DNA of 64,000 nucleotides, from contig MHLM01000012.1 of NCBI GenBank assembly GCA_001821395.1, forward strand, positions 32,001 to 96,000, written 5' to 3'. The notes beneath the pieces were generated by a model. It did not search any database, was not told where the DNA came from, and saw only the letters and a program-made list of their open reading frames with translations. A program made the translations under genes and the position numbers. Below, one piece after another: positions 1 to 64,000 of the stretch. Each line of letters opens with the position of its first letter. The first letter of the stretch is position 1. The DNA is from Candidatus Lloydbacteria bacterium RIFCSPHIGHO2_02_FULL_50_18 (lineage in GTDB: Bacteria; Patescibacteriota; Minisyncoccia; Phycocordibacterales; UBA6899).

Positions 1-47
1 TTGTTTCATATGCAAGCCTGTTTGGAAGTGTTTTGCCCCACTTCCGT

Positions 48-139
48 GGGAGAATCGAAGCCTTTTCCCTTATTTTTGAAGGATTCATATCCTGAAAAAA
101 TGGGAAATGGGCACTGAAACTGTAAGTTTCGATTCTCCC
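48..139. repeat. Structured repeat element, copy 1 (about 92 nt); the second copy is at 3191-3283
   Basis: About 75% identity to 3191-3283 over roughly 90 nt. A terminal inverted repeat GGGAGAATCGAA...TTCGATTCTCCC encloses conserved inner hairpins (GGATTCATATCC; TTCCC/GGGAA). Confidence 0.6.
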
Positions 140-143
140 TACC

Positions 144-312
144 CGCACTAGGAACGAGCGTGATAAAAGGCCCTTCATAGGGCTTTTTATCACCGAGTGA
201 CGACGTGCGGGAGGCTTTGCCTACGCGCACTAGGATGAACAACGAGCGTGATAAAAGGCCCTTCATAGGGCTTTTTATCACCGAGTGACGACGTGCGGGA
301 GGCTTTGCCTAC
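144..312. repeat. Tandem direct repeat, 2 units (81 and 87 bp), each containing the terminator-like hairpin AAAAGGCCCTTCATAGGGCTTTTT
   Basis: The units are near-identical, with a 6-nt insertion in unit 2; they could be aligned directly by eye. Confidence 0.8.
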
Positions 313-496
313 TCAGCAGTCATTTTTGATCAACTTGAGCTTTTGGTGTGCTGCTCACAAAGAATATACGTTTTTTATGAAATACAGGTAAATGCAAAGC
401 ATTTTCTCCTTAAAAAATTAAACGTCGGCAATAAAATATTTTTTCTGAAATTCGTCAATAATTCCTAAAATATGTGATTTTAAGCATTTTTTGAAC

Positions 497-545
497 TTAT
501 CCACACCTGCTGTGCATAAAAACTGTGGATAAGTCTGTGGAAAGT
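497..545. promoter_or_regulatory. DnaA-box cluster: TTATCCACA (497-505), inverted TGTGGATAA (524-532) and degenerate TGTGGAAAG, next to an AT-rich tract (about 366-480)
   Basis: Two perfect consensus DnaA 9-mers in inverted orientation 18 bp apart, with an AT-rich tract just upstream. Confidence 0.4.
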
Positions 546-706
546 GGGTATAAAGGACATTATAATGACTTTTATTATGTCCTTTAGGAATTTGATTGAG
601 GGCGGCGTTGTGCCGTTTCACGGAAAGCAAAGAATTAATGTTACTACGTAACAAATTAAGCAACAGTACAATATATCTGACTTGAATAACGTAAATTGGG
701 TTTCAC

Positions 707-1126
707 ATGAAACTGAATAGTGAGAAACTTGAAAAAATGGGACAAATTACTGAAAAACAGCAAATAGGGAGGACCGGAGAGGATATTGCATGCTTGTTTC
801 TCGTGAAACGTGGCTTTCAAATCGTTGAGCGTAATTTTTGGAAGAAGGTCGGTGAAATAGATATTATTTGCACAAAAGAGGAAAAATTTTACTTTGTTGA
901 AGTAAAAACGATCGTAAAAAGAGGTGTTTCACGTGAAATGAGCGATAATTATCGTCCAGAAGATAATCTGCATGCTCAAAAGATCGTTCGACTTGGAAGA
1001 GCAATTGATATTTACCTTGAAGAGCAAAATATTGATGGTGATTGGGAAATACTTGGGGTCATGATAATTATTGACCCAAAGACTAAGATTGCAAAAGTGT
1101 CGCTTTTGGAAAATTTCGCCTGGTAG
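707..1126 (+). CDS. yraN: UPF0102 / YraN family endonuclease-like protein
   Basis: GEDIA...GF.IVERN...GEIDII...FVEVK motifs typical of the YraN family; the true start may be M11 at 737. Confidence 0.7.
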   Translation: MKLNSEKLEKMGQITEKQQIGRTGEDIACLFLVKRGFQIVERNFWKKVGEIDIICTKEEKFYFVEVKTIVKRGVSREMSDNYRPEDNLHAQKIVRLGRAIDIYLEEQNIDGDWEILGVMIIIDPKTKIAKVSLLENFAW

Positions 1127-1403
1127 TCTTTTCACGTGAAACATAATGAACGAGAAGGATGACGGACCCAGGTCATAAGGTCGTTTTGTCTATTATGGGT
1201 GTTTCACGTGAAATCCTGCCTCAAATCTGTCTTGATCATCGCTTTGTTTTTGCGGTTTTATGTTTAGTGAAAGATAACTACAAAGTATAAATGAGCATAG
1301 CGCTGCTTGGGGATTACTCTTGAATTTTTTATGAGTATAATATGGAAAAGACAATCTTTATGAACAGGTTGCGTAGTTTAAAATTCTATGATATAATATT
1401 TCC

Positions 1404-1688
1404 ATGACTGATTCAAAACGCACCGAGTTGACACTGCATGCGATCGAGATCATTCACGGATCTCGTCTTTCAAGCGACGAGAAGATGATGCTTGAGGGGA
1501 GAATCCCGTTTATCTCTGATTCCATGCTTGAAATGTTTGTGCAGGTTTGCGATGAAGATCCGTTCGGCGTTGATGCAATCGTTAAAAATCTAAAGAAGAA
1601 ACTTGATGCAGGAGGGAATTTAAAACGATTGCATGAGATCGTAAAACAGGAGCGCAGGGAAATCGAAGATTCATTAGTCCTAGGATAA
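1404..1688 (+). CDS. Hypothetical acidic protein (94 aa)
   Basis: Intact ORF preceded by an AT-rich promoter-like region with TATAAT; no recognizable domain. Confidence 0.4.
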   Translation: MTDSKRTELTLHAIEIIHGSRLSSDEKMMLEGRIPFISDSMLEMFVQVCDEDPFGVDAIVKNLKKKLDAGGNLKRLHEIVKQERREIEDSLVLG

Positions 1689-1698
1689 TAAATTTTAT

Positions 1699-2835
1699 AT
1701 GAGCGAGAAAATTCAGCAACAGGCAGAAGACGGAGAGGTGCAGCAAATTTCTTCCTTGACTGACATTGATTCAAGCACTAGGACGACAAGCACCGAGGAA
1801 GGTGATGGCGTTGTCACGGGTGATATCGGTACATCAGAAACGGTTTTTCCGCAGTTTGGTACCGTCGGAGATGTGGGAGAAACCTATGAATTGACGAGTA
1901 ATTTTTCCGAACTCGGTGATCCGATGCAAACTCTGGAACGATCACAACTACTTTGGGATGCACTTGCGCCGGAGGTTGTTGATCGACTCCTCGCAGATTC
2001 TCCGTTTAGCAGCGAGGAATTTTTGGCACTACCTGATGCAGATAAGAATGCCGCGCTTAATATCGTTGAAGATAGCGCAGTCGCTGCTGCCATGGCGCAG
2101 GAAGCCCCATCCGCCCGTGTCGCAGTGGTTTCATCAGAACTTACCCTAGCTGACGATCAGTCGATCGCGGCGAAGTCGATGAGGTGGGGTCGGTCTCTCG
2201 GTGCCGCATTAATAGTGGGGCTTGGCGCAACCCTTGCGCCGGGTGTTGCAAGTGCCGGTGGTCATGATGATAATATTTTCAAGTCATTTGGAGATAGCAT
2301 CGTGCATGGAGTTAAAAGAGATGTGCGTGAGGCGGGGAGAGATAGCGGCGCGGTGTTGGGAGGGGTTGTGCGCATCATCATCGATCGTTCGGTAAATCAG
2401 ACAGCAGTGCAAATACTTGGAGCGGCCGGAGTGCCGGCACAGCAGGCCCCGGAGGAAGTTGTTGTTGTGCCGAGAAGTGTTCCTGGCGCGTATGGCGGCG
2501 GATACGGAGGTCAATACGAAGTACGCGGACGGAGTGCCGGCGAATACGAAGCGCATGGATACGGCGGTCGCGGAATGGAGAGCAGTGAGCGTATTCGCAT
2601 AAAACAGGATATTAACCGTCTCGTGTCACAAGAGAGGGCACTCACAATTCAGGCGGAAAATTCACGGAGAACGGTAATGCAAACTTACGCTCAGTTGAGC
2701 GGGAGCAGAAATGACCTGAGTCTTCGGGCAAGATATGATGCAGAGCGGAGCCAGTACGAATATACCGTGGGAATGATTAGGACTCTCCGGGGTCAGATCG
2801 GCGACCTGAGCGGTAGACTCAGTCAGACGCCATAA
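1699..2835 (+). CDS. Hypothetical acidic protein with a central hydrophobic segment, a GYGG-repeat region and a C-terminal coiled coil (378 aa)
   Basis: Long ORF ending in a terminator hairpin at about 2857-2890; the composition (TM-like GAALIVGLGATLAPGVASAGG, GYGGGYGG repeats) suggests a surface or secreted protein. Confidence 0.5.
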   Translation: MSEKIQQQAEDGEVQQISSLTDIDSSTRTTSTEEGDGVVTGDIGTSETVFPQFGTVGDVGETYELTSNFSELGDPMQTLERSQLLWDALAPEVVDRLLADSPFSSEEFLALPDADKNAALNIVEDSAVAAAMAQEAPSARVAVVSSELTLADDQSIAAKSMRWGRSLGAALIVGLGATLAPGVASAGGHDDNIFKSFGDSIVHGVKRDVREAGRDSGAVLGGVVRIIIDRSVNQTAVQILGAAGVPAQQAPEEVVVVPRSVPGAYGGGYGGQYEVRGRSAGEYEAHGYGGRGMESSERIRIKQDINRLVSQERALTIQAENSRRTVMQTYAQLSGSRNDLSLRARYDAERSQYEYTVGMIRTLRGQIGDLSGRLSQTP

Positions 2836-2856
2836 GGTGTTGATCAGCGTCTGGTG

Positions 2857-2890
2857 AAAAACATCCCATATTCGATGGGGTGTTTTTATT
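2857..2890 (+). terminator. Rho-independent terminator
   Basis: Hairpin AACATCCCAT...ATGGGGTGTT followed by TTTTTATT. Confidence 0.5.
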
Positions 2891-2956
2891 ATCGCAAACG
2901 AGATAGTTGCCCTAATTTGAATTTTAAGCTACTCTTGCGACACGACCGAAGTATAT

Positions 2957-3037
2957 CGGGGCGTGGTGTAATGGCTAACATGTCTGGTTTTCAGGATAGA
3001 GACCAGATGACAAGAGACAGCGTGACGTAGTGAGGAA
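2957..3037 (+). pseudogene. Partial tRNA-Pro copy: the 5' half duplicated with its upstream flank, an altered 15-nt anticodon loop and no T-arm
   Basis: 2948-2990 is near-identical to 3038-3080, but the downstream sequence does not fold into a T-arm or acceptor stem. Confidence 0.6.
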
Positions 3038-3046
3038 GAAGTATAT

Positions 3047-3119
3047 CGGGGCGTGGTGTAACGGCTAACATGTCTGGTTTGGGACCAGATGACTCCGGGT
3101 TCGAATCCCGGCGCCCCGA
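3047..3119 (+). tRNA. tRNA-Pro (anticodon UGG)
   Basis: Manual cloverleaf: 7-bp acceptor CGGGGCG/CGCCCCG, D-arm, anticodon stem TCTGG/CCAGA with loop TTTGGGA, T-arm CCGGG-TTCGAAT-CCCGG, discriminator A, and no encoded CCA. Confidence 0.85.
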
Positions 3120-3163
3120 CTAAATAAAGAAAAGACCTTCAAGGAGGTCTTTTCTTTATTTAG
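3120..3163. other. Perfect 18-bp-stem hairpin (CTAAATAAAGAAAAGACC / GGTCTTTTCTTTATTTAG)
   Basis: Read directly from the sequence immediately downstream of the tRNA. Confidence 0.7.
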
Positions 3164-3190
3164 TCGAAGGCGCGAGGAGCACAGCTCCGA

Positions 3191-3283
3191 GAGGGATTCG
3201 AAGCCCTTCTCCCATATTTATGAAGGATTCTTATCCTGAGTAAATGGGAAAGGGGTACTGACGCAGTAGGCGTCGAAATTCCC
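3191..3283. repeat. Structured repeat element, copy 2, fused to a duplicated 3' end of tRNA-Pro (TTCCCGGCGCCCCGACTAAATAAA at about 3275-3300)
   Basis: Aligns to 48-139. The tRNA 3'-terminal 24 nt is repeated about 160 bp downstream of the intact tRNA. Confidence 0.6.
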
Positions 3284-3412
3284 GGCGCCCCGACTAAATA
3301 AAAAAACTGCCTTTTGGCGGTTTTTTTATTAAATCTTCAAGATTGAAAATCACCTGCGGCGGTAAGGGTAGATCTCAGTTTTCAATGACTGAGAAGGCGT
3401 CATCGATAAAAA

Positions 3413-3430
3413 GTGTTTCACGTGGAACAC
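3413..3430. promoter_or_regulatory. 18-bp near-palindrome GTGTTTCACGTGGAACAC upstream of the che operon
   Basis: Belongs to the TTTCACGTGAAA motif family clustered at 700-1213; lies 50-90 bp upstream of the cheW start. Confidence 0.4.
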
Positions 3431-3476
3431 CTGCGAGCTCGCAATGAATAACTTCTCACGATAGAATGAGTTTCTT

Positions 3477-4058
3477 GTGAAGAATCCCGAATACGAAGAA
3501 GGTGGACATGATGAAAAAAAAGACCTATTCCTTTTTGAGTTGGACGGGGATCTTTACGCTGTACCCGTTGAACTCGTCGATCGAGTAATGAAAATACCTC
3601 CGATCACTCCGATCCCCAATGCGCCGGCGGCAATTGTTGGTATCTTCCACTTGCGCGGAAAGGTCGTTTTGACCCTCGACCTCTCAAGTCGTATGGGTAT
3701 TTCCAGAATGAAGCCCTTAAGTCAAAACTTTCTTTTTGTCGTGCGGTATAAAAATGATCAGTTCGCCATTTTGATCGATACACCTAAGGTCATTGTACAC
3801 ATCCCAGCGAGCGAAATTCATCGTCCCGACTCCATTCTTACGGCCCGATTATCACCGCAATATGTCCAGGGAACCTTCATGTTTCAGGAGGTAACAAAAG
3901 TGAAAGTCCCTAATCATTCGATCTTCATCGAGCATATTGGTGGGGTTGACCGGAGGCCTGAAGAAATTCCACCATCACTTCGACCGGTACTCCTCCTTGA
4001 CCTTGAGCGAGTCCTTGACCAGGAGGATCTTCAGCACATGTTTATTTCACAGGAGTAA
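3477..4058 (+). CDS. cheW: Chemotaxis coupling protein CheW
   Basis: CheW-like domain (FxLRGxVxxVLDL-like motifs); an alternative ATG start at 3509 has a GAAGGTGG ribosome-binding site. Confidence 0.8.
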   Translation: MKNPEYEEGGHDEKKDLFLFELDGDLYAVPVELVDRVMKIPPITPIPNAPAAIVGIFHLRGKVVLTLDLSSRMGISRMKPLSQNFLFVVRYKNDQFAILIDTPKVIVHIPASEIHRPDSILTARLSPQYVQGTFMFQEVTKVKVPNHSIFIEHIGGVDRRPEEIPPSLRPVLLLDLERVLDQEDLQHMFISQE

Positions 4059-4079
4059 AGTCTATGGTACAATTTTAGT

Positions 4080-4442
4080 ATGGCAAAGGATATAAAAATA
4101 CTTCTTGTTGATGACTCAGCTTTTATGCGTAAGGTATTGCGTGACATCTTTGAAAGTGCCGGATATACGAATTTCATAGAGGCGGGAAATGGAACAGAAG
4201 CGATCCAAAAATTCAGAACAGAGAAGCCCGATTTTATCTTTCTTGATATCATCATGCCTGACGTGAACGGTATGGATGTACTTCGTGAGATCGGGAGCGA
4301 AGCGAAGGTCATCGTCGTATCGGCGGTTGGACAAAAGGATGTGATCGAGCAGGCAAAAACACTTGGTGCACTCGATTACATCGTAAAGCCTTTTGATCGT
4401 GATCAGGTGCTCGAAAAGGCCCAGCGGCATTTCGGTCAGTAA
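4080..4442 (+). CDS. cheY: Chemotaxis response regulator CheY
   Basis: Single receiver domain with DD...D...K residues, 120 aa. Confidence 0.85.
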   Translation: MAKDIKILLVDDSAFMRKVLRDIFESAGYTNFIEAGNGTEAIQKFRTEKPDFIFLDIIMPDVNGMDVLREIGSEAKVIVVSAVGQKDVIEQAKTLGALDYIVKPFDRDQVLEKAQRHFGQ

Positions 4443-4456
4443 GTAGCCCGACACGC

Positions 4457-5566
4457 TTGGTCAAATGTTTCATGAATAGTCAACCAACCGAAAAGATCCG
4501 TGTACTTATTGCAGATGATTCTTTTTTTATACGCACCTATCTTCAGGAGGTATTGAAAGCAAGTGAATCGATCGAAGTCGTTGGGCTTGCTTCATCGGGA
4601 ATCGAAGTAGTTGAGTTGGCACGTAAATTAAAACCCCATGTGATCACGATGGATTATCACATGCCGGGAAAAAATGGAATTGAAGCAACCGCAGAGATTA
4701 TGCGTGATGATCACCCGCTTCCGGCAATCATCATGCTTTCTGCTTTCGAGGGGGATGATGGCGAACATGTTCGAAAGACCCTTTTGTCCACCGGTGCCCA
4801 TGTGATCGAAAAACCGTCGGGAGAAGTGTCTCTTGATATAGAAAAGATTGCACGCACTATCGTACAACGGATCGAGGAGGTCGGGTGGACCGAAGTACGC
4901 ATGCGACACTCCTTTGCCCGCATGAAACACACTAGGGAACGAAGCCTAAATGGGCAGGATCGCACACTGCCATTTTCGGGGGTTGTCGTGATCGGTGCGT
5001 CTACCGGTGGGCCATCCTTGGTTGAAGGTTTGATCAAGTCGTTTGATCAGTATCACGGAATTTCGATCGTGATAGTTCAGCACATGTCTGCATATTTTAC
5101 TTCGCTGTTTGCTGAGCGGCTCGGACACGTTACCTCATTCCGTGTTTATGAAGCAAAGAGCGGAGACGTTCTTCTTCCGAACGATGCCCTCGTTGTCCCC
5201 GGTGGTTCTTTTTTGTTACCTACTTCGCTACCGGGTTCCCCGATGTGCAGCTTTGATATTATCGAAAGTGAAACTCATGCACCGGAGGCGCAGATCGACA
5301 ATTCGATGCGCGCGATAGCCGCTTGTTACCAGGGACCAATCGCCGGCGTATTACTTTCCGGAATGGGAAATGACGGAGCCGTCGGACTGCACGCACTGCG
5401 ATTGCGTGGAGGACTTTGTCTTGCGCAGGATCCGGAAACAGCACCGGTGCGTTCTATGCCGGCGCATGCGATTGATAGCGGTGAGGCAGTCGGAGTGCGG
5501 ATAGAGGATATCCCCGAACGTATCATGAGTCATTTTCGTCGACCATCACCGTCACGGCTTGCGTGA
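4457..5566 (+). CDS. cheB: Protein-glutamate methylesterase CheB (receiver plus methylesterase domains)
   Basis: N-terminal receiver domain followed by a CheB methylesterase domain (GASTGGP, HM..F, GG motifs). Confidence 0.85.
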   Translation: MVKCFMNSQPTEKIRVLIADDSFFIRTYLQEVLKASESIEVVGLASSGIEVVELARKLKPHVITMDYHMPGKNGIEATAEIMRDDHPLPAIIMLSAFEGDDGEHVRKTLLSTGAHVIEKPSGEVSLDIEKIARTIVQRIEEVGWTEVRMRHSFARMKHTRERSLNGQDRTLPFSGVVVIGASTGGPSLVEGLIKSFDQYHGISIVIVQHMSAYFTSLFAERLGHVTSFRVYEAKSGDVLLPNDALVVPGGSFLLPTSLPGSPMCSFDIIESETHAPEAQIDNSMRAIAACYQGPIAGVLLSGMGNDGAVGLHALRLRGGLCLAQDPETAPVRSMPAHAIDSGEAVGVRIEDIPERIMSHFRRPSPSRLA

Positions 5567-7250
5567 TATAATCAACCATATGCCGTTGAACATGAATAAG
5601 TATAAGGATCTCTTCTGCGCGGAAGCAGAGGAGCAGCTTGCAATACTCTCTCGTTTATTGCTTGTGCTTGAGAAATCAACAAACCACATGGAATACCATG
5701 AGGAGTTAATGCGCAGCGCACACACCATCAAGGGTGCCGCTGCGACAATGGGGTATGCTTCAATGGCAGAACTTGCTCATGCGGTTGAAGATATTTTTCA
5801 TGCAGCCGAGCGGGGTGCCCTTGTGGTTGATACACGGATCATTACACTATTGCTCTCAGCGATCGACCTCATGACGCATTCACTCGCCTCGATCAAGAGT
5901 AGTGACGTTGAACTTCCCAGTAAGGAAGTTGTTGATAAATTGAAAAAAATTCTTGAAGAAAATGCCGGTGTACAGACCGTTGTTCCGCAAGAAAAAACCG
6001 GTACTGATGTTCAGCAATTGCATATCGTCACTCCGGATACCATCAAGGTTAGTGTCGAAAAACTCGATACATTAATGGGGCTATTTGAGGAAATGTTGAT
6101 GCTCAGACTGAAGGCAAATTCAATGATCGAGCCTGCTGTGGAATTTGTTCGGACGACGACTGACCCTGTATTGAAGCAGCAATTATTCTTCATTGCCGAG
6201 CTCGAGGCATTGTTTGCAGAACTTGCGCGGCTCATGACTGAGCATCAAGACGCTCTTCTTGCTATTCGCCTCGTTCCCCTTGAACAGATCTTCGGCCAGT
6301 TCCCTCGTATGGTGAGGGATCTGTCGGTGCGAGAAGAAAAAGCGATCGAATTTTTTGTTGAAGGTGGAGATATCGCCTTAGACCGTACCGTGATCGAGGG
6401 CCTTGGCGGTGCACTAGCGCATCTTCTTCGCAATGCGGTCGACCACGGGATCGTTTCACGTGGAACAATATCTCTTTCGGCGGTAAGGGAAAAGGGACGC
6501 GTACGGATCTTTGTGGAGGATTCGGGCGCCGGGATCGATTATGGGCGGGTCAAAGAGGTGGCAACGGCTCAAGGGGTAGGCACGAGTGAAGAGATCGCAC
6601 TTATGGGAAACGAACAGCTCGCAGAATTATTGTTTCATCAAAATATGTCGACCAACAAAGTGGTGACGGATATTTCGGGAAGAGGAGTTGGTCTTGCTGC
6701 GGTGCGCGGGTTTGCTGAGGATGTCGGAGGACGCGTTGAAGTCATTTCTCCCATTCCGGAAATAGGGAAGGGGACCCGCTTTGTTCTTGATCTTCCGATC
6801 TCTCTTGCAACAGTGCGCGTGCTCGTCGTGCAAGCACGAGGGTACACATTTGCGATACCTTTCGATCATGTCATTAAAACACTTCACTTTGAAACGCGGG
6901 AGGTCGGTGACGCGGCGCATCAGGAAACACTTTTTCTCGACGGGACATTGTTGCCGCTGATGCATCTCGATAAAATTCTCAAACTATCATACGGTTCCGC
7001 TCCATCTCCGGAACATTCTCGAACCGCGGTGTTGATCCGAACGGGAGAGAAAACATTTCTTCTCGAAGTAGATGCGTGCACGGGTGAACAAGACCTATTG
7101 ATCAAATCGCTTCCTCCGGTTCTCCGTAATAATAAGGGATTTTCAGGCTCAGCGCTTCTCCCGGACGGACGAACAATATTATTACTCGATGGCCATGGTT
7201 TACTCATACAAGCAATAGACGATATACTGAACACCCAATCATTATCTTAA
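5559..7250 (+). CDS. cheA: Chemotaxis histidine kinase CheA
   Basis: Hpt domain (HTIKGAAATMG), HATPase domain (HLLRNAVDHGI, GRGVGL) and a C-terminal CheW-like domain; overlaps the cheB stop by 8 nt. Confidence 0.9.
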   Translation: MRDIINHMPLNMNKYKDLFCAEAEEQLAILSRLLLVLEKSTNHMEYHEELMRSAHTIKGAAATMGYASMAELAHAVEDIFHAAERGALVVDTRIITLLLSAIDLMTHSLASIKSSDVELPSKEVVDKLKKILEENAGVQTVVPQEKTGTDVQQLHIVTPDTIKVSVEKLDTLMGLFEEMLMLRLKANSMIEPAVEFVRTTTDPVLKQQLFFIAELEALFAELARLMTEHQDALLAIRLVPLEQIFGQFPRMVRDLSVREEKAIEFFVEGGDIALDRTVIEGLGGALAHLLRNAVDHGIVSRGTISLSAVREKGRVRIFVEDSGAGIDYGRVKEVATAQGVGTSEEIALMGNEQLAELLFHQNMSTNKVVTDISGRGVGLAAVRGFAEDVGGRVEVISPIPEIGKGTRFVLDLPISLATVRVLVVQARGYTFAIPFDHVIKTLHFETREVGDAAHQETLFLDGTLLPLMHLDKILKLSYGSAPSPEHSRTAVLIRTGEKTFLLEVDACTGEQDLLIKSLPPVLRNNKGFSGSALLPDGRTILLLDGHGLLIQAIDDILNTQSLS

Positions 7251-7255
7251 GTATT

Positions 7256-7921
7256 ATGCCATCACTATTTCAACTCACAGAAAATGATAATGACCAGTTA
7301 CGAGAACTTGTAAATATCGGAGTTTCGCATGCCGGAGACACGTTGTCTTTGATGATGGGGAAACATATCACGGTAAGTATTCCGGGGATATCCGTACAAA
7401 GCGCATCCACTACGCTCTGTTTGCCGCAAGGTGATGAGGATCTCACCGTCTCAGTGTTGCTCCGCGTATACGGGTTAATTAATGGATATGTCTTTTTGTT
7501 TTTTCCGCGCACTGCCGCTCTCCGCTTGCTGCAAGTACTTTCAGGAAAGAGTATCAGCGATGTGCGCGCACTCGATCGATTCGACCGGTCAATATTTCAA
7601 GAACTAGGAAACGTGATCACCGGCGGTACGTTGAACGGACTATCAAAATTTCTCCACATCGAGATGCTTCACTCCGTCCCCAACGTTGTCGTGGATATGA
7701 GTGGTGCAATATTCAATTCCTTATCAGCATCGATGGTGAAGCAGCACGAGGAATTTCTTTCTCTTGATGTTTCGATCTGCATCGATTCTCCATCGAGCTC
7801 TGCTGTGTGTGTTGATAGCGAGGCCTCCGCTGCGCGCATGTATCTTTTTATGGGACCGGATGCCGTGGAGAGGATCCTTGCGATCACCAATGCGATGATC
7901 GGCAAAAAAAATGACCTATGA
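7256..7921 (+). CDS. cheC: CheC-family CheY-P phosphatase
   Basis: Two ExxN-type repeats (ELVNIGVSHAGDTLS; QELGNVITGG) typical of the CheC/FliY/CheX family. Confidence 0.7.
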   Translation: MPSLFQLTENDNDQLRELVNIGVSHAGDTLSLMMGKHITVSIPGISVQSASTTLCLPQGDEDLTVSVLLRVYGLINGYVFLFFPRTAALRLLQVLSGKSISDVRALDRFDRSIFQELGNVITGGTLNGLSKFLHIEMLHSVPNVVVDMSGAIFNSLSASMVKQHEEFLSLDVSICIDSPSSSAVCVDSEASAARMYLFMGPDAVERILAITNAMIGKKNDL

Positions 7922-8406
7922 GCAATACTATCGAAATACGGATTGCTGAGCTTTTTGTTGGTGATCAGTCGAATGTCATCATCACAAAGGGGGTCGGCTC
8001 ATGTATCGTGATCGTCCTCTATGATCGCCTCGTGCGCATCGGAGGGATGGCACATGCGATACTTCCAGAAGCGAGCATCGAGCATGCAGAGGTTGGTGTG
8101 CATGTGGATTTAGGAAAACGATTTGTGAAGTATGCGGATCTTGCAGTGGACACATTGATCGCTGATATGGAGTCATTGGGTGGAACACGGCAGCATCTTG
8201 TCGCAAAATTGATCGGAGGTGCGCATATGTTTGCGTTGCTTGAAGGTGATACGTTTGGTATCGGGTGGGAAAATACAGAAAGTGCACGCGCGCGATTGGT
8301 CCACCATGGAATACCGATTGAAACGGAGGTGGTAGGCGGAACGGTCGGTCGGAATGTACGTCTTGATTGTGCAACAGGCATCGTCGAGATTATCACGAAG
8401 GTTTAA
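7918..8406 (+). CDS. cheD: Chemoreceptor glutamine deamidase CheD
   Basis: GVGSCIVIVLYD and GMAHAILP motifs typical of the CheD family; start codon overlaps the cheC stop. Confidence 0.8.
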   Translation: MSNTIEIRIAELFVGDQSNVIITKGVGSCIVIVLYDRLVRIGGMAHAILPEASIEHAEVGVHVDLGKRFVKYADLAVDTLIADMESLGGTRQHLVAKLIGGAHMFALLEGDTFGIGWENTESARARLVHHGIPIETEVVGGTVGRNVRLDCATGIVEIITKV

Positions 8407-8472
8407 CCTGAAGGTATCCTCAGTCAACTCACGCTTCATTGAATTTTATCTATTTTGCTATACACTGGGCAA

Positions 8473-8994
8473 ATGCTCATCCGTCGTAACCCACTAACCC
8501 TTTTGTCCTTTGTGCTGTTCGTTATTGCTCTCTACTCTGCGGGCATGCTTTCTTCTTCAGCTCGTGTTACACATGAAACAACGATCCCCGAAAACCTTTT
8601 TTCTGTGAAACAGGGTGTTACTCAGGATGGAACGGTGTCTATTTCCGAGGTTTCACGGGTTCCCGCCGTCCCGATCTTTCTAAAGAGTGCGAATCATCCA
8701 CGAACACTGCGAGCATTTGTCGGACCAAGTCAGGGTGACAAAGCATCACTTTTTATAGAGTCGGTACTACCGCGTGGCTATTTTGTTATTTCAGGAGGTT
8801 ATACTGTTTCACAAGATTTCCCGACACTTTTATGGAATAACGCAGTGACACTTCAGTTTTACGGAACAAAAGAGAACAACGAGCAGCTCTACCGTATTCG
8901 TCTTAACGTGCATGCACTTACGGTTGATGCTTTGCCCGTTGATCCGACAGCAACCAGTAGCGATCCGACGGGGTATCGTGTGACGCCGGATTAA
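8473..8994 (+). CDS. Hypothetical membrane-anchored or secreted protein
   Basis: N-terminal signal/TM segment (LLSFVLFVIALYSAG); ORF-track start 8455 is a TTG, and the first ATG is at 8473. Confidence 0.5.
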   Translation: MLIRRNPLTLLSFVLFVIALYSAGMLSSSARVTHETTIPENLFSVKQGVTQDGTVSISEVSRVPAVPIFLKSANHPRTLRAFVGPSQGDKASLFIESVLPRGYFVISGGYTVSQDFPTLLWNNAVTLQFYGTKENNEQLYRIRLNVHALTVDALPVDPTATSSDPTGYRVTPD

Positions 8995-8998
8995 TACT

Positions 8999-9652
8999 AT
9001 GTCCGATATTCACCTTTGTTCCGATGCAGGATCAAAAAAAGCACGCGCGCTGTGCATGCTACGCAATCTGAAACTCCTGTTTCCTGACGCAAAAATGTTT
9101 TTGCAATTCAGCAACAATTGGGAGCTGCTCGTAGCCGTCGAGCTATCAGCACAATGCACCGATAAGAAGGTGAACGAGATCACCCCGGCGTTGTTTCAGA
9201 AGTATCCGACACTTGAGGACTACATTCGCGCCAAGCCAGTCGAGTTCGAACAAATGATCTTTCAGTCAGGATTTTATCGCAATAAGACGAAAAATATTCT
9301 CGCGGCGGCAAAAATAATTCACGATAAATTTGGGGGAAAAATTCCAAAAACAATGACGGAAATGTTATCGATTCCCGGCGTGGCAAGAAAGACCGCCAAT
9401 GTCGTATTGGGAAATGCGTATGGAATTGTGGAGGGTGTTGCTGTTGATACGCACGTGAAACGATTGGCATCTGTACTCGGTCTTTCTTCAGAAAAAGATC
9501 CGAATAAGATCGAGAAAGACCTCATGGCATTATTTCCAAAAAAAGAGTGGTTTTATCTTACCTATCTTTTGATTGAATTTGGTCGCACCTATTGCCCGGC
9601 GCGTAAACATGACCATGATGCATGCCGGGTACTTCTTGGTCTTAAGCATTGA
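8999..9652 (+). CDS. nth: Endonuclease III-like HhH-GPD DNA glycosylase
   Basis: HhH motif LxxIPGVARKTANVVL followed by a catalytic-region GxxxxD, and a Cys-containing C-terminus. Confidence 0.7.
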   Translation: MSDIHLCSDAGSKKARALCMLRNLKLLFPDAKMFLQFSNNWELLVAVELSAQCTDKKVNEITPALFQKYPTLEDYIRAKPVEFEQMIFQSGFYRNKTKNILAAAKIIHDKFGGKIPKTMTEMLSIPGVARKTANVVLGNAYGIVEGVAVDTHVKRLASVLGLSSEKDPNKIEKDLMALFPKKEWFYLTYLLIEFGRTYCPARKHDHDACRVLLGLKH

Positions 9653-9662
9653 GTAATAATAA

Positions 9663-11006
9663 TTATTTTACGAGATTGATGAGGGAAAGCAGTTCAAGCT
9701 TTTTGTCTTCCAGTATCATCGATGTATCACCCTCAATATTTAATCGTACAAGAGGTTCGGTGTTTGATGCGCGGAGAGAAAACCACCAATTGGGATAACT
9801 GATTTTGATACCGTCTAATGTGTCAAGTTTACCATCAGCATATTTTTCTTTCGTGATTGTAAAAAGTGCAGCAGAATTTTTTATTGCGAAATTCAATTCC
9901 CCGGAGTGTGCATAGCGACTGACATGTTGCACGAGTTCAGAAAGTTTTTTTCCTGATGACGCCATTATGTTCATTATGAGGATTGCGGGAAGTGCCCCCA
10001 TTTCTGCCGCATATCCGTTTTCCGTAAAATAATAATGGCCTGAAAGTTCTCCTGCAAATACTGCTCCTGTTTCGCGCATGTGCTTTTTAATATTTGCATG
10101 ACCAACCATGCATTCTTTCGCGATTCCACCTGCGGCTTCGATCTCTTCTTTTACTGTGCGCGATGAGCGAAGATCATAAAGTATTGTTGCACCTGGATGA
10201 CGTCGCAATACTTCCGGTGCAATGATCGCGGTGATGAGGTCCATCGGGACAGGATTTCCAAGTTCGTCGACAAAGCCAACACGGTCGGCATCACCATCAA
10301 ACGCAACTCCCATATCCGCCTTTTTTTCTTTTACTAGAAGAGAGAGTTCCTCGAGTGTTTCTGTGTTGAGAGGATTTGCTTCATGGGGGCACGTACCGGG
10401 AGCTTCTAGTGTGTCGTAAAGTGAGCCTACAATTTCAATATTTTTAATCTGATGAAAAATTGGAAGCTCAAGTACTCCCATTGCGTGAGCAGGGTCAAAT
10501 GCAAGTCGAAAATTCATGTCATGCAGATCCGCGAATGATAATAAAAAACTGTGATAGTCCGCAGTGATGGAGCGAGTCGTCATATTCCCCCTCTCCCCGT
10601 CTTTTTTAAAATTGGACTTCATCATGATGTCGCGAATGTCACTCAGCCCACTGTTGAGACCAAGCGGTATCGCATTTTCTTGACAGATCTTTAGTCCATT
10701 ATATTGACCTGGATTGTGTGATGCGGTAATCATTACGGCTCCATCAACAGAAAGGGTTGCTGATGCAAAATAGAGCATAGGAGTGGACACAAGTCCGAGG
10801 TCGATAATCGTACAGCCCTCATCCATCGCACCCCTGGTGAATGCGTCAAATAAAGAAGGGGAGGAGTCACGATTGTCACGTCCTACCGCAAGTGATTTTG
10901 CTCTTAGTTTTATAACCGTTGCGTGCCCGATTTTCTCGATAATTTCCTCGTTTAATTCTGAAGGATAAACGCCACGAATGTCATAGGATTTAAAGATATT
11001 GGTCAT
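9663..11006 (-). CDS. Phosphomannomutase / phosphoglucomutase
   Basis: YDIRG N-terminus, TASHNP active-site serine loop, and a four-domain PGM/PMM layout. Confidence 0.85.
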   Translation of the reverse strand: MTNIFKSYDIRGVYPSELNEEIIEKIGHATVIKLRAKSLAVGRDNRDSSPSLFDAFTRGAMDEGCTIIDLGLVSTPMLYFASATLSVDGAVMITASHNPGQYNGLKICQENAIPLGLNSGLSDIRDIMMKSNFKKDGERGNMTTRSITADYHSFLLSFADLHDMNFRLAFDPAHAMGVLELPIFHQIKNIEIVGSLYDTLEAPGTCPHEANPLNTETLEELSLLVKEKKADMGVAFDGDADRVGFVDELGNPVPMDLITAIIAPEVLRRHPGATILYDLRSSRTVKEEIEAAGGIAKECMVGHANIKKHMRETGAVFAGELSGHYYFTENGYAAEMGALPAILIMNIMASSGKKLSELVQHVSRYAHSGELNFAIKNSAALFTITKEKYADGKLDTLDGIKISYPNWWFSLRASNTEPLVRLNIEGDTSMILEDKKLELLSLINLVK

Positions 11007-11088
11007 ACAACCATTATATCGTTGTTTGGATATTGTAAAAGTTGTGCTTGTTGTCTCTCTGCCTTCAATCTGCTAGGATGTGCTCATT

Positions 11089-11159
11089 GCGGGATTAGTT
11101 TAGTGGCAAAATAGGAGTTTTCCAAACTCTTGTCGCCGGTTCGATTCCGGCATCCCGCA
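11089..11159 (+). tRNA. tRNA-Gly (anticodon UCC)
   Basis: Manual cloverleaf: acceptor GCGGGAT/ATCCCGC, anticodon stem GGAGT/ACTCT with loop TTTCCAA, T-arm GCCGG-TTCGATT-CCGGC, discriminator A. Confidence 0.8.
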
Positions 11160-11174
11160 CAGAAATGAGATTCA

Positions 11175-11206
11175 AAGAGCGCATTACTGCGCTCTTTGTA
11201 TTTTTG
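11175..11206 (+). terminator. Rho-independent terminator after tRNA-Gly
   Basis: AAAGAGCGCATTACTGCGCTCTTT followed by a T-run. Confidence 0.6.
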
Positions 11207-11467
11207 TGAACCACAGCGATGTTTCGCCAGCGGGTGAAACTGCAGGGTGGGGCCACGAATACTTACATTTTTTGTGCGAGTAGCTATAAAAAATCTAGTG
11301 ATTCGTGATCTGGGATACGAAACACTACCGATAGATGGTTGTTTTGTATGTGCGCGGAAGGCTGCCAGAATGACTTGGTCAGGGCTAAATCGGAAGGTTC
11401 TTCGACAACGACCGACTAATTTTTTCTTGTAACAGTGTTGCACGTATGGCGATGTCGGTTATATAGT

Positions 11468-12004
11468 ATGTTCATGCCAAAAAAAGAAAAGATCGGAAGC
11501 GACGGATATTCTGAGGAAATTTATGACGCTAAGCGTAATGAGCTTGAGGAGCTGGGAATTGCTTATCAGCCCCCGTCTCCGGAGCGAAATTCCGATGAAG
11601 AGTGGAAATCGCTCAACGATGAGGTCTCGCATGAGGCAAAGAAGATCATCGCAACACTCGATCGACTGAGTGCAAACGCAAAACGACTTGCCGAAAAAGA
11701 TGAGTTACATCGTGAATATCTTGGGCTGGTTCCGAGAGTAGAAGAGGCAAGAGAGGAGATCAAAAAAACTCTTGCAGAGGTTTCTGACACCGCCTCATTT
11801 GGGGTGGTGCGCGAGGCGGGGGAAGTACTGCGGATGGGCGATGAGCTTGAGGATGTATTACAAAGTGAATCGCCGGTTCAGCCGCGTTCACTCGTCAGAA
11901 TGCTTATCGAGGAGTTTTTAAATGCAAAAAAATACGTGTTGGGAAAATTGCGAAAGTGGCTCGGTTTGCAGCATCGGTATGGTGATCCGCTGCCTCCCGC
12001 TTGA
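11468..12004 (+). CDS. Hypothetical acidic coiled-coil protein
   Basis: Intact ORF whose first ATG is at 11468; ends just before a terminator. Confidence 0.5.
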   Translation: MFMPKKEKIGSDGYSEEIYDAKRNELEELGIAYQPPSPERNSDEEWKSLNDEVSHEAKKIIATLDRLSANAKRLAEKDELHREYLGLVPRVEEAREEIKKTLAEVSDTASFGVVREAGEVLRMGDELEDVLQSESPVQPRSLVRMLIEEFLNAKKYVLGKLRKWLGLQHRYGDPLPPA

Positions 12005-12023
12005 CGAATGCTTCTTGTACTAA

Positions 12024-12052
12024 AAAACCCGCCATAAGGCGGGTTTTTTAGT
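12024..12052. terminator. Bidirectional rho-independent terminator (AAAAAACCCGCCATAAGGCGGGTTTTTT)
   Basis: Perfect hairpin flanked by A and T runs, lying between convergent genes. Confidence 0.8.
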
Positions 12053-12070
12053 GTATGTTTGATTCACTGC

Positions 12071-12346
12071 TTATTCCTTGACGGCGTCCTTGAGTGCCTT
12101 TGCGGGGCGGAACTTAGGAACGCGCATTGCTGCGACCTTGATGGCCTCACCTGTGCGTGGATTGCGCGCAGTGCGTGCAGCACGAGTCTTCACGGACCAG
12201 ATGCCGAGGCCGGCAACCGAGACCTCGTCGCCCTTCTTGAGGGCTCCGGTGATCGTCTCGATCATCGTCTCAACAGCCTGCTCTGCAGCGACCTTTGTGC
12301 CGCCGAGCTTTTCGTGGACTGCCTCAACTATTGACTGCTTGTTCAT
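12071..12346 (-). CDS. hup: DNA-binding protein HU
   Basis: MNKQ..IV.A.....G.TK and GF....K..AR.ARNP.TGE signature; 91 aa from the MNKQ start. Confidence 0.9.
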   Translation of the reverse strand: MNKQSIVEAVHEKLGGTKVAAEQAVETMIETITGALKKGDEVSVAGLGIWSVKTRAARTARNPRTGEAIKVAAMRVPKFRPAKALKDAVKE

Positions 12347-12509
12347 CGTTTTCTGATTAGCAGATGCTAATAAATCTTTGTTATGTACGATCACTCGCAA
12401 TAACCCTGCATGCAGAGGTTTCTAGCCTCTATATATATTATATAGGAGCGGTACTTTCGCGCAACAGAGCCATTATTTTGCGGTGGATAACGGAATAAGT
12501 GTCAAAATA

Positions 12510-12538
12510 TTGACAAACATAAAGCAATATGCTAAAAT
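12510..12538 (+). promoter_or_regulatory. Sigma70-type promoter (TTGACA, 17-bp spacer, TAAAAT)
   Basis: Consensus -35 and -10 hexamers with a 17-bp spacer. Confidence 0.6.
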
Positions 12539-12544
12539 ATGACT

Positions 12545-12706
12545 ACGAGTGCGATCTCAGAAAATTGAGGAAAGAGTGAATCAAGAAATTTTTTACTCCA
12601 TGTCACTTCTCTTCAGCAGTATTAAGGATTTAATGGGTAATTATGCCCAGTCAGTAGTATAAAAAAGAGCAGCATTCCCGAAAAACCGCTAGACAAAGCG
12701 GTTTTT
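12545..12706 (+). ncRNA. Candidate small transcript of about 160 nt, either a small RNA or a short-ORF mRNA, bounded by a promoter and an intrinsic terminator
   Basis: Consensus promoter at 12510-12538 and a terminator hairpin AAAAACCGCTAGACAAAGCGGTTTTT at 12681-12706; only 20-29-aa ORFs lie inside. Confidence 0.35.
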
Positions 12707-12713
12707 CAACACA

Positions 12714-12741
12714 TTGACAAATCGCCCAAATCAGGTACAAT
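12714..12741 (+). promoter_or_regulatory. Sigma70-type promoter (TTGACA, 16-bp spacer, TACAAT)
   Basis: Consensus hexamers read directly from the sequence. Confidence 0.6.
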
Positions 12742-12770
12742 CACTGTAGGTCATGTAGATGGAGACATCC

Positions 12771-12875
12771 ATGGGAAACAACTGGATTGGATATTTGGCG
12801 ATAGGGTTTGTGGCATTGGTCGTGTGTTTTGGCGCTTGGGAGGCCTGGCGCGCATATCAGAAAAGACCGCGATAG
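12771..12875 (+). CDS. Unannotated small membrane protein (34 aa, MGNNWIGYLAIGFVALVVCFGAWEAWRAYQKRPR)
   Basis: GGAGA ribosome-binding site 7 nt upstream, a consensus promoter upstream, a single TM helix and a terminator hairpin at 12893-12917; it is not in the ORF track because it is shorter than the cutoff. Confidence 0.5.
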   Translation: MGNNWIGYLAIGFVALVVCFGAWEAWRAYQKRPR

Positions 12876-12892
12876 AATCTGGAGGAGCAGAA

Positions 12893-12917
12893 GCCGCTCG
12901 ACTGAGTGGCTTTTTTT
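12893..12917 (+). terminator. Rho-independent terminator
   Basis: GCCGCTCGACTGAGTGGC followed by TTTTTTT. Confidence 0.55.
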
Positions 12918-12960
12918 ATGCAGTATTCTTACTCCCTACCTACTACTTGATGCACTTTAA

Positions 12961-14490
12961 TTATCTCGCGTACTCGATGCAGCGCATCTCACGGATAACG
13001 GTTATCTTGATCTCCCCGGGATATTTCATTTCCTGCTCTATTTGAAGAGCGATATCTCGTGCGAGTGCATGTGCCTCAAGGTCACTGATTGTCTGCGGTG
13101 TAACGAAGACACGCATTTCGCGGCCAGCCTGAAGCGCGTAGGCTTTTTCTACGCCCGGTTTTGCGCAAGCAATCTTCTCAAGTTCCTCAAGTTTTTTGAG
13201 ATAATTCTCCACCGACGCGCGTCGCGCACCAGGTCTTCCTCCTGAGATCGCATCGGCAGTCTGCACGATGATCGATTCGATCGTTTCATAAGGATATTCC
13301 TCATGGTGGGATTGCATTGCCTTCACGATGCGCTCATCTGCACCGAATTTCGCTAAGATGCGCCGTCCGATCTCCACATGAGTTCCTTGCACTTCATGGT
13401 CAAGCGCCTTTCCGATGTCATGGAAGAGCGCCCCCGCTCGTGCTATCTGCACATTTGCACCCAACTCCTCCGCAAGCATGCCGGAAATATGAGCCATTTC
13501 AATGGAATGCTGAAGCACGTTCTGTCCGTAACTCGTACGGAAGTAAAGCCGTCCGAGAATAGAGACAAGACGGGGATCCATGTTGAGCACGCCGCATTCG
13601 TAGCATGCTTGTTCACCCTTCTCTTTGATGATCTTATTGATGTCGAGGCTGGCTTTTTCCACGAGTTCTTCGATCTTGGAAGGCTGAATGCGTCCGTCGA
13701 GAATAAGATTCTCGAGTGCAACACGTGCGATCTGCCGTCGCACCGGGTCAAATGCGGAAATGATGATCGTTCCCGGAGTGTCATCAACAATGAGTTCAAC
13801 ACCGGCAACGCGCTCGAAGGTGCGGATGTTGCGCCCTTCTTTGCCGATGATCTTACCTTTGATCTCATCGTTTGGAATATTGACCGCTGAGGTCATGATG
13901 TCACCGGCGGTTGACGCAGCGAGGCGTTGAATTGAGGTGGAAAGGATGTCTTTCGCGCGTCGGTCGAGCCGCTCGATGCCCTCGCGCTCCAGCTTTTGTA
14001 ATCGCACACGAAAATCTTCCTCGAACCGTTCGTCGATCTTTTTGACAAGGGCCTGCTTTGCTTCTTCCTCGGAGAGCCCCGCAACCTTCTCAAGTTCCTT
14101 CTCAACAAGCTGTTTCCGCTCTTCGATCGTTGTTTTGATGGCGCGGATCTCTTCTGCTTTTGCCTTGATATTGTCGACTTCCTTGTCGACGTCCTCTTGC
14201 TTTCGGTCGAGTGTTTCCTCCTTCTTTATGAGACGTTCTTCCGTTTTACGCCACTCGTGCTCCTTTTCCTTTTCCTGAGCACGCAATTCTTCGGCTTTTC
14301 TCTCCCCTTTTTTCTCTGATTCTTGAATGATCTTCTGCGCCTCTTCCTTTGCGGAAAGCAGCAATTGCTTGACCTCGATCTCGATCGTACCCTTTTTGCC
14401 TACAGTGAGAGCCCAGCGGATGACATATCCGGCGATAAGGCCGAAAATGCCGCTGCCCACACCAATGGCGATAACCATGGTGAAATCCAT
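12961..14490 (-). CDS. rny: Ribonuclease Y
   Basis: N-terminal TM helix, coiled coil, KH domain and HD domain (HSIEMAHISGMLAEELG, LFHDIGKA). Confidence 0.9.
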   Translation of the reverse strand: MDFTMVIAIGVGSGIFGLIAGYVIRWALTVGKKGTIEIEVKQLLLSAKEEAQKIIQESEKKGERKAEELRAQEKEKEHEWRKTEERLIKKEETLDRKQEDVDKEVDNIKAKAEEIRAIKTTIEERKQLVEKELEKVAGLSEEEAKQALVKKIDERFEEDFRVRLQKLEREGIERLDRRAKDILSTSIQRLAASTAGDIMTSAVNIPNDEIKGKIIGKEGRNIRTFERVAGVELIVDDTPGTIIISAFDPVRRQIARVALENLILDGRIQPSKIEELVEKASLDINKIIKEKGEQACYECGVLNMDPRLVSILGRLYFRTSYGQNVLQHSIEMAHISGMLAEELGANVQIARAGALFHDIGKALDHEVQGTHVEIGRRILAKFGADERIVKAMQSHHEEYPYETIESIIVQTADAISGGRPGARRASVENYLKKLEELEKIACAKPGVEKAYALQAGREMRVFVTPQTISDLEAHALARDIALQIEQEMKYPGEIKITVIREMRCIEYAR

Positions 14491-14763
14491 ATATGTAAAA
14501 ACCGTACCCTACATGACGGATTCGTGTGCGTGCGAAAAAATACGGATGTTCTTTAGGTTTCTTAGCGTAGGTCGGTGAAAGTCGAGAGCATCTGGAGATT
14601 TAAGTGCATACGAGTGGTGTAGGAGGAGGTTCAGATTACGTTGATAAATAACGATATTTCTTCAAATGTCAGTTTGCGTGCCTGCGTGAGATGGATACTG
14701 ACATTCTCAATGTATCAGATTGTCACATAAAGGCAAATTCGATAATGTATTTGGGGATATAAA

Positions 14764-14795
14764 TAAAAAACGACGCATAGTGCGCCGTTGTGGTT
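14764..14795 (-). terminator. Rho-independent terminator for the small membrane gene at 14813-15103
   Basis: On the minus strand, a hairpin CGGCGCACTATGCGTCG followed by a T-run. Confidence 0.5.
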
Positions 14796-14812
14796 GCTGA
14801 GCCCTCGTTTCG

Positions 14813-15103
14813 TCATGAAAGGTATCCCGCATACCAAGTAGTTGCAATAATCATCGCAAGTATTAGTGTTTTTACAAAATAGGTCTTCGATATGTCGCGA
14901 AGCGACGGATGCCAGAGAGCAAAAAACCCGACATAGAGCGCCCAGACCACAATTGCCACAGCAAGTGGAAGGGATCCAATTAGTCCGATTAGCAGGCTAA
15001 TGATCATGACGCGCATGGTCATATTTCTCTCTGAGTGACCGAAGATGATCGCTCCGCCGAGGCGATAGATAGCCTCAAGGCACGTGTAGAAAAACTCCTC
15101 CAT
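14813..15103 (-). CDS. Hypothetical small membrane protein (96 aa, 2-3 TM helices)
   Basis: Hydrophobic ORF with its own terminator. Confidence 0.5.
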   Translation of the reverse strand: MEEFFYTCLEAIYRLGGAIIFGHSERNMTMRVMIISLLIGLIGSLPLAVAIVVWALYVGFFALWHPSLRDISKTYFVKTLILAMIIATTWYAGYLS

Positions 15104-15170
15104 CTATTTCCCCTCTAAAAAACATCCCATGAATATTCTTTCATGGGATGTCTGTTATTGCAAGCAGTGG

Positions 15171-15767
15171 CTATTTGCTGTTCATTTTTGGTTTCAGCAC
15201 CTCATCGATGAGACCATACTTTTTGGACTCATCGGCAGACATGTAGTTGTCTCGGTCGGAGTCTTTTTCTATCTGATCAATGTTTTTTCCGGTGTTTTTG
15301 GCAAGAATACGATTTAAGTTCTCTTTGGTGCGAAGAATATGTTTCGCGGAAATAGCGATATCGGAGGCTTGTCCCTCGACGCCACCCATCACTTGATGGA
15401 TCATGACCTCAGCGTTCGGAAGTGCGAACCGCTTTCCCTTTGTACCGGAGGCGAGCAATACGGCCGCCATGCTTGCGGCGATGCCGACGCAGATCGTCGA
15501 AACATCAGGCTTGATATGATTCATCGTGTCATAGATCGCTAGTCCTGCGCTCACTGACCCGCCAGGGGAGTGAATATATAATTTAATGTCTTTCTTCGGG
15601 TCTTCTGACTCAAGAAAGAGCATTTGTGCAATGATGATATTGGCGGAATCATCATCAATAGCACCGGACATGAAAATGATACGCTCTTTTAAAAGACGTG
15701 AGTAAATATCATATGCGCGTTCGCCCATGGATGTTTTTTCGATGACCGTTGGAATGAGGTAGCCCAT
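15171..15767 (-). CDS. clpP: ATP-dependent Clp protease proteolytic subunit
   Basis: The S-H-D triad context [12 protein letters not shown] and MIHQ; the start was set at MGYLIP. Confidence 0.9.
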
Positions 15768-15821
15768 AGTTTGTAGGTTAGTTAGATAACGGGACCAATG
15801 TAGCACGCAAATCTTCCCTTG

Positions 15822-16553
15822 TCAAAATGCTTTCGTTCCAGCATTTTTGTTTTTTGCTGCAGCGATGAATGCCTGAAAAAGTCTTGTCGACGGTTCATCT
15901 AAGAGCTCTTCCGGATGCCATTGAACACCAATATAAAATGGATGACCCCGTAGTTCGACAGCCTCAATGAGTCCGTCACTGGTCGCACCAGAAGCGGTGA
16001 GTTTGTTAGACAGTCTTTTTATTCCCTGATGGTGAAGACTATTAGTCATAGCTTTCCCCCCTCCATATATTTGTGCGAGCAGCGACCCACTCTTGATTTC
16101 CACTTCGTGTGCGAGAAAGTTGCGTTTTTGACCATCGTGCATGTCGTGTGTGAGTGACCCTGAAAGATCCGTCGTGAGGTGTTGATAGAGTGATCCTCCG
16201 AGAGTAATATTCATTACTTGTAATCCACGACAGATCCCGAGAATTGGTATATTTTTTTCTTGAGCAAGGCGTGCCAGCGTTATCTCTACTCGGTCACGGT
16301 CCTGATCAACGTTGCATGTATGTTCATTTTTTTCTTCTCCGTATGTGTTGGGATCTACGTCATGACCGCCGGCAAGTAAAATTCCATCGATAGTAGAAAG
16401 TAGTTCTTGCAGTGTTTGATCGTCCGGACGTGCAACCATGATAGGGTTGCCACCCGCACGACAGATCGCTTCCGCATATGTTTGATTCAGCTTGTATATT
16501 ATCGGGCGTTGGTCATTTTGAGTAGCGAGCGGGATCAATATGTTTGGTATCAT
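15822..16553 (-). CDS. Class I glutamine amidotransferase-like hydrolase (gamma-glutamyl-GABA hydrolase / peptidase C26 family)
   Basis: GICRGLQ catalytic Cys motif and HH...E near the C-terminus; the start was set at MIPNILIP. Confidence 0.7.
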   Translation of the reverse strand: MIPNILIPLATQNDQRPIIYKLNQTYAEAICRAGGNPIMVARPDDQTLQELLSTIDGILLAGGHDVDPNTYGEEKNEHTCNVDQDRDRVEITLARLAQEKNIPILGICRGLQVMNITLGGSLYQHLTTDLSGSLTHDMHDGQKRNFLAHEVEIKSGSLLAQIYGGGKAMTNSLHHQGIKRLSNKLTASGATSDGLIEAVELRGHPFYIGVQWHPEELLDEPSTRLFQAFIAAAKNKNAGTKAF

Positions 16554-16615
16554 TATTTGTTGAGTATATGAAAACCCACGCTTTGTGTAAACGTGGGTCT
16601 GTGTGCGTAACGATA

Positions 16616-17149
16616 TCAATACCAGGCATGTCGCACCATCTGCGTATGCGATGGAGTGAACCAGTGGATATGTTCTTTGGCGTTTTCTCTCTTGAGGAAT
16701 GAGCGCATGCCCACATTGTCCGACTTGGTGTCGCAATAGAGAGGTAGTGCAAGCAGTGTGGCCAGCCACTTTGCGTTATCAAGCAGCATCGCGCCGTATC
16801 CATTTCCCCGTTCATCAAGAAGAATGATGAGCCTGCGAATGAATATTCCGCTCACTGATGCTTGTTGCACCCCATCAAAAACATATTGCTGTTCATACGC
16901 TGTAGGTTTTGCATTTTGGACGACAGAAACCCCGATACATCCAATTACTGCACCATTCGCATTTGTCATTGTTTTCTCGAGGCGTATCCGCGAGCGGAGA
17001 ACGAGAGTCCTTGCGTTGTATTGTTCCGTGTTTTTTATTTCCGCGAGAATATCCTTCAGATACGGCATGCCACCCATGGCATTTTTCATTTTTGTATCCG
17101 CAGTAAAAAGTTGACGAATACTTTCTATTTTTGAAAGGAGCACGAGCAT
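16616..17149 (-). CDS. Hypothetical protein, possibly a GNAT-like acetyltransferase
   Basis: RGNGYGAMLL resembles GNAT motif A; the assignment is weak. Confidence 0.35.
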   Translation of the reverse strand: MLVLLSKIESIRQLFTADTKMKNAMGGMPYLKDILAEIKNTEQYNARTLVLRSRIRLEKTMTNANGAVIGCIGVSVVQNAKPTAYEQQYVFDGVQQASVSGIFIRRLIILLDERGNGYGAMLLDNAKWLATLLALPLYCDTKSDNVGMRSFLKRENAKEHIHWFTPSHTQMVRHAWY

Positions 17150-17208
17150 TCTCCTCTATATTTTATTCTTTACGCACACTAACAACAGAAAAAACTTTCT
17201 GCAAGACC

Positions 17209-18276
17209 CTAGGAAATTTGAGACTCTAGGAATTCGAACACCTTTTCATTCGTAAGCAGCATGTGTACATAACTGTGAATGCGATCTTTTTCCGCTTCGG
17301 GGTAGCGTGCTTGAAGTGCTTTTACGTCACGCTCAATAAGTGTTTGGTCAGGTTCAATTTTTTCCGCATCGGCGATCTTTCCGACAAGGATCTGAATGAT
17401 CGCTCTTTTGATCGCATCAGGGCGCCAGTCTTTCCGCATGTCTTCTTTTGTTTTTTCAACTTTCTTTAAGTATCCCTCGATATCGAGTCCCATGCGCGCA
17501 ACATCCGCGGAAAATTCATCTTCCATACGCAAAAGCTCCTGGTCGATGATGATCTCGGGAAGTTCGATCTTCGTATCAGCGACGATCGCTTCCATGATGG
17601 CAATACGTTTTTTATCTTTTACTTCGCGCGACTTCTCGGTGAGCATGTTTTCCTGTAATTTCGCCCTGAGTTCCTCAAGGTTTTTGAACTCACCAAGCGT
17701 TGCCACGTACGCATCGTCTAATTCGGGGAGCGGTGCACTCTCATCAAATTCTTTTCCTTCACTCTCCGCTATGCTCTGTGCACGCATACGACGTATCTGT
17801 TCGAGGGTCTTCGTCATGTCTTCCTCGTTCACGGTGACCTCTGCTTTTGTCTTTCCCGCCTTCGCCGCAATCTTTTTGTAGTCGGGGAGTTCATACTCCG
17901 GAAATACGGCTGTTGTGATCGTGAACTCAAGGGGATTCCCTCGTGCGATCTTCGAGATGTGTATCTCCGGTCGTCCAAGTACGTCGATCTTCTCCGCGAC
18001 GACGATCGTCGGATATGCCCTACTGATCGAAATTTCCGCCATTTCCTCAAGGAGCGCAGCTTCCCCGATCTTGGTGATCAAGACCTTCTCAGGAACGTGG
18101 CCTTTCCGGAAGCCCGGAAGTTCGACGTCGGCACCGATACGCCTTATCGCTTCACTCTGCGTCGCGTCAAATTCGTCTGCACCGACAGATGTCTTTATTT
18201 CAATTCGTGAGCCTGATAATTTTTTGATCGCTACCGGATATGTTGTGTTGGTTTGTTGGTCCATAAGTGCGCGCAT
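17209..18276 (-). CDS. tig: Trigger factor
   Basis: N-terminal ribosome-binding domain with the GFRKGHVP signature and a PPIase-like middle region. Confidence 0.8.
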   Translation of the reverse strand: MRALMDQQTNTTYPVAIKKLSGSRIEIKTSVGADEFDATQSEAIRRIGADVELPGFRKGHVPEKVLITKIGEAALLEEMAEISISRAYPTIVVAEKIDVLGRPEIHISKIARGNPLEFTITTAVFPEYELPDYKKIAAKAGKTKAEVTVNEEDMTKTLEQIRRMRAQSIAESEGKEFDESAPLPELDDAYVATLGEFKNLEELRAKLQENMLTEKSREVKDKKRIAIMEAIVADTKIELPEIIIDQELLRMEDEFSADVARMGLDIEGYLKKVEKTKEDMRKDWRPDAIKRAIIQILVGKIADAEKIEPDQTLIERDVKALQARYPEAEKDRIHSYVHMLLTNEKVFEFLESQIS

Positions 18277-18358
18277 AGTAGCGTTTTTGCGGCATTTTCG
18301 CAAGCAAAAAACACGACATCGTGGGATGTCGTGTTTTTCAGCAAAGTGCACGCAACGA

Positions 18359-18658
18359 CTATATGCTATTTATGTCATTGAGCGAGTTGAGGTCTGTTGC
18401 CTCTAGATCCGCATCGATGGCGCTGATCTCGTCCGAGGTGCCTTGCACCTGGAACGCGGCTGTCGCAGTGTCGACCTCGGTGCTTGCCGCACCCGTCGTA
18501 TCCGAAGGGGTTGCTGCAGGCGATCCCGCGTCGTATTGCTGCATGAAGATGTACCAGCCGCCGACGAGGAGGGCGATGAGTAATGATAATCCGGCAATGA
18601 CGTTTCCTAACGTTCGGTGATGCCCCGCTAGTACGGGAATGTTTGTGTCTTGATCCAT
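18359..18658 (-). CDS. Hypothetical membrane-anchored protein (99 aa)
   Basis: A single N-terminal TM helix followed by an acidic tail. Confidence 0.45.
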   Translation of the reverse strand: MDQDTNIPVLAGHHRTLGNVIAGLSLLIALLVGGWYIFMQQYDAGSPAATPSDTTGAASTEVDTATAAFQVQGTSDEISAIDADLEATDLNSLNDINSI

Positions 18659-18667
18659 AGTGATGAA

Positions 18668-19450
18668 TTAATTAACTGTGGATGAAGCGGTGCTTGTAGC
18701 TGCAACCCCCTCGATCTTCACATTGGCTTTTAATGATACTATCGCCACGACAAGCGCCTTGTGTGCTGCGACGACGGCAATGCGGGCTTCCTCGAGGGCT
18801 TCACGGACCGGTTTGCCTGCGTCGCTCGGAGTTGTACTCCCGGTCATCGCATCAGCCTGAGTCGCCGCTCCCAATATTGAAGCTTCTGCTTTTGCGACTG
18901 CCGCTCTAGCCTCAGTAATCTTTGTTCGCGTGATTGCTACATTTGCAGTAGCGGAAGTAGTATCGACCCCTTTTTCTATGAGTTTTGCGATCCGTGAATC
19001 AACACGATCCGCTAATTTTTCGATGCGCTCGATCGCAGCATTCATGCGTCCGATCATTTGCCGAGCCATGCGTTTCAATATTTCGCTGCGGCGCTCTTCT
19101 TTGCGATCATTCATTTCCTGGCGCCGCTCGTCGATGCGCTCCTTGCGCTCCCCAAGAGGTGGCGTGCCACTCCCGATCAATCGGTCGCGTTCCTCCATTT
19201 CACGCTTGATCTGTGGAGGTAATGACCTCGTGCCACTGGCAACCATGCGCTCTTTTGTTGCGGGGGTACCGAGTGGTTGCGACCGCGTCGTCGTGGCACC
19301 ACGCGGGGGCAGCGGCATGACTCTTGGTAAATTGTTGCGCATCATTACCGGCGCAACGGTTGCTTCTTCAGATTGTTGCGCAAGCGCCGAAAGCGGGGTG
19401 CACAGTAAGAGTCCGAGGACACTGAATGAAATGAGTTGTGTTGTTTTCAT
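18668..19450 (-). CDS. Hypothetical secreted coiled-coil protein
   Basis: Signal peptide MKTTQLISFSVLGLLLCTPLSALA, then Arg/Glu-rich coiled coil and an Ala-rich C-terminus. Confidence 0.55.
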   Translation of the reverse strand: MKTTQLISFSVLGLLLCTPLSALAQQSEEATVAPVMMRNNLPRVMPLPPRGATTTRSQPLGTPATKERMVASGTRSLPPQIKREMEERDRLIGSGTPPLGERKERIDERRQEMNDRKEERRSEILKRMARQMIGRMNAAIERIEKLADRVDSRIAKLIEKGVDTTSATANVAITRTKITEARAAVAKAEASILGAATQADAMTGSTTPSDAGKPVREALEEARIAVVAAHKALVVAIVSLKANVKIEGVAATSTASSTVN

Positions 19451-19763
19451 AAAAAGTGTGGATAAATTAATACTAAAATTACTTTCTCCAGTATAGCAAA
19501 ACCCACACTTTTTGTGACGATACCGATCGCAACAGAGAAATTCAGCAAAATGAAAGCCATCCGACCACGCTTCTCCGCGGGGCATTCGCCTCCGCTGGTG
19601 TTCGGTAATAGTGCTTTATTGCCGACGTAGAGCGAGCGACCTAAAATTTCATCGAGTCTCTGCGAGTACTGAAATTTGGAAGTACTCTCTGTGGTGCGAA
19701 ATGAAAAAGTCTTCTTTTTCATTTCCGGGCGACCAATTTTTCTTAGCAGTATTCTGCTTTAGA

Positions 19764-19899
19764 AAAATGGAAGTACTCACCGTGGTGCCGAGGAGAGCTA
19801 AAAAAGGTTTAATACCCCGCGGCACAGCCCTAGACTCGCGCGAGGCTTTGCGAGCCCATCGCGAGTCCAGGGCTTGCCCTGGGGTTTAATACCTTTTAT
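19764..19899 (+). repeat. Repeat element A (about 136 bp), the inverted partner of 61154-61296
   Basis: About 97% identical to the reverse complement of 61154-61296. Contains an 11-bp direct repeat GGTTTAATACC flanking a GC-rich palindromic core; a partial terminal copy lies at 19679-19700. Confidence 0.85.
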
Positions 19900-19904
19900 T
19901 AAAC

Positions 19905-19935
19905 AAAACGTCCCCAATGTAACATTGGGGACGTT
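19905..19935. terminator. Bidirectional terminator (AAACGTCCCCAATGTAACATTGGGGACGTTT)
   Basis: Perfect 12-bp-arm palindrome downstream of hppA. Confidence 0.75.
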
Positions 19936-19957
19936 TGCGCGAAAAGATTGCCCGATA

Positions 19958-21961
19958 CTATTTTGCCATTAAGGCGACAAGGAGCAATGCAACAATGTTC
20001 AAAATCTTGATCATCGGATTGATTGCGGGTCCAGCAGTATCTTTATAAGGATCACCGACCGTGTCACCGGTTACTGCGGCCTTATGGGCATCACTGCCCT
20101 TGCCGCCAAAGTTCCCTTGCTCGATATACTTCTTTGCGTTGTCCCACGCACCTCCACCCGTGGTCATGGAAATTGCCACAAAGAGTCCAGTAACGATGCT
20201 TCCCACGAGGAGTCCACCGAGTGCCTCGGGGCCAAGCACGAACCAAACGATAACTGGAGCAAGCACAGGAATAAGTGCCGGAACGATCATTTCTTTCAGT
20301 GCAGCTGCGGTGACGATCTCAACTGCCTTGGAATAATCGGGTTTTCCGGTACCGTCCATGATTCCCTTGATCTCGCGAAATTGTCTGCGAACTTCTTCCA
20401 CAACGCTCCCCGCTGTTTTTCCGACAGCCTCCATGCAGAGTGCAGCGAAGTAGTAGGGAAGCATTCCTCCGATAAAGAGTCCGACGATAACGTACGGGTC
20501 CCCGAGCTCAAAGACCAATTTGTGACCGATGGCCTCAAACTCCTGCGTGTATGATGCAAAAAGAACGAGTGCCGCAAGTCCTGCTGAGCCGATCGCATAA
20601 CCTTTGGTTACCGCCTTCGTGGTGTTTCCCACGGCATCGAGAGGGTCAGTGATCGCACGTACTGACTCAGGAAGTTCTGCCATTTCCGCAATCCCTCCGG
20701 CATTGTCGGTGATTGGACCGAATGTGTCGATTGCGATGATAACTCCAGCGATAGAGAGCATGCTCATTGCGGCAACTGCGATGCCGTAGATTCCGGCGAA
20801 GGAGTGCGCAATTAAAATTCCCCCCACGATTGCAATGACGGGGAGTGCCGTTGCCTTCATCGAGATTGCCAGTCCTTGGATGACGTTTGTCCCATGTCCT
20901 GAGGTCGACGCCTTCGCTATCGACTGAACTGGTGCGTGGTTTGTGCCAGTGTAGTAGTCAGTAATGACGACAAGCAATCCGGTTACCACAAGACCAACGA
21001 GCGCCGCGATGAAAAGATTAATGGTTGGCCATGATCCGTTGTCGGTCATGAGCATATTTGTGACAGGGTAAAACGCGGCGGCTGATACAATCCCAGATAC
21101 GATGAGCGCCTTATAAAGCGCGCCCATGATATTTTGTGATTTACCGAGTTTGACGAACCACGTCCCTATAATTGATGCGATGATGGAAACTCCGCCGAGC
21201 ACAAGGGGGAACACGACCGCATTGGGAAAGTTGGGGAACATGAGTTCTCCGAGCAGCATCGCTGCGATTGATGTCACTGCATATGTTTCGAATAGGTCTG
21301 CTGCCATTCCTGCGCAGTCTCCGACGTTGTCTCCGACGTTGTCTGCAATGACCGCGGGATTTCGTGGATCATCTTCAGGGATACCTGCCTCTACTTTTCC
21401 AACCAAGTCCGCACCCACATCGGCTGCTTTGGTAAAAATTCCACCACCCAATCGGGCAAAGACAGATATCAAACTCGCACCAAAGCCAAGTCCGATAAGT
21501 GACTTTACATCACCAGTCCACCAAAAGAAGACGGTCAACGAAAGAAGCGCGAGTCCAACCACCATGAGGCCGGTGACGGCACCACCGCGAAATGCGACGG
21601 ATAGCGCGGGTGCTAATCCACCCTTTGCTGCCTCCGCTGTTCGGACGTTGGAGCGCACTGATACGTTCATTCCAATATACCCTGCAATGGCAGATGAAAC
21701 TGCACCAACGAGAAACCCTATTCCCGTAGTAATATCAAGAAAGTACGAGAGCAATCCAAATATGATGAGCGCTATTGGCGCAATCGCTTTGTATTGCTTA
21801 TTGAGGAACGCCTCTGCACCGATACGAATGGCACCCGATATCTCTTGCATGCGTGCGCTTCCCGCACTCATGCTCAAGATGCTTTTTGCAGTCCATAGAC
21901 CATAGAGAATGGCCAACAGAGAACTTGCTATTGCGAACAGAATATAATTACTCATATACAT
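19958..21961 (-). CDS. hppA: Membrane-bound proton/sodium-translocating pyrophosphatase
   Basis: [20 protein letters not shown] and [19 protein letters not shown] signatures; roughly 16 TM helices. Confidence 0.9.
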
Positions 21962-22050
21962 CTTTATACTATTTTTAATAATGAGATTTCCAAAGATTAT
22001 CGCTATTTTACCTACAAAGCACATGCTCGCGCAATACGCGAATGTGACCG

Positions 22051-23397
22051 CTAGTTATTGTCGGTGTTCGTATTTTCCTCGACAACCTCTTTGTCTTCTG
22101 CGGCCTCCTCCGCCTCGGTAACAAGCTCAGTGTTTGGCTCTCCGGCTGACTCGTCGGATGCGATGAATTCCGCCACTTCTTCCTCGGGAGTACTCATTGG
22201 TTCAGCAATCGCTCCCGGTGTCCCCGCATAGGCCTCCCCTTCGGTTGATTTGATGTCGATACGGAATCCCGTAAGTTTTGCGGCAAGGCGTACATTCTGT
22301 CCGCCGCGTCCGATCGCAAGGGAGAGCTGATCAGAGGTAACTTCCACGGTCGCATGTCGTTCTTCTTTGTTGACGATCACACTGCGAACCTTTGCCGGAG
22401 AAAGGGCGTCTGAAATGAATTTTTCGATATCGGGTGACCATTCAATGACATCGATCTTCTCTCCCGCAAGTTCGGAGATGACCGTTGCGACACGTACCCC
22501 GCGTTGTCCGACGCACGAACCAACAGGATCGATGTGTGGATCGTTTGAATACACCGCAATCTTCGTGCGGGATCCCGCTTCACGCGCGATCTCTTTCAGT
22601 TCGACTACGCCGGTGGATACTTCAGGTGCTTCGATCGCAAAGAGTGCGCGAACAAAGTTTGGATGGGCGCGTGAGAGTCGAAGATTAATCCCTCGCGGTG
22701 ATTCCTCAACACTATAGAGGTAACTACGCAAACGTTCTCCGGTACGATAACGCTCCCCCGGGATCTGGTCTTCATATGACAGCAGTCCTGGTGCGCGCCC
22801 AAGGTCAATAAAGATATTTCCGCGCTCGATGCGCTGGACGATACCCGTCACGATCTCCTCTCCCTTTTGTGCGAATTCGTCTAAGACCGAAGACTTCTCA
22901 GCCTCACGGATCTTTTGGATGATCACCTGCTTTGCGGTCTGAGCGGCAATTCGGCCGTAATCATCCTTTGCTTCGAGATTAAAGACGAGCTCTTCGCCAA
23001 GCTCCGCGTCTTTTTTGATGAGTCGCGCATCTTCGATCATGATGTGATGCTCAGGATTGAAGCGCACGCGCGTGTCGATGTCTCCCTCTCCCTCAGCGCC
23101 GACGATCGGCTCGGGTGCGGAAACGAACGGACGCACTGGAGCATCATCTTCTTCCTCCTCTCCCTCGATCGGCTGGCGCACCATCGTGTCGTCGACGACG
23201 ATCTTTACCTGCTCAAAGTCCGTCTTTCCGGTGTCCATGTCGAGTCTTGCGCGCACGATCTGCCCCTTTTTGCCGTAGTCTTTCTTGTATGCGGCAGCAA
23301 GCGCAGCCTCGATGGCGTCGATGATCTTTTCCTTCGAGATACCGCGCTCCTCCTCAAGCTGCTCTAGAGCCGACTTCATTGTTTTTAGATCCAACAT
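22051..23397 (-). CDS. nusA: Transcription termination/antitermination factor NusA
   Basis: NusA N-terminal, S1 and KH domains, with an acidic C-terminal tail. Confidence 0.9.
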
Positions 23398-23518
23398 ATA
23401 TAGTACGAATTATGAATAACTGGTAATTCATGGTTTCCCTTAAATAGGAAAAATTAAAACAGCGTACCGTAGTACCCTGTTTATGATGATTGAATGCTAG
23501 CAAGGGGAGTGATTCCCG

Positions 23519-23944
23519 TCAATGCTTGATCCCGGTTGCGTGATTCTTCTCCGATTTTTTGGCTGAACCATTCTTCTGCACTACGAATTCGGGTGCAAAT
23601 ACGAAATGTTCCCGCTTTTCACCGCATCTCGGACATTTGTACGCGACGCCATAGCTGCGGACATGAGTGTTGAGTCTGTCGGGTCTTCCTCCGAGCCACT
23701 TCAGCTCATATTCTGTATCCGGAGGCAGCGCACCGGAGACCCCAGAGATCACCCCCCTCGCGATGTAGTGCTTATTACTCATAAGGCACTCGCGTTGCTC
23801 CAATATCGTGACCTTGTCCCCGACCTTTGCAACGGCGGCTTCGACCGGCAGTTTTTCGCATGCCTCGCACGCTTTTTTGGATGAATACGCCGTTTTACAC
23901 GTTTTGCAAATATAGGTTGTGACGATCTTCCTCTTCGCTTTCAT
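23519..23944 (-). CDS. Hypothetical zinc-ribbon protein (141 aa)
   Basis: CxxC...CxxC...CPRC motifs. It occupies the position usually held by rimP upstream of nusA. The ORF-track N-terminal extension was rejected because a clean ATG with context lies at 23944. Confidence 0.5.
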   Translation of the reverse strand: MKAKRKIVTTYICKTCKTAYSSKKACEACEKLPVEAAVAKVGDKVTILEQRECLMSNKHYIARGVISGVSGALPPDTEYELKWLGGRPDRLNTHVRSYGVAYKCPRCGEKREHFVFAPEFVVQKNGSAKKSEKNHATGIKH

Positions 23945-24041
23945 GTTCTGACCCCCCTTATGATGAACGACTTTTTGCATCATACACGCAATTATCGGTG
24001 TTGCAACGGGTAATCCTTGATATAATGAATCAAGCAAATTT

Positions 24042-25793
24042 ATGCTCGTCCAAGAAAGCAAATTAAAGAAATTTATTCTCGATTCCGGGCTCACATCACG
24101 GTCGGAGATCCTTGCCGCCGAGAAAGATGCCGAGAAGGAAGGTGGGAGTATCGGAGATGTATTAGTGAAGCAGGGCAAAATATCCTCTGATGACCTGCGC
24201 CGTGTCCAGGCATATATTCTCGGCATTCCATTTGTGGATCTGCGCGGGCAGAAGATCGATTTTGCCATCCTTTCATTGATCCCCGAGCCGATTGCACGCA
24301 AGCACAATATCGTCGCATTTCGAAAAACGGATTCCGGTCTTGAGGTCGCAATGCTTGACGTTGATGATCTTGAGGCGATCGACTTTGTGCGTAAAAAGGT
24401 GGGGTTACGTATTCTCCCGCGATTGACGGATCAAGAGTCGGTAAAGGGATCATTGCTGCAGTATCAAAAATCTCTGAAGGCGGAGTTTGGTGACCTCATT
24501 CAGCAAGAAGCACAGTCGATACAAATGCTTGCCGAAGATGAAGATAATCCTGCGTCAGAAAAAGATCTGAAGAAACTCGCGGAAGACCTTCCTGTGGTGC
24601 GTATTGTTGATACGCTCTTGAATCATGCCATCATTCAGTCAGCGTCCGACATTCATATTGAACCGATGGAAAATCAATTGCTGGTGCGCTATCGCATCGA
24701 CGGTATTCTTCACGATGCCATGGTGCTTCCACGAAATTCTGCACCGGGTATTACCGCGCGTATCAAGGTGCTTTCGAATTTAAAATTGGATGAAAAGCGG
24801 TTGCCTCAGGACGGACGGTTCAAGATCCAATTGAACAATGAGAAGGTCTCTTTTCGTGTCTCGACGCTTCCGACACATCATGGAGAGAAGACGGTTATGC
24901 GTCTTTTGCGCGAATCATCAGGAGGTTTCTCGCTTGAATCATTGGGTTTTCACGGGCAGGGACTTGAGGCGCTCCATTCGGCGATGAATCAGCACGTCGG
25001 AATGCTGCTCGTGACCGGGCCGACCGGTTCCGGTAAGACAACGACGCTCTATACATTGCTCGATATCCTGAATACTCCCGATGTGAACATCTCCACCATT
25101 GAGGATCCCGTTGAGTATCAGATGCCGCGTATCAATCAGACACAAGTGAAGCCGGAGATCGGCCTCACCTTTGCCATGGGGTTACGCGCACTCCTTCGCC
25201 AGGACCCCGATATCATCATGGTGGGAGAGATCCGCGACGGTGAGACAGCCTCACTTGGAATCAATGCCGCGCTTACGGGACATTTAGTGCTGTCGACCCT
25301 GCATACGAATTCCGCCGCCGGAACATTACCGCGTTTCATTGATATGGGCGCAGAGCCGTTCCTCATCATCTCAACGGTGAACGTCATCATCGGACAACGG
25401 CTCGTACGTAAGTTGTGCGCCACGAAAGAGAAATATAATCTCTCAAAGGCGGAGCTTGATGCATTAGGGAAAAAGGCAAACCTCGATATCGTCCTCGCTT
25501 CACTCAAGGAGGAGGGGATAGTAGCAAAAGATATAGCGTGGGCGGATGTCCCGTTTTATAAAGCGAAACCTTCCCCTGAATGTGATGAGGGCTATAAGGG
25601 GCGTCTGAGTATTCATGAAGTGCTACACATGTCGTCGGGGATCCGTGAACTTGCCGTCGCAAGTGCATCTGCAGAAAAGATCGAGATACAGGCGCGCAAA
25701 GAAGGGATGCTGACGATGCTTGAAGACGGGATATTCAAGGCAGCCCAAGGACTCACGTCCATCGAAGAAGTCTATAGAGTAGTCAGCGAGTGA
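24042..25793 (+). CDS. pilB: Type IV pilus assembly ATPase PilB (GspE family)
   Basis: GSPII_E N-terminal domain, Walker A GPTGSGKTTT, and Asp and His boxes. Confidence 0.9.
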   Translation: MLVQESKLKKFILDSGLTSRSEILAAEKDAEKEGGSIGDVLVKQGKISSDDLRRVQAYILGIPFVDLRGQKIDFAILSLIPEPIARKHNIVAFRKTDSGLEVAMLDVDDLEAIDFVRKKVGLRILPRLTDQESVKGSLLQYQKSLKAEFGDLIQQEAQSIQMLAEDEDNPASEKDLKKLAEDLPVVRIVDTLLNHAIIQSASDIHIEPMENQLLVRYRIDGILHDAMVLPRNSAPGITARIKVLSNLKLDEKRLPQDGRFKIQLNNEKVSFRVSTLPTHHGEKTVMRLLRESSGGFSLESLGFHGQGLEALHSAMNQHVGMLLVTGPTGSGKTTTLYTLLDILNTPDVNISTIEDPVEYQMPRINQTQVKPEIGLTFAMGLRALLRQDPDIIMVGEIRDGETASLGINAALTGHLVLSTLHTNSAAGTLPRFIDMGAEPFLIISTVNVIIGQRLVRKLCATKEKYNLSKAELDALGKKANLDIVLASLKEEGIVAKDIAWADVPFYKAKPSPECDEGYKGRLSIHEVLHMSSGIRELAVASASAEKIEIQARKEGMLTMLEDGIFKAAQGLTSIEEVYRVVSE

Positions 25794-26069
25794 CGGGCAT
25801 TCTCGCGGATTATTTCGTTGAAAGCTTGCGAGGCTCATTCACCGTACTCAGAAGTACGCCTCATATCGCTTCGCGCTTTCGCCTCGTACTCCATCGAGAA
25901 TACCAATCACTCTATTCGGCTAAATCTGGCGTCTATATTTGTTAGCGGCCCACTGCCCGTCCTTCCTAGCTTTCGTTTCGCATCAAGATCATTCACTCAC
26001 TCGGGAACAGCGAATGAATGATTTTGCGTTTTATTTGTGAAAAGAGTAGAACTACAAAGGAACAATTGA

Positions 26070-26375
26070 ATGAAATTTCACATGAAACTTATTCGTGACA
26101 AGATACCCGGCATCGCTCATGCAAAGGGTGAACAGCTGCAGTGCCATAAGGCGGATCCCGCAGAATATCGCTATCATCTTCGAGAAAAGATTCTTGAAGA
26201 GGTTCATGAATTTCGTGAGTCTGGAGAGGCAGAGGAATTAGCTGATATTCTGGAGGTTGTACGGGCGATAGCAAATGAGCGCGGTTTATCGATGCGCAAT
26301 CTTTATCTCCTTCGTGATAAAAAGCGCCGAGCACGGGGAGGATTTGACGGACGGATCATTTGGCAAAATGAGTAG
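26070..26375 (+). CDS. MazG-like nucleotide pyrophosphohydrolase (PRA-PH-like small protein)
   Basis: KLIRDKIP N-terminus and EELADILEV motif typical of small all-alpha NTP pyrophosphohydrolases. Confidence 0.55.
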   Translation: MKFHMKLIRDKIPGIAHAKGEQLQCHKADPAEYRYHLREKILEEVHEFRESGEAEELADILEVVRAIANERGLSMRNLYLLRDKKRRARGGFDGRIIWQNE

Positions 26376-26527
26376 ATCGAGCAAGTCGGCTTGTAGGATC
26401 GGACATCGTGTCCGGTCTTTTGTTATTGCCCATGAGAATGCCATGAGTTTCGGTCACGACCATGCGCGAGTAAGGAGTGTGGAAAAGCGTGTCACGCAGA
26501 CTATTTTCCTATATAATAAAATGAACT

Positions 26528-27745
26528 ATGCCCAAGTACACCTATAAAGCACAATTGCTCGCAACTGGTAGTGAGATGGAAGGAACCGCAGAAGCAGCGG
26601 ATAAATTTGAACTTGCAAAGAATATAAAGATGGAAGGAAAACTTCTTCTTAGCGCAACCGAGCTCTCCGATTCACCCTGGAACATGGACAAGATCAACGC
26701 CTTGCTGACGAAGGTTGACCTGCGTGAAAAGATCTTGTTTGCGCGCAATATGGCGACGATGATCCAGGCAGGACTTCCTCTTTCACGAGCATTGCAGATC
26801 TTTGTGAAACAAACGAAGAATCCGAAGTTTCGTACGGTATTGAGCTCCATCATCGAAGACATTAATAAAGGCACTTCTTTTTCCGATGCCATGGGAAAAT
26901 TCGAAGATATTTTTCCGGCCGTCTTCATTTCAATGGTACGTGCAGGTGAGGAATCCGGCGGACTCGTTGAGGCGCTCAATGTTGTTGGCGGACAGATGGA
27001 AAAGACCTATACGATAAAGAAAAAAGTAAAAGGCGCAATGATGTATCCTGGGATCGTCCTCATCGTCATGCTTGCGGTGGGGGTGCTGATGATGATCTAC
27101 GTTGTTCCCGGACTTGCGGCAGGGTTCAAGGAGGCCGGCGCTGAATTGCCCCCCCTGACAAAGGCCATCGTGGCTATAAGTGATTTTCTGCAGAATGACC
27201 TCCTCCTCGCATTGCTCGGTGTCGCCGGTGTCACTGCAGCATTCTGGTGGTACAAGCGCACGACGCTCGGTTCTCGTTCCATTGACTGGCTAGTAATCCG
27301 CCTCCCTGTTTTTGGTAAATTGATCAAGGAGTTCAACTCCGCACTTGCTACTCGTACGCTGTCATCACTCATATCTGCGGGGGTGGATATCGTCCATGCG
27401 ATCGAGATCACCCAAGACGTGCTCGGTAATATCTTTTATAAAGAAACGCTAGAACAGGCGAAGATTAATGTGCAGAAAGGAGTCCCTCTTTCCCAGGTGT
27501 TCATCGAAAATAATGAGATCTACCCGGTCATGGTGGGAGACATGATGGAGGTTGGGGAAGAGACCGGACAGCTCTCGGGAATGCTGCTCAAGATCGCGAC
27601 GTTCTATGAAGAAGAGGTTAGTCAGGCGACCGAGGACATGTCAAAGCTCATCGAACCGCTGCTCATGGCCATCATCGCCGTCTTTGTCGGCATTTTCGCG
27701 GTCGCAATGATCACCCCCATGTACTCGATGATGCAAAATATCTAA
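26528..27745 (+). CDS. pilC: Type IV pilus platform protein PilC (GspF family)
   Basis: Two T2SS-F repeats and three TM segments, 405 aa. Confidence 0.85.
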   Translation: MPKYTYKAQLLATGSEMEGTAEAADKFELAKNIKMEGKLLLSATELSDSPWNMDKINALLTKVDLREKILFARNMATMIQAGLPLSRALQIFVKQTKNPKFRTVLSSIIEDINKGTSFSDAMGKFEDIFPAVFISMVRAGEESGGLVEALNVVGGQMEKTYTIKKKVKGAMMYPGIVLIVMLAVGVLMMIYVVPGLAAGFKEAGAELPPLTKAIVAISDFLQNDLLLALLGVAGVTAAFWWYKRTTLGSRSIDWLVIRLPVFGKLIKEFNSALATRTLSSLISAGVDIVHAIEITQDVLGNIFYKETLEQAKINVQKGVPLSQVFIENNEIYPVMVGDMMEVGEETGQLSGMLLKIATFYEEEVSQATEDMSKLIEPLLMAIIAVFVGIFAVAMITPMYSMMQNI

Positions 27746-27885
27746 GCATTTATTTGTATTATCGTTTCATGAGGTGTGACGACGGAGGATGCATGCGGAG
27801 GGGGCGGACATGCTGCGGTGCTTCGGTCTCGCGGTGATCGTTGGATTTTCGGCAAACGAAAATATTTTAGGCGACATTTCGAATT

Positions 27886-28359
27886 ATGCTCAATTCACAA
27901 CACACAACTCGCGGAGTGACACTCGTTGAAATATTGCTGGTGATCGCAATCACGATACTGCTTGCGTCTGTCGTGCTTTCTTCGTTTGGACAATATCGGT
28001 TGCGGCAGAGTCTCGCAGGTTCGATCGAAAGCGTGCTCGCGGCAATAAGCGCGGCACATCTGAATACCATTTCTTCAAAAAATGACAGTCCTTATGGGGT
28101 CAATCTCAAGCCTGACGAGGCGATCTATTTTGCCGGTGATTCTTATCCGGGAGATACCGATCCCGCTAATATTCATTACGTGCTACCGGCGACGATCGAG
28201 ATCGCAAATGTCAGTCTTAATGGTGGTGATACAAAAATATATTTTAAGAAGCTTATGGGGGCTACCGACAATTATGGAACATTTGATATTCGCGCAAAAA
28301 CAAGCACCGGCGTAGGTACGACAGTGACGATCTATCAGACCGGGGCGACATCCATCTGA
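27886..28359 (+). CDS. Type IV pilin, likely the major pilin (157 aa)
   Basis: Class III signal followed by a hydrophobic helix (RG|VTLVEILLVIAITILLA); it is the first and shortest pilin of the locus. Confidence 0.7.
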   Translation: MLNSQHTTRGVTLVEILLVIAITILLASVVLSSFGQYRLRQSLAGSIESVLAAISAAHLNTISSKNDSPYGVNLKPDEAIYFAGDSYPGDTDPANIHYVLPATIEIANVSLNGGDTKIYFKKLMGATDNYGTFDIRAKTSTGVGTTVTIYQTGATSI

Positions 28360-28373
28360 TTGTTCATATAAAT

Positions 28374-28943
28374 ATGATGAAACTCAAACACACAAAGACA
28401 GCAGTAAGAGCAGCACTGAATGGAGGCAGCTTCTTCCTCACTTGCCGTCCGTCGCGATGCCGTCGAGGTCCGACATCGGGATTTTCCATCGTTGAGATCA
28501 TTCTTGGTATCGGAATGCTGACAACGGCACTCGTTGCTGTTTCAGCGTACTATATAAGGCTGCTCACCGTCAGTGAGTTGACTACCGAGCACATTCAGTC
28601 AGGGTTCTTGCTTGAGGAGGGGGTTGAGGTTATGAAGCTGTTGCGTGACGAGAGTTGGTCGACAACAATCGCCCCACTTTCCACTACGACGACGTACTAT
28701 TTGTCCTGGAATGGAACGAAGTGGACAGCGACAACAACAAAGCAGGTCATAGAGAATATTTTCACACGCTCATTGGAGATCAGTGACGTGAATCGTGACA
28801 ATGTAACCTACAATATTGATCCTACGGGTACATATGATCCTGGAACTAAGAAGGTCACCGTGAGTATTGGATGGCAGAGAAGAGGCGGGAACGTCGCTAC
28901 CGACACGGCGCAAACTTACATCATGAACCTTTTTAATAATTAG
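28374..28943 (+). CDS. Pilin-like protein (minor pilin)
   Basis: G|FSIVEIILGIGML motif; the leader before the cleavage site is unusually long at about 36 aa. Confidence 0.55.
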   Translation: MMKLKHTKTAVRAALNGGSFFLTCRPSRCRRGPTSGFSIVEIILGIGMLTTALVAVSAYYIRLLTVSELTTEHIQSGFLLEEGVEVMKLLRDESWSTTIAPLSTTTTYYLSWNGTKWTATTTKQVIENIFTRSLEISDVNRDNVTYNIDPTGTYDPGTKKVTVSIGWQRRGGNVATDTAQTYIMNLFNN

Positions 28944-28944
28944 T

Positions 28945-29478
28945 ATGATCTTTTTACGAAACAATTCGGACAGGACACAGAGCAGGGGCTTCACTCTTGT
29001 TGAAATGGTCCTTTATATTGGACTGTTCGTATTGCTTTCAACGATGTCGATGACTGCGCTCTTTCAGACGGTTAGGGCTTTCAACGAACTACGGGTATCC
29101 CGCGATATCGATGATTCTGCAGTAAAGATCATGGAGCGACTGACGCGCGATATTAAGAGCTCGACATCTGTCGATCTTGCAAACAGCACCTTTGGGTCAT
29201 CTCCGGGAAGGTTGACGCTATTAACGGTCAATGCCTCAGGAACACCCCTCACCGTCGAATACTATGTCTCAGGTTCCATATTGAGCATAAGAGAGAACGG
29301 CGTCGACAGAGGAGCGCTTATGTCTGCTCGTACGAACATCGATGCATTGGTATTTTATTACATCAGCTCGGGCCCAACATTTGGAATAAAAACAGAATTG
29401 CACATTTCATCGACGCGCGGAAAGGCCGGCGAGGTGGATGATTTCTACGATACCAGTGTCCTACGGGGATCGTATTAA
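28945..29478 (+). CDS. Pilin-like protein (minor pilin)
   Basis: RG|FTLVEMVLYIGLFVLL prepilin N-terminus. Confidence 0.65.
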   Translation: MIFLRNNSDRTQSRGFTLVEMVLYIGLFVLLSTMSMTALFQTVRAFNELRVSRDIDDSAVKIMERLTRDIKSSTSVDLANSTFGSSPGRLTLLTVNASGTPLTVEYYVSGSILSIRENGVDRGALMSARTNIDALVFYYISSGPTFGIKTELHISSTRGKAGEVDDFYDTSVLRGSY

Positions 29479-29483
29479 CGCTT

Positions 29484-31340
29484 ATGAAGATATTTTTTAT
29501 GCAAATTCGCTCACGATCCGCACATATGTTTTCTCATGCAAGTCAGACGAGGGGTGCCGCGCTCATTATCTTGGTCTTCTTTTTTATCTCGATATCTCTC
29601 GCGATCATTCAAACCGCTACCATCGGTGCTCTTGTCGAACTTCGGACCTATCGCACGATTGCGAGCTCTAAGGCCGCGTACGCCGCCGCCGAGGCGGGCG
29701 TTGAAGATATTTTTTACCGCACGATAAATAGTAAGCCCGTCCCAGTAAGCGAGTCACTCACATTGGACGGGGCAACGGCCAGCGTGGGAGTGGCGCCTAT
29801 TTCGGCGTCCCAGAGTGATGTGTATGTCGTCGGCACGGCTGGTAACGGCGAAGTACGCAAGCTGTATCTGTCGATATCGAAGAACAGAACGGCTTCGTTT
29901 TCCTACGGCGCACAGGTCGGAGAGGGCGGGATTATCATGGATAACAACGTGGATATCGATGGTATGGGTCTTGCAAATGGTGATATTTACTCGAACGGTC
30001 AGGTTGTCGGCGGTACGAATGTCCACGTGATGGGTAACGTTATTTCATCATCCAGTTTGTTCGCTGACCAGATCGCAAGTTCCACGTTGTGTGAGAGTGA
30101 TGAGGCTGTCGGCAAAACAAATCCGCGCATTGATTATGCGCAAAGCTTTATGCTCTCTACTACGACGGCGAGCATTGACCTTGCCAGTGTCTCGCTCTAC
30201 ATCAAGCGGAATAATGGTCCGACCGGCGCGAATATTCGCATTACCGCAGATGATAGCGGTAAGCCGTCAACGGTCGCTCTCGCTACTCAACCGCTTCCAT
30301 ATTCAAGTGTCGCCACTACTTACGGATGGGTGACGGTCAGCTTTGCGACACCCGCCACGCTTGACCCCGGGACATTGTACTGGATCGTTCTTGACGCGAC
30401 GCAGAATGCGTCAAAGTATTGGTATTGGTGCAGGAGTAACGCCGACAATTATGCAACCGGTACCCCGGCCTACAAGCTCGACAGTTCTACGTCCGGTGCG
30501 TGGACGGCGGTATCGGGTGATATGGCGTTTGGAACGACATTTGGCGGCGGTATCAGTAAGATCGATGATGTTGACGTCCTTGGTATCGCTAAGGCCGATA
30601 CGATAACAGATTCGCATATTCACAGTGATGCTTACTACAAGACCATCTCCGATTCGACCGTCGACGGGGCGTCCTATGCCGGAACACCGACTCCTCCATA
30701 TGTCCCACTTCCGATCTCGAGTTCGACGATCACACAGTGGGAGGGCGATGCCGCTAGTGGTGGTATCATAAGCGGTGATTGTGGCGTTGGCGGCATCGCG
30801 GCATGCAACACGTTTCCCCTCTCTCTCGGGCCGAAGCGGATCAACGGCAACCTCGTCGTTGATAATGGAGCAGTGCTGACCGTCACTGGGACGATCTATG
30901 TTACCGGGAATGTCGTCATTGATAATGGCGGATCGATCCGTTGCGCATTCGGCTTCATGGGTAATAGCTGTATCATCATCGCAGATGGCCATATCAGTGT
31001 ATCCAACAATGCGACCTTCGGCGGATCCGGAGTGTCCGGAAGTTTTATCATGTTACTGTCAACAAAGGAGGGCTGTCTGGGGACAAGCGGCACCGGCTGC
31101 GCTACAAATTTTAGCGCAATAGGAATAAAGAATAATGTTACCGGTGCGCTCTTCTATACCAGTAGATCGCTTATCGATATTTCGAATCAGGCTACCGTGA
31201 CTGCGGTTGTCGGGTATATGCTTATGCTGCAAAACGGATCCGGAATCATGTATGATCCGCTGGTTGCGAACATCTCATTTGCGCCGGCCACGAGTGGAGT
31301 AACCGGCGCCTGGAATGCAGTTCGCTGGAATGAATATTGA
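29484..31340 (+). CDS. Large pilus-associated protein with a PilX-like N-terminus (618 aa), Gly/Thr/Ser-rich and predicted beta-rich
   Basis: N-terminal hydrophobic helix AALIILVFFFISISLAIIQTAT followed by long low-complexity G/T/S/N-rich repeats. Confidence 0.5.
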   Translation: MKIFFMQIRSRSAHMFSHASQTRGAALIILVFFFISISLAIIQTATIGALVELRTYRTIASSKAAYAAAEAGVEDIFYRTINSKPVPVSESLTLDGATASVGVAPISASQSDVYVVGTAGNGEVRKLYLSISKNRTASFSYGAQVGEGGIIMDNNVDIDGMGLANGDIYSNGQVVGGTNVHVMGNVISSSSLFADQIASSTLCESDEAVGKTNPRIDYAQSFMLSTTTASIDLASVSLYIKRNNGPTGANIRITADDSGKPSTVALATQPLPYSSVATTYGWVTVSFATPATLDPGTLYWIVLDATQNASKYWYWCRSNADNYATGTPAYKLDSSTSGAWTAVSGDMAFGTTFGGGISKIDDVDVLGIAKADTITDSHIHSDAYYKTISDSTVDGASYAGTPTPPYVPLPISSSTITQWEGDAASGGIISGDCGVGGIAACNTFPLSLGPKRINGNLVVDNGAVLTVTGTIYVTGNVVIDNGGSIRCAFGFMGNSCIIIADGHISVSNNATFGGSGVSGSFIMLLSTKEGCLGTSGTGCATNFSAIGIKNNVTGALFYTSRSLIDISNQATVTAVVGYMLMLQNGSGIMYDPLVANISFAPATSGVTGAWNAVRWNEY

Positions 31341-31442
31341 TGGAGCTCGTAAGTGTTTTAGCGCGGAGTATCCCGGAGGCGTCTTTATTTGGTGTTTACG
31401 TTCATCGCCCGTTATACTGCAGATGAACATTCATATTGCATC

Positions 31443-33254
31443 ATGAAGTCATTTTTATCTTTTAACCAGCGACAAGACCAGGGGCTATCACTTATTGAGA
31501 CAGTGATTGGCGCTGCGCTTTTTGCTTTTATTTCGATGATGCTCGCTACTACCTATCAACGGGTCTTTGTCGTTGCGCGGGCGGCGCAGGAACGAGTGGA
31601 TGCGATCGCGCTTGCGAACGCGCAATTTGAAATTGTGCGTAATCTTTCTTATGCAAATGTCGGTACGGTGGGTGGAATTCCCAATGGGGTACTTCCGCAG
31701 GTGAGGACACTCATGAGCGGTGGAAAAACCTTCGTAGCTACGACGACGGTGCGAAATATTGACCTGCCGTTTGATGGTACTGCGGGGGGTGTTCCGGACG
31801 ACCTCTCTCCCGCAGACAATAAGCTCGTGGAAATGGAAGTGACCTGTACAAGTTGCAAAAATTTTCGACCGCTCATCTTCACCACCTCCGTCGGTCCGAG
31901 AGACCTGGAGAATGTATCAACGAATGGCTCCCTCTTTGTGAGGGTGCTTGATGCGAGCGGTGCTCCTGTCCCGGGTGCTACTGTTAAAGTAGTGAACAAT
32001 AGTTTCGTTCCCGCGATCAGTATCATCGATGTGACCAACGCATCGGGAATGCTGCAGATCATTGATGCTCCCCCCGATGTAAAATCATATGAGATCACCG
32101 TGAGTAAGTCCGGATATTCTTCAGAGCAAACGTATGGACCACCCGTGATCAATCCTGTGAAACCTCACGCAACGGTCATTGCACAGACGGTAACACAGCT
32201 TACTTTTGCGATCGATCGTATCGCGACGCTCAACATCTCAAGCGTATCTCCATCCTGTGTTCCTATTACTAATGCACAATTTGAGCTTACCGGATCAAAG
32301 CAGGTATCCTCGCCACCCGGCAAGCCAAAGCACGATAAATTTTTTAGTACTGATGCCTCCGGGCTTAACGTGCTCAATGATATTGAGTGGGATTCGTATG
32401 TTCTGACCGCTACTTCTGCTGCGTATGAGATGGCCGGAGTAACTCCACTTTTTCCATTTGCTGTCGTTGCAGGCTCAGTTCAAGACATACAACTCGTTAT
32501 GGTTCCGAAGGATACTCCCTCTGTCGTGGTGACAGTGATAGATTCGGGGACGGGACTTCCTATCACGGGAGCCACTGTCACAATAGACGATGGCGTTCAT
32601 CCCGCCATGGTGGAGACGACCGGACGAGGGTACATACGCCAGACTGATTGGTCCGGAGGAGGAGCACAAGAGGCAGATGTCGATCAGACGCAATATTGGG
32701 CACATGATGGGAACGTCGACCCGCTCACTACCCCCGGGGAGGTACGGCTTAAGGATATCCTTGGTTCGTATCCTTTGAATGGTTATCTTGAGTCATCGAC
32801 ATTTGATACGGGAGCGCCGGCGAATTTTTTCCAATTTACTTTTCAGCCGACCGTACAACCGACAGACCCGATAGTAGGGGATTCAAAGGCGGAGTTTCAG
32901 ATCGCCACCGGGAATGCTACTTCATCCTGGACATATCTTGGACCGGATGGAACTCCAGATACTTTTTATACATCAACGACAACGGACATTGCGGCTGCAA
33001 ATGATGGAAAGCGGTATTTGCGCTACAAGATGTTTCTTGGTACTGCTTCGACAACACTCACTCCGAGTATTTCAGATATTCAGTTCACCTTCACTTCGTC
33101 TTGTGTCCCTCCAGGGCAGGTCATCTTTCATGGACTGGCGAATGGAGTTGCTGCGCTCTCTGTTGCTGCCTTGGGATATACCGCAGATTCAAGCACTGTG
33201 GTCGTTGATTCGGCTACTCCATGGCAAGAAGTAGTAGTAACTCTTTCCCCTTAA
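31443..33254 (+). CDS. Large pilin-like protein (about 603 aa) with carboxypeptidase-regulatory-like repeats
   Basis: QGLSLIETVIGAALFAFISMML prepilin-like N-terminus; repeated VxVxDxxGxPxxGATV segments. Confidence 0.5.
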   Translation: MKSFLSFNQRQDQGLSLIETVIGAALFAFISMMLATTYQRVFVVARAAQERVDAIALANAQFEIVRNLSYANVGTVGGIPNGVLPQVRTLMSGGKTFVATTTVRNIDLPFDGTAGGVPDDLSPADNKLVEMEVTCTSCKNFRPLIFTTSVGPRDLENVSTNGSLFVRVLDASGAPVPGATVKVVNNSFVPAISIIDVTNASGMLQIIDAPPDVKSYEITVSKSGYSSEQTYGPPVINPVKPHATVIAQTVTQLTFAIDRIATLNISSVSPSCVPITNAQFELTGSKQVSSPPGKPKHDKFFSTDASGLNVLNDIEWDSYVLTATSAAYEMAGVTPLFPFAVVAGSVQDIQLVMVPKDTPSVVVTVIDSGTGLPITGATVTIDDGVHPAMVETTGRGYIRQTDWSGGGAQEADVDQTQYWAHDGNVDPLTTPGEVRLKDILGSYPLNGYLESSTFDTGAPANFFQFTFQPTVQPTDPIVGDSKAEFQIATGNATSSWTYLGPDGTPDTFYTSTTTDIAAANDGKRYLRYKMFLGTASTTLTPSISDIQFTFTSSCVPPGQVIFHGLANGVAALSVAALGYTADSSTVVVDSATPWQEVVVTLSP

Positions 33255-33316
33255 GAACCTCGCTTTTGGGGTATAATGATGCCATATATGATGTCCGCTT
33301 TCCGGTCGCATATTCC

Positions 33317-33979
33317 ATGCTCATGAAATTTACAATACTCAGAACATCTATTACGTCTTATGGGTTTACGCTCATTGAGGCAATCGTTGCAATAGGGATC
33401 ATGACCTTGATCGGTGGAGGTATTGTCGCCTTTCAAAAAAGTGTCATAGTAAATTCAAAAGTGCTTCAAGGTACACTAGTCTCTCAGCAACAGGTCCGGA
33501 AAACCTTCTCAACCTTTTCTGCCGAGCTTCGTTCAGCGAGTCCCTCGGTAAATGGCTCTTACGCGATCGAATCAGTGAGCACTTCGTCGATCGTTTTCTA
33601 TTCAAATATTGATAATGATGCAACGGTCGAACGTGTGCGTTATTTTTACGCTACATCAACAATAGGGAGCACTGTGCTCAATGTGTTGAAAAAGGGTGTC
33701 ACAAGACCGATCGGCGCTGTCTACACCACTGCGCCTGAGACGATCACCACAATTGTTTATGACGTAAAAAATTCTTCCACTACTCCAATTTTTACCTATT
33801 TTGATTCTGCGTATAGCGGGGTCGCCTCCTCGACTGCTCCACTCGCACAACCTGTTCCGATCGCTGAGGTTCGTCTCGTTAAAATGTCACTCGCTATCGA
33901 CCCGAATGCGTCACGGTCGCCCATTTATCAGACCTATGAGACGCAGGTATCCATCCGCAACCTTAAGGACAATCTATGA
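33317..33979 (+). CDS. Pilin-like protein (minor pilin)
   Basis: YGFTLIEAIVAIGIMTLIGGG prepilin N-terminus. Confidence 0.6.
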   Translation: MLMKFTILRTSITSYGFTLIEAIVAIGIMTLIGGGIVAFQKSVIVNSKVLQGTLVSQQQVRKTFSTFSAELRSASPSVNGSYAIESVSTSSIVFYSNIDNDATVERVRYFYATSTIGSTVLNVLKKGVTRPIGAVYTTAPETITTIVYDVKNSSTTPIFTYFDSAYSGVASSTAPLAQPVPIAEVRLVKMSLAIDPNASRSPIYQTYETQVSIRNLKDNL

Positions 33980-35448
33980 AAAAAAACTTTGCGCGCATCT
34001 CTTTTTCTCGCGGTGGCATATTGATCCAGGTCATTGCATTTATGTCCATCGGCATGGTCATCCTTTCGGGGTTCGTCGGTTGGGGAATCATGTCCTCTCG
34101 TGTTGCACGGCACACTGAGGCGCGTGAGCAGGTCTTTGAGATTGCCGAGTCGGGCATCGATTATTACCGTTGGCACTTGGCGCACGCTGATACTGATTAT
34201 CAAGATGGCACTGGGGTGGCAGGTCCTTATGTTCATGATTTTAATGATAAGAATGGAGTCAAGATCGGGACATTCACACTCGATATCACTGCACCCCCAA
34301 CAGGTTCAACGCTGGTCGTCGTGAAGTCAACCGGGGCATTGCTTTCTGATCCGACAATGACACGGACAATCCAAGCTAAATTTGCTAAACCATCCTTCGC
34401 GAAGTATGCACTCGTGACCGATTCCGATGTGTGGGAGGACGCTGTGGAGATATTTGGCCCCTACCATTCAAATGGCGGAGTGCACTTTAGTAACGTCGTC
34501 GCGCACAATGTCGTGACCAGTGCACAAAGAAATTACATTGATCCGGATTTTGGGGGAAATCGTTGGGGTGTTTACACGAGTAAATCTATTGTCGGATATC
34601 CCACCGGAGATCCAAATTATCCGAGCGCATACCCTGTTCGCAATGATGTCTTTGTTGCCGGCCGTACTATTAGCGTGCCGGCGGTTGATTTTGCCGGCAT
34701 GATGTCGGATCTGTCGACGATCAGAACGAATGCACAGACGAGTGGCCGTTATTATGCGCCATCGGGTGCTTTCGGGTATCATATCAAGCTCAAGAATACT
34801 GATAAGTTCGATATCTGGACAGTTACAGCAAAAACTCCTTCACCGAATGGCAGCTGTAAGAGTAACTATTTATCGCAAGACACGCATGGCGGCATGTGGA
34901 GTATTTCGGCTGAGACCGTCCTCGCGTCAAATGTGGATGTACCAACAAATGGACTCATCTTTACTGAAGACGATGTGTGGGTCGAAGGACTGATCGATAC
35001 TGCGCGTGTAACGGTCGCAGCAGCGCGATTTCCCGATAATGCGGCAAATCGAGCAAGCATTATTGTGAATAATGATCTGCTCTATACGAGTACGACAACG
35101 GGAACGGACGTTATTGGGCTTATCGCACAGGGCTATCTGCGTGTTGGCTATGCAAGCGCGGATGACCTTGAGATCGATGCGGCCCTTATCGCACAATCGG
35201 GCGCAATTTGGAGAGATTTTTACTATCAACCTAATTGTGGGGCCTCATCGAAGCGTACGAAGATCACGACGTTTGGTTCATTGATCAGCAATCAGCGATA
35301 CACTTTTTCTTGGTCCTGCGGTGCCAGTTGTACTTCCGGGTATGCGACACAGGTTTCCAATTACGATGTGAATTTGCTTTACGCTCCTCCTCCATCGTTT
35401 CCGCTCACTACCGACAAATATCAGGTGCTCTCCTGGGATGAGATTTAA
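33976..35448 (+). CDS. Large pilus assembly / minor pilin-like protein (PilX-like N-terminus, 490 aa)
   Basis: N-terminal TM helix, then beta-rich sequence; start codon overlaps the preceding stop. Confidence 0.5.
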   Translation: MKKNFARISFSRGGILIQVIAFMSIGMVILSGFVGWGIMSSRVARHTEAREQVFEIAESGIDYYRWHLAHADTDYQDGTGVAGPYVHDFNDKNGVKIGTFTLDITAPPTGSTLVVVKSTGALLSDPTMTRTIQAKFAKPSFAKYALVTDSDVWEDAVEIFGPYHSNGGVHFSNVVAHNVVTSAQRNYIDPDFGGNRWGVYTSKSIVGYPTGDPNYPSAYPVRNDVFVAGRTISVPAVDFAGMMSDLSTIRTNAQTSGRYYAPSGAFGYHIKLKNTDKFDIWTVTAKTPSPNGSCKSNYLSQDTHGGMWSISAETVLASNVDVPTNGLIFTEDDVWVEGLIDTARVTVAAARFPDNAANRASIIVNNDLLYTSTTTGTDVIGLIAQGYLRVGYASADDLEIDAALIAQSGAIWRDFYYQPNCGASSKRTKITTFGSLISNQRYTFSWSCGASCTSGYATQVSNYDVNLLYAPPPSFPLTTDKYQVLSWDEI

Positions 35449-35533
35449 AAATAGATGATGCGCAATATTTGATGGAAGGAGTATCTCTTACTCTCTGGTT
35501 ATCCGGGCTCATTATCGGTTATAATGTTTAACA

Positions 35534-36292
35534 ATGAAATTCATCATTGGAAATTGGAAGATGTTTCCCGCTTCACCCTCCGAGGCAAAGACGATATTTA
35601 GTGGGATCAAGAAGAGCATGAGGGGTGTGACGCATGCGAAAGTGATCATCTGCCCGCCTTCACTGTATGTGGCGCAACTCGCCCTACTTGCCGCAAAAAC
35701 AAAGATCCAGATTGGCGGACAAAATTGCTTTAAGGAAGATGAGGGTGCCTATACTGGCGAGACGTCGCCAAGGGCATTGCGCGCGGTTGGTGCGACGCAT
35801 GTCATTCTTGGTCATTCGGAGCGGAGAGCAATGGGTGAGACGGACTCGGACATTTCGGAAAAGATGTCCGCAGTGATCCGAAATAAACTGACCGTTATCC
35901 TTTGCGTTGGAGAAAAGGCGCGTGATGAACACGGCGGATATTTCAACGAGGTGAGCACAGAGCTGCGCTCTTCTTTGCTCGCGTTTCCCAAGAATGAAGC
36001 GAAACGACTGATCGTAGCGTATGAGCCGATATGGGCGATCGGATCAAGGGCGAAGCGCGTTGCGACCCCCGCGGACTTTCGAGAGATGAGTATCTTGATT
36101 CGCAGAACCCTGACCGAATATTTTGGGAAAAAAGATGCCTTTGCCGTCCCGATACTCTACGGCGGTTCGGTCGATGATCATAATGCTGAGGGTTTTTTGA
36201 AAGAGGGCGGAGCAGACGGGCTGCTTATCGGACGAGTCAGTCTTGACCCCGAGAAGCTTGGCATGATCATCCGCAGTGCGAATACTATTTAA
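35534..36292 (+). CDS. tpiA: Triosephosphate isomerase
   Basis: GNWKM, ILGHSERR and YEPIWAIG motifs. Confidence 0.9.
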   Translation: MKFIIGNWKMFPASPSEAKTIFSGIKKSMRGVTHAKVIICPPSLYVAQLALLAAKTKIQIGGQNCFKEDEGAYTGETSPRALRAVGATHVILGHSERRAMGETDSDISEKMSAVIRNKLTVILCVGEKARDEHGGYFNEVSTELRSSLLAFPKNEAKRLIVAYEPIWAIGSRAKRVATPADFREMSILIRRTLTEYFGKKDAFAVPILYGGSVDDHNAEGFLKEGGADGLLIGRVSLDPEKLGMIIRSANTI

Positions 36293-36301
36293 TTTACCAC
36301 T

Positions 36302-37435
36302 ATGATCATTCTTCCTCATGTGACCGATGCATCCGACCTTTCAGGAAAACGCGTTCTCCTGCGTCTCGATCTCAATGTCCCGATCGAAGGCGGCGAGATC
36401 CGCGATCCGTATCGCATTGAAAAATCACTGCAGACGCTGAATTATTTGCGGGCACAGAACGCACGCATCGTGATCATCAGTCACATCGGAAAAGGCGACC
36501 CGGAAGACACGCTCGCTCCGGTCGCCAGATATCTGAATACAAAGTTCCCCACCACGTTTCTTTCCCGGCTTGAAAGTTCTGAAAATGAACGGCTGACCAA
36601 GGAAATGGAGGACGGTGACGTTGTCATCGTTGAGAATCTTCGGCACAGCAAGGGAGAAGAAAAAAATGACTCGCAGTTTGCGGCATATTTAGCGACCCTT
36701 GGAGACGTGTACGTGAATGATGCCTTTTCTGTGTCCCATCGTGCCCACGCTTCAGTGGTGGGGGTTCCCGCTTTGCTTCCGCATTATGCGGGGATACAAA
36801 TACGTGAAGAGGTCGAAAGAATCGCAGTCGCTTTTAAACCCGCGCGTCCATTCTTGTTCATTGTTGGTGGCGCAAAGATCTCGACAAAGATGCCTCTCCT
36901 CAAAAAATTCATTGGTATTGCTGACCATATTTTTGTCGGTGGTGCTAATGTGAACAACCTGCTCAAGTCAAAGGGGTATGAGATCGGTACATCAGTATAT
37001 GACAAAGATGTGGACGGCGACCTTACGGAGCTCCTCGAAAGTAACCGCTTGATCCTGCCGATCGATGTTGTGGTAAAGAATGATGCGGGGTCCGAGGTTC
37101 GCCCCGTCAATCAGGTGAATTCGGGAGACATGATCGTCGATATCGGTCCGGAGACGATCAAGTATCTGGAGGGAGTCGTTGGGTCTGCACAGCTTATCGT
37201 TTGGAATGGGCCTCTCGGATTTTACGAGCAAGGTTTTACTGAGGCAACCAGAGAGCTCATCTCCCTCGTTTCCGGAAGTCGCGCGACTTCTCTCGTTGGC
37301 GGAGGCGATACGGTCGCCCTTATTGATGAAATGGGCGCAATTGATAATTTTTCATTCGTCTCTACCGGAGGTGGTGCAATGCTCGACTTTCTCGCGAACG
37401 AAACATTACCGGGAATCGAGGCATTGCAAAAGTAA
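36302..37435 (+). CDS. pgk: Phosphoglycerate kinase
   Basis: VLLRLDLNVP N-terminal motif and a two-domain PGK layout. Confidence 0.9.
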   Translation: MIILPHVTDASDLSGKRVLLRLDLNVPIEGGEIRDPYRIEKSLQTLNYLRAQNARIVIISHIGKGDPEDTLAPVARYLNTKFPTTFLSRLESSENERLTKEMEDGDVVIVENLRHSKGEEKNDSQFAAYLATLGDVYVNDAFSVSHRAHASVVGVPALLPHYAGIQIREEVERIAVAFKPARPFLFIVGGAKISTKMPLLKKFIGIADHIFVGGANVNNLLKSKGYEIGTSVYDKDVDGDLTELLESNRLILPIDVVVKNDAGSEVRPVNQVNSGDMIVDIGPETIKYLEGVVGSAQLIVWNGPLGFYEQGFTEATRELISLVSGSRATSLVGGGDTVALIDEMGAIDNFSFVSTGGGAMLDFLANETLPGIEALQK

Positions 37436-37556
37436 TACTTGGCCGGACTTTTGTCTGCAGTAAGGGCACCCGAAGAAGCTTCGAGTGTCTTTACATTTGT
37501 GATAAAACGCTATAGTTTTAGCGAGGATGTAAGATTGATTTTTAAAGGAGCGAATA

Positions 37557-38768
37557 ATGCATGATCATGGTCTTGGAATAAATACTCCGATCTACCCTTC
37601 CGTGACTTTTGGGGTAAGCGACCCGGGTAAACCGGCGGAGTATTTCGCAAACGGTATTCCCGAAGGCAAATATTTGTATGGACGCTTTGGGCACCCCAAC
37701 TATGCTGATTTACGCGAGCGTTTGTCACTCATAGAGGGCGGCGAAGATGCACTCCTCTTTGGGAGTGGCATTGCGGCGACGTTTACGCTCTTTTTTGCGA
37801 TGCTTGCTGTTGGTGATCATATTGTTGTATCGAGCCGTATCTACGGCGGCACACGCGGACAGCTTGCTATGCTTGCAGACAAACTTCATCTTAAGGTGAG
37901 TGTGGTCGACATACTCGACATGAATGCAGTGCGTAAGGCATGTACCAAAAACACCAAGTTGTTGTTTGTTGAAGCGCAATCGAATCCTGAGGTCGTGTTT
38001 GCTGACATTCCCAAACTCGCATCTATTTGTCACACTGAAAAAAGAAAAATTCTTTTGGTGGTGGACAACACGTTCACCATACTTGTTGTGCGCCCACTTG
38101 CACTTGGTGCCGACGTGGTGATGCATAGCCTGACGAAATATGTGAATGGGCGCTCTGATGCGATGGGCGGTGCATTGATAGGCAAAAAGGAACTGCTGCA
38201 GAGTATTGCACACCCGGGAACCGGCGAAGCGTCGCTCATTGGCGCGTTGCTCCATCCGCCGGTAGCGCAGGAAATGGCCGAGCGGCTCTATCAGATCGAA
38301 GATCGGGTACGCGAAGCCGGTGTGAGGGCGAAGTATCTTGCAGAACGCTTCCGTGCACGCGGACTTTCGGTGCATTATCCGACTTCGTGCCCCATGAAGC
38401 ATCGACATTTCGGAGATGACCGGGAGTCATGTTACGGCGGTGTATTTTCGGTCCATTTTCCTTCCGTAGAGGAAGGTGTGCGCTTCGTTGATCTTGCCTG
38501 CGCCGAGATGCTTGATGACCCGATGCTCGGAAAATATCCGCTCTCAACCCCTATGGTTTCATTGGGGAGTGCGCATACGTACGTATGGTGCGCCACCGAA
38601 GCATATGTGCAAAGCACGGTGACAAAGTGGAAATCGCTTCCATTTTCACGGGTGCCGTTCGGCTCAGTGCGCATCGCCGTCGGCTATGCGGGTGACAGGA
38701 CCCTCATGCTTAATGGTTTCGATAAGGTGCTTTATGAATTGGGTTATTTTCGATCAAAAGCTCATTAA
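37557..38768 (+). CDS. PLP-dependent transsulfuration enzyme (cystathionine gamma-synthase / beta-lyase / methionine gamma-lyase family)
   Basis: HSLTKYVNGRSD motif containing the PLP-lysine; Cys/Met metabolism PLP fold. Confidence 0.75.
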   Translation: MHDHGLGINTPIYPSVTFGVSDPGKPAEYFANGIPEGKYLYGRFGHPNYADLRERLSLIEGGEDALLFGSGIAATFTLFFAMLAVGDHIVVSSRIYGGTRGQLAMLADKLHLKVSVVDILDMNAVRKACTKNTKLLFVEAQSNPEVVFADIPKLASICHTEKRKILLVVDNTFTILVVRPLALGADVVMHSLTKYVNGRSDAMGGALIGKKELLQSIAHPGTGEASLIGALLHPPVAQEMAERLYQIEDRVREAGVRAKYLAERFRARGLSVHYPTSCPMKHRHFGDDRESCYGGVFSVHFPSVEEGVRFVDLACAEMLDDPMLGKYPLSTPMVSLGSAHTYVWCATEAYVQSTVTKWKSLPFSRVPFGSVRIAVGYAGDRTLMLNGFDKVLYELGYFRSKAH

Positions 38769-38803
38769 AAGAACATCCCCACATAATGTGGGGATTTTTT
38801 ATC
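38768..38803. terminator. Bidirectional terminator (AAAAGAACATCCCCACATAATGTGGGGATTTTTT)
   Basis: Perfect hairpin between convergent genes. Confidence 0.8.
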
Positions 38804-38812
38804 ACCGCTCGG

Positions 38813-39226
38813 TCATTTGAATTCCTGCGTGATGATATCTTTGATGGTCTCAATTTCTCCGGTCTGATACGGATTTCCATGCCAGTGTGCGTGCCCGTCA
38901 TCATTGAATCGAGGAATGATGTGCGCGTGCAGATGAAAGACCAGTTGCCCCGCGGCAGTTTCATTGTTGATCCCGATATTGATCCCGTCAGCAGCGACCG
39001 CCTGTTTTATTTTTGGAGCAAGGATACGTACAGTGTCCATGACATGTTGGAATACCGACTGAGGTACCGTGTAGATATTTTGATGATGTTCCTTTGGTAC
39101 GACAAGCGTATGCCCGCGGTTGATCGGATGGATGTCAAGAAATGCAAAAGTAAACTCATCCTCATAGATCTTTAGCGATGGAACCTCGCCGTTCACGATC
39201 TTGCAAAAAAGGCAATCGGTTTCCAT
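38813..39226 (-). CDS. HIT-family (histidine triad) nucleotide hydrolase
   Basis: HxHxHxx motif (HLHAHII) and N-terminal CxFC. Confidence 0.85.
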   Translation of the reverse strand: METDCLFCKIVNGEVPSLKIYEDEFTFAFLDIHPINRGHTLVVPKEHHQNIYTVPQSVFQHVMDTVRILAPKIKQAVAADGINIGINNETAAGQLVFHLHAHIIPRFNDDGHAHWHGNPYQTGEIETIKDIITQEFK

Positions 39227-39229
39227 ATG

Positions 39230-39568
39230 CTAAAATACTGATTTTACTCTGTTTATAGTAAGATATTTTCCGAGTACATCGTGGATATGCTTGAGTTTTG
39301 CGGAGCTGTATTTGAAGCGCTTGTTGTTTGCTGCGTCCTTTTCAATATCGGCAACTTCTGCGGGCGACACCTGGGCCCAACCGTACCGCATGTCATTCGG
39401 GGTATCGGGATCCATCGCATCGTCGAGGTCTTCCATGATCTCGTCGACCTCGAAAGAGGTTAATTTATCGGCTGAATGCCCGAAGGGAGCATTTGCTAGC
39501 TCTCCGCGAATAAAATGCAGCTCTTCTTTTGTGATCCCGTTCGGTCGTATCGGTCCAAATAGTGACAT
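39230..39568 (-). CDS. Hypothetical acidic protein (112 aa)
   Basis: Intact ORF immediately upstream of, and co-oriented with, the HIT gene. Confidence 0.45.
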   Translation of the reverse strand: MSLFGPIRPNGITKEELHFIRGELANAPFGHSADKLTSFEVDEIMEDLDDAMDPDTPNDMRYGWAQVSPAEVADIEKDAANNKRFKYSSAKLKHIHDVLGKYLTINRVKSVF

Positions 39569-39659
39569 AGTAAATGCGTAAGCGAATATACCTATAGTAT
39601 ATACGGTGTAACGTTCATCGGGTAGGTCAACTTGGGTTTTCTGCTTTCATGGTGTTACT

Positions 39660-41336
39660 ATGCCTCCTATGAATGACCTTTCCTGCTTGCACCCGCTCAC
39701 ACATCTGCTTTTAGAAAATCGACAGATCATTGACCCCTTGGAAAAACAACGATTTCTTTTTCCTGATTATGAACGGGACGGTAATGATCCCTTCCTCATG
39801 CTGAACATGGAGCGCGCAGTCGACCGCATTTTTCTTGCGATGACAAATAATGAAACGATCATGATCTATGGAGATTATGATTGCGACGGCATTCCCGGTT
39901 CGGTGCTTTTGCATGATCTTTTTAAAAAGATCGGGTACGCACCTGTTCAAAATTATATTCCGCACCGCCATCTTGAGGGATATGGGTTGAACAAGGAAGC
40001 GGTTACGCAGTTCGCAAAAGACGGCATCGCGCTCGTCATTACGGTTGATTGCGGCATCACCGACGTGGAAGAGGTTGCACTCGCGAATGAATTAGGTGTC
40101 GACGTGATCGTGACCGATCACCATCTTCCTCAGGTGATACTCCCACCCGCTTATACGATATTGAATTCGAAGCAAGTTGATGATACCTACCCTGACAATA
40201 TGTTGTGCGGCGCCGGGGTGGCATTCAAGCTAGCACAGGCAATACTCTTGCGCGGAAAGTTTGCGCATATCGGTCAAGGCTGGGAAAAGTGGCTGCTCGA
40301 TATGGCGGGGCTCTCGACGATCACTGACATGGTACCGCTCCGTAAGGAAAATCGCATGCTCGCATATTATGGGTTGAAAGTGTTGCGTCGATCACCTCGT
40401 CCCGGCCTTCAGGCTCTGCTCAAAGATGCGGGTACACTGCAGGCACAGCTCACTGAGGAAGATGTCGGATTTACCATCGGACCACGCATCAATGCGGCCT
40501 CTCGGATGGATGTACCGTTGCGCGCCTTTGAATTACTGGCGACCAACGATGCTATTCTTGCAAAAGAACGTGCAAAGTTTTTGGGTGATCTGAATGATGA
40601 ACGGAAGAGCGAGGTTGCGCGCATGGTCAAGGAGGCAAAACATCGCCTGAAGGAGCGGGTGCTTCGCGAGGTCATCGTGATAGGGAATCCGAACTGGCGC
40701 GTCGGTGTTGTCGGTATCGTTGCGAATCAGATCGCGACGGAATATGACCGTCCGACATTCGTGTGGGGAAAGAGCGGATCGCATGACCTCAAAGGATCAT
40801 GCCGCTCGGATGGTCGGGTGAATCTCGTTGAATTGATGTGCGCCGTTGATCCTGGCATCTTTATCGATCGCGGTGGGCATGAATTTTCCGGAGGATTTTC
40901 AGTGACGCCGGAGCATATTCACACGCTTGAAGATCATCTGGTCGCGGCACATGCAACGATAGCAAAAAAAGAAAAACCGGAGCACGCATATGTGATCGAT
41001 GCTGAATTAACGATCGCAGAAGTGAATGAGCGCACGTATACCGCCATCGCACTTCTTGCCCCGTTCGGCGTTGGGAACCCCAAGCCCCATTTTTTCTTTC
41101 GGCAAGTTGTCGTGCGTGACGTCGGGTTATTCGGCAAAGAAAAAAACCATTTAAAACTCACACTTGCTGATGACGCAGGAAAGACCGCGCAAGCGATAGG
41201 ATTTTTTATGACTGCAGAAAGTTTTGTGTCGGCTGATATTCATGATGGAAAGAAAGTCGACCTTGTTGCTACATTCGAGAAATCGTACTTTCGTGGTCGT
41301 CCGGAATTGCGGCTCAGGATCGTTGATATCTCGTGA
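39660..41336 (+). CDS. recJ: Single-stranded-DNA-specific exonuclease RecJ
   Basis: DHH motifs (DYDCDGI, DHH) and DHHA1 domain. Confidence 0.85.
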   Translation: MPPMNDLSCLHPLTHLLLENRQIIDPLEKQRFLFPDYERDGNDPFLMLNMERAVDRIFLAMTNNETIMIYGDYDCDGIPGSVLLHDLFKKIGYAPVQNYIPHRHLEGYGLNKEAVTQFAKDGIALVITVDCGITDVEEVALANELGVDVIVTDHHLPQVILPPAYTILNSKQVDDTYPDNMLCGAGVAFKLAQAILLRGKFAHIGQGWEKWLLDMAGLSTITDMVPLRKENRMLAYYGLKVLRRSPRPGLQALLKDAGTLQAQLTEEDVGFTIGPRINAASRMDVPLRAFELLATNDAILAKERAKFLGDLNDERKSEVARMVKEAKHRLKERVLREVIVIGNPNWRVGVVGIVANQIATEYDRPTFVWGKSGSHDLKGSCRSDGRVNLVELMCAVDPGIFIDRGGHEFSGGFSVTPEHIHTLEDHLVAAHATIAKKEKPEHAYVIDAELTIAEVNERTYTAIALLAPFGVGNPKPHFFFRQVVVRDVGLFGKEKNHLKLTLADDAGKTAQAIGFFMTAESFVSADIHDGKKVDLVATFEKSYFRGRPELRLRIVDIS

Positions 41337-41349
41337 TATAGTAGTAGAC

Positions 41350-42111
41350 ATGAAAGGACCGAAACCCGATCTCGACAATAGCGCACAGCGGACACATCTC
41401 CTCTTTACCGACGGAAGTTCACTTGGTAATCCCGGCTCGGGCGGGTGGGGCGCGGTGCTCGTCATTGACGGAAACCAGGTGGTCGAGTTGGGTGGACATG
41501 AAAAACATACAACGAACAACAGCATGGAACTCCTTGCGCTCATCAAAGGGCTCGAGAGACTTTCTGAGGAATCAGGAGAAGTAACGATCTTTACTGATTC
41601 AAAATACGTACATAAGGGAGCGACGGAGTGGTCGCATGGGTGGAAGGTGCGGGGGTGGAAAACGATGGCAAAGACTGAGGTGGGGAATCGCGATCTCTGG
41701 GAGGTTGCACTCTCCCTTCTCGATGATCGAAAGAAATTTGGAACTGAAAAGTGGGTTCATGTCCCCGGGCATTCGGGTATTGTTGGAAACGAACGTTGTG
41801 ATGTGATCGCAACAGGGTTTGCAAAAGAAGAAGAGGTACCGCTTTTCCAGGGAACGCTTGGAGATTATGCGGTCGACATCTTGAATATTGCGGTTGATGA
41901 AAAGAAGTCAGAAGCACGCTCGGTTGCACGCGCGCATTCGCGTGCAAAAGCATATTCGTACCTTTCACTTGTCGGAGGCGTAGCAAAGCGTCACCTCACT
42001 TGGGGGGAATGCGAAGGACGCGTGAAGGGGAAGTCGGGAGTAAGATACAAAAAAACGCTCTCATCTTCCGATGAAAGCGCGATACTTCGCTCCTGGGGGG
42101 CCTCGCTCTAG
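41350..42111 (+). CDS. rnhA: Ribonuclease HI with a C-terminal hybrid-binding-domain-like extension
   Basis: Catalytic DEDD residues (TDGS, MELLA, TDSKY, NERCD); the C-terminal roughly 45 aa matches the HBD consensus YxxxxGxxxGIxxxWxECxxxVxGxxGxxYKxF. Confidence 0.8.
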   Translation: MKGPKPDLDNSAQRTHLLFTDGSSLGNPGSGGWGAVLVIDGNQVVELGGHEKHTTNNSMELLALIKGLERLSEESGEVTIFTDSKYVHKGATEWSHGWKVRGWKTMAKTEVGNRDLWEVALSLLDDRKKFGTEKWVHVPGHSGIVGNERCDVIATGFAKEEEVPLFQGTLGDYAVDILNIAVDEKKSEARSVARAHSRAKAYSYLSLVGGVAKRHLTWGECEGRVKGKSGVRYKKTLSSSDESAILRSWGASL

Positions 42112-42437
42112 TTGTCAAATGGTTCCTCCGCAAATGGCTGCTCTCTCGATTCTCCCTTCAGGTAGCGAACCCAACCTTTGATCGCTGACGCGACAAGGAG
42201 GTGCTCGGTTGGGGACATGTGCATACCGTCTTCACTCTGGTCGGGAATGCCCTCATTATATGCATTCACGACGATATCGCTGATCTCGCCCGTTGGCAGA
42301 GTATCAAAACAGTCTTTGCACACCGCCATAATACCGCCTTCTGGGCAGGTCGGGACTGTTTTTGGGAGGCATTGCTTGCCGTTATTTACGCTATACCACT
42401 CGTATCCACAGTGGCCACATGTACCGAATTGGGTCAT
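42108..42437 (-). CDS. Hypothetical Cys-rich (zinc-binding?) protein (109 aa)
   Basis: CxxC...C...CxxxxxxxC...CxxC pattern. Confidence 0.45.
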   Translation of the reverse strand: MTQFGTCGHCGYEWYSVNNGKQCLPKTVPTCPEGGIMAVCKDCFDTLPTGEISDIVVNAYNEGIPDQSEDGMHMSPTEHLLVASAIKGWVRYLKGESREQPFAEEPFDN

Positions 42438-42521
42438 GATGATTACTCCTTTTGTTGATGAACTGGATGAACTACATTATATCACAAAATTACAATTACG
42501 CAAGTAACGAAAATATTAAAC

Positions 42522-44093
42522 TTGGGTAATATTTTTTTTGTGCCGCCATTAAAAGCATTTTTTCAATATCCGCTCATTGCCCTCCTTGTCGGAGTGGGTA
42601 TCGCACCGCTGTTCTCAGCATCTCGACCCCTTATTATCTTTTTACTCCTTCTTTCCGTTTCACTATTGCTGCTCGCGCTTGTTTATCGGCGCAAGGAATT
42701 TCTCTATGTGGTCATTCTCCTCTTATTCGCATTACTCGGTATATTGCGCTATGTGTTTTGGAGAGAGGCGCCCCTCGATCCACTTGTTGAGACAGCGATC
42801 GGAAGTGTGGTTGAGATTAACGGTATGGTCGATGATGAACCTGACATTCGAGAGGGCAGTACGAATCTTCTCGTTTCCATGCGCACGCTTCACCTCACCG
42901 CTACTTCCTCCCTAGTATATGGCCGACTGCAGGTTTCCGTAGCTCGTTATCCCGAGTATCGCTATGGCGACCTGGTCCGCATTAAGGGGAAACTCATGCG
43001 ACCTGAAAAATTCGTTAAAGACGACGGTCGCGTTTTTGATTACCCGTCATATCTCGCGGTAAAAGGTGTTCATTATCAGGTCCCTTTTTCTGTCGTCACT
43101 CGGGAGGATCGTAATGAAGGAAATACAATACTCGGAATGCTTTTTACGATGAAGCATGAGTTTCTCGGGGTATTAAGCACGCTTTTTCCGGAGCCGCACA
43201 ATGCGTTACTTGGAGGGTTGCTCCTTGGGGGGAAGCAGTCGCTGGGTGATGCTTGGCAAGATGTTTTTCGCAGGGCCGGAATTGTGCACGTCGTAGTCCT
43301 CTCCGGGTACAACATGACCATTGTTTCGGAATGGCTGGTGAAGCTGTCTAGTTTTATGGGTTTTTATGGAAGCTTGTCTGTCGGCGGAGTTGGTATCATA
43401 TTGTTTGCGCTCATGGCCGGCGCCGGTGCAACGGTGCTCCGGGCGGCAACCATGGCACTCATTGCGCTCTTGGCGCGTGCAACGGGGCGAACGTATACAA
43501 TGGGTCGCGCACTCCTTATCGCGGGCGTGTGTATGGTCCTGCAAAATCCGAGCATCCTTGTTTCCGATCCCTCTTTTCAGCTTTCATTCCTCGCTTCCCT
43601 CGGCCTTATCTTTGTCACTCCGGTGCTTGAAGCGCGCACGAGACTTTTTGTGCGCTTCCCTGTTTGGCGAGAAATTTTTCTTTCAACCCTTGCGACACAG
43701 ATTATGGTATTGCCGTTGCTACTGTCGCAGACGGGGATGCTTTCCCTCGTCGCCCTTCCGGTCAACATGCTGGTACTTCCCATCATTCCGCTTACGATGT
43801 TATTCGGCTTCCTCGCCGGTGTCATCACGGTCATCGTTCCATCAATCGGGTTCATCGCCGCGATTCCCGCCCATGTATTATTGGCGTGGATCCTTTCCGT
43901 GGCCTCATCCGCGGTGCGCATTCCCTATGCTTCGGTCTCACTCACTCTTTCCTCCGGCGTCATGCTTGCTGTCTATCTGCTGCTTACGTTGTTTCTTTGG
44001 CGTGCACATGCTTCTTTTCTTCGGGTAGATCGAGCAGTAATTCCGCAGTCACCTCTTTTGAGTTTAGCAAACGATAAAAAAGAAAAAGAATGA
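42522..44093 (+). CDS. comEC: ComEC/Rec2 DNA-uptake channel protein (DUF4131 plus competence domain; no beta-lactamase domain)
   Basis: Polytopic protein with the ComEC signature LLGGLLLGGKQSLGDAWQDVFRRAGIVHVVVLSG; ends without a metallo-beta-lactamase domain. Confidence 0.75.
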   Translation: MGNIFFVPPLKAFFQYPLIALLVGVGIAPLFSASRPLIIFLLLLSVSLLLLALVYRRKEFLYVVILLLFALLGILRYVFWREAPLDPLVETAIGSVVEINGMVDDEPDIREGSTNLLVSMRTLHLTATSSLVYGRLQVSVARYPEYRYGDLVRIKGKLMRPEKFVKDDGRVFDYPSYLAVKGVHYQVPFSVVTREDRNEGNTILGMLFTMKHEFLGVLSTLFPEPHNALLGGLLLGGKQSLGDAWQDVFRRAGIVHVVVLSGYNMTIVSEWLVKLSSFMGFYGSLSVGGVGIILFALMAGAGATVLRAATMALIALLARATGRTYTMGRALLIAGVCMVLQNPSILVSDPSFQLSFLASLGLIFVTPVLEARTRLFVRFPVWREIFLSTLATQIMVLPLLLSQTGMLSLVALPVNMLVLPIIPLTMLFGFLAGVITVIVPSIGFIAAIPAHVLLAWILSVASSAVRIPYASVSLTLSSGVMLAVYLLLTLFLWRAHASFLRVDRAVIPQSPLLSLANDKKEKE

Positions 44094-44637
44094 CAAAGGC
44101 AACGAGTGCGAGGATGACCCCGTACGACTTCCACACTTCCGTGCTTTTGCCGAAGAAATATCCGATGCTGATGAACATGAGCGACCAGATCCATGAAGAG
44201 AGGAGCATGAGGGATGCAAATACTCCGCGATGGACACGTCCGAGGGCCGCGGGAATAGGGACAAACACCTTAATAGCCGGGAGGAGTTTTCCTATAAAAA
44301 GGAACCAAAGACCTTTTTTCCTGAACACGATCTCTACTCTTTTAATATCCGCTTTTCGAAACATGCCGAATTTTTCCACATAGTGCAGTCCGCGTGCGCG
44401 GACGATCTCGTAGAGCAATATGTTTCCCACTGTGTTTCCCAGTGCACCGATGATCGATGCTGGAATGATCCCCAGATAGCCCGTACTCACAAAATAGCCC
44501 ACCAAGATATAGAGAATTTGGCTTGAGGGAAAGGAAAGTGCTCCGTTCGTCACCATGAGTCCGAAGATGCCCAAATAACTAAAACCGATGATTATTGCTT
44601 CGGTGTTCATTGGGACATTATAACCTAGTGTAGACAC
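43984..44637 (-). CDS. DedA-family membrane protein
   Basis: DedA/SNARE-associated signature (G.....P.....LYILVG...G); overlaps the comEC 3' end convergently by about 110 nt. Confidence 0.7.
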   Translation of the reverse strand: MSTLGYNVPMNTEAIIIGFSYLGIFGLMVTNGALSFPSSQILYILVGYFVSTGYLGIIPASIIGALGNTVGNILLYEIVRARGLHYVEKFGMFRKADIKRVEIVFRKKGLWFLFIGKLLPAIKVFVPIPAALGRVHRGVFASLMLLSSWIWSLMFISIGYFFGKSTEVWKSYGVILALVAFVILFLFYRLLNSKEVTAELLLDLPEEKKHVHAKETT

Positions 44638-44763
44638 GATTGTTCTTTCAAGGACTTTACATATTATAATTAATATGTTCTGGTGTGAAACTACTTGTCA
44701 GTCACTCGCTGCTCCTTATGATGAAAGTAGTAATAGTTTTTTGTCAATTTCAAGGAGACCGAT

Positions 44764-45438
44764 ATGGCTACTCAGAAATCTGGTAATACGGAATACTTAC
44801 TCTTGCTTCGGACATTCATTGTGCATGCAGTAGGTATCATGCTCATGTTCTTTAGCTACAAGATGGGTTGGCTGCAGAAGGTTATCTCAACCGACACGCT
44901 GTATATCTCTCGCGTGATCATCTTGCTTGGTGTGTTCACACTCGTGATGGGCACTATCAAAGTATGGACTTTTACCAAAGAGCTCAATGTTGCTAGAGAT
45001 GCGACGAAGCGTTTTCGTAGCGGCGGGAAAAGGGCGGTACTCGACCTGCTTTCCGGAAGCAACTCGCGCACTGAAGAATTCGTTAAGCTCAGCATTGATG
45101 CAGGCGCAGAAAATCGTAGCGGTGTAGTGCGTGCATATGTGATGAAACTTGAGCGTAAGGCATCGTCGCTTGATCACTTTCTTGAGATATTGCCCATGCT
45201 CGGACTATTCGGCACGGTCGTTGGTATCATTTCCGCATTCGGCGCACTTGACCCATTGGCACTCGATAAAAGCGGACCCTTGGCGCTCCCGGGATTTATG
45301 ATCGCGCTTATCACGACGGCGGTCGGCATCTGCTTCACCGTGTGGTTCATCTTCATCAGAATGCTGATCGGTGACGGTGTGGGGCAGCTCACTGAAACAC
45401 TGCTCGCGCTTCCTCTCGAGGGAGAAAAAGATGAATGA
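44764..45438 (+). CDS. MotA/TolQ/ExbB-family proton channel protein
   Basis: C-terminal LPMLGLFGTVVGIISAF...ALITTAVGICFTV signature with three TM helices. Confidence 0.65.
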   Translation: MATQKSGNTEYLLLLRTFIVHAVGIMLMFFSYKMGWLQKVISTDTLYISRVIILLGVFTLVMGTIKVWTFTKELNVARDATKRFRSGGKRAVLDLLSGSNSRTEEFVKLSIDAGAENRSGVVRAYVMKLERKASSLDHFLEILPMLGLFGTVVGIISAFGALDPLALDKSGPLALPGFMIALITTAVGICFTVWFIFIRMLIGDGVGQLTETLLALPLEGEKDE

Positions 45439-46051
45439 TTTCAAGTTAAGGATCTCCCGTGCATCAAAGACGATCTTGGGCGATGTTGTCTTCAATATGC
45501 TCATGGTCTTTGCACTGCTGTTCATCGTCCTTCCGCATAGTCCCAAAAAGGAAGAATCGAAGAACGAGGCGGTGAAATCCGCAGGCGACATGATGGTCGA
45601 GATCCATTGGCCGGATAAGGTCGATATCGATATCGATCTCTGGACCAAGTCTCCTGACGATGATCGTCCTGTCGGGTACTCGAATCGTGCAGGGAAGACA
45701 TTCAATCTGTTGCGTGACGATCTGGGGGGGTCAAACGATTCCACTGATCGTAATTTTGAGATGGCATATACGCGCGGACTACCCGCCGGTGAATACATCA
45801 TCAATATCCACTATTTCGTTAACCGTGAACCAGGTTCACCCGGTGATGTACCCGTGGATGTCGTCATCAGTACGAAGGCGGGTGACTCCGGCGGAATGAA
45901 GCAGATCATTACGCGAAGGGCAACGTTGCGCGTTTTGGGTGAAGAGATCACCGTCGTACGATTTGTCATTCGAGAAAATGGTGAATTCGACGAGCAAAGT
46001 GTCAATGATTTTTTTCAGGAGCTACGAGCATGGGTACTACCACCACAATAA
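45431..46051 (+). CDS. ExbD/TolR-like protein with an extended periplasmic domain
   Basis: N-terminal LGDVVFNMLMVFALLFIV resembles the ExbD TM helix; the C-terminus is longer than canonical ExbD; ATGAATGA start/stop overlap with the upstream gene. Confidence 0.45.
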   Translation: MNDFKLRISRASKTILGDVVFNMLMVFALLFIVLPHSPKKEESKNEAVKSAGDMMVEIHWPDKVDIDIDLWTKSPDDDRPVGYSNRAGKTFNLLRDDLGGSNDSTDRNFEMAYTRGLPAGEYIINIHYFVNREPGSPGDVPVDVVISTKAGDSGGMKQIITRRATLRVLGEEITVVRFVIRENGEFDEQSVNDFFQELRAWVLPPQ

Positions 46052-46650
46052 CGCTTTACGCGGTGCTCGTCGCACTCCTTGGATTTGCGTTGGCTTCCGT
46101 CGCGATCTGGTCTCGGCGAGAACTCCGTATGCGTCTGTTCGCCGTCCTGCTTGCGATCGTGGCGGCTCCGGTCTTCTGGTTCGCCTTTTCGCAGTTGCCG
46201 GGGAAACCCGACAGCATAAGCGCCGAGGAATTTCGTGAGCACTATCGGTGCGCGAGAATCACTCCGGTGAAGATCATCGAACGTGTCGGCATCTTTATCC
46301 TTGCTGAAAAGATTCGCACAAAAGAACCCGAGTACCTTTTTGTTCTCTGGAACATGAGACTCGCGTCATCGCTTCAAAAAAGCATGCGTGTCGCAAAGTT
46401 GAATGGCGCCGGTTCGATCATCTACGGCTCTGCATCATGTCAGAATGATGACGAAGAAGGCGGTGGCAACGGTAAGGGAAAGAAAAAGAATGGCAAGAAA
46501 GGGAAACCCAGAATGCAACAGCCCGGAAGTTCCGGACAAGAGCAAGATGGTGGAGACGGTTTCACGTTCTATCCTGACCCCGTTCCTCCCATGCCGGAGA
46601 AGAATTACGGACCACTCTATGAAGGTCCGATCGCGATGCCGGAACGATAA
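46030..46650 (+). CDS. Hypothetical membrane protein with a Gly/Lys-rich, Pro-rich C-terminus
   Basis: Two N-terminal TM helices; overlaps the upstream gene; followed by a terminator at 46667-46700. Confidence 0.5.
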   Translation: MGTTTTITLYAVLVALLGFALASVAIWSRRELRMRLFAVLLAIVAAPVFWFAFSQLPGKPDSISAEEFREHYRCARITPVKIIERVGIFILAEKIRTKEPEYLFVLWNMRLASSLQKSMRVAKLNGAGSIIYGSASCQNDDEEGGGNGKGKKKNGKKGKPRMQQPGSSGQEQDGGDGFTFYPDPVPPMPEKNYGPLYEGPIAMPER

Positions 46651-46666
46651 TAGTACGGCAGAACAA

Positions 46667-46700
46667 GACACCCCCGAATATTCGGGGGTGATTTTTTTTT
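46667..46700 (+). terminator. Rho-independent terminator (GACACCCCCGAATATTCGGGGGTG followed by T9)
   Basis: Perfect hairpin and T-run. Confidence 0.8.
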
Positions 46701-46719
46701 ATATACTGATCATCGTTGA

Positions 46720-47610
46720 TCATTTTTTTCCGCAAGCAGGAACGCTTTGGGAATTTTGCTGCAAATACTCTGAGGGATTGGCGTAAGACATTTGCGTCGG
46801 AACGCCTCTCATCATGATGATCGCCACAACTTGCCCGACAACAGCACCGGTTGCGACCGACACGAGCGGTCCGCCGGAGTTTCCTGGAAGGATCGGCGCG
46901 GTGAACTGGATCTTCGGTGCCCCCTTTTTGCCCGTTTCTTTGTCTTGTGGAACAAAGTCGAGATTGCTGATGAAGCCCGGAGTCATGAAATTCATGTTGC
47001 CAAGCGGCGAGCCAATCGTGAGCACCTCTGCTCCCTCGCGGTAGCTTCCCGGTGCAGCGATCTTCAAATGGGGGAGCGATCCGCCGGGGTGCTCGACGCA
47101 CATGACCGCGATATCGTTTTCTTTGTCCAGCTTGACTAGCTTTGCTCTGAAGACTTTTGTGAACGATTGATTGACCAAGAGACAGAATGTGTCTTTTTTG
47201 CCTTCTTCCCGAAGCGCTGCTTCTTTTTGGCGTCCGACTTCTTTATCCACGGCTTCCTGACTTTTGGGTTCTTCGTTGCTGTTGCCTGTGCAGAAATTTG
47301 TGCCTTCGACGACGTGCACGTTCGTCAGTATGAGGCCGTCTGCGCGCACGGCAAATGCGGAGCCATTAGCGGTTTCAGCATGCATGGCATCAAGAAATGT
47401 GGCATCCCGAAGTTTCTCGACGTCGTCGGTATCCGGAAAGACACTGTAACTTGCGGCACGAGTCTGGACAATGACCTTGTGTCGCTGCATGTCAGCAAGC
47501 ATGATCGCATTTGTTTTTACCATTGATGTTCCGACGCCGTTGTCGTTACATCCGGAAAGACCGCTAAATGCGGCGGTGAGCAAGAGAAGTGCGGTACGAG
47601 CAATCATCAT
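46720..47610 (-). CDS. Trypsin-like serine protease lipoprotein (S1C/HtrA-like without an obvious PDZ domain)
   Basis: Lipobox LSGC; LTNVHVVEG (His) and GNSGGPLV (Ser) motifs. Confidence 0.75.
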   Translation of the reverse strand: MMIARTALLLLTAAFSGLSGCNDNGVGTSMVKTNAIMLADMQRHKVIVQTRAASYSVFPDTDDVEKLRDATFLDAMHAETANGSAFAVRADGLILTNVHVVEGTNFCTGNSNEEPKSQEAVDKEVGRQKEAALREEGKKDTFCLLVNQSFTKVFRAKLVKLDKENDIAVMCVEHPGGSLPHLKIAAPGSYREGAEVLTIGSPLGNMNFMTPGFISNLDFVPQDKETGKKGAPKIQFTAPILPGNSGGPLVSVATGAVVGQVVAIIMMRGVPTQMSYANPSEYLQQNSQSVPACGKK

Positions 47611-47830
47611 TGTTCTCCTCGTGTGAAATGAACTCTATTATCAGACTAGCGAGTGAGCGTATTCTGTCAATGATATTTTGTTATTTTGATGTTTAAGACC
47701 ATAGAAGTGCCTATTGCGGTCAATTGAATAAGTAACAATGAACTGTTACCTGAAACAGTATTGTCCAGCAGCGTTTTCGTTGAGTGTCAACAGTGCATCG
47801 CCATCAGACCCGCGGTAGTCTCAGTAGAGG

Positions 47831-49036
47831 ATGATCTTTGATGGGGGGTGTACTGTAATGAAATTGCCACTTAATCGACCAAAGGATTTGCAAAAAAGGG
47901 ACGAATGCCCAATGTCCGCAGAAGAATCGGAGGCACTCAATAAGCCACTTACGCAAGCCATTGTAGTTGAGGTTGTTGAGATGCTTGTCGCGAGGGCTGA
48001 CCGAAGAGAGCTTGCGCTCAGGCGCGAAAAACGTCGTTCCACAATTTGGAAGTGGGGCACATTTCTTTTTATGTGTACTCTTGCCCCGCTTATTTTTTGG
48101 GGTTGGTTTGGACAAGATTCATCAGAGCCGGTTCAAGTGATCTCAGATCCGATCCGTACGATTGCGCTTACTGGTAAGGGAGGGATTGCTCATGTCGCCT
48201 TTATCCCAATCAGCGGAAGTATCGACGGAGACAGGCACGGTGCTCCGGGTCTTGAAAACACCGAGTGGTATGTGGAAAATGCGCTCAAGCTTGCGGAGAA
48301 GCAAGAGAATATTTCTGCGATCATTTTGAATATCACCTCATATGGGGGTGATGCAGTCGCGAGCGCTCATGGGTATCGCATGATCAAGAAATTTCGTGAG
48401 CGGACAAAAATTCCGGTCATCGCTTTTATTTCGCACTATGCGTATTCCGGTGGGTACTATCTTGCGCTGGGTGCGAATGAGATTGTCGTTGATCCTGATG
48501 CAAATATCGGAAGTGTCGGCGTCATTATGTCGTGGTTCAACACTGCATCGATCGGTAAAGTATTTGATGTAGGAGAGGTCAAGATCGCGACAGGCCCGCT
48601 CAAGTCTTGTATCGGACAGTGGGTTGAATTGACTCCTGCATGCCGTGCGGGATTTGCCCGGAGTATTGACGTGGCATTTAAGGGATTTCTTGGTGCGATG
48701 TCTGATTCACGTGATATTCCTCTCTCTACATTGATCAAGGAGTCACGCTCGAATACCGGTCGCTCAAATGGTGGAACGTTTGCAGCAGAGGATGCAGTTG
48801 CACGGAAGATGGCTGATCGCGTCGAGGACGAAGACCAGCTTGAGGAAAGAATTGCTGCCGATATTGCAAAAAAACATCCGGAATTCAAGAGCGTTGAATT
48901 TATTCAGTACGACATGAAGCTTAGCGTGCTTGCCGAATTGTCAGGCGCCACGAAGAAATCGATTCAAGGCGTGTCGCGCTTCATGGATGCGCTCTCCTCC
49001 ATGGTTAATGCTCGTGCCATGATGCGTGCGGAATAA
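47831..49036 (+). CDS. sppA: Signal peptide peptidase SppA (S49 family)
   Basis: ClpP/crotonase fold with the S49 signature ISHYAYSGGYYLALGANEIVVDP. Confidence 0.75.
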   Translation: MIFDGGCTVMKLPLNRPKDLQKRDECPMSAEESEALNKPLTQAIVVEVVEMLVARADRRELALRREKRRSTIWKWGTFLFMCTLAPLIFWGWFGQDSSEPVQVISDPIRTIALTGKGGIAHVAFIPISGSIDGDRHGAPGLENTEWYVENALKLAEKQENISAIILNITSYGGDAVASAHGYRMIKKFRERTKIPVIAFISHYAYSGGYYLALGANEIVVDPDANIGSVGVIMSWFNTASIGKVFDVGEVKIATGPLKSCIGQWVELTPACRAGFARSIDVAFKGFLGAMSDSRDIPLSTLIKESRSNTGRSNGGTFAAEDAVARKMADRVEDEDQLEERIAADIAKKHPEFKSVEFIQYDMKLSVLAELSGATKKSIQGVSRFMDALSSMVNARAMMRAE

Positions 49037-49045
49037 TATAAAACC

Positions 49046-49075
49046 GGTACTCGTACCGGTTTTTTTTATAAAAAA
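49046..49075 (+). terminator. Rho-independent terminator (AAAACCGGTACTCGTACCGGTTTTTTTT)
   Basis: Perfect hairpin and T-run. Confidence 0.8.
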
Positions 49076-49108
49076 ACACGCACAGGTAGTGCGTGTGTGT
49101 TTGGTACA

Positions 49109-49774
49109 TTACGTAAGATGCGCGGTGTCGTTTAATCTAAGAATGACCCATCCTTCTCCTGTTTCGGAAAAATTGGTCCGCACCTTGTGTGTAAGGATGG
49201 AAAACCCGGTGTTATCGAAACGGAATTGATACGCGTTGAGATCGTGCGATGTGAGGCTCTCCCCGCGCTGTGTTGCCGCAACAAAGAACGTCGCGAATAC
49301 CCCATGTGTGACAAGCGCGATGTGTTCATCAGGAAGCGCGAGGAGATAGGTGATCCCTGCGAGTGCTCGCGCTTTCATCATTGAGAACGTTTCGCCGTCT
49401 CCGTAGATAAAGTCCGGATCATGAAAATGATCACGTCCCTCCATGTGAATAATGGACGCACCGGGGTCAGTTGTCAGTTTCCCCCGGATCACGCTTGGGT
49501 GTCGCCGTTCGACGAAGAGAGGCGAGTGGGTCGGCGCGAGACCGATCGCACCTCCGATCGCTCCGGCAGTTTGCACCGCACGGTCATCGGTGCTGGTGAT
49601 GAGTTTTGTGATCGGATAGCGCATGTGTTCACGTGCGAGTCTTGCCGCAAGTGCTTCCGCTTGTGCTTCACCGCGCTTCGTCAGTGGTTCCGTGTTGTGC
49701 TGGAATCGTCCGTCCACGTTTGAACCTGTTTCTCCATGACGGATGATATACAACGTCTTTTGTTTACTGCTCAT
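49109..49774 (-). CDS. Histidine phosphatase family protein (phosphoglycerate-mutase-like)
   Basis: LYIIRHGETGSN N-terminal RHG motif. Confidence 0.75.
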   Translation of the reverse strand: MSSKQKTLYIIRHGETGSNVDGRFQHNTEPLTKRGEAQAEALAARLAREHMRYPITKLITSTDDRAVQTAGAIGGAIGLAPTHSPLFVERRHPSVIRGKLTTDPGASIIHMEGRDHFHDPDFIYGDGETFSMMKARALAGITYLLALPDEHIALVTHGVFATFFVAATQRGESLTSHDLNAYQFRFDNTGFSILTHKVRTNFSETGEGWVILRLNDTAHLT

Positions 49775-49937
49775 GGTACGAGTACCTCCTGTTGGTGCAC
49801 CTCCGCGGGGCAGAGATGAGCGCTACTATGAATGAACCACTGCTAGGACAATAGCCGTTTTATCGAGCCGGTGCAAACAGCAGTGATATTGTGTCTCAAG
49901 ACCCTACGACGAATTCTTCGTGAGTTGGAGTCAGTTG

Positions 49938-49995
49938 TGGATAGCTGCCCATAGCTCCCTCAGTCCTGATCTTATACACAGATTATACACAGAGT
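49938..49995. promoter_or_regulatory. DnaA-box-like repeats: tandem TTATACACA (two copies) plus TGTGGATAG
   Basis: CTTATACACAGATTATACACAGAG matches the TTATNCACA consensus twice in tandem. Confidence 0.35.
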
Positions 49996-50058
49996 TTTCC
50001 ACAAGATAAAAAAGTCCGCACATTGTGCGGACTGAAGTGTCGGTTAAAAGACCGTCTT

Positions 50059-51105
50059 CTATTTTGTCTTTCTTGCTTTTGAGACCCCACTCACGCTGCC
50101 CCTCACGAGTGTCGATTGATGGATCGCATCCGCGAACAGCATGTCGATGGGTAGATGCGTCAGCCAAGTCTTGTTGCGCTCGTAGTACAGAGGATCTCTC
50201 GGAAGTGTTTCCGTAACGATCACTTTCATACCACTTTGCGCGAACTTATCCTCGGCGGCGGATATTCCTGTCACCTTATCGAGTTTTGCACTGAAGATCG
50301 GATGTGTCGCCATCAGTGTTACCGTTGCCGCACCTTTATCGAACAACATTTTTCCGGCCTTGAGTGCGGTACCACCCGTATCGATCATGTCTTCACTTAT
50401 CCAAACATGTTTTCCTTCGACACTCGGACCGGTTCCATATGCCATTCCCTCAACTTCGTTGGCTGAGACGCGATCTTTGTCGATGATGCCGAACGGTATC
50501 GGTTCAGGAAGTCCGATCGCCTCCGCAGCGTTCCGCGCAAAGGCACGGACGCGCTTACCTCCTCCGACATCAGCGGCGATCGCAACGATGTCTTTTGCTT
50601 CCGGGTGCTTTGCGAGGAAATACGGGAGAAATATCTTTTCGCCGAAGAGGTTGTCAAACGGTCCCGGAAAGAATCCCTGTATCTGGTCCGCATGCAGGTC
50701 AAGTGCGAATAATCTTCGCACTCCCTGAAAGGCAAGCAGGTTCGCGAGAAGCGCCGCGGTGATTGGTTCGCGCGGTTTCTTGCGGTCTTGGCGGGCATTG
50801 GCAAAGTATGGAAGCACGTTGCTGACCGAGTCGGCATCAGCACGCCGAAGCGCATCGTTCACCTGAAGCAGCTCCCAGATACCCTTATTGATATCCGGAT
50901 AAAATGAGTGAATGAAGTAGACGTGCGTGTTGCGTATCGACTCGGGGATGAATGCCTTGAATTCGCCGTCTGCGAACTCGTCATAGCGAACAGTGAGCAA
51001 TTTTCCGCAATCAACCCCTCGCGCCTTCAATGACTGATGTATTGGTTCGGCGACATAGGCCATTCTCGGCGAGGTGAGGATCGTGATCGCCTTTGTTTTG
51101 GGCAT
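50059..51105 (-). CDS. prs: Ribose-phosphate pyrophosphokinase (PRPP synthetase)
   Basis: DLHADQIQGFF and the PRPP-binding loop IAADVGGGKR. Confidence 0.85.
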   Translation of the reverse strand: MPKTKAITILTSPRMAYVAEPIHQSLKARGVDCGKLLTVRYDEFADGEFKAFIPESIRNTHVYFIHSFYPDINKGIWELLQVNDALRRADADSVSNVLPYFANARQDRKKPREPITAALLANLLAFQGVRRLFALDLHADQIQGFFPGPFDNLFGEKIFLPYFLAKHPEAKDIVAIAADVGGGKRVRAFARNAAEAIGLPEPIPFGIIDKDRVSANEVEGMAYGTGPSVEGKHVWISEDMIDTGGTALKAGKMLFDKGAATVTLMATHPIFSAKLDKVTGISAAEDKFAQSGMKVIVTETLPRDPLYYERNKTWLTHLPIDMLFADAIHQSTLVRGSVSGVSKARKTK

Positions 51106-51224
51106 GAAAACTCCTTATAGAGAATAGTTGAAAGAACTGACGCTGGAACCATAACACGCATCAGCGATTTTGTGAAGTGAAGCCAATTCTTTACGACATC
51201 CTTCTCCTGACGTAGTCTCATCAA

Positions 51225-52100
51225 ATGGCACAAGGGTCATTTCTTTTTTGGGTGCGGCGTCACCCATTCCTGCTGATCATATTATTGCTCGTACTTCTTG
51301 ATATTGTCTTGATATGCGGTCTTTTTGTGCGCGAACACCCGGTCCTACGCGTTTCTTTTCTTGATGTCGGGCAGGGCGATGCCGTGCTCATAGAAGCTCC
51401 GAACGGAAATCAGTTGCTCTACGATGCCGGCCCTCCATCCGGTGCAGCACTTCGCGCTTTGTCACGCGAGATGTCATTTTTGGATCGTTCCATTGATGTC
51501 GTGGTGTTATCACATCCCGACGCGGATCATATCGGCGGTTTTCCTGAAATATTCAAACGTTATCGGGTCGGAGCAGTCATTGAACCTCATGTTTCTTCAG
51601 CAACGGGTGTCTACGATGCAACGGAGAAGGCGATTGAGAATGAGCGTAGCGCTCACTTCGTTGCGAAGAGGGGGATGCAGATTGAACTCGGCGATGGTGT
51701 CGTTCTCGATATTCTTTATCCCGATGCCGATCTCCCCGGCGCCGATACCAACAGCGCTTCTGTCGTGATGCTTCTGCATTATGGTGCAACGGCCTTTCTC
51801 CTTTCCGGCGATCTCCCGCAGAAAGAAGAAGAGCAGATCGCAAGAGCATTTGGCGAACGATTGCATGCGCAAGTGCTCAAGCTCGGGCATCATGGGTCAC
51901 GGACCTCAACAAGTCCGTATTGGCTCGCAGCCATTGACCCTGAAACAGTCATCATTTCCGCCGGTCTGAACAATCGCTATGGGCATCCGCATAAAGAGGT
52001 ACTGGAGCTGCTTGAAAAAATAAGTATCCCGTATCTTACTACCTTTAAAGAAGGAACCGTTTCATACGAAAGCGATGGCGAAACCGTGTCCAGAGACTAG
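51225..52100 (+). CDS. Metallo-beta-lactamase-fold protein of the ComEC-associated type, with an N-terminal TM anchor
   Basis: FLDVGQGDAVLIE, VLSHPDADHIGG and KLGHHGSRTS motifs, the same as the C-terminal domain of full-length ComEC. Confidence 0.75.
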   Translation: MAQGSFLFWVRRHPFLLIILLLVLLDIVLICGLFVREHPVLRVSFLDVGQGDAVLIEAPNGNQLLYDAGPPSGAALRALSREMSFLDRSIDVVVLSHPDADHIGGFPEIFKRYRVGAVIEPHVSSATGVYDATEKAIENERSAHFVAKRGMQIELGDGVVLDILYPDADLPGADTNSASVVMLLHYGATAFLLSGDLPQKEEEQIARAFGERLHAQVLKLGHHGSRTSTSPYWLAAIDPETVIISAGLNNRYGHPHKEVLELLEKISIPYLTTFKEGTVSYESDGETVSRD

Positions 52101-52287
52101 CTTAAAAAATACATAGGGCCACCCTATGTATAAAATATAGGTATATTTTTCAACGTTCTCTTGTGTGCTAGGGGCGTCGCCCGCGCAAATCGGTGAGATG
52201 GAGAGAATGGGGTTGTGCTATTTATTAAACTGTGATATAATATATCCGCGTTTGTTTGTTCTTTAATTTACTTATGGAGGTGCCATC

Positions 52288-53067
52288 ATGGCCCAAACTC
52301 TCGGTTCTCTCAATGCGAGTGTCCGCAAGGTCACTCTGCAGTTTTCAATGTCACATGGAAATCAGGTCCCCCGCTGGGTGACGTGGATCAAGCCCGAATG
52401 TTTCGCTGAGCGTAGCCTGCGCAAGGCAGCCGCTGTTCCTGGAGAACAATTCTTGATCCCGGAAAACGATGCATCGGGTCGTGGTGTCAACGATGTCAGT
52501 TTGATTTATGTCGTCGATGACCTTATTGCTGCCGGTTTCACGCTTGTTGAGGCGATCGCTCAGGAGCGTTCTTCCAACAAGGCCGGTGCCCCGGCTTATG
52601 CGATGGTGCGGTATTCATTCTATCGGAATGAACTTGCCAAACATTCATCGGACTTCCTACAAAATATGGCGAACATTGTTCGTGATCTTCAAGAATTCCT
52701 CGAACTCGCTCTGTGGCGCGTGCGGGGCTTCAGAAATCTGTATTTTCAGGAAGATGGCACAGTGATGGACGGTGCGTATGGCATCTCCGTCAATATGGAG
52801 GCGCGAAACCCGCTCTTTGTCGGAAATGACATGACAAAGCCGCAGGTTCGCTGGCAAAAAGATGCTAACGGCGATCGCGTGGGCGATGCCCCTCTTCCGG
52901 TCGTTCCGGGGTCCTATGTCAGCGTCATCGACAACGAGGTCAGTCTCTGCGTCGAGCAATCAGCCGAGGTTTCCGACGCTGAGATGCTCGATAGTCAGGG
53001 TCGCACATGGTCGCAGGTGCTGCGCGAAGAAGATCAAGTGCGTGAAGCATTGTTTGCACAATCGTAA
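52288..53067 (+). CDS. Hypothetical protein (259 aa), monocistronic
   Basis: TATAAT-containing upstream region, a GGAGG ribosome-binding site and a strong terminator at 53080-53108; no recognizable domain. Confidence 0.55.
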   Translation: MAQTLGSLNASVRKVTLQFSMSHGNQVPRWVTWIKPECFAERSLRKAAAVPGEQFLIPENDASGRGVNDVSLIYVVDDLIAAGFTLVEAIAQERSSNKAGAPAYAMVRYSFYRNELAKHSSDFLQNMANIVRDLQEFLELALWRVRGFRNLYFQEDGTVMDGAYGISVNMEARNPLFVGNDMTKPQVRWQKDANGDRVGDAPLPVVPGSYVSVIDNEVSLCVEQSAEVSDAEMLDSQGRTWSQVLREEDQVREALFAQS

Positions 53068-53079
53068 TTTACGTTACAC

Positions 53080-53108
53080 ACACGCCTCCTTCGGGAGGCG
53101 TTTTTCTT
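53080..53108 (+). terminator. Rho-independent terminator (CGCCTCCTTCGGGAGGCG followed by TTTTT)
   Basis: Perfect hairpin and T-run. Confidence 0.8.
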
Positions 53109-53180
53109 TAACCGAACGATTCCTATTGTTTTAGGTTTTTGCAACAAAAAACATCCGTGAGGATGTTTTTCTACTTTTGT

Positions 53181-53411
53181 CTACTTGGCCTTTAATTCAA
53201 GATGTTTGCTTGCCTTCATGCAGCGCGTGCAGATCTTGATGCGTCCCCCTGAAAGTCCAGATGCGGTCTTCGCGAGCGCGACCCATTGCAGATTCGGATA
53301 TTTACGGCGGTCACCGCTTGGGTTGAACTTGGTCGCACGGATACGGTTCGAATAGCCCCCTGCCATTTTGGAGCCCTTGTCGCAAAGTTTACATACATTT
53401 GATGATGCCAT
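53181..53411 (-). CDS. rpmB: 50S ribosomal protein L28
   Basis: CxxC...GN.VSH.....R.F.PNL...CTRC pattern; about 76 aa from the MASSNV start. Confidence 0.8.
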   Translation of the reverse strand: MASSNVCKLCDKGSKMAGGYSNRIRATKFNPSGDRRKYPNLQWVALAKTASGLSGGRIKICTRCMKASKHLELKAK

Positions 53412-53487
53412 ATGGTTTTTCCCTCCCCGCACATTACTTTCGTGCTTAGAGTTTGGTGACCGCCATGCTATCATGGGAGCTAATCAC

Positions 53488-54108
53488 ATGCAAGACGTCG
53501 ACCTCATCCAGACTATTTTTTCTATAGCGATCCTTATTTTTTCCGTCGTTGCGCACGAAGTGTCTCACGGCTATATGGCTCAATACCTCGGAGATCCAAC
53601 CGCACGGCTGGCGGGTCGACTAACCATGAACCCACTGCGGCATATCGACCCGATAGGGTCAATCTTGGTTCCGCTCATCACACTCTTGATTCCACCCCAT
53701 TTCGTTTTTGGATGGGCGAAGCCGGTACCCTATAATCCATACAATCTCCGTGATCAAAAATGGGGGGATTCCAAGGTCGCACTCGCCGGGCCGCTCACGA
53801 ACCTCGCTATCGCCTTTATTTTTGGACTGTTTATCCGCTTCGGAGGCGACCTCTTTTCCGGATCAATGATAACCATCATGCATCTTATTGTGTATATCAA
53901 TATCCTTCTCGCGGTGTTCAATCTCGTTCCGATCCCGCCGTTTGATGGTTCAAAAGTGGTCTTGAATGCACTACCACTGCGCCGGCGCTATATCGGCGAC
54001 TACTTACAGCGCTATTCGCTCCTACTGCTCGTCATTTTTGCATTTTTCCTTTGGGGGCCATTTTTGCAGCTTATTGATCTGATTTACTCACTATTCGTCG
54101 GTCTTTGA
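53488..54108 (+). CDS. Site-2 protease family (M50) zinc metalloprotease
   Basis: HEVSHG HExxH motif within a TM helix; polytopic membrane protein. Confidence 0.75.
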   Translation: MQDVDLIQTIFSIAILIFSVVAHEVSHGYMAQYLGDPTARLAGRLTMNPLRHIDPIGSILVPLITLLIPPHFVFGWAKPVPYNPYNLRDQKWGDSKVALAGPLTNLAIAFIFGLFIRFGGDLFSGSMITIMHLIVYINILLAVFNLVPIPPFDGSKVVLNALPLRRRYIGDYLQRYSLLLLVIFAFFLWGPFLQLIDLIYSLFVGL

Positions 54109-54250
54109 TCGAATTCGGGCGCTTAAATGCTCGACCTCCTCACGAAAGGTTGCACTTTTCCACCTCTTATAGTAGATTACCGCTACCTAGCCGTACTCCA
54201 TAAGCGCGTGCGATCAGGATCACAAATTTCATTTATCGAATATTTAAGTT

Positions 54251-54667
54251 ATGCCAACGATCAACCAACTCGTAAAAAGCAGCAGAAAGCAGGTCGCCCA
54301 AAAATCGAAGGCGATTGCGATGGGTCGCGGTTTCAACTCGATCCAGAATCGACCGATCTTTTACAATTCCCCGTTTAAGCGTGGTGTTTGTACGAAGGTG
54401 ACGACCATGACTCCCCGCAAGCCGAACTCCGCTATCCGAAAGATCGCACGTGTACGCCTCACGAATGGCATGGAGGTCACTGCCTACATCCCGGGAATCG
54501 GACACAAGCTCCAGGAGCACTCAGTGGTCATCGTGCGCGGCGGCCGCGTGAAGGACCTTGGTCTTCGCTATCATATCGTTCGCGGACGACTCGATGCTAC
54601 CGGTGTGGACAAGCGCCAGCAGGGCCGCTCGTTGTACGGTGCAAAGCGTGCAGAGGTGAAGAAGTAG
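54251..54667 (+). CDS. rpsL: 30S ribosomal protein S12
   Basis: MPTINQLV N-terminus and [16 protein letters not shown] motif; carries an insertion of about 14 aa relative to the typical 124 aa. Confidence 0.95.
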
Positions 54668-54751
54668 TAGTATTCAAGTCTTTACAGAAACTAATATCGC
54701 ACTGGAGTACCGACGACTTGCGGGAAAGACCAGTCGAACAAATAAAACAAT

Positions 54752-55222
54752 ATGCGCGGACCAGTAAAGAATCGTAATATCCGAAAGCCGGATGCAAAGT
54801 ATCATTCAGTAGAAGTTTCGACACTCATCAACTACGTGATGTGGGAAGGAAAAAAGACCATCGCAACGACGGTCGTTTATGATGCACTTGAGCTCATCAA
54901 AACTCAGCTAAAAGTAGAGGACCCTATCGAAGTCTACAAGGAAGCACTGCGCAACGCCGGACCGATCATGGAAATTCGTTCACGCCGCGTCGGTGGCGCC
55001 AATTATCAGGTTCCCCGTGAGGTCCGACCCGAGCGCCGCATCTTCCTCGCGCTGCGCTGGATCATCGATGCCGCTCGCTCAAAGAAGGGAGCCGGAATGG
55101 CCAAGAAGCTTGCCGATGAGATCATCTCCGCTTCAAAGAACGAGGGTGAAGCTATCAAGAAACGTGAGAATGTGCACAAGATGGCGGAAGCGAACAAAGC
55201 CTTCGCGCACTTCGCCTGGTAA
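54752..55222 (+). CDS. rpsG: 30S ribosomal protein S7
   Basis: Collinear S7 sequence at the usual position after rpsL. Confidence 0.95.
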   Translation: MRGPVKNRNIRKPDAKYHSVEVSTLINYVMWEGKKTIATTVVYDALELIKTQLKVEDPIEVYKEALRNAGPIMEIRSRRVGGANYQVPREVRPERRIFLALRWIIDAARSKKGAGMAKKLADEIISASKNEGEAIKKRENVHKMAEANKAFAHFAW

Positions 55223-55497
55223 AAATTTTGTAATTCTGGCGCCCTTCGCGCTTGACTTTGAACGCGAGTCCGACGAACGTACTATGAGGAGTACGTCCGC
55301 ACGGACATCGCATTCTTGCCGCGCGCGAATTGCATCCAGAATAACAAAATTTTTCGTATCGGCTGCAAAATGCAGCAAATAAAATTCCCTCGAAAGGGGA
55401 ATTTTAATTTTACTAAATCGCGTTGCGGACGTAGTGTTTTATGTTATGGTGACGGAAGATCGTTCAAATTTAATGGAGGAGTGCGTTATGTCCAAGA

Positions 55498-56075
55498 ATT
55501 CTTGTGTCACCGTCATCTACCCGAAATCAATTCCAGTGAATAATGGAGCGGAGAATTGTTTTCTCCTTGGGCCCTGCACAAACGCGCCGCCATATCACGA
55601 GGATGTTATTGATATTTTTGCCCGACTCGCGAGAGAAGACAAAAAAATGATCTCCTTGCGCATCAATTGCCCGAAGCGAGAAGGGGAGATGGTCCGTGCG
55701 CTTGATGTTGTTGCTCCTCCCGCAGAGATCCATCATACCTATGCCCGTCAGCGGGAATGGGAGTTCGAGACTCAGGAGAGTGCCGCATTTTCTGCCGGTC
55801 TCTTGTTCTGTTTCGTTAAGCAGGGGAATAATGCTGTTCCCGAGAAGGTCTACGGAGCGATCACCCAAGTGGAGTTTGGCTATTGGCTTGCGCGGGCATC
55901 GGTCGATAGGCGCATACGCATCGCGTATTACTCTGATGGGATATACAACCACCAACTCCGCGTGCTCCTCCATGACATTGAGCGTCTTGCACCATGGCTT
56001 CTCCCGATGCATACTTCGTTTGAGTCATTGTGTGCGCAGTCGCTCGCATGGGCCAAGCAAGGCCCCTCAAAATAG
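55498..56075 (+). CDS. Hypothetical protein (192 aa) inside the str operon
   Basis: GGAGGA ribosome-binding site before ATG 55498; terminator at 56093-56117; no recognizable domain. Confidence 0.5.
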
Positions 56076-56092
56076 TCCATCAAGCAAGCAAT

Positions 56093-56117
56093 ACGAACCG
56101 ATCCTCGGTTCGTTTTT
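56093..56117 (+). terminator. Rho-independent terminator (ACGAACCGATCCTCGGTTCG followed by TTTTT)
   Basis: Perfect hairpin and T-run. Confidence 0.75.
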
Positions 56118-56192
56118 CATTGCAATTTGTGATTCTTAGCCATATTTTCCCGCTTTTTTGTCAAGGTTAAACCTTGACATTGATATATAAAG

Positions 56193-56225
56193 AAAAAACC
56201 TCCGATGAGTCGGAGGTATTTTTAC
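56193..56225. terminator. Bidirectional terminator (AAAAAACCTCCGATGAGTCGGAGGTATTTTT)
   Basis: Perfect hairpin flanked by A and T runs, downstream of the minus-strand gene pair. Confidence 0.75.
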
Positions 56226-56434
56226 GTTTGTTTGCTTGGAACTTTTTCTACTCGGTCGCGAGAGTAGTGCCCGTCAAGCCCGGGAATGTCCGTTGAAGTG
56301 CATACGTTGCTTCCATCACAGTGCCGGACAATGTAGATATTGCCGACCGTGAGCGGTAACGTACGCGATGTTTGCCCCGTTGGCTTCGAAAGCAATTTGA
56401 CTCGGTCATTCGAGCGCAGTGTTTGATCAGACAT
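56222..56434 (-). CDS. Hypothetical small protein (70 aa), downstream member of an overlapping gene pair
   Basis: ATG overlaps the stop of the 116-aa gene (CATGTCTGA) and has a GGAGGA ribosome-binding site 9 nt upstream. Confidence 0.5.
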   Translation of the reverse strand: MSDQTLRSNDRVKLLSKPTGQTSRTLPLTVGNIYIVRHCDGSNVCTSTDIPGLDGHYSRDRVEKVPSKQT

Positions 56435-56777
56435 GAGCATCCTCCATAAATAGATCCGTTTCCGGGGTGATCCCAATACTTTTGATGATCTGCCCGTTGT
56501 CACTCCGTTCGTTCAGGGTGAAACATACCGTTGCAGTACTGTATCCCACGTGACACTTGCTCAGTTTTCCGAGTAATTTGCCTTGCGCGTAGGCGCTGAC
56601 TGTTTTACCGGTGAGCGTGCAAAGTGCAGTGAGATATTGGTCGTTGCGTGCATGGCCCAAGGCTACCGCACTTAGCTCTTTTGCCAACGGATGTCCCATT
56701 TTATTGAGTACATTGACGGCATTTCGGTATTGTTCCTCACGGTACTTGTGGAGTACGTAGGGAATGGGGAATTGCAT
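56427..56777 (-). CDS. Hypothetical protein (116 aa), upstream member of an overlapping gene pair
   Basis: Strong ribosome-binding site AAGGAGAGGCAA before the ATG; no recognizable domain. Confidence 0.5.
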   Translation of the reverse strand: MQFPIPYVLHKYREEQYRNAVNVLNKMGHPLAKELSAVALGHARNDQYLTALCTLTGKTVSAYAQGKLLGKLSKCHVGYSTATVCFTLNERSDNGQIIKSIGITPETDLFMEDAHV

Positions 56778-56856
56778 TTGCCTCTCCTTGTTTTGATTTT
56801 GAACTCCTGTGTAAAACTATACATAAGATATTGTTCTTGTAAAGATTCTTTGCAGG

Positions 56857-56885
56857 TTGCTCAAAAGGGGAGTTTTCTATATAGT
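56857..56885 (+). promoter_or_regulatory. Putative sigma70 promoter (TTGCTC, 17-bp spacer, TATAGT) for fusA, followed by a leader hairpin at about 56895-56925
   Basis: Hexamers with a 17-bp spacer; a terminator-like hairpin AACGCCATTAAGTGCCCTTTGTGGCGTTTTT lies in the leader. Confidence 0.4.
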
Positions 56886-56975
56886 AACGCCATTAAGTGC
56901 CCTTTGTGGCGTTTTTGTTTACGCGGCAGTTCGCGTTACGGGGAAGATCATTTATTCGTTTTTTATTCACTTTTT

Positions 56976-59123
<2,148 letters not shown>

Positions 59124-59146
59124 ATATATTTCTCGTAGATAAATAA

Positions 59147-59182
59147 AAGCGATCATTATTTAATGGTCGCTTTTATTTTTGC
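59147..59182 (+). terminator. Rho-independent terminator after fusA
   Basis: AAGCGATCATTATTTAATGGTCGCTT hairpin followed by a T-run. Confidence 0.65.
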
Positions 59183-59194
59183 TATACTATATCC

Positions 59195-59746
59195 ATGTAC
59201 GATGATGAAGATGATGACGACGAAGACGAGGGTGAAATAGGGCTTGATGCAGAAACAGTGCGACGCGAAGAGGCCGAGGTCGTGCAGGGGAAAGCATCCC
59301 GTGCTTTTTATGATGACCTCGCAAAAAAAGAAGATGATCGTCACAATGCGATGCGTCTTGACATGCAACAGCGCGCACTTGCCGCGGGTGAACTCCGTCA
59401 AAAATTACGCAATAAAGAAACCGAGCTGCACGCGCTCCAACTCAAGATCACTATTGAGGAAGACCGTATCGATTATGAAAAAAAGAAAGCGTACCGTCTT
59501 GGAGGAGGTGAATCTATCGCTACGGGAGATGGAGCAACACGATCTGTCCCGATCCCCATACTCTCAAAAGATGTTGACGCTAAGGATGCTGATCAAGAAT
59601 TTTCGGTAGAACACGCTGAAATACACATCAAGCAATTGCAGAGTGAAAAATTGGAGCTTGAAAAGGTGTTGAGCGGAATGAAGGAGCATTTGAATGAAGA
59701 AGAGCGTGCGTTGTCACAACTTCAGCATCAACTCGTTCGCATGTAA
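59195..59746 (+). CDS. Hypothetical acidic coiled-coil protein (183 aa; N-terminal poly-Asp/Glu)
   Basis: Intact ORF with biased composition and predicted coiled coil. Confidence 0.45.
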   Translation: MYDDEDDDDEDEGEIGLDAETVRREEAEVVQGKASRAFYDDLAKKEDDRHNAMRLDMQQRALAAGELRQKLRNKETELHALQLKITIEEDRIDYEKKKAYRLGGGESIATGDGATRSVPIPILSKDVDAKDADQEFSVEHAEIHIKQLQSEKLELEKVLSGMKEHLNEEERALSQLQHQLVRM

Positions 59747-59777
59747 TGGCGTTCTTCTTTTTGTTGCATGATATAAT

Positions 59778-61043
59778 TTGGTCATGCCCGAAGATGAAGC
59801 CAACCAATCCTCAGCCGCATCCGGGAGTCTAGGCGGTCTTCCCGATAGTGTAGCTCCTTCGGCCAGCGTGGAACCAAAAATAATTTCATCACCAGCACCA
59901 ATGGTCTCCTCTGTTGTGTTACCCGTGGCGAATCCTATCGATCCTGCGGCGACAGAGAGTTCCGCAAATAATGAGAAGCATCTGCTACTCATTGCGCATC
60001 TATTGAATCAGGTTCGCATCAAAAAGTCTGAGATAGGTGCTGCTCGCGATAAGATGGGTCAATTGGGGCGCGAGAGCGCGCAATTGCAAACCGAAATGCA
60101 CCATATTGAGCAAGACGTGCGCCGTGTTGAGGGAGAGTTGTACCAGGTCAAGCTTGATGCCAATAAGCAAGAGAGCACGTCAAAAGGAGAGCAGGTTGGC
60201 ATGAACGATAAAGATACGGAACTGAAAAGGCGGAGCGATGGCATCGCGAGGCTCGAGCGAGATATCGATAAATTGAAGCAAGCGATCGCCGAGCGAGAGC
60301 AACGAATAGCTGAGATAAAAACTGAAAATAGTTCACTTGCGAAATCAAAGGAGGACCTCAGGCGAAAGATCGAGCTCGAACTTGCAGGCATCAGGGTCAA
60401 GGCCGAAAAAGCACGCGAGAAGGAAACCGCGATACGGCGCATAAAACAAGATCATGAACGGAAAAAGATGGAGATCTTTCACAAGAAGAGTGCGCCTGTT
60501 GACCGCTTACACTCAGCTCTAGATAACCAGCGGGAGGTTTCCCGACTGGAGTCCGACCTGCGGCATATTGAGCAGGAACTGTCGCGCACAGAGGGCGAGC
60601 TCCGTCTTATCGAAACGAGTGAGCACCAAGAAGAGAATACATCAAGGGTGGATCAGGGTGAGATGCGCAATAGGGATATGGTGATCTATAAAACAGGAGA
60701 TGAGGTTGTTAAGCTCGGCAGAGAGATAGGGCGGCTGAACGTTGAGATTGCCGAGAAGGAAAGTGAGATAGCAAAGCTGGGCGGTGAAGGTCAGGAGTTG
60801 AGAAAGGGAAGAGAGGAGTTACGGCGACGGTATGAACTCGAGCATTTTAGTGCAAACTCAGGATTTACGCTTGCGCATGAGAAAGAGCTTCAGCTCTCTC
60901 GTTTTAAGCAGGGATTTCTTTTGAAGGAGGATAAGATCAAAAAGAACGAACATGCGCAAATACAACTACGCCATGACCTCATCTCCCTTGAGCAAGATCT
61001 GGCAACGGTTGAAGCAGAATTGCGTCATGCTAACAGTGCATAG
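59778..61043 (+). CDS. Hypothetical long coiled-coil protein (421 aa)
   Basis: Heptad-rich sequence with Glu/Arg/Lys/Leu repeats; SMC-like or tropomyosin-like composition. Confidence 0.45.
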   Translation: MVMPEDEANQSSAASGSLGGLPDSVAPSASVEPKIISSPAPMVSSVVLPVANPIDPAATESSANNEKHLLLIAHLLNQVRIKKSEIGAARDKMGQLGRESAQLQTEMHHIEQDVRRVEGELYQVKLDANKQESTSKGEQVGMNDKDTELKRRSDGIARLERDIDKLKQAIAEREQRIAEIKTENSSLAKSKEDLRRKIELELAGIRVKAEKAREKETAIRRIKQDHERKKMEIFHKKSAPVDRLHSALDNQREVSRLESDLRHIEQELSRTEGELRLIETSEHQEENTSRVDQGEMRNRDMVIYKTGDEVVKLGREIGRLNVEIAEKESEIAKLGGEGQELRKGREELRRRYELEHFSANSGFTLAHEKELQLSRFKQGFLLKEDKIKKNEHAQIQLRHDLISLEQDLATVEAELRHANSA

Positions 61044-61153
61044 CTCTTGATGTGTAACACACTCTGCCGTCACGGGAGACGAACTCTTGCGGGGAAATCT
61101 AAGGACAACGTCAGGTGATGATATGGTTGTGCTTCGATAGTTTATTGTTCAGT

Positions 61154-61296
61154 AAAAGGTATTAAACCCCAGGGCAAGCCCTGGGCTCGCGATGGGCTCG
61201 CAAAGCCTCGCGCGAGTCTAGGGCTGTGCCGCAGGGTATTAAACCTTTTTTAGCTCTCCTCGGCACCACGGAGAGTACTTCATTTTTTTATGTTCA
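61154..61296 (-). repeat. Repeat element B, the inverted copy of 19764-19899
   Basis: Reverse complement is about 97% identical to element A; a partial terminal copy lies at 61381-61397. Confidence 0.85.
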
Positions 61297-61343
61297 GAAT
61301 ATTATCTTAACCTATGCTATAGCATAGGTTAAGATAATATTCT
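61296..61343. repeat. 48-bp perfect palindrome (AGAATATTATCTTAACCTATGCTA | TAGCATAGGTTAAGATAATATTCT)
   Basis: Checked base by base: 24-nt arms with no spacer. Confidence 0.9.
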
Positions 61344-61494
61344 TGATGTAGATATACATGTGTACACTTTTTTAATCGCACCACGAGAGTACTTCCATTC
61401 TTCTAAGGTGGAGTACCACCAAGAAGAATTGGTCGCTCGATGAAATCGCTCTACATCGGCAATAAAAAAACGAACCCGAGGGTTCGTTTTGTCT

Positions 61495-62235
61495 TCATTC
61501 AGTGTGCTGGCGCATTTTTCGCGCTTCGGCAACAAGTCGCTCGAGCGTGTCCGTTGCGATATGGTTTACCATCTCCGATTCAGTCATTGTGGTCGTATCG
61601 ATGAGTTGGATCTGCGGATATTTCGGCGAAAGTTCTTCATGCATCGTCCGATAGCGGTCCACGAGTTTGCGGATCGACGCGGGGTTCGATGTCTCACCGA
61701 GCTTGTCCGAGAGTGCGATACGTTGTCCGCGGCGCATTGCTTCTTCAGGTTCACATACCACGACATAGGAGGCGATGATACGGTCTACCCAAAAACGCAG
61801 CAGGAAGAATTGCTGGATGAGTTCACGCTCTTCACCGGAGAGCAGTCCCTTGTCTTGCCAGTACATCATCCACGCGTACGGGTCAAAGATCGAACGATCA
61901 AAGATCACCACATCGTAAGCATGACCATGTGTGTAGTCGATGACCATCTCGAGCGCATAGAGTGCGGTGCGGATGTTGTATTCCGGAGTCGTACGCGGAA
62001 TATGTCCGATTACTTCGGCGCCTTCTTGCGGAATGTGCACGCGCAATCCTCTGCGTTTCAAGAATTTATAAAGTTCCTTGATGCAGGTCGTTTTTCCCGA
62101 ATCCGGAGAACCGGTGAATTCGATAAGGAATGGGCGTGGCAAGAATGTACCTCCGTAACGCACGTCCGTTCGCAGGTATCCGTGCAGCATGTCCGCCATG
62201 AGTTCGAGGCGGGCAATGTCGATGGTTTTTGACAT
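61495..62235 (-). CDS. Deoxynucleoside-kinase-like P-loop kinase
   Basis: Walker A FTGSPDSGKTT and a DRS motif (VVIFDRSIFD) typical of the dNK/dCK/TMPK fold; followed by a terminator on the minus strand at about 61460-61493. Confidence 0.5.
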   Translation of the reverse strand: MSKTIDIARLELMADMLHGYLRTDVRYGGTFLPRPFLIEFTGSPDSGKTTCIKELYKFLKRRGLRVHIPQEGAEVIGHIPRTTPEYNIRTALYALEMVIDYTHGHAYDVVIFDRSIFDPYAWMMYWQDKGLLSGEERELIQQFFLLRFWVDRIIASYVVVCEPEEAMRRGQRIALSDKLGETSNPASIRKLVDRYRTMHEELSPKYPQIQLIDTTTMTESEMVNHIATDTLERLVAEARKMRQHTE

Positions 62236-62288
62236 GAAATACTCTCTTTCTTTTGAAAAAGTACCAAGCTGTGTTTTACTATACCTGA

Positions 62289-62882
62289 ATGATGCTCAAA
62301 AATAATACTATACAAACAGGGCCCCGTATTGTGGGCTTTGACATGGATGGGGTGATCATCAACCATGCTCCGAATAAGATCATGCTTGCAAAGCGTTATG
62401 CCGTAACACTGCGTCCCGAGGAGACGCACTCGGAACTCCTGCCCGGCAAATTCCCCCGCGAGGAGTATCTTGCCTTCCAGAATATGCTTTATGGTAATTC
62501 GGATTTTGCGCTTTCGGCACCGCTCATGCTCGGTGCATTCGATGTTTTGCACGAGATGAAAGATCGTGGCATCCCCTTCGTGCTGATATCCCGCCGCAGG
62601 GAACCCGAAAATGCCATCAGACTTCTTAAGGAGCGCAAATTGTGGGGCGACTTTTTTACCGAAGCAAATGCTTTTTTTGTCGGCACACCGGAAGAAAAGA
62701 ATGTCGCAAGCGTACGAGAGGGCGTCACTCATTTCTTTGATGATGAGCGTAAGGTGTTGCGCGCCATACCGGACGTGAAAAGGAGATTTCTCTTTGATTC
62801 ACTTCGCCAATTCAATGATGAAGATGAGTTTGAGCGTGTATTTGATTGGAAAATGCTCCGTCAGATCGTTTTTGAGGAATAG
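62289..62882 (+). CDS. HAD-superfamily 5'(3')-deoxyribonucleotidase-like hydrolase
   Basis: N-terminal FDMDGVI (DxDGV motif I), a K in the middle region and a late DD (FFDDE). Confidence 0.5.
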   Translation: MMLKNNTIQTGPRIVGFDMDGVIINHAPNKIMLAKRYAVTLRPEETHSELLPGKFPREEYLAFQNMLYGNSDFALSAPLMLGAFDVLHEMKDRGIPFVLISRRREPENAIRLLKERKLWGDFFTEANAFFVGTPEEKNVASVREGVTHFFDDERKVLRAIPDVKRRFLFDSLRQFNDEDEFERVFDWKMLRQIVFEE

Positions 62883-62956
62883 GACAAAACGCGGAAGGTG
62901 CATAAGTCGCTTTGAAGGCTGCGGGGGTCTGATACGATGAAGATGAGGAACCTCTT

Positions 62957-63544
62957 ATGACCATTATGCACGAAGAAGGAATAGTCCTTGGGTTTGATCT
63001 CGACGGGGTCATCATCGACCACACGCAAAATAAAATGCTGATCGCTTCGCGCTACGGTATTGAATTAAGTCCAAAAGATACTCACGCCGAGCACATGGGT
63101 ACGCATTTTACTCCTGAACTCTATCGCGTGATCAAATCCCAGCTTTATGATTCAACTGCGCTCGCGCTCGAGGCTCCTTTGATGGCGGGAGCTTTCGCGA
63201 CATTGGCAAAACTCCGCGAACAAGGGATCCCATATTTCCTCGTTTCGCTTCAGAAGAATCCCATGCATGCTGCGCATTTGCTCGAAGAGCGGGGTTTGTG
63301 GGGTACGTACTTCACTCCCGAGAATACGTTATTCGCACGGAATGCTGATGAAAAGCATGCACTCGCGGCGCAGATCGGTGTCACCCACTTCATTGATGAT
63401 GAACCAAATATCCTCGACGTGATGATCTCGATCCCGAACCGTATATTATTTGATGCGCGCGGACTGTTTCCCGAAAAAACTGACTATTGCCATGTAGAGA
63501 GCTGGAGTGAGCTTGCTGAAACACTGGGAATGGCGAATCGTTAG
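62957..63544 (+). CDS. HAD-superfamily 5'(3')-deoxyribonucleotidase-like hydrolase, a tandem paralog of 62289-62882
   Basis: FDLDGVIIDH motif I and FIDDE; collinear similarity of roughly 40% to the upstream gene. Confidence 0.5.
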   Translation: MTIMHEEGIVLGFDLDGVIIDHTQNKMLIASRYGIELSPKDTHAEHMGTHFTPELYRVIKSQLYDSTALALEAPLMAGAFATLAKLREQGIPYFLVSLQKNPMHAAHLLEERGLWGTYFTPENTLFARNADEKHALAAQIGVTHFIDDEPNILDVMISIPNRILFDARGLFPEKTDYCHVESWSELAETLGMANR

Positions 63545-63654
63545 CCTCGTACCAGTATCTCAGGTTCATTTTTGCGCTTTGTGGATTTTATGTTATGTTT
63601 TTTCATACGCTGTGAATACCGCGCGTAAGTTCTTTTGAATAAAGGAGTTCGAGT

Positions 63655-63966
63655 ATGACTGAGGCATTGCCTTCTTGTCGGGACATGCTGTGTGACGCGT
63701 TTGTCCGTGAATTTGATGAATTGCCGACAGATTCGATCTGGCTGGTAAGCAAGATAGGTTCCGAATTCGCGCTGTCCTCCGCGACGTCGATCGCTTTTAA
63801 GGAGTGGCTTCGACAACATCAGGGATTTTTCAGTAAATTTCCCCGCAGATATTGTGACTGGAAACGGAGCGATGTGCTGCGGTCGTCAAAGATCATCTCC
63901 GCTTACCGATCGACTTTTTACGTATACATCCTGCCCGATGAGCTAAAGACTTTTCCGGAGTCATGA
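63655..63966 (+). CDS. Hypothetical protein (103 aa)
   Basis: AAGGAG ribosome-binding site 7 nt upstream of the ATG. Confidence 0.45.
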   Translation: MTEALPSCRDMLCDAFVREFDELPTDSIWLVSKIGSEFALSSATSIAFKEWLRQHQGFFSKFPRRYCDWKRSDVLRSSKIISAYRSTFYVYILPDELKTFPES

Positions 63967-64000
63967 GCATTCCCCGTACCTTTTTGTGTTTCAACACCGA

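What the first reader, a model, noticed from the sequence alone, without database searches (positions are those of the whole stretch)
55223..56975. 1.75-kb insertion splitting the conserved rpsL-rpsG-fusA operon: a 192-aa unknown gene plus an opposite-strand overlapping 116/70-aa gene pair
S7 and EF-G genes are almost universally adjacent. Here they are separated by three genes of unknown function, each with strong ribosome-binding sites and dedicated terminators. Two of them (116 aa and 70 aa) are antisense to the operon, with start and stop overlapping (CATGTCTGA), an architecture typical of toxin-antitoxin or other two-component addiction or defence modules. The insert is delimited by palindromes (ACGTACTATGAGGAGTACGT; TCAAGGTTAAACCTTGA). 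fusA has acquired its own promoter and a leader hairpin. An accessory cassette lodged inside one of the most conserved operons in bacteria is the strongest candidate in this window for an undescribed system.
Basis: partly seen in the sequence, partly recalled or inferred. Interest (0 to 1): 0.65.

Follow-up and report, generated by a model that had tools for sequence, protein, structure and literature searches.

The report
Variable gene slot between rpsG and fusA
The three unknown genes between the ribosomal protein S7 gene and the EF-G gene are real, but this gap commonly gains and loses genes in this bacterial group, and nothing tested supports a toxin-antitoxin or defence system.

Summary
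The window is from a Candidatus Lloydbacteria genome (CPR/Paceibacteria, Rifle groundwater). The 1,753-bp rpsG-fusA spacer holds three real genes under purifying selection: ORF195 (+), and ORF116/ORF70 (-) with an 8-nt start/stop overlap.

The premise that S7 and EF-G genes are adjacent fails in this class. In 68 Paceibacteria species the median rpsG-fusA gap is about 665 bp, 28 have 1 kb or more, and the contents are heterogeneous. A close relative with an empty site (174 bp) already has an rpsG terminator plus the same fusA promoter and leader hairpin, so the two units were uncoupled before any insertion.

ORF70 models as a KOW/SH3-like small beta-barrel from an undescribed family (66 clusters, no Pfam). 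Members also lie in plasmid-like arrays of small genes.

ORF116 evolves fast and is absent beside a conserved ORF70 in four genomes. That argues against an obligate toxin-antitoxin pair. No toxin, antitoxin or defence homology was found.

The pair unit does look recently exchanged with one other lineage (dS 0.3-0.4 against 1.4-2.4 in the flanks).

Overall: accessory genes in a permissive hotspot, of modest interest.

The parts
54752..55222 (+). rpsG (ribosomal protein S7), left flank
   Evidence: Pfam Ribosomal_S7, E 5.5e-56.
55221..55354 (+). Conserved long stem-loop starting at the rpsG stop codon.
   Evidence: 19-nt arms, 95% complementary (I1). RNAalifold on four genomes gives 35 pairs, 17 with compensatory changes. 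No Rfam match.
55380..55406 (+). Terminator-like hairpin plus T-run between rpsG and ORF195
   Evidence: Relatives have a different hairpin plus T-run at the same place.
55488..56075 (+). ORF195: divergent nucleoside 2-deoxyribosyltransferase-like (NDT/TIR/LOG superfamily) protein
   Evidence: - 23 homologues at 53-100% identity.
- AF2 pLDDT 90.4.
- PF15891 sub-threshold in 5 of 21 members, best E 4.4e-5.
- G123, E129 and W133 are invariant, and T126 and G131 nearly so, in the motif YGAITQVEFGYW.
56093..56113 (+). Terminator-like hairpin after ORF195
   Evidence: 9-bp stem plus TTTTT.
56159..56179 (.). Perfect palindrome TGTCAAGGTT-A-AACCTTGACA between the two convergent units
   Evidence: Single copy in the 64 kb, with 0 expected by chance. 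The same TGTCAAGG..CCTTGACA lies at the same position in L018 and L107, with different inner bases.
56198..56217 (.). Bidirectional terminator (A-run, hairpin, T-run) ending the ORF116/ORF70 unit
   Evidence: both strands. In L021, L106, L018 and L107 a GC-rich run, hairpin-like in most, lies after the same A-run.
56222..56434 (-). ORF70: small KOW/SH3-like beta-barrel protein, member of an undescribed family
   Evidence: - Alignment of 13 sequences has 20 invariant columns.
- AF2 pLDDT 73.
- Profile search finds 66 cluster representatives.
- No Pfam, PHROG or PADLOC family.
56427..56777 (-). ORF116: fast-evolving upstream partner of ORF70, fold unknown
   Evidence: - 3 close homologues.
- Divergent homologues upstream of ORF70 in L106, L107, L018 and L017, at 28-45% identity, with invariant P6 Y7 H10 R44 Q47 G57 C85 F86.
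- No family hit.
56816..56843 (-). Promoter-like site for ORF116/ORF70 (TTTACA-16-TATAGT)
   Evidence: 10 of 12 match. The TTGTAAAG motif recurs in all compared loci, and ACTATACAT is kept exactly in L021, L106 and L018 but is degenerate in L017 and L107.
56857..56885 (+). fusA promoter (TTGCTC-17-TATAGT), back to back with the pair's promoter
   Evidence: Read from the sequence; the promoter scan did not report it. Conserved in nine related loci, including the empty-site relative L025.
56895..56924 (+). fusA leader hairpin plus T-run (attenuator-like)
   Evidence: The GCC..GGC core is kept in 9 of 9 sequences, with one compensatory change.
56976..59123 (+). fusA (EF-G), right flank
   Evidence: Pfam GTP_EFTU, EFG_III, EFG_IV and EFG_C.

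Best explanation
The spacer is not one inserted system. It is a permissive, gene-turnover slot between two transcription units that were already independent.

In this lineage rpsL-rpsG ends in its own structured 3' element and terminator. fusA has its own promoter and attenuator-like leader, even where nothing lies between them. Genes can therefore come and go here without polar damage, and across Paceibacteria they do.

In the Lloydbacteria clade of this window, two unrelated resident units occupy the slot.

1. ORF195, transcribed in the rpsG direction from its own start region, is a divergent member of the nucleoside-2-deoxyribosyltransferase-like superfamily. It most likely cleaves or transfers the N-glycosidic bond of a nucleoside or nucleotide, using the invariant Glu129 in the G-x-x-T-x-x-E-x-G motif. 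The role in nucleotide salvage is inferred, not shown.

2. ORF116-ORF70 is a translationally coupled two-gene unit transcribed divergently from the fusA promoter. ORF70 is a conserved KOW/SH3-like small beta-barrel, most likely a binding module for RNA, the ribosome or a protein. ORF116 is a rapidly diverging, dispensable accessory partner. Both functions are inferred.

The pair unit can be exchanged between related lineages by recombination. The wider ORF70 family also occurs on plasmid-like elements.
For: Hotspot:
- rpsG-fusA gap across 68 species: median about 665 bp, 38 at 500 bp or more, 28 at 1 kb or more, 12 at 2 kb or more. The rpsL-rpsG median is 38 bp.
- Gap ORFs are heterogeneous: 69 of 85 are singletons.
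- The empty-site relative L025 (EF-G 92% identical, gap 174 bp) has an rpsG terminator plus the same fusA promoter and leader.

Independence of the units:
- ORF195 without the pair: L020.
- ORF70 (with or without ORF116) but no ORF195: L022, L106, L111.
- Extra genes lie between the units in L017, L104 and L107.

ORF195.

ORF70.

ORF116 is divergent but homologous, with the 8-nt overlap read directly in the window, L022, L018 and L107.

Not foreign in composition. No relatives on viral contigs.

Exchange: window against L022 gives dS 0.32-0.42 for the pair and 1.4-2.4 for rpsL, rpsG and fusA. Nucleotide identity is 88-90% over about 56300-56900, against about 80% in fusA.

Plasmid contexts: L113 (an array with ArdC-N) and the Azonexus plasmid NZ_CP151407.
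Against: - No biochemical function is shown for any of the three proteins.
- ORF195 itself gives no Pfam hit, and its relatives stay below the PF15891 gathering score (24.2 against 30 bits). Foldseek and sequence searches of the PDB found nothing significant.
- The ORF70 model is of only moderate confidence (pLDDT 73), and small barrels match many folds.
- ORF116 could not be modelled.
- ORF70 family genes sit divergent to fusA in many genomes, and a paralogue sits divergent to tuf in L115. This could reflect a functional link to translation-factor genes rather than mere permissiveness.
- The canonical order (fast-evolving first gene, conserved second gene, overlapping) does resemble type II toxin-antitoxin modules.
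Confidence: 0.6

Rival explanations
1. ORF116/ORF70 is a type II toxin-antitoxin or addiction module. ORF116 would be a labile, fast-evolving antitoxin and ORF70 a conserved toxin, co-translated from overlapping genes.
For: - 8-nt start/stop overlap seen in the window, L022, L018 and L107, with a shared promoter and terminator in six genomes.
- The upstream gene evolves much faster than the downstream one.
- The unit seems recently exchanged between two lineages.
- The wider ORF70 family occurs on plasmid-like elements.
- One weak ParD hit, E 0.2, which is not significant.
Against: - ORF70 is retained and well conserved (62-78% identity) without any ORF116-like gene in L104, L110, L111 and L112. 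A toxin without its antitoxin should not persist.
- No toxin, antitoxin or defence family hit for either family.
- Single copy, at the same locus throughout the clade.
Confidence: 0.1
2. The pair, or ORF70 alone, is functionally tied to translation factors. It could be a small KOW-like protein that binds the ribosome, EF-G or the fusA leader RNA, co-regulated with fusA through the back-to-back promoters.
For: - ORF70-family genes lie within about 170-250 bp of, and divergent to, fusA in eight genomes.
- A paralogue lies divergent to tuf in L115, a genome of the same clade (EF-Tu 95% identical).
- The divergent promoter region is highly conserved.
Against: - All fusA-adjacent cases may descend from one ancestral insertion, so synteny is not independent evidence.
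- L111 has ORF70 next to rpsG, 3.4 kb from fusA. L112 has it in an unrelated context, after a 422-aa membrane protein.
- Plasmid-borne family members have no such neighbours.
- Sequence matches to uL24, S17 and bL21 are insignificant, E 0.6-1.6.
Confidence: 0.15
3. All three genes form one conflict (defence or anti-defence) system. The NDT/TIR-like ORF195 would be a nucleotide-degrading effector, and the pair its sensor or regulator.
For: - The ORF70 family occurs in plasmid arrays of small genes, one next to ArdC-N.
Against: - ORF195 and the pair are convergent, separately terminated units, and each is present or absent independently of the other.
- No PADLOC hit for any of them.
- None has relatives on viral contigs.
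Confidence: 0.05

Closest known systems
Nucleoside 2-deoxyribosyltransferase-like family (Pfam PF15891 Nuc_deoxyri_tr2; PDB 4mcj, BDI_0649), within the NDT/TIR/LOG Rossmann-like superfamily
   Different: Scores are below the Pfam gathering threshold, and the window protein itself gives no hit. ORF195 has extra N-terminal strands and two C-terminal helices (195 aa against about 150). The family is restricted to a Lloydbacteria clade, and the substrate is unknown.
Type II toxin-antitoxin modules
   Same: Two small overlapping co-transcribed genes, with the first evolving faster than the second, forming a discrete and exchangeable unit.
   Different: No homology to any toxin or antitoxin family. 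The partners do not strictly co-occur. The module is single-copy at a fixed locus, and the presumed 'toxin' has a binding-barrel fold.
KOW/SH3-like small beta-barrel proteins (NusG/Spt5 KOW domains, uL24, OapB, PetP)
   Different: No Pfam KOW or any other family hit. It has its own signature: GDRVRLL..P.G..S..LPLTVGN.Y.V...DGSNV.T(S/T)TD...(Y/W).R.RV.
[quoted passage not shown]
   Same: A conserved hairpin plus T-run in a fusA 5' leader downstream of a dedicated promoter. The precedent is described in PMC2965389.
   Different: No sequence relation was shown and there is no Rfam match. Here fusA is a fully separate unit, with a divergent neighbouring promoter.
Arrays of small genes in plasmid establishment or leading regions (from memory: Samuel et al., Nature 2024)
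   Same: Distant ORF70-family members sit in long runs of 60-130-aa co-directional genes. One run is next to ArdC-N/MPTase (L113). Another follows TrfB-like and integrase genes on an Azonexus plasmid.
   Different: The window copy is chromosomal, in a CPR genome, in a two-gene unit. No anti-defence function is known for the family.

Membership tests
Type II toxin-antitoxin module | Two adjacent, co-transcribed small genes, often overlapping | tested here: met
   ATGTCTGA 8-nt overlap, seen also in L022, L018 and L107. One promoter-like site and one terminator serve both genes.
Type II toxin-antitoxin module | Homology of one partner to a known toxin superfamily | tested here: not met
   No Pfam, NCBIfam, PADLOC or PHROG hit for ORF70, ORF116 or their families. 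ORF70's fold is a KOW/SH3-like barrel.
Type II toxin-antitoxin module | Antitoxin with a recognisable DNA-binding domain (RHH, HTH, AbrB, Phd) | tested here: inconclusive
   Only ParD at E 0.2, in 1 of 7 members.
Type II toxin-antitoxin module | Strict co-occurrence of the two partners | tested here: not met
   ORF70 homologues lack an ORF116-like gene in L104, L110, L111 and L112 (HMM search).
Type II toxin-antitoxin module | Toxicity of one partner, neutralised by the other | not testable with these tools
   Needs expression experiments.
Known anti-phage defence systems (PADLOC) | Match of at least one component to a defence-system model | tested here: not met
   0 families for the three proteins, the 7 ORF116-family members and the 45 ORF70-family members.
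Nucleoside 2-deoxyribosyltransferase-like (PF15891 / NDT superfamily) | Three-layer alpha/beta/alpha NDT-type fold | tested here: met
Nucleoside 2-deoxyribosyltransferase-like (PF15891 / NDT superfamily) | Score above the Pfam gathering threshold | tested here: not met
   No hit for the window protein. The best relative scores 24.2 bits against a cut-off of 30, E 4.4e-5. Five of 21 members hit below threshold.
Nucleoside 2-deoxyribosyltransferase-like (PF15891 / NDT superfamily) | Conserved acidic catalytic residue at the start of the helix after the central strand (G-T-x-x-E-x-G type motif) | tested here: inconclusive
   G123, E129 and W133 are invariant, and T126 and G131 nearly invariant, in 21 sequences, at the start of helix 124-137 following strand 104-109. 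Equivalence to the NDT nucleophile is inferred from memory, not from a residue-level superposition.
Nucleoside 2-deoxyribosyltransferase-like (PF15891 / NDT superfamily) | N-glycosidic bond cleavage or transfer activity | not testable with these tools
   Needs an enzyme assay.
KOW domain (Pfam PF00467) | Sequence match to the KOW motif | tested here: not met
   No KOW hit in Pfam scans of 13 and 45 family members. The resemblance is at fold level only.
Mobile genetic element or prophage insertion | Integrase or transposase, flanking direct repeats, foreign composition, or viral relatives | tested here: not met
   - No such genes in the spacer.
- Only short, chance-level repeats.
- GC and GC3 equal the background.
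- No relatives on viral contigs.
- No phage-record relative of ORF70.

The most novel reading that the evidence does not exclude
ORF70 would define an undescribed family of about 70-aa KOW-like proteins shared by plasmid small-gene arrays and CPR chromosomes. In Lloydbacteria, members repeatedly sit head-to-head with translation GTPase genes (fusA, and tuf in L115). The family could be a new class of small ribosome- or RNA-binding modulators of translation or of translation-factor expression, with ORF116 as a lineage-specific specificity partner.
Probability: 0.12. Interest if true: 0.6.

Novelty: new member of a known kind. Interest (0 to 1): 0.3.

Why it matters
The result removes a false lead. 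A split rpsG-fusA junction is normal in Paceibacteria and should not be scored as an anomaly there.

It assigns a fold and a probable chemistry (a nucleoside or nucleotide N-glycosidic enzyme) to a lineage-conserved 'hypothetical' gene. CPR bacteria are generally described as depending on nucleotide salvage (general knowledge, not tested here), so this gene may bear on that.

It also flags a small-protein family without a Pfam entry that is shared by CPR chromosomes and plasmid-like elements. Finally, it shows that both junctions flanking fusA are permissive sites for gene turnover in reduced genomes.

Tried and rejected
- **Family scans.** Pfam, NCBIfam, PADLOC and PHROG scans of the three proteins gave nothing significant.
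- **Sequence profiles against the PDB.** No hit for ORF195. ORF70 and ORF116 gave only insignificant uL24, S17 and bL21 matches.
- **ORF116 structure.** The second job went to ORF70, so ORF116 remains unmodelled.
- **ORF116 against ORF70.** Profile-profile comparison shows they are unrelated.
- **L111 127-aa ORF.** It lies divergent to fusA and looked ORF116-like by eye, but scores E 3.9 against the ORF116 HMM, so it was rejected.
- **Viral contigs.** Scans with the ORF70 and ORF195 profiles and two distant family members found no relatives. Two alignment-based scans could not be run because no stretch was conserved enough.
- **Phage and plasmid records.** tblastn of ORF70 against phage records found nothing. 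tblastn against plasmid records gave one ORF70 hit, on an Azonexus plasmid, and none for ORF116 or ORF195.
- **Rfam.** Only two sub-threshold sRNA matches, over the terminator.
- **Other Paceibacteria.** HMM searches for the three families in the 80 other rpsG loci found none.
- **Literature.** Nothing on this locus or on split str operons in CPR.
- **Contig L005.** It joins an identical cassette to a 65%-identical rpsG. The break lies in a 45-nt stretch identical in both contigs at the rpsG 3' end, so it is probably an assembly chimera rather than a transfer.
Full report
**Source and observation.**
Exact-sequence look-ups place the window in Rifle aquifer groundwater metagenomes. NCBI names the proteins as hypothetical proteins of Candidatus Lloydbacteria bacterium RIFCSPHIGHO2_01_FULL. 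This is a CPR/Paceibacteria genome.

The ORF map and Pfam confirm rpsL (54251-54667), rpsG (54752-55222) and fusA (56976-59123). The 1,753-bp spacer holds ORF195 (55488-56075, +), ORF116 (56427-56777, -) and ORF70 (56222-56434, -). ORF70's ATG lies inside the last codons of ORF116 (ATGTCTGA).

**Are the three ORFs genes?**
Yes.
- ORF195 has 23 homologues at 53-100% identity, with 41 invariant columns.
- ORF70 has 11 database homologues plus copies in fetched loci, with 20 invariant columns among 13 sequences.
- ORF116 has three close homologues. Divergent homologues (28-45% identity) lie directly upstream of ORF70 in L106, L107, L018 and L017.
- Where synonymous sites are not saturated, dN/dS is 0.13-0.21.
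- GC and GC3 equal the genome background.

**Is a split rpsG-fusA junction unusual here?**
No. A scan of one genome per species with S7 returned 80 Paceibacteria loci. Among the 68 that carry both genes:
- the median gap is about 665 bp;
- 38 have 500 bp or more, 28 have 1 kb or more, and 12 have 2 kb or more (maximum 4.9 kb);
- the rpsL-rpsG median is 38 bp, and the fusA-tuf gaps are also large.

The 85 ORFs in these gaps are heterogeneous. Sixty-nine are singletons. Small groups include proteins I read by eye as ORF6N-like DNA-binding proteins, a nucleotidyltransferase and a GlmM-like mutase. None is related to the three families studied here. In the window's own genome, fusA and tuf are separated by about 6.5 kb carrying seven further unassigned genes.

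**Why the site is permissive.**
L025 is a close relative (EF-G 92% identical) with only 174 bp between the genes. It already has a terminator after rpsG, then a fusA promoter (TTGCTA-17-ATATAGT) and a leader hairpin with a T-run.

The same promoter (window: TTGCTC-17-TATAGT, 56857-56885) and leader hairpin (56895-56914 plus T-run) are conserved in nine related loci. So fusA did not acquire a promoter because of the insertion; the two units were already uncoupled. Attenuator-like elements between rpsG and fusA have precedents in streptococci and Pelagibacter (PMC2965389).

**Comparative anatomy in the Lloydbacteria clade.**
Eleven distinct genomes were compared, with S7 81-95% and EF-G 88-96% identical where present.

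| Genome (locus) | Content between rpsG and fusA |
|---|---|
| Window | ORF195, ORF116/ORF70 |
| L018 | ORF195, ORF116-like/ORF70 |
| L017 | two small ORFs, ORF195, a 142-aa gene, ORF116-like/ORF70 |
| L107 | ORF195, two extra genes, ORF116-like/ORF70 |
| L104 | ORF195, three extra genes, ORF70 alone |
| L110 | ORF195, ORF70 alone |
| L022/L109 and L106 | a 66-aa gene instead of ORF195, then the pair |
| L111 | ORF70 alone next to rpsG, then 3.4 kb of other genes before fusA |
| L020 | ORF195, then a 138-aa gene and nucleotide-metabolism genes; no fusA nearby |
| L112 | ORF70 homologue overlapping the end of a 422-aa membrane-protein gene, in an unrelated context |

Sources.

So ORF195 and ORF70 are recurrent residents of the slot, but they are independent of each other. 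ORF116 is dispensable.

**ORF195.**
- AlphaFold2 on the 21-sequence alignment gave pLDDT 90.4.
- Foldseek against the PDB was uninformative.
- Five of 21 family members hit PF15891 (Nuc_deoxyri_tr2) below threshold, best 24.2 bits and E 4.4e-5, over profile positions 3-94 of 105.

The (nearly) invariant motif Y122-G-A-I-T-Q-V-E129-F-G-Y-W133 starts the helix after the central strand. As I recall, that is where NDT enzymes carry their catalytic Glu. W91, E92 and Q96 are also invariant.

I infer a nucleoside or nucleotide N-glycosidase or transferase. A salvage role would fit the usual description of CPR bacteria as dependent on nucleotide salvage, which I did not test. It would also fit the dCMP deaminase and thymidylate kinase genes downstream in L020. 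No activity has been shown.

**ORF70 and ORF116.**
- A profile search of 1.84 billion cluster representatives found 66 relatives at E 1e-3 or better, and 29 at 1e-10 or better.
- A set of 45 of them has no Pfam, PHROG or PADLOC family.
- Two distant members lie in an array of small co-directional genes next to an ArdC-N/MPTase gene (L113). An unannotated one lies in a similar array after TrfB-like and integrase genes on an Azonexus plasmid.
- A paralogue lies divergent to tuf in L115, a genome of the same clade (EF-Tu 95% identical).
- ORF116 has no detectable relatives outside the clade, no family hit, and no relation to ORF70. It could not be modelled.

**Toxin-antitoxin or defence?**
The gene architecture fits, and so does the pattern of a fast-evolving first gene and a conserved second gene. 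Against it:
- no homology to toxin, antitoxin or defence families;
- four genomes keep a conserved ORF70 without ORF116;
- the locus is single-copy and fixed in the clade;
- the fold is a binding barrel.

ORF195 and the pair are convergent, separately terminated and independently distributed, so a three-gene system is unlikely.

**Evidence of exchange.**
Between the window and the GWA2_47_7 lineage (L021/L022), synonymous sites of rpsL, rpsG and fusA are saturated (pS 0.64-0.72, dS 1.4-2.4). ORF116 and ORF70 have dS of 0.32 and 0.42.

Nucleotide identity is 88-90% from about 56300 to 56900, against about 80% in fusA. It is not alignable to the left of about 56190. The pair unit, with its promoter and terminator, thus seems to have been exchanged between these co-occurring lineages more recently than their divergence. 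This supports 'accessory module' but does not indicate a function.

**Other elements.**
- The palindrome ACGTACTATGAGGAGTACGT is the tip of a 134-nt stem-loop beginning at the rpsG stop codon. It shows compensatory changes in four genomes and has no Rfam match.
- The palindrome TGTCAAGG..CCTTGACA (56159-56179) recurs at the same spot in L018 and L107, and is unique in the window. Its role is unknown.

**Verdict.**
This is a lineage-specific, variable set of accessory genes in a junction that is commonly open in Paceibacteria. It comprises one divergent NDT-like enzyme and one small KOW-like protein with a dispensable partner. Interest is modest. The most novel reading that survives is that the ORF70 family is an undescribed class of small binding proteins linked to translation-factor loci and to plasmid gene arrays.

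Noticed in passing
window 55221-55354 (+): A 134-nt extended stem-loop begins at the rpsG stop codon. Its outer 17-bp stem and apical hairpin are kept in L022, L020 and L111 with compensatory changes (35 predicted pairs, 17 compensated). There is no Rfam match. It could be a structured 3' UTR, an S7-binding element or a stabiliser.
   Followed up: partly
window 56159-56179: The perfect palindrome TGTCAAGGTT-A-AACCTTGACA is unique in the 64 kb. It is conserved at the same inter-unit position in L018 and L107, with co-varying inner bases. It may be a protein-binding operator or a recombination site; its function is unknown.
   Followed up: partly
window 59195-64000 and beyond (L001 1-7600): fusA and tuf are separated by about 6.5 kb carrying seven genes with no or weak Pfam hits (183, 419, 246, 197, 195, 103 and 167 aa; the 419-aa product looks coiled-coil by eye). 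The str operon is therefore broken at a second junction in this genome. In 25 of the 32 Paceibacteria loci where tuf lay within reach, the fusA-tuf gap is also 500 bp or more.
   Followed up: partly
L115 6001-6246 (GCA_043737875.1): An ORF70-family paralogue (81 aa) sits divergent to tuf-rpsJ-rplC in a genome of the same clade (EF-Tu 95% identical). This is a second head-to-head pairing of this family with a translation GTPase gene.
   Followed up: partly
L117 about 4980-5192 (Azonexus hydrophilus plasmid NZ_CP151407.1, 293517-293702) and L113 638-1024, 1747-2184: ORF70-family genes lie in long arrays of 60-130-aa co-directional hypothetical genes on plasmid-like DNA. The Azonexus copy is unannotated and follows TrfB-like and integrase genes. 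The L113 array has two copies and an ArdC-N/MPTase gene.
   Followed up: partly
L005 (ERZ4903070 k141_1560691), break near 1950-1990: This contig is 100% identical to the window cassette up to the 3' end of rpsG. It then switches to an rpsG/rpsL only 65-72% identical at the protein level. The break follows a 45-nt stretch identical in both contigs, so it is probably an assembly chimera, though a real recombinant is not excluded.
   Followed up: partly
window 55389-55416 and 56860-56887: A 28-nt direct repeat (75% identity: CTCGAAAGGGGAATTTTAATTTTACTAA and CTCAAAAGGGGAGTTTTCTATATAGTAA) links the region upstream of ORF195 with the fusA promoter. It could be a shared promoter or regulatory motif, or chance.
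   Followed up: no
L020 6620-7036 (-) and L112 6322-6756 (+): A 138-aa and a 144-aa protein share motifs by eye (HY(L/I)GED..W(M/L)R.P, LLAL..LS(F/Y)D...KSY). Each lies next to a member of this gene set: beside ORF195 in L020 and beside the ORF70 homologue in L112. This may be another recurrent resident of these variable slots.
   Followed up: no
L022 6643-6843 and L106 6474-6674: A 66-aa gene on the rpsG strand occupies the place of ORF195 in the two genomes that lack it. Its function is unknown.
   Followed up: no

What the first reader, a model, noticed from the sequence alone, without database searches (positions are those of the whole stretch)
61296..61343. 48-bp perfect palindrome next to repeat element B
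Two 24-nt arms are perfectly complementary with no spacer (AGAATATTATCTTAACCTATGCTA | TAGCATAGGTTAAGATAATATTCT). Perfect palindromes of this length are rare and unstable. This suggests a cruciform or protein-binding site, for example for a resolvase or recombinase, a partition protein or a replication terminator, or the end of a hairpin-forming mobile element. It abuts the inverted repeat paired with the one at 19.8 kb.
Basis: seen in the sequence. Interest (0 to 1): 0.5.

Follow-up and report, generated by a model that had tools for sequence, protein, structure and literature searches.

The report
Orphan PaaX-type operator palindrome
The 48-bp perfect palindrome is real, and it belongs to a previously undescribed family of dyad sites that in other candidate-phyla-radiation (CPR) bacteria sit on both sides of the gene for a small PaaX-like DNA-binding protein; here a lone copy, with no such gene nearby, lies inside a non-coding repeat element, so it is most likely a repressor-binding site or the remnant of one.

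Summary
Positions 61296-61343 form a perfect 24+24 palindrome with no spacer. It is identical in six metagenome assemblies and has unique flanks, so it is not an artefact.

It lies inside, not beside, the repeat shared with 19.8 kb. A 93-nt, 24%-GC segment replaces the middle of one hairpin unit of that repeat.

Its central 20-mer occurs in three other CPR contigs, each time with different but again perfectly symmetric arms. In two of them the copies bracket a ~190-aa gene encoding a winged helix plus a Cas2-like domain ("mini-PaaX"; best fold match E. coli PaaX). Ten of 11 such cassettes carry a 32-50 bp dyad on both sides. The upstream dyad overlaps a leaderless promoter, and arm type tracks protein relatedness. 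The typical 36-40 bp span matches the PaaX operator TGATTC-N27-GAATCA.

Best explanation (0.5): an orphan PaaX-type operator, followed by a degenerate half-dyad with a -10-like box. No cognate gene lies in the window. Rivals are a footprint of a mobile cassette, an RNA hairpin, and a recombination site. No recombinase gene, GC-skew switch or terminator features were found. I rate it a new variant of a known kind, of moderate interest.

The parts
61296..61343 (.). 48-bp perfect palindrome, 25% GC
   Evidence: identical in six assemblies
61301..61338 (.). Canonical 38-bp dyad inside the palindrome: 9-nt arm ATTATCTTA, 20-nt centre, arm TAAGATAAT. This is the length of the copies in L039b, L040 and L041.
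61310..61329 (.). Conserved 20-nt centre ACCTATGCTATAGCATAGGT (GCTATAGC at 61316-61323), shared exactly with L039 (two copies), L040 and L041
61344..61367 (+). Degenerate centre plus right half of a second dyad, TGATGTAGATATACATGTGTACAC. It matches 19 of 24 positions, ungapped, with the promoter-bearing dyad upstream of the L039 mini-PaaX gene and contains -10-like boxes (TAGATA/TATACA).
61283..61375 (+). 93-nt AT-rich segment (24% GC) with no homology to the 19.8-kb copy of the element. A 74-nt core (61291-61364) is bounded by the 10-nt direct repeats CATTTTTTTA (61281-61290) and CACTTTTTTA (61365-61374).
61263..61282 (+). 5' motif of hairpin unit U3 (GCACCACGGAGAGTACTTCA). The hairpin and 3' motif of this unit are replaced by the palindrome-bearing segment.
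   Evidence: 30 bits, truncated match
61378..61436 (+). Intact hairpin unit U4 (GCACCAC-GAGAGTACTTCC, hairpin, TTGGTCGC)
   Evidence: 62 bits
61154..61251 (.). Long GC-rich hairpin A of the composite element, bounded by GGTATTAAACC repeats and by A/T runs
61467..61490 (.). Bidirectional intrinsic terminator shared with the convergent AAA_28 gene (61495-62235, minus strand)
19600..19910 (-). Second, uninterrupted copy of the composite element: hairpin A, unit U1 (19729-19788), an inter-unit hairpin and unit U2 (19636-19697). It serves as the reference for what is replaced at 61.3 kb.

Best explanation
The palindrome is an orphan dyad-symmetric binding site of the PaaX-operator type. It has two inverted arms (ATTATCTTA / TAAGATAAT, extended here by 5 bp on each side) around a conserved GCTATAGC-centred core. 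In other CPR genomes near-identical or related dyads sit directly before the start codon and directly after the stop codon of a ~190-aa 'mini-PaaX' gene, which encodes an N-terminal winged helix plus a Cas2-like dimerisation fold and lacks the ligand-binding C-terminal domain. There the upstream dyad overlaps the promoter of a leaderless mRNA, which is the arrangement expected for autorepression by occluding RNA polymerase. In this Lloydbacteria window a complete dyad and the centre-plus-right half of a second, promoter-type dyad sit without the gene, inside one hairpin unit of a dispersed non-coding repeat, between two convergent genes. What is shown: the palindrome is real, the dyad family exists, it is associated with the gene, and it overlaps promoters in the cassettes. 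What is inferred: a mini-PaaX encoded elsewhere in the genome binds the site, and the site either gates rightward transcription into unit U4 or blocks read-through, or else is a recently stranded remnant of a cassette boundary.
For: (1) The exact 20-nt centre occurs in three other metagenome contigs, always with different arms that are again perfectly symmetric, giving 38-50 bp in total. (2) In L039 and L040 the copies bracket a PF20803 PaaX_M gene (E about 1e-19). (3) Ten of 11 distinct cassettes (L039, L040, L042-L046, L052, L064, L066, L068) have a 32-50 bp dyad on both sides. The upstream dyad lies 0-45 nt before the ATG and the downstream one 0-50 nt after the stop. (4) The L039 upstream dyad contains TGTACA-17-TATAAT (10 of 12 consensus positions), ending 6 nt before an ATG. 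By eye, -10-like boxes (some extended, TGn) lie 6-9 nt before the ATG in most other cassettes, which implies leaderless mRNAs and operators that overlap the promoter. (5) Arms fall into two classes, CACAA(A)C and CCTATCT-like (the window's ATTATCTTA resembles the latter), and arm class follows protein relatedness: L044-L066 63% identity, L046-L068 69%, and L040-L042 69% despite different centres. (6) The protein model's best solved-structure match is E. coli PaaX 8a39 (E = 2.7e-5), followed by PaaX-like proteins, MarR/PadR winged-helix proteins and Cas2 folds. NCBIfam gives sub-threshold hits to PaaX and hits at about the curated threshold to Cas2. (7) The E. coli PaaX site is TGATTC-N27-GAATCA, a 39-bp span, and PaaX represses its own promoter by steric hindrance (PMC9493321). 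Most dyads here span 36-40 bp. (8) Window positions 61344-61367 match the L039 promoter dyad's centre and right half at 19 of 24 positions.
Against: No mini-PaaX gene lies in the 64-kb window: the best E-value of a profile HMM against 599 six-frame ORFs is 0.29, and tblastn finds nothing. The rest of the genome could not be scanned. No sigma-70-like promoter passes the scan next to the window site, and the site lies between convergent genes, where an operator has no obvious target. In at least five cassettes the downstream dyad also faces a convergent gene, which simple operator function does not explain. Perfect symmetry over 38-50 bp, including a conserved centre, is more than a pair of 6-bp half-sites needs. 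The sample is 11 cassettes chosen from more than 1,400 homologues, and four of the perfect copies were found by searching for the perfect centre itself. No binding data exist.
Confidence: 0.5

Rival explanations
1. The palindrome is a footprint or terminus of a mobile or selfish mini-PaaX cassette, or a small MITE-like palindromic element that uses that protein. On this view the dyads are terminal repeats recognised by the winged-helix/Cas2-like protein, arranged like REP sequences around a RAYT gene, and the window copy is a solo end left after insertion into the loop of unit U3 and loss of the gene.
For: The gene is bracketed by two copies of the same dyad in 10 of 11 cassettes. In the P0060 cassette the asymmetric centre is inverted between the two copies, like terminal inverted repeats. 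In L044 the cassette and a 152-aa ORF sit on the opposite strand inside the ribosomal-protein operon, between S14 and L5. Cassette neighbourhoods differ between lineages. Many homologues lie on contigs of about 1 kb. The window segment has 24% GC against 49% for the window and is bounded by the 10-nt direct repeats CAYTTTTTTA. Relatives lack the whole element at the syntenic position. Solo dyads also exist in L041, L039b and L026.
Against: No target-site duplication is seen around any cassette. Identical proteins were mostly found in a single genomic context, with P0044's differing upstream flank (L064 vs L065) the one exception. Copy number is low: one copy in 64 kb and only three contigs in the metagenome scan. 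There are no viral hits. The protein has no known transposase or recombinase fold. The window's direct repeat is a low-complexity T-run that could arise by chance.
Confidence: 0.2
2. The palindrome acts at the RNA level. It is an unusually long, perfect version of the variable hairpin of unit U3 within a transcribed tandem-hairpin non-coding RNA, for example a double-stranded-RNA processing or stability element.
For: It occupies the position of the unit's hairpin, and homology to unit U1 runs into the first roughly 8 nt of the left arm (CAGAATA). Unit hairpins have variable arms with changes on both sides in 7 of 8 stem pairs. Unit loops carry the same centre motifs as the cassette dyads: CTCCCTACGGTCGT and TCGCTATGCTCG. 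The whole region folds far better than shuffles (z = -12).
Against: U3 lacks its 3' arm and its TTGGTCGC motif, so the unit is disrupted rather than extended. The same dyads elsewhere overlap promoters of leaderless genes and so would not be transcribed there. There is not one G-U pair or mismatch in roughly 40 variable arm pairs. The transcribed strand of the units is unresolved. Rfam has no matching family.
Confidence: 0.1
3. The palindrome is a site-specific recombination or DNA-processing site, such as a resolvase/invertase crossover site, a Xer/dif site, a protelomerase target, or a cruciform at a replication terminus or partition site.
For: It has perfect dyad symmetry. Related dyads have a 2-bp asymmetric centre (CG-GT-CG), like serine-recombinase crossover sites, and occur in both direct and inverted pairs around a gene. 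The winged-helix half of the protein model also resembles the AspA centromere-binding protein.
Against: No recombinase, protelomerase or ParB domain is annotated within 6 kb on either side, though six of those genes have no Pfam hit. Cumulative GC skew rises steadily through 58-64 kb. The site is embedded in a chromosomal region of housekeeping genes (EF-G, EF-Tu, S10 operon), with unique sequence on both sides in six assemblies and no rearranged variants.
Confidence: 0.05
4. The palindrome is an assembly artefact, a foldback or chimeric read.
For: Zero-spacer perfect palindromes are a classic product of foldback artefacts.
Against: The sequence is identical in six assemblies from several samples and assemblers. 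The flanks are unique and not complementary to each other. Related dyads occur in unrelated contigs.
Confidence: 0.01

Closest known systems
E. coli / Pseudomonas PaaX operator (TGATTC-N27-GAATCA) and PaaX autoregulation of Px
   Same: Both have inverted half-sites about 33 bp apart, for a total span of 36-40 bp against 39 bp. Both overlap the regulator's own promoter. The associated protein's best structural match is PaaX (winged helix plus Cas2-like middle domain).
   Different: The CPR protein lacks the C-terminal phenylacetyl-CoA-sensing domain and matches the PaaX equivalog model far below its cut-off (33-50 bits against 264.5 bits). No paa genes were seen next to the cassettes. The spacer is itself a conserved palindrome. 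A second dyad follows the stop codon. Symmetry can be perfect over 38-50 bp. Binding is untested.
REP/REPIN sequences and their RAYT (IS200/IS605-like TnpA) genes
   Same: A single gene is flanked by its cognate palindromic repeats, and solo copies lie in intergenic regions, often between convergent genes.
   Different: The protein is not an HUH/Y1 transposase. Copy number is very low: one in 64 kb and three contigs in a scan of 241 million records. There is no conserved 5' tetranucleotide. The dyads overlap promoters.
Protelomerase target sites (for example the N15 telRL 56-bp palindrome; from my own knowledge)
   Same: Long, perfect, zero-spacer palindromes with an alternating pyrimidine-purine centre.
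   Different: There is no protelomerase gene, the site lies in a chromosomal housekeeping context, it has no phage hits, and the contigs continue through it.
CRISPR repeats with Cas2
   Same: Partly palindromic repeats of 36-40 bp lie next to a gene that annotation pipelines call Cas2.
   Different: Only two repeats are present, and they bracket a 0.6-kb gene rather than 30-40-nt spacers. There is no cas1 or effector gene. The Cas2 similarity covers only the first 35-45 residues of the fold.

Membership tests
PaaX-type operator | Inverted half-sites separated by about 27 bp, for a span of about 39 bp | tested here: met
   Dyads span 32-40 bp in most cassettes (38 bp in L039b, L040, L041, L042 and L068) and 48-50 bp in the window and L039a. 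Conserved arm motifs lie at the outer ends.
PaaX-type operator | The site overlaps the promoter of a regulated gene, including the regulator's own | tested here: inconclusive
   This is met for the upstream dyads of cassettes (L039 has TGTACA-17-TATAAT, and -10-like boxes lie 6-9 nt before the ATG elsewhere). At the window site only -10-like boxes follow the palindrome, and no promoter passes the scan.
PaaX-type operator | A cognate PaaX-family regulator is encoded in the same genome | tested here: inconclusive
   None was found in the 64-kb window.
PaaX-type operator | Specific binding by the protein, released by a ligand | not testable with these tools
   This needs EMSA or footprinting. The C-terminal ligand domain is absent from the CPR protein.
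PaaX protein family (for the associated gene) | N-terminal winged helix, Cas2-like middle domain and C-terminal helical domain | tested here: not met
   The first two domains are present (PF20803 at E = 1e-19; Foldseek 8a39 at E = 2.7e-5). The C-terminal domain is absent (about 190 aa against 305 aa), and the TIGR02277 score is far below its cut-off. It is therefore a truncated relative, not a PaaX equivalog.
REP/RAYT system | Tens to hundreds of dispersed copies per genome | tested here: not met
   The window holds one copy. The exact centre occurs in only three metagenome contigs.
REP/RAYT system | The flanked gene encodes an HUH/Y1 transposase | tested here: not met
   The gene encodes a winged-helix plus Cas2-like protein.
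MITE / small transposable element | Terminal inverted repeats plus target-site duplication, and multiple copies | tested here: inconclusive
   A 10-nt T-rich direct repeat bounds a 74-nt segment in the window. However, there is no duplication around cassettes and the segment is single-copy.
Intrinsic terminator | A GC-rich stem followed by a U-tract | tested here: not met
   The stem is 25% GC and no T-run follows on either strand. The scan reports only 61467-61490.
Site-specific recombination site (dif/res/hix/telRL) | A cognate recombinase nearby; for dif, a position at the GC-skew switch | tested here: not met
   No recombinase domain is annotated in the 12.7-kb neighbourhood, though several genes there have no Pfam hit. 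GC skew is monotonic across the site.
Known RNA families (Rfam 15) | A match at or near the gathering score | tested here: not met
   Only tRNAs reach gathering scores in the window. Around the site only generic hairpin (miRNA-type) matches appear, far below threshold.
CRISPR array | At least three regularly spaced repeats with 25-50-nt spacers | tested here: not met
   The window holds a single complete copy plus a half copy. In cassettes, two copies lie about 0.63 kb apart.

The most novel reading that the evidence does not exclude
The dyads and the mini-PaaX protein together form a new kind of self-contained genetic module in CPR bacteria. In this reading a winged-helix protein with a Cas2-like nuclease fold recognises extruded or hairpin forms of its flanking palindromes, and of the same centre motifs in the loops of the CPR-wide 'GCACCAC...GGTCGC' hairpin units. 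The protein would either mobilise the cassette, in a way analogous to REP/RAYT but with an unrelated enzyme, or link DNA dyads and a family of tandem-hairpin RNAs in one regulatory network. The window palindrome would then be a footprint of that activity inside a hairpin unit.
Probability: 0.13. Interest if true: 0.8.

Novelty: new variant of a known kind. Interest (0 to 1): 0.5.

Why it matters
CPR (Patescibacteria) bacteria have tiny genomes and few recognisable regulators, and almost nothing is known about their cis-regulatory DNA. If the reading is right, a family of more than 1,400 mini-PaaX proteins, routinely mis-annotated as 'Cas2' or 'PaaX', can be linked to a recognisable operator architecture: 36-50 bp dyads on both sides of the gene, with modular arms and centres. 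That would give a directly testable protein-DNA pair for uncultivated organisms. It would also explain some orphan long palindromes in CPR assemblies and flag false Cas2 calls. The same analysis exposed a conserved, unannotated hairpin-unit repeat that deserves its own study.

Tried and rejected
- **Rfam:** the gathering-threshold scan of the window and the E-value scan of 61000-61550 found only tRNAs and generic hairpin matches.
- **Viral collection:** the palindrome centre has no hit. The unit motif has one hit, which lies in coding sequence and is a chance match. The mini-PaaX protein has no viral relatives.
- **Synteny:** a tblastn search for syntenic copies of the window's flanking genes among the CPR loci holding hairpin units found none.
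- **Promoter and terminator scan at the site:** no promoter was found, and the only terminator is the hairpin at 61467-61490.
- **Other candidate operators in the window:** a search for sites with the same arms or the same centre found none.
- **Sequence search of solved structures:** the mini-PaaX protein gave no hit at E <= 1. Only the fold search found PaaX.
- **PADLOC:** only weak matches to the N-terminus of Cas2, and no defence system.
- **Literature:** searches for PaaX with CPR, Cas2-like with palindromes, and Patescibacteria repeat elements found nothing describing these dyads or units. TTHA0973 (PMC6651687) turned out to be a different type of regulator and is not relevant.
- **Strand of the hairpin units:** the attempt to decide it failed. 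G-U pairs in the arms favour the GCACCAC strand, but a possible 5-bp helix GUACU/GGUGC exists only on the opposite strand.
- **Fixed-column covariation counting:** this was blurred by 1-nt register shifts in the AT-rich stems.
- **Rejected readings:** a T-box-like or tRNA-3'-end-pairing role for the units was considered but left unsupported. CRISPR, protelomerase and dif readings were rejected; see the membership tests.

Full report
**1. The observation**

Positions 61296-61343 read AGAATATTATCTTAACCTATGCTA|TAGCATAGGTTAAGATAATATTCT. The two 24-nt arms are 100% complementary and have no spacer.
- A perfect palindrome of this size is expected about 2e-10 times in 64 kb.
- The arm has no other match in the window, even with 3 mismatches.
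- As single-stranded DNA it folds at -20.3 kcal/mol, against -3.0 +/- 1.6 for shuffles.
- It has 25% GC in a window of 49% GC.

The window is a contig from Rifle aquifer groundwater (JGI 3300002502). It comes from a Candidatus Lloydbacteria population. The same 48-mer, with the same unique and non-complementary flanks, is present in six assemblies made from several samples with different assemblers. A foldback or chimeric artefact is therefore excluded.

**2. Local anatomy**

The site lies in a 451-nt intergenic region. On the left is a coiled-coil ORF (59778-61043, plus strand). On the right is a convergent AAA_28 gene (61495-62235, minus strand).

That spacer holds a composite non-coding element that also occurs, inverted, at about 19600-19910. 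The element consists of:
- a long GC-rich hairpin bounded by GGTATTAAACC repeats (61154-61251);
- a T-run;
- 'units' of the form GCACCAC(N)GAGAGTACTTCC, AT-rich stem, variable loop, stem, TTGGTCGC;
- a conserved tail and a terminator.

The 19.8-kb copy has two intact units separated by a small hairpin. In the 61-kb copy the first unit keeps only its 5' motif. From 61283 to 61375 there is a 93-nt, 24%-GC segment with no counterpart at 19.8 kb. So the palindrome is inside the repeat, not beside it.

Homology to unit U1 continues into the first roughly 8 nt of the left arm (CAGAATA). The 74 nt at 61291-61364 are bounded by the direct repeats CATTTTTTTA and CACTTTTTTA.

Relatives of the AAA_28 gene at 68-70% identity have only 63-135 nt with a plain terminator at this position. 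The whole element is therefore a lineage-specific addition.

**3. The palindrome elsewhere**

The central 20-mer ACCTATGCTATAGCATAGGT has no match in the viral collection. It matches three metagenome contigs.

In every copy the centre is flanked by different arms that are again perfectly symmetric:

| Copy | Left arm | Total length |
|---|---|---|
| L039a | TTAATCACGTACACA | 50 bp |
| L039b | ACGTACACA | 38 bp |
| L040 | CTACACACA | 38 bp |
| L041 | TATCTCACT | 38 bp |
| window | AGAATATTATCTTA | 48 bp |

L039 and L040 each carry a further, slightly imperfect copy. In both contigs two copies bracket a ~190-aa ORF that matches Pfam PF20803, the 'PaaX central Cas2-like domain' (E about 1e-19).

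**4. The gene-dyad association is general**

The protein has at least 1,452 homologue clusters, in Kaiserbacteria and other Patescibacteria. They are often annotated 'Cas2' or 'PaaX', and many lie on contigs of about 1 kb. I examined 11 distinct cassettes.
- Ten have a dyad or quasi-dyad of 32-50 bp on both sides. The upstream one lies 0-45 nt before the ATG and the downstream one 0-50 nt after the stop.
- The two copies within a cassette share their arms, but arms differ between cassettes.
- Centres are of a few types: GCTATAGC, ACGGTCGT (or TCGGYCGG, GCGGTCGC), and CCATGG.
- Arms fall into two classes: ...CACAA(A)C and ...CCTATCT. The window's ATTATCTTA resembles the second class.
- Arm class follows protein relatedness. 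L044-L066 share 63% identity and L046-L068 69%. L040-L042 share 69% and the same arms but have different centres.
- The 8-mer GCTATAGC occurs at 11 sites in about 294 kb of held CPR DNA, and 10 of them are at the centre of a hairpin-forming dyad.

**5. What the upstream dyads do**

In L039 the imperfect upstream dyad contains TGTACA-17-TATAAT (10 of 12 consensus positions). It ends 6 nt before an ATG that fits the conserved N-terminus. In most other cassettes a -10-like box (some of the extended TGn type) lies 6-9 nt before the ATG, and several dyads abut the ATG with no room for a ribosome-binding site. These are my readings of the sequences. This is the layout of a leaderless gene whose promoter is covered by a dyad, that is, an autoregulatory operator.

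**6. The protein**

An AlphaFold model has a mean pLDDT of 73, above 86 in the C-terminal half. It shows a winged helix followed by a ferredoxin-like domain. Its best solved-structure match is E. coli PaaX (8a39, E = 2.7e-5, TM-score 0.55 relative to the query). Next come PaaX-like proteins, MarR/PadR/AspA winged-helix proteins and Cas2.

NCBIfam gives sub-threshold matches to PaaX and matches at about the curated threshold to the Cas2 N-terminus. PADLOC gives only weak Cas2 matches. The C-terminal ligand-binding domain of PaaX is missing.

According to a review, E. coli PaaX binds TGATTC-N27-GAATCA, a 39-bp span, and represses its own promoter by occluding RNA polymerase (PMC9493321). The dyads here have the same geometry, mostly 36-40 bp with conserved motifs at the outer ends.

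**7. Back to the window**

Directly after the palindrome, 61344-61367 (TGATGTAGATATACATGTGTACAC) matches the centre and right half of the L039 promoter dyad (TGCTATAGCATATAATGTGTACAT) at 19 of 24 ungapped positions. The window therefore holds one and a half dyads. The half-dyad carries -10-like boxes and points rightwards into unit U4, where a mini-PaaX gene would normally start.

No mini-PaaX gene is in the window. The best profile-HMM E-value is 0.29 over 599 ORFs, and tblastn is negative. No second site with these arms or this centre exists in the 64 kb.

**8. Best explanation and rivals**

*Best explanation (confidence about 0.5).* The palindrome is an orphan PaaX-type operator dyad. It is either still bound by a mini-PaaX encoded elsewhere in the genome, or it is a recent remnant of a cassette boundary. 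If bound, it would gate transcription into U4 or act as a roadblock between convergent genes.

*Against it.*
- The cognate gene was not found, and the rest of the genome could not be scanned.
- No promoter passes the scan at the site.
- Dyads downstream of the gene often face convergent genes.
- Perfect symmetry over 38-50 bp exceeds what a pair of half-sites requires.
- The sample is small and partly selected, because the metagenome scan used the perfect centre as its query.

*Rival 1, about 0.2: terminus or footprint of a mobile cassette, in a REP/RAYT-like arrangement.* For it:
- the bracketing of the gene by two dyads;
- the inverted asymmetric centres in the P0060 cassette;
- the cassette lodged in the ribosomal-protein operon between S14 and L5 in L044;
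- the AT-rich inserted segment with short direct repeats;
- the solo copies in L041, L039b and L026.

Against it: there are no target duplications, identical proteins mostly occur in a single context (P0044 is the exception), copy number is very low, and the protein has no transposase fold.

*Rival 2, about 0.1: an RNA hairpin of a tandem-hairpin RNA.* The disrupted state of U3 and the promoter overlap of dyads elsewhere argue against it.

*Rival 3, about 0.05: a recombination, partition or terminus site.* No recombinase domain is annotated within 6 kb on either side, though several genes there have no Pfam hit. GC skew is monotonic.

**9. The surrounding units**

The hairpin units are themselves a conserved family. 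The motif GCACCACN{0,1}GWGAGTACTTC occurs in Taylorbacteria, Lloydbacteria, other Parcubacteria and Saccharibacteria MAGs.
- A covariance model finds 38 units in the held CPR loci, 4 of them in the window and none in mini-PaaX loci.
- Seven of eight stem pairs change on both sides, though the register slides by 1 nt.
- Units occur singly, as two-unit composites, in tandem arrays beside tRNA genes (L012, L018, L037), and nested inside each other's loops (L037).
- They are not in Rfam.
- Their loops carry the same centre motifs as the cassette dyads: CTCCCTACGGTCGTA resembles CTCCCACGGTCGTAG, and ACATTCGCTATGCTCG resembles ACATACGCTATAGCG. This may mean that the same protein family recognises both, but that is conjecture.
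- The strand on which they act is unresolved.

**10. Verdict**

The finding is real and is not ordinary chance or an artefact. It is most simply a regulatory dyad of a known architectural kind, the PaaX operator, attached to an undescribed truncated regulator family and an unusual 'dyad on both sides of the gene' layout. Literature searches found no description of it. I rate it a new variant of a known kind, with interest 0.5.

Noticed in passing
window 19636-19788 (minus strand) and 61263-61436 (plus strand); loci L010-L037: There is a CPR-wide family of roughly 45-65-nt hairpin units: GCACCAC(N)GAGAGTACTTCC, AT-rich stem, variable loop, stem, TTGGTCGC. It is not in Rfam. A covariance model finds 38 copies in about 290 kb of Patescibacteria DNA. 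Units occur as two-unit composites (Lloydbacteria, Taylorbacteria), as tandem arrays of about 54-nt period beside tRNA genes (Saccharibacteria L018, L037), directly after a tRNA-Val CCA end (L012), and nested inside another unit's loop (L037). The 3' end GGTCGC-ACCA looks like a tRNA acceptor 3' end. The functional strand is unresolved.
   Followed up: partly
window 61154-61251 and 19800-19897; L033 about 3800-3830 compared with L015 about 810-910: The leading hairpin of the composite element (AAAGGGTATTAAACCCTTT in Taylorbacteria L033) carries a 66-70-nt GC-rich insert in its loop in L015 and in both window copies. The insert is flanked by direct repeats (TATTAA, or GGTATTAAACC in the window). 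This looks like a small element that inserts into hairpin loops.
   Followed up: partly
window about 120-312: The 3' end of a tRNA-Gly-like gene (TTCGATTCTCCCTACCCGCA), cut by the window edge, is followed by two 88-nt-period tandem repeats sharing a 72-nt perfectly identical stretch. Each contains a hairpin and is followed by a copy of the tRNA 3' end (CCTACNCGCACTAGG in the first repeat; only CCTAC is retained after the second).
   Followed up: no
window 2948-3330: tRNA-Pro (3047-3120) is preceded by a 98%-identical copy of its leader and 5' part (2948-2990). It is followed by a second copy of its 3' end plus a terminator-like hairpin (3280-3330). This pattern is typical of past integration or duplication at a tRNA gene.
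   Followed up: no
L044 2198-3668 (Kaiserbacteria JACRFK010000005.1): A mini-PaaX gene and a 152-aa ORF lie on the opposite strand inside the ribosomal-protein operon, between rpsN (S14) and rplE (L5). The mini-PaaX gene is flanked by its dyads. In L042 and L043 the gene upstream of mini-PaaX is a type IV pilin-like (N_methyl) gene.
   Followed up: partly
L018 2477-2660 and L037 about 2800-2980 (minus strand): In Saccharibacteria a tRNA gene is followed by an element of about 150 nt. Its long closing stem is made of an inverted and a direct copy of that tRNA's own T-arm and acceptor 3' end. Its interior is conserved (GCGACCAGCGTGCTTAGCG...GCTTAGCAAAAGCGGGTC) and it ends in ACCAC, followed by the hairpin-unit array. 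It looks like a mimic of a tRNA minihelix.
   Followed up: no
L026 4717-4762 (Lloydbacteria GFS_1902) and L045 3772-3811: Further 40-bp near-perfect dyads centred on CGGTCG are present. The L026 copy is solo, lies next to a terminator and has no mini-PaaX gene within the 6.6-kb locus. The L045 copy lies about 100 nt downstream of that contig's mini-PaaX gene.
   Followed up: no
protein family P0001-P0120: Many members of the winged-helix plus Cas2-like family are named 'CRISPR-associated endonuclease Cas2' by NCBI or JGI, although none of the cassettes examined has a CRISPR array or other cas genes next to it. This is probably a systematic mis-annotation in CPR genomes.
   Followed up: partly
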